Shown: piece by piece, positions 1 to 327 of the stretch | How the letters are laid out: each line of letters starts with the position of its first letter | Position numbering within the stretch: the first letter of the stretch is position 1 | From: Escherichia coli | GTDB lineage: Bacteria > Pseudomonadota > Gammaproteobacteria > Enterobacterales > Enterobacteriaceae | NCBI RefSeq assembly: GCF_003334765.1 | Contig: NZ_QOWT01000141.1 | DNA: 327 bases | Strand: one strand, 5' to 3' | Position numbers and translations under genes: made by a program | Notes under the pieces: model-generated | What the model saw: the letters and a program-made list of their open reading frames with translations, nothing else | Told to the model about the DNA's origin: nothing | Database searches by the model: none

Positions 1-327
1 TCCAGCTCCCTGAGTGATTGCCATGCGCCGCTGGTAGAACACATTCGCCAGGGCGTGGTTACCCGCATTTATACCTCTGGCCTGCGCGGTCCACTGGCGG
101 AAGAAATCTCCCGTGGTCTGCTGGCGGAACCGGTGCAAATCCACTCTCACGGCGGACGTGTGCATCTGGTACAGAGCGGCGAACTGAATATCGATGTGGC
201 TTTCCTCGGCGTCCCGTCCTGTGATGAATTCGGTAATGCCAACGGCTACTCCGGTAAAGCCTGCTGCGGCTCCCTCGGCTATGCAATGGTTGATGCCGAC
301 AACGCAAAACAGGTCGTGATGCTTACC
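1..327 (+). CDS. citF: Citrate lyase alpha subunit (citrate CoA-transferase), internal fragment; partial at both 5' and 3' ends, codon phase 0 at position 1
   Basis: Seen in sequence: frame 1 is open across all 109 codons with no stop, while the other two + frames contain stops (TGA 12-14 and TGA 222-224 in frame 3; TGA 11-13 and TAG 35-37 in frame 2). Codon usage is strongly biased toward enterobacterial preferred codons: Leu CTG in 8 of 11, Arg only CGC/CGT, Gly mostly GGC/GGT. The translation contains the segments HSHGGR and VAFLGVPSCDEFGNANGYSGKACCGSLGY, which I recall from the E. coli CitF protein, in the N-terminal third. The identification is from memory, not a database search. Sub-family assignment within the CitF/MdcA-type CoA-transferase family (citrate lyase versus malonate decarboxylase alpha subunit) would need an alignment to confirm. 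Confidence 0.8.

Follow-up and report, generated by a model that had tools for sequence, protein, structure and literature searches.

The citF locus and the position of the window

The window analysed here, a single 327-nt stretch of Escherichia coli DNA, lies within citF, which encodes the citrate lyase alpha subunit. By Megablast it was 100% identical to positions 3466717–3467043 of NZ_AP018784.2 (E. coli SK1144), within the annotated citF. In the coordinates of the SK1144 locus (L001), the window spans 5001..5327 and the RefSeq citF coding sequence (CDS) spans 4713..6245; the window is offset from the gene start by 288 nt, or 96 codons, and its frame +1 is therefore the annotated frame. Translation of frame +1 gave 109 codons with no stop, and the resulting peptide equals residues 97–205 of the translated 510-aa citF CDS. 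We consider it virtually certain that the window represents codons 97–205 of the 510-codon citF of the E. coli chromosome, in frame 1 of the + strand. The features of the window are:

1..327, + strand (frame +1): internal segment of the citF CDS, codons 97–205, with neither start nor stop codon in the window
1..327, − strand (minus frame 1): antisense 'shadow' open frame, in register with citF, with zero stops in the window
18..224, + strand (frame +3): spurious 68-aa open reading frame (ORF) with a TTG start, overlapping citF out of frame
59..307, − strand (minus frame 3): spurious 82-aa antisense ORF with a TTG start

A first-pass annotation had described frame 1 as uninterrupted across the window and the window as wholly internal to one gene, with start and stop codons to be recovered on extension. 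The SK1144 locus, identical to the window, bore this out: citF extends in phase as a 510-aa CDS, with its start 288 nt upstream of the window and its stop 918 nt downstream. The same annotation had warned that the ORF track supplied with the sequence omits the true gene. Indeed, at a minimum of 60 aa, the track holds only the 68-aa frame-3 TTG ORF (18..224, + strand) and the 82-aa antisense ORF (59..307, − strand). The citF frame is not listed because the ORF finder drops ORFs that run off either end, and the window holds neither the start nor the stop, as that annotation had supposed.

RefSeq annotates the SK1144 locus as dpiA-dpiB followed by citC-citD-citE-citF-citX-citG-citT-rna, with dpiBA divergent from the cit genes. 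Thus, citF is adjoined by partner-subunit and accessory genes (citD, citE, citC, citX and citG). This dpiBA/citCDEFXGT organization is the one described for E. coli K-12 (PMC2735749). The longest citF ORF begins with a GTG at L001 4671 (4671..6245, 524 aa) and overlaps the end of citE, while the RefSeq start is the ATG at 4713 (510 aa). The match of citF to the family model TIGR01584 begins at residue 36, and homology consequently does not settle the choice between these two starts.

Protein family searches identified the frame +1 peptide along its entire length. The Pfam family CitF (PF04223) matched query residues 1–109 to model positions 55–163 (E = 4.4e-61), and the NCBIfam model TIGR01584 (citF) matched residues 1–109 to model positions 78–186 (E = 1.3e-51, 175.8 bits). 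The curated cut-off of TIGR01584 (501.45 bits) refers to full-length proteins, and a 109-aa piece of a 492-position model necessarily scores below it. The full-length CDS holding the window (L001 4713–6242) scored 815.3 bits (E = 1.7e-245, model positions 17–492 of 492), which exceeds this equivalog cut-off. Among solved structures, the peptide matched residues 96–204 of PDB 1xr4, named 'citrate lyase alpha chain/citrate-ACP transferase' (E = 9.2e-51), and also matched 2hj0 (E = 3.5e-34). From this similarity in sequence, it seems safe to assume that the protein encoded here shares its fold with these solved CitF-type structures. The end-to-end frame-1 alignment to CitF proteins that had been predicted was thus obtained with PF04223, TIGR01584 and 1xr4, each covering residues 1–109. 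None of the outcomes named beforehand as contrary to this reading (best hits in frame 3 or on the minus strand, or a frame 1 that lacks a homologue and acquires stops on extension) occurred.

Megablast gave matches of ≥95% identity to the window in 5422 of 5426 complete E. coli genomes, many of them at 100%, and the annotation at all matches listed was 'citF: citrate lyase subunit alpha'. A core gene of E. coli, citF has long been known and characterized, and its annotation is correct.

The remaining 4 of the 5426 complete genomes gave no match to the window, which loss of citF may explain. Matching places exceeded matching genomes by 45, indicating two copies in some genomes, and 2 of the places lie on plasmids. 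We compared two extrachromosomal records with the SK1144 locus, and both have the same layout. One (NZ_LR890350.1, 100973–111298; L007) belongs to plasmid 2 of E. coli MSB1_9D, a 300-kb conjugative IncHI1A plasmid that carries a complete second dpiAB-citCDEFXGT-rna locus with the flanking rna kept. Its citF is 81–82% identical to chromosomal E. coli citF, with 88% amino-acid identity, and the locus appears to be a piece of chromosome taken up from a different enterobacterial genus. The other (NZ_CP110860.1, 34606–44932; L012) is 'peccDNA113' of E. coli TSW4848-W1, a 113-kb circular record classed as non-mobilizable. It carries an ordinary chromosomal dpiAB-cit-rna-rnk region, with a citF 97.7% identical to that of SK1144, and may represent a circle of chromosomal DNA, excised or extrachromosomal, or else a product of assembly. 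The term eccDNA does not appear in PMC11332342, which mentions strain SW4848. In addition, matches to the window include several PLSDB 'plasmid' records with lengths of 4.8–5.4 Mb (among them NZ_CP134663.1, 4.90 Mb, and CP125156.1, 5.37 Mb), which are almost certainly chromosomes labelled as plasmids. Because of such mislabelled records in PLSDB, plasmid matches for chromosomal genes need to be read with care.

Coding signal of frame +1

An open frame by itself is weak evidence for a gene, being only modestly unlikely by chance at this length. Of 20,000 mononucleotide shuffles of the window, 2.2% left a given frame entirely free of stops, and 11.3% had one or more of the six frames open throughout. 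Moreover, the open frame +1 is not unique: minus frame 1, which the first-pass annotation did not mention, is equally open, and this corrects that account. Since minus frame 1 is also stop-free, openness alone cannot decide between +1 and −1.

To score codon usage, we calculated codon log-odds (coding versus background) with a table trained on the eight neighbouring annotated genes, leaving citF out. The six frames of the window scored as follows:

Frame +1: +44.1 bits
Frame −1: +13.2 bits
Frame +2: −51.7 bits
Frame +3: −77.2 bits
Frame −2: −55.0 bits
Frame −3: −50.8 bits

Windows taken in frame from the neighbouring genes had a mean of 39.1 bits (sd 11.3), and the frame +1 score is typical of them, in agreement with the earlier remark that frame 1 shows the codon bias of a real enterobacterial gene. 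Eight of its 11 leucines are encoded by CTG, arginine is encoded only by CGT or CGC, and ATA, AGA and AGG are absent.

We then compared the window with 11 homologues. Six are diverged E. coli alleles, one is the plasmid copy (81% identical), and the others come from Klebsiella pneumoniae, K. aerogenes, Lelliottia and Azospirillum. Frame +1 was open in all 11, with amino-acid identities of 68–99% overall and 68–94% for Klebsiella, Lelliottia, Azospirillum and the plasmid copy. Variable sites among the E. coli alleles (n = 25) fell at codon position 3 in 21 cases, at position 1 in four and at position 2 in none (P = 3e-7, chi-square test). Read in frame +1, 22 of these 25 polymorphic sites were synonymous and the other 3 nonsynonymous, although only a fraction of 0.25 would be synonymous if changes were random (P = 7e-11, binomial test). 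Counted by codon, 8 of 56 changed codons were nonsynonymous in frame +1 among the E. coli alleles. The same bias held at greater distance: 52 of the 61 differences between the plasmid copy and the window lie at codon position 3, and across the whole of citF, the SK1144 and plasmid genes differ at 43, 21 and 230 sites of codon positions 1, 2 and 3, respectively. Frame +1 is under purifying selection.

A single nonsynonymous site is common to all sampled alleles. At window position 250 (CitF residue 180), the window allele encodes Ser (TCC) and all six other E. coli alleles encode Thr (ACC). Serine is also found at this residue in K. pneumoniae and Azospirillum, and the site is a conservative lineage polymorphism.

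Overlapping open frames and embedded elements

One competitor of the citF frame is antisense to it. Minus frame 1 is stop-free not only over the whole window but for 467 codons in context (L001 4887..6287), and it holds a 464-aa ORF with an ATG start (4887..6281) that covers almost all of citF. Its openness speaks for the reading that this ORF is itself a gene, whether one that overlaps citF or the true gene in its place. A run of 467 codons would indeed be very unlikely at the combined TTA, CTA and TCA frequency of 1.0–5.1% found in six of the eight neighbouring genes, and the codon log-odds of the frame are mildly positive. The openness is, however, fully explained by the codons of citF itself. 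On the opposite strand, TTA, CTA and TCA read as the three stop codons, and the antisense run is open because citF nearly avoids them, with 1 TTA, 0 CTA and 0 TCA among 511 codons (0.2%). A like effect is seen opposite citE, which has none of these codons (0 of 303) and for that reason carries its own antisense ORF of 348 aa (L001 3665..4711). The score of +13.2 bits reflects the periodicity of the sense strand, mirrored onto its complement; positive scores in frame −1 are known to arise in this way. Substitutions also set the two strands apart: read in frame −1, 43 of the 56 codons that changed among E. coli alleles were nonsynonymous, which is about the neutral expectation, versus the 8 of 56 in frame +1. 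Stops interrupt the frame within the window in three of the five distant homologues, and nine stop-generating codons in the 81%-identical plasmid citF shatter the shadow ORF. NCBIfam gave no match for the full 464-aa or 348-aa antisense translations, and Pfam returned only noise for the translation of minus frame 1 (E ≥ 0.1).

Genes that avoid TTA, CTA and TCA are well known to give rise to antisense shadow (mirror) ORFs, a class of artefact. The 467-codon frame opposite citF does not differ from such ORFs in any respect: it is in register with the gene, and the stop mirrors are almost absent from citF. We conclude that the 464-aa ORF is a codon-usage by-product of citF and no gene. The proposal that it is a gene is already largely refuted, and we give it next to no credence. 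It is just as hard to credit that the 464-aa ORF, together with the 348-aa ORF opposite citE, represents a young Escherichia-specific antisense gene or product whose openness has been kept in E. coli and not in its relatives. Naive ORF finders could nonetheless call the citF and citE shadow ORFs as genes.

The two ORFs on the track could in principle encode small proteins, alone or overlapping citF, as both have TTG starts and both remain open in the sampled close E. coli alleles. Yet openness within E. coli is expected at 96–98% nucleotide identity, and codon usage speaks strongly against both frames (−77.2 bits for frame +3 and −50.8 bits for frame −3). In each ORF, 41 of 42 changed codons were nonsynonymous among the E. 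coli alleles. In other genera, both ORFs lose starts and gain stops. The start of the + strand ORF is lost (CTG or CGC) in four homologues, and the ORF contains 2–4 internal stops in four of the five distant homologues; the start of the − strand ORF is lost in all five distant homologues, with internal stops in four of the five. NCBIfam gave no match at E ≤ 10 for the translations of either ORF or of frame −1, and no promoter-like site was found in the window. It is therefore extremely improbable that the 68-aa and 82-aa ORFs are real small proteins, and the earlier caution that reading the track alone would misannotate this region as two small hypothetical proteins was well founded. A shorter ORF of 41 aa (194..319), which starts with ATG, was considered as a small protein and rejected: its start (position 194) reads ACG in each of the six other E. 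coli alleles, nearly all changes in it are nonsynonymous, and its codon score is negative.

We also considered whether the window holds a non-coding element of its own, be it a small RNA, a riboswitch-like structure, an internal promoter or terminator, or a repeat. The one feature in favour is an imperfect 18-nt direct repeat (85–102 and 112–129, 83% identical), but this merely encodes two similar stretches of the frame +1 peptide, RGPLAE and RGLLAE. Searches of both strands of the window against Rfam gave no match at E ≤ 1, and scans of the window found neither promoter-like nor terminator-like sites and no inverted repeats. The predicted RNA fold was no better than that of shuffled sequences (z = −0.40), with 32 of 100 shuffles folding as well. 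An embedded element of this kind is accordingly most improbable, and the window is best read as citF coding sequence. The two copies of the direct repeat lie 27 nt apart. More distant homologues no longer have the initial Arg-Gly in the second copy (AGLMEN or HGLM..), while the first stays RGKL..; the repeat is probably a matter of chance or of local structural similarity.

CitF function and significance

As for relatives of known structure, the window peptide aligns without gaps to residues 96–204 of 1xr4, the putative citrate lyase alpha chain of Salmonella typhimurium, which places the window in the N-terminal half of CitF. The two share long identical blocks, for example PVQIHSHGGRV and SGELNIDVAFLGVP. 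By sequence comparison, 1xr4 is of the more diverged paralogue or orthologue type, and its differences follow the pattern seen in citF of K. pneumoniae, a copy with 75% amino-acid identity to the window. With respect to E. coli CitF (TIGR01584, PF04223), the window differs in nothing, being a 109-codon internal fragment; its nucleotide sequence is identical to annotated citF of many E. coli genomes, and the frame and the operon are the same.

Full-length CitF also showed faint matches to acetate/succinyl CoA-transferase families (NF053666, NF053853 and TIGR02429; E = 0.004–0.06), mostly in its C-terminal part. These matches scored 12.7–16.1 bits, far below the family cut-offs of 128.5–740 bits, and CitF is no member of these families. 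The faintest, to TIGR02429, spans CitF residues 45–122, contains no stretch that passes alone and touches the first 26 residues of the window; the others lie outside the window. A distant relationship of CitF to CoA-transferases is accepted, and the faint matches fit with it.

Family membership, the name given by the PDB depositors and the literature point to citrate:acetyl-ACP transferase activity (EC 2.8.3.10) for this CitF. Historically, purified CitDEF of Klebsiella and of E. coli has been assayed for such activity. Going by the established biochemistry of the family, CitF would act as a citrate:acetyl-ACP transferase that swaps acetyl for citryl on the prosthetic-group thiol of CitD, with release of acetate. 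CitD would be the small acyl-carrier subunit bearing the prosthetic group, and CitE (beta) would cleave citryl-ACP to oxaloacetate, regenerating acetyl-ACP. Of the products of the neighbouring genes, CitC, CitX and CitG are predicted to make and activate the prosthetic group of the holo-ACP, and CitT to import citrate in exchange for succinate, as an antiporter. The role of CitT as a citrate/succinate antiporter has been described (PMC2735749).

Published subunit activities are acetyl-ACP transferase for alpha, citryl-S-ACP lyase for beta and ACP for gamma (PMC7164622). The Introduction of the same paper pairs citD and citE with alpha and beta, and citF with the acyl-carrier gamma subunit (PMC7164622). 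This conflicts with the names in RefSeq, TIGR01584, Pfam and PDB, in which citF is alpha, citE is beta and citD is the ACP, and the pairing in that Introduction is probably a slip. Our assignment of citF to alpha follows the TIGR01584, Pfam, PDB and RefSeq names.

The biological weight of this finding is small, as citF has long been characterized and 5422 of the 5426 complete E. coli genomes carry it. Its value is methodological. For a short window that lies wholly inside a gene, an ORF list that omits ORFs running off the ends shows only spurious, out-of-frame ones and hides the real frame. An uninterrupted frame is likewise unsafe as a sole criterion, since the antisense frame in register with citF is just as open; frames +1 and −1 were told apart by homology, by codon usage and by where in the codon the substitutions fall.

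Follow-up and report, generated by a model that had tools for sequence, protein, structure and literature searches.

The question raised by this stretch of Escherichia coli DNA is to which gene and to which locus it belongs. The window, as we call the whole stretch of 327 nucleotides that was analysed, had previously been read as a piece of citF, and from that gene identity it had been placed inside a citrate fermentation operon of the citCDEFXG type, with citE expected immediately upstream and citX and citG downstream, all on the same strand. None of this flanking context is visible in the window, as the original prediction already pointed out, because the window lies wholly within citF. According to our data, positions 1-327 are almost certainly an internal fragment of citF, which is fourth in the gene order of the chromosomal citCDEFXGT operon, situated between dpiBA and rna. 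The proposed location is supported, with two refinements. First, citT belongs to the operon as its seventh gene, so that the full form is citCDEFXGT (PMC2735749); second, the regulator genes dpiBA are directly upstream of the operon and divergently transcribed.

The identity of the gene can be read from the window itself. Frame +1 of the plus strand is free of stop codons across all 109 codons of positions 1-327, which correspond to codons 97-205 of the 510 codons of citF, the gene for the alpha subunit of citrate lyase (acetyl-ACP:citrate ACP-transferase). Both the start and the end of citF fall outside the window, and the remaining open reading frames (ORFs) that were mechanically listed are short or antisense. 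The encoded peptide matched a single Pfam profile, PF04223 CitF (E = 4.4e-61, model positions 55-163 of 466), and a single NCBIfam profile, TIGR01584 citF (E = 1.3e-51, 175.8 bits, model positions 78-186 of 492). The latter score is under the whole-protein cut-off of the model only because the peptide is a fragment of 109 residues; the full-length CitF encoded by a 100%-identical allele scored 815.3 bits on TIGR01584 against a cut-off of 501.45.

In a megablast search against complete E. coli genomes, the window was matched in 5,422 of 5,426, all of them over its full length and with at least 95% identity. The matches reached at least 99% identity in 1,284 genomes, and many were identical to the window (E = 6e-170), with the matched feature annotated as citF. 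The 100%-identical allele was found in lineages such as SK1144 and MCJCHV-1. In SK1144, whose analysed segment is referred to here as L001, the window corresponds to positions 9001-9327, in phase 0 of the 510-codon citF. Full identity over 327 nt, the Pfam CitF match and an NCBIfam match to citF alone confirm the gene assignment on which the proposed location had been built. A structural counterpart is the crystal structure of a Salmonella CitF (PDB 1XR4), which aligns with residues 29-509 of CitF (E = 6e-227), including residues 97-205 encoded by the window. This protein comes from another genus, is an orthologue or a paralogue with many substitutions, and is annotated only as a "putative citrate lyase alpha chain/citrate-ACP transferase". 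The window sequence is an already known gene in a well-studied locus. Its analysis is of bookkeeping value only, in that the window can now be labelled as an internal part of the citF of E. coli; it adds nothing to the knowledge of the locus.

The differences between alleles agree with the reading frame. Compared with E. coli K-12, the window has nine nucleotide differences, eight of them at codon position 3 of frame +1. Over the whole citF there are 36 differences from K-12, of which 33 are at codon position 3; the codon changes comprise 31 synonymous and 4 non-synonymous ones. A more divergent, Citrobacter-like copy, which is 81.6% identical to the window, differs from it at 61 positions, with 52 at codon position 3. 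This third-position bias, together with the excess of synonymous changes, indicates that the window is ordinary coding sequence under purifying selection. The whole CitF differs from that of K-12 at four amino acids, two of which fall in the window: S180T and M192I (from the window allele to K-12), at window positions about 250-252 and 286-288, respectively. Residue 192 is an arginine in the Citrobacter-like copy and seems to be a tolerant site, as it varies there as well. The K-12 citF (b0615) is the same gene, with the same operon position and the same neighbors, and only allelic differences separate it from the window allele; the protein accessions of CitC, CitD and CitE are the same in K-12 and in the genome bearing the window allele.

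The same substitutions bear on another possible reading of the window, according to which its 82-codon antisense ORF (positions 307 to 59, minus strand) would be an expressed, overprinted gene. This ORF is open both in the window and in K-12, and the operon is already reported to contain one antisense gene that overlaps a cit gene, nog1. However, nog1 lies within citC, as described for E. coli O157:H7, and does not overlap citF (PMC4683798). Its host gene citC is at L001 6428-7486, outside the window. Antisense ORFs of this length are expected by chance opposite a GC-rich gene, the substitutions follow position 3 of the sense codons, and in the Citrobacter-like copy the antisense ORF is interrupted by an in-frame stop. 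Moreover, the window and its surroundings showed no promoter-like site, and the window had no Rfam match. As a gene, the antisense ORF has no support, given the stop in the Citrobacter-like copy and the lack of a promoter-like site, and we regard its expression as very unlikely.

Coding sequence of citF thus remains the preferred reading of the window, and few other features were detected in it. The only repeat is a two-copy direct repeat of 18 nt, at positions 85-102 and 112-129, whose copies are 83% identical and 27 nt apart; no inverted repeats were found in the window. The two copies encode RGPLAE and RGLLAE, while the corresponding residues of the Salmonella CitF are RGKLGE and AGLMEN. 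Since the repeat is not conserved in the Salmonella protein, it is probably due to chance. An Rfam search of L001 6000-13400, with matches accepted at E <= 1, returned only two sub-threshold chance matches to eukaryotic snoRNAs, both outside the window.

The gene context was read from genomes carrying a sequence identical to the window and not from the source contig. To name the genes in SK1144, we translated the ORFs of the segment and scanned them against the curated cut-offs of NCBIfam, without relying on the deposited names. The order found was dcuC, followed by dpiA and dpiB on the minus strand, citC-citD-citE-citF-citX-citG-citT on the plus strand, and then rna and rnk. All six cit genes from citC to citG encode products that passed their NCBIfam cut-offs (in bits, with cut-offs in parentheses): CitC 593.6 (262), CitD 143.7 (65), CitE 452.1 on TIGR01588 (443.4), CitF 815 (501), CitX 265.9 (158) and CitG 643.1 (477). 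CitT was assigned to a DASS transporter subfamily with 573.8 bits. On the opposite strand, DpiB scored 1227 bits (656) and DpiA 520 bits (264), their genes being directly upstream of citC and divergent from it. This arrangement is the one described for K-12, in which citAB and the divergent citCDEFXGT are found beside rna (PMC2735749).

The neighbors of citF in the identical-sequence genome are those that had been foreseen. The citE gene (L001 7794-8702), on the same strand, is separated from citF by 10 nt; downstream, a gap of 3 nt leads to citX, which overlaps citG by 26 nt, both of them again on the same strand. The presence of citC and citD, which had also been listed as members of the operon, was verified upstream of citE, likewise on the plus strand. 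From citC to citT, the successive intergenic distances are +14, -4, +10, +3, -26 and +50 nt. The sole strong terminator-like hairpin on the plus strand (L001 13199-13226) is located after citT and consists of 11 pairs, nine of them G-C, followed by a run of T. The spacing of the genes and the occurrence of a terminator-like hairpin only after citT fit a single transcription unit, as far as can be predicted from sequence features.

Two other contexts had been named as outcomes that would contradict the proposed location, the first of them being a malonate decarboxylase cluster, with the fragment as an MdcA-type paralogue. Citrate lyase and malonate decarboxylase both have an acyl-carrier subunit carrying the same kind of phosphoribosyl-dephospho-CoA prosthetic group, and CitG and MdcB, the enzymes that make it, are homologous. 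We found nothing in favor of this alternative beyond that CitG/MdcB homology. The window peptide gave no match to an MdcA model, its only matches being citF in NCBIfam and CitF in Pfam, and no mdc genes were present within 9 kb on each side of the window in the identical-sequence genome. The neighboring synthase passed the CitG model, with 643 bits against a cut-off of 477, and fell below that of MdcB, with 254.3 bits against 282.35. With no mdc neighbors, a CitG instead of an MdcB and a peptide matching citF only, the MdcA context was rejected, and its probability can be considered negligible. The second such outcome, an isolated citF homologue or one among unrelated genes, did not hold either, as the cit block is contiguous in 5,418 of the 5,426 complete genomes.

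A location in the citCDEFXGT operon also has to be weighed against the other type of citrate cluster known from related bacteria, the so-called locus II of Klebsiella and Salmonella, in which citS-oadGAB-citAB is divergent from citCDEFG and citX is not required after citF. The existence of such clusters in relatives of E. coli is what speaks for this origin: in a Klebsiella record (NZ_OP378649.1, here L005), citF is directly followed by citG, next to dapB (PMC2735749). Since Klebsiella-type clusters run from citF to citG without citX, the expected presence of citX behind citF put the proposed location genuinely to the test. The 13-kb cluster of K. pneumoniae likewise shows the order citC-citD-citE-citF, and its CitF shares 82 of the 109 residues encoded by the window. 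It differs from the E. coli operon in having no citX after citF, in having citS (a Na+ symporter) and oadGAB where E. coli has citT, and in its chromosomal site, beside dapB (PMC2735749). At the DNA level, however, the identity between the window and the Klebsiella-type citF is only 70.3%, and a 3.5-kb citS-oadA probe, run in distant mode, gave no matches in the 5,426 complete E. coli genomes. The presence of citX after citF, the 70.3% identity and the null result of the citS-oadA probe together indicate that the window is of the E. coli locus I type. A cluster of the locus II type was rejected, given that citX follows citF, that citT ends the operon and that citS-oadA had no match; such an origin of the window is extremely improbable. 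As for the Klebsiella record itself (K. pneumoniae pKLP00155_3), it is 270 kb long and is typed as a non-mobilizable plasmid, and core chromosomal genes (dapB, carAB and kefFC) surround its citS-oadGAB-citAB/citCDEFG cluster. Possibly, this record is a piece of chromosome that was mislabelled.

How far the context seen in SK1144 can be extended to the window depends on how constant the locus is in the species. The 6.74-kb block from citC to citT was found contiguous, in one place and with at least 80% coverage, in 5,418 of 5,426 complete E. coli genomes. In genomes derived from MG1655 it has the same order and 98.0% identity. As the block is nearly invariant in E. coli, the neighborhood of citE and citX can be extended to the window. 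The window was absent from four of the 5,426 genomes. In E. coli strain a7, isolated from duck (NZ_CP122496.1), only positions 5514-6740 of the operon query, that is, most of citT, have been kept. This partial match implies a deletion extending from citC to citG and including the start of citT.

Constancy of the block leaves one more origin to be considered, namely, that the window derives from an additional or mobile cit copy, on a plasmid, extrachromosomal or duplicated, instead of the native chromosomal locus. Such copies do occur. An IncHI1A conjugative plasmid carries the whole dpiAB-citCDEFXGT-rna segment beside IS26 and IS66, a circular record of 113 kb named peccDNA113 bears a cit segment of the E. 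coli type, and a second chromosomal match was detected in 45 genomes for the window and in about 50 for the whole operon. The copy on the IncHI1A plasmid, however, shares only 81.6% identity with the window and is restricted to 2 genomes, and that on peccDNA113 is 97.2% identical, compared with 100% for many chromosomes. We therefore give this origin no more than a slim chance and retain the native chromosomal locus as the source of the window. Additionally, the gene order around citF is the same in every readable extra copy, so that the claim of an operon location would hold even for these.

The extra copies show some features of their own. In E. coli MSB1_9D (NZ_LR890350.1, L002 1-18326), the segment running from dpiAB-citCDEFXGT-rna to rnk-uspG is directly beside IS26/IS66 transposase genes. 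The segment seems to be a chromosomal cit locus that was picked up from a different enterobacterium; the source is probably Citrobacter-like, to judge only from the protein accessions. This plasmid-type segment was present in 2 of the 5,426 E. coli genomes. The record of peccDNA113 (NZ_CP110860.1, L006) is filed as a plasmid and contains rlpA, dacA, lipB and lipA, then the cit operon, and further on ahpCF, dsbG and ybdO. Its gene complement consists of ordinary chromosomal genes with K-12-type protein accessions, and the record appears, on this gene content, to be a circularised chromosomal segment and not a true plasmid. Most of the "plasmid" matches to citF of the E. coli type consist of very large records or of chromosomal segments that have been circularised, and the gene order in them is unchanged; several of the matches other than peccDNA113 are records of 0.3-4.9 Mb. 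In strain 3CM (NZ_CM137008.1, L004), the second chromosomal match was not found within 20 kb on either side of the native locus. Being more than 20 kb away from it, the second match in 3CM is not a tandem copy; it could be a segmental duplication, an acquired copy or an assembly artefact.

The function of the locus follows from what is known about citrate lyase. Anaerobic fermentation of citrate requires a co-substrate, and control of the cit operon by DpiBA in anaerobic citrate conditions is established knowledge. Within the enzyme, the gamma subunit CitD would be the acyl carrier bearing the prosthetic group. The alpha subunit CitF, part of which is encoded by the window, is expected to swap the acetyl residue on the thiol of this group for a citryl residue taken from citrate, releasing acetate; the beta subunit CitE would then cleave the citryl-ACP to oxaloacetate, regenerating acetyl-ACP. 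As regards maturation, CitG would make the triphosphoribosyl-dephospho-CoA precursor of the prosthetic group and CitX would attach it to apo-CitD, after which acetylation of the group by CitC would yield the active enzyme. These subunit roles have been described in the literature, as has the acetyl-ACP:citrate ACP-transferase activity of the CitF family (EC 2.8.3.10), to which the E. coli protein is assigned by its predicted family membership (PMC10798043). Citrate itself would be brought in by CitT in exchange for succinate, in agreement with its description as a citrate/succinate antiporter (reference in PMC2735749). Switching on of the operon would depend on the sensor kinase DpiB and the response regulator DpiA, a regulation by DpiBA (CitAB) that is taken here from the literature (PMC2735749). 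A further protein linked to the expression of the cit genes is CitR/YbdO, a LysR-type regulator encoded nearby (PMC9068703). Both the chemistry of the enzyme and its regulation are given here from established knowledge; gene identity, reading frame, selection, gene order and conservation were computed in the present work.

On its downstream side, the locus adjoins the citT-rnk region, which is reportedly known from a long-term evolution experiment in which aerobic use of citrate evolved. A few kilobases beyond the cit operon there is also a strain-variable gene, ybdR, which encodes a zinc-dependent alcohol dehydrogenase. This gene is absent between yldA and uspG in SK1144 (L001 14959-15083), and it is present in strain 3CM (L004 28530-29768) and in the K-12-type segment of peccDNA113 (L006 20958-22196).

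Follow-up and report, generated by a model that had tools for sequence, protein, structure and literature searches.

A stretch of Escherichia coli DNA 327 nucleotides long, here called the window, raises the question of what two short glycine-rich peptides and a pair of adjacent cysteines contribute to the enzyme that carries them. The first-pass annotation, made from the sequence, had placed HSHGGR at positions 142 to 159, FGNANGYSGKACCGSLGY at positions 229 to 282 and the Cys-Cys dipeptide at positions 262 to 267, and these positions are exact to the base. It had also assigned the gene to a CitF-type enzyme with the CoA-transferase fold, described the two stretches as conserved-looking and suggested a role for them in substrate or CoA/acyl-carrier binding.

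The window and the citF locus

Frame +1 is open across the full 327 nt; each of the other five is interrupted or offers no more than short open reading frames. The translation of frame +1 is SSSLSDCHAPLVEHIRQGVVTRIYTSGLRGPLAEEISRGLLAEPVQIHSHGGRVHLVQSGELNIDVAFLGVPSCDEFGNANGYSGKACCGSLGYAMVDADNAKQVVMLT. It is 100% identical to the annotated citF of E. coli SK1144, in which it covers CitF residues 97 to 205, with residue 97 encoded by the first codon. Together with the Pfam match and the homologues of known structure (see below), the open frame and this identity place the whole window (positions 1 to 327, plus strand, as for all features below) inside citF. The complete coding sequence spans L001:4713-6245 and encodes a protein of 510 amino acids. 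The gene order at this locus is dpiB-dpiA / citC-citD-citE-citF-citX-citG-citT, so that citF is flanked by its citrate lyase partner genes, citD (acyl carrier protein; ACP), citE (beta subunit), citC (ligase), citX and citG. The open reading frames in other frames were rejected as real genes and are by-products of frame +1 coding under strong purifying selection. An Rfam scan of both strands of the window found no family match.

Of 5426 complete E. coli genomes, 5422 carry a copy of the window at 95% identity or better. The matching places number 5467, which leaves approximately 45 genomes with a second citF-like copy, and two of the 5467 matches are on plasmids. Therefore, the window is an unremarkable section from within the known E. 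coli citF gene for the citrate lyase alpha subunit. Its activity is presumably that of a citrate:acetyl-ACP transferase, by orthology to the characterized Klebsiella and E. coli enzyme. The gene, family, fold and operon are all textbook, and the finding is already known, in agreement with the first-pass annotation, which had called it not novel.

Family, fold and relatives of CitF

Only the CitF family (PF04223) matched the window in Pfam (E = 4e-61). Full-length CitF (510 residues) scored 815.3 bits against TIGR01584, above the curated equivalog cutoff of 501.45 bits, and the window fragment alone scored 175.8 bits over model positions 78 to 186. Both results uphold the gene assignment. Two homologous CitF crystal structures have been available since 2004 to 2006, and the window matched both: 1XR4, from Salmonella (E = 9e-51), and 2HJ0, from Streptococcus mutans and with citrate (E = 3.5e-34). 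Relative to E. coli CitF, residue numbers are higher by 2 in the S. mutans protein and lower by 1 in 1XR4. An AlphaFold2 model of CitF, with 36 relatives as input, had a mean pLDDT of 92.6. Foldseek aligned it to 1XR4 and 2HJ0 with TM scores of 0.90 to 0.91, which identifies the two-domain CoA-transferase fold. The next ranks were taken by MdcA, followed by 4-hydroxybutyrate CoA-transferases (4HB-CoAT), AarC and SCOT. Three relatives are far from the typical length. Two have the CitF part at the N terminus of a much longer protein (P0020, 943 aa, and P0035, 927 aa), and in P0030 (716 aa) it occupies residues 253 to 715, which suggests that all three are fusions with another subunit or domain.

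MdcA, the alpha subunit of malonate decarboxylase (PF16957; PDB 5VIT, 5VJ1 and 6MPR), is a family II ACP transferase. It resembles CitF in its two-domain fold, in its family II chemistry through a mixed anhydride and in having no catalytic Glu. In MdcA, the reaction has been described as proceeding with no covalent enzyme intermediate and no acidic active-site residue (PMC5534430). However, MdcA and CitF are only approximately 20% identical, and their relationship is detectable only profile to profile: a phmmer search of the PDB with CitF reached neither MdcA nor class I enzymes and a family profile was required, whereas hhalign aligned the CitF and MdcA profiles with 97.4% probability over 357 columns. 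The window is not from an MdcA, because its Pfam scan returned CitF only and the gene is in a cit, not mdc, operon context.

For the MdcA comparison, we used five full-length sequences from plasmid and chromid records, with Pseudomonas aeruginosa numbering set by alignment to the PDB. A word-indexed search with an MdcA fragment of 71 aa returned only broken fragments. The AlphaFold2 model built from the five sequences had a mean pLDDT of 51 (54 to 75 in local blocks and below 50 in the C-domain), and its N-domain secondary structure alone was used. Two of the PLSDB "plasmid" records encountered are of chromosome size, CP125156.1 from Klebsiella pneumoniae (L002; 5.37 Mb) and NZ_CP064203.1 from Acinetobacter baumannii (3.97 Mb), and are probably chromosomes misclassified as plasmids. 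The mdcA coding sequence (1749-3404) of the Klebsiella record overlaps that of triphosphoribosyl-dephospho-CoA synthase (3307-4245) by approximately 98 nt (L002:3307-3404), which is probably a start-codon annotation artifact.

The class I CoA-transferases are homologous to CitF in their alpha subunits or N-domains (AtoD [1K6D], SCOT and YdiF; hhalign probability of 93% and E = 3e-7 for AtoD). They have a catalytic Glu (in the SENG sequence of AtoA) and form a covalent glutamyl-CoA intermediate, whereas the CitF family has no conserved acid there. No acidic residue is conserved in at least 75% of 36 full-length relatives within CitF residues 225 to 324, the region in which a counterpart of the class I catalytic Glu would be expected, and this is consistent with a family II mechanism. 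The counterpart of AtoA Glu46 would be I298 (hhalign, low confidence) or G305/G306 (strand register), and neither is acidic; the hhalign match of CitF to AtoA reached a probability of only 45% and cannot be relied on for the register at the Glu. A search for this residue with a C-domain subprofile (CitF 262 to 345) matched none of the class I chains. Class I enzymes combine an invariant catalytic Glu with a GxGGxxD oxyanion loop in the C-domain or beta subunit. CitF has a loop of this kind in its C-domain but lacks the Glu, and it is thus not a class I enzyme. The lack of Glu at the class I SENG position is a mark of family II in the sense of Heider (2001), and the sequence comparisons are consistent with CitF belonging to this ACP-dependent family within the CoA-transferase fold.

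The two glycine-rich motifs and the cysteine pair

To judge conservation, 1.84 billion representatives of clusters at 50% identity were searched with HMMER, which yielded 1710 CitF relatives. The alignment had 82 members: 81 window-covering relatives from the best 150 of the 1710, plus E. coli CitF. The aligned relatives share 29 to 60% identity. All conservation values below refer to these 82 representatives from the best 150. The two stretches are indeed glycine rich, with 7 Gly among 24 motif residues compared with 8.2% in the whole protein (post hoc binomial P = 0.0025). The first-pass annotation had proposed that poor conservation in a family alignment would speak against the motifs. The Gly, His and Arg positions are well conserved, and so the motifs stand, although the label conserved-looking suits only some of their residues. 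It fits S/T145, H146 to R149, G174, N175, G178, G181, G186, G189 and Y190 but not H144, F173, Y179, S180, K182 or C184.

Motif 1, HSHGGR (CitF 144 to 149; positions 142 to 159), follows the family pattern (R/H/Q)-(S/T)-H-G-G-R. Among the 82 representatives, position 144 (His in E. coli) is Arg in 63%, and position 145 is Ser or Thr in 94%. H146 is conserved in 90%, G147 in 91%, G148 in 83% and R149 in 94%. SHGGR ranks third for conservation among the 462 five-residue windows of CitF. In the AlphaFold2 model, DSSP assigned a beta-strand to V141-Q142-I143 (positions 133 to 141), followed by coil at 144 and 145, a helix at 146 to 155, a strand at 162 to 170, a loop at 171 to 188, a helix at 189 to 197 and a strand at 200 to 208. 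Motif 1 is therefore a loop that runs into the N terminus of the helix at 146 to 155.

The MdcA active site is the interface at which the C-terminal strand ends of the two domains face each other (PMC5534430), and by analogy with that crystal structure, the C-terminal end of strand 141 to 143 would point toward the interdomain cleft of CitF. The MdcA N-domain residues that adjoin malonate are Tyr134 and Asn59, and the oxyanion hole proposed for the second half-reaction consists of the Tyr134 side chain and the Gly381 NH (PMC5534430). The hhalign alignment puts Tyr134 under CitF S145. Secondary structure puts it one residue on, at H146, because both proteins have a strand-then-helix element at this point (I-H-T-Y in MdcA and I-H-S-H in CitF; in Klebsiella numbering, the MdcA model has strand 125 to 129, a His-Thr coil and a helix starting at Tyr132). 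In class I enzymes, a conserved Gln follows the "VPQ" strand. This residue (SCOT Gln99, equivalent to AtoD Gln100) was aligned to H144 by hhalign and to H144 or an adjacent residue by an hmmsearch extension, no more than 2 residues from His146. SCOT Gln99 is among the residues around bound CoA (PMC12817287). The methods are thus 1 to 2 residues apart in their register at CitF 144 to 146 (H144 from AtoD, S145 from hhalign with MdcA and H146 from secondary structure), but three independent comparisons put the ligand-facing residue of a homologue in this short segment. Therefore, motif 1 probably lines the CitF active site, as judged by homology.

From the sequence register and the model, His146 (positions 148 to 150), the first residue of the helix, appears to hold the position of MdcA Tyr134. 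Arg149 (positions 157 to 159), one turn into the helix, is a candidate ligand for a citrate carboxylate. MdcA has Tyr-Ile-Glu-Leu-Tyr where CitF has His-Gly-Gly-Arg-Val, and because it lacks an equivalent of G-G-R, such a role for Arg149 is without precedent in a solved complex. A literature search found no paper on the ligand site of 2HJ0 or 1XR4 and no cryo-EM structure of the citrate lyase complex. An hmmsearch extension also paired SHGGR with "TFGGR" of Bacillus subtilis SCOT-A, but we rejected this pairing as spurious. TFGGR lies inside an insertion of approximately 45 residues that is specific to class I enzymes, separates their Gln helix from the "DLALI" strand and is absent from CitF and MdcA, and the pairing conflicts with both the hhalign alignment to AtoD and the order of secondary structure elements.

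Motif 2, FGNANGYSGKACCGSLGY (CitF 173 to 190), lies within the long loop 171 to 188 and runs into helix 189 to 197. It is preceded by the beta-strand V162-C170 plus D171 (positions 184 to 225), a "DVAF(I/L)xAxxxD" strand that is common to class I CoA-transferases and MdcA and aligns with SCOT-A, with a butyrate-acetoacetate CoA-transferase subunit, with MdcA and with AtoD. Conservation within motif 2 is a mosaic. Among the 82 representatives from the best 150, G174 is 100% conserved and, of all CitF columns, only it and three others are invariant. N175 (87%), G178 (93%), G181 (89%), G186 (99%), L188 (74%), G189 (84%) and Y190 (80%) are also conserved, whereas F173, Y179, S180 and K182 are variable. 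As one block, motif 2 ranks 81st of 449 windows of equal length. The resulting family signature is D-x-x-G-N-x-x-G-x-x-G-x-x-x-(C/F)-G-x-(L/M)-G-(Y/F)-x-x-x-D-A.

Two parts of motif 2 have recognizable counterparts. G174-N175 (positions 232 to 237) forms a "D-x-x-G-N" turn, which profile alignments equate with AtoD G163-N164 and MdcA G161-N162. The turn recurs across the superfamily as RCDTLGN in AtoD (SCDEFGN in CitF), KADTMGN in SCOT-A and ADREGN in MdcA (CDEFGN in CitF). The second part, G186-S-L-G189-Y-A-M-V-D194 (positions 268 to 294), a glycine-rich helix N-cap, emerged when hhalign was used to compare the CitF N-domain with its own C-domain. This comparison detected an internal duplication (E = 3e-5, 180 columns) that pairs CGSLGY..D194 with GASGGH.D399. 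The C-domain loop concerned, G392..G395-G396..D399, aligned with GMGGAMD of AtoA and GFGGAP of MdcA, and a C-domain loop of this GxGG type is an oxyanion loop (PMC4876117). The alignments of the G-N turn and the pairing in the duplication thus describe motif 2 as a hairpin turn plus an N-domain twin of the oxyanion loop. The residues equivalent to motif 2 are not listed as ligand contacting in MdcA or SCOT, and in MdcA the acyl carrier protein docks without involvement of the N-domain, which argues against direct contact of motif 2 with ligand or carrier. By these sequence comparisons, its role is probably structural or second shell. The suggestion of substrate or CoA/acyl-carrier binding therefore divides between the motifs: homology favors a substrate or thioester role for motif 1, but motif 2 has no such counterpart among the reported ligand contacts.

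Codons 262 to 264 and 265 to 267 encode Cys184 and Cys185. The first-pass annotation had emphasized this pair, and here the alignment pointed the other way. The Cys-Cys dipeptide occurs in 3 of the 82 representatives (best 150 of 1710). Position 184 is not conserved and is Ala in 48%, and where E. coli CitF has Ala-Cys-Cys, 1XR4 has Ser-Arg-Cys and 2HJ0 has Thr-Thr-Cys. The SHGGR, GNANG and CGSLGY segments are the same in both solved homologues as in E. coli. C184 is a lineage-specific substitution for Ala, as read from the alignment. Position 185 is Cys in 58 of the 82 representatives and Phe in 20, and hhalign aligned it with AtoD Phe174, the Phe of the "ARNFNP" motif. From this alternation and alignment, C185 is probably a hydrophobic residue buried in the fold and not a reactive thiol, and from these comparisons the pair appears to have no family-wide role. 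The relatives thus split into a Cys185 type and a Phe185 type; the latter tends to have "GP(S/N)AFG" and is without the long N-terminal extension.

Variation within E. coli is slight. Four divergent alleles differ from the window by 6 to 14 nt but by one amino acid change only, S180T. The window allele has Ser at position 180 (positions 250 to 252), which is a variable position in the family, and all four of the other alleles sampled, including that of WP_000192245.1, have Thr. The segment as a whole is thus under strong purifying selection, which does not single out the Cys pair.

Alternative readings and a proposed mechanism

Taken as a whole, the likely explanation is that the window encodes part of CitF, with motif 1 at the active site, motif 2 mainly structural or second shell and a Cys pair that has no family-wide role. 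The most serious challenge concerns motif 2. Both motifs, G186 to G189 included, could bind ligand directly, with the N-domain cap serving as a second anion hole for one of citrate's extra carboxylates. That would explain why CitF has kept the cap glycine rich when MdcA and class I enzymes have not: G186 (99%) and G189 (84%; 82 representatives, best 150 of 1710) face "TEDTP" in MdcA and "RNFNP" in AtoD. More fully, MdcA has "TEDTPAL" in place of "CCGSLGY," and after the G-N turn its loop has 4 residues fewer. The segment is also the pseudosymmetric twin of the true oxyanion loop, and in 2HJ0 citrate is reported to occupy the interface between the domains, at a shallower depth than malonate in MdcA (PMC5534430). 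However, the equivalent loop residues do not appear among the ligand contacts of MdcA or SCOT, and we consider direct binding by the cap unlikely. Even so, G186 is nearly invariant in CitF, more so than a purely structural role requires, whereas MdcA and the class I enzymes do not conserve it, and this leaves room for a citrate contact specific to CitF.

The cysteines invite a different idea, that C184-C185 is a redox or metal site, such as a strained vicinal disulfide that acts as an oxygen-sensitive off-switch for the E. coli enzyme. In its favor, citrate lyase serves the anaerobic fermentation of citrate, the pair adjoins the nearly invariant G186, and it is kept in all four divergent E. 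coli alleles. However, this retention is no more than the near-total amino acid conservation of the whole window. The rarity of Cys-Cys (3 of 82), the prevalence of Ala at 184 (48%) and the presence of Phe at 185 in 24% (best 150 of 1710), the Arg and Thr at position 184 of the crystallized homologues and the alignment of position 185 with a core Phe of AtoD make a switch very improbable. We give even less credence to the idea that the glycine-rich stretches owe their composition to chance and that selection plays no part in them. The segments were chosen post hoc by eye, half of the motif 2 positions are variable and motif 2 ranks only 81st of 449, but Gly, His and Arg columns that are 83 to 100% conserved among representatives sharing 29 to 60% identity, the rank of SHGGR (3 of 462) and the invariance of G174 (all for the 82 from the best 150) refute it.

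With motif 1 at the active site and motif 2 mainly structural or second shell, a mechanism can be proposed. CitF would swap the acetyl group on the prosthetic-group thiol of CitD for a citryl group via a mixed anhydride and would form no covalent intermediate with the enzyme. The glycines of motif 1 would permit the chain to turn tightly and leave backbone NH groups exposed at the N terminus of the helix. There, His146 and the C-domain GxGG loop (G395/G396) may stabilize the oxyanion as the ACP thiolate attacks the citryl-acetyl anhydride, which would give His146 the part of MdcA Tyr134, a proposed oxyanion-hole residue. Arg149, together with the helix N terminus, may bind a citrate carboxylate. 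The motif 2 cap, G186..G189..D194, would be the N-domain's own, degenerate version of the oxyanion loop in the C-domain and would hold the neighboring active-site loop in place, in a role that is mainly structural or second shell, with C185 sitting in the hydrophobic core as either Cys or Phe.

Because the gene, family, fold and operon are textbook, the analysis matters little for them, and the Cys-Cys pair can be deprioritized. Its one useful by-product is a residue-level hypothesis, since the literature searched contained no published active-site dissection of CitF. We put the chances at about even that His146 and Arg149 of SHGGR are a catalytic signature of the family II citrate transferases. 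By analogy with Tyr134 of MdcA, these two residues would be the obvious first targets for mutagenesis in CitF.
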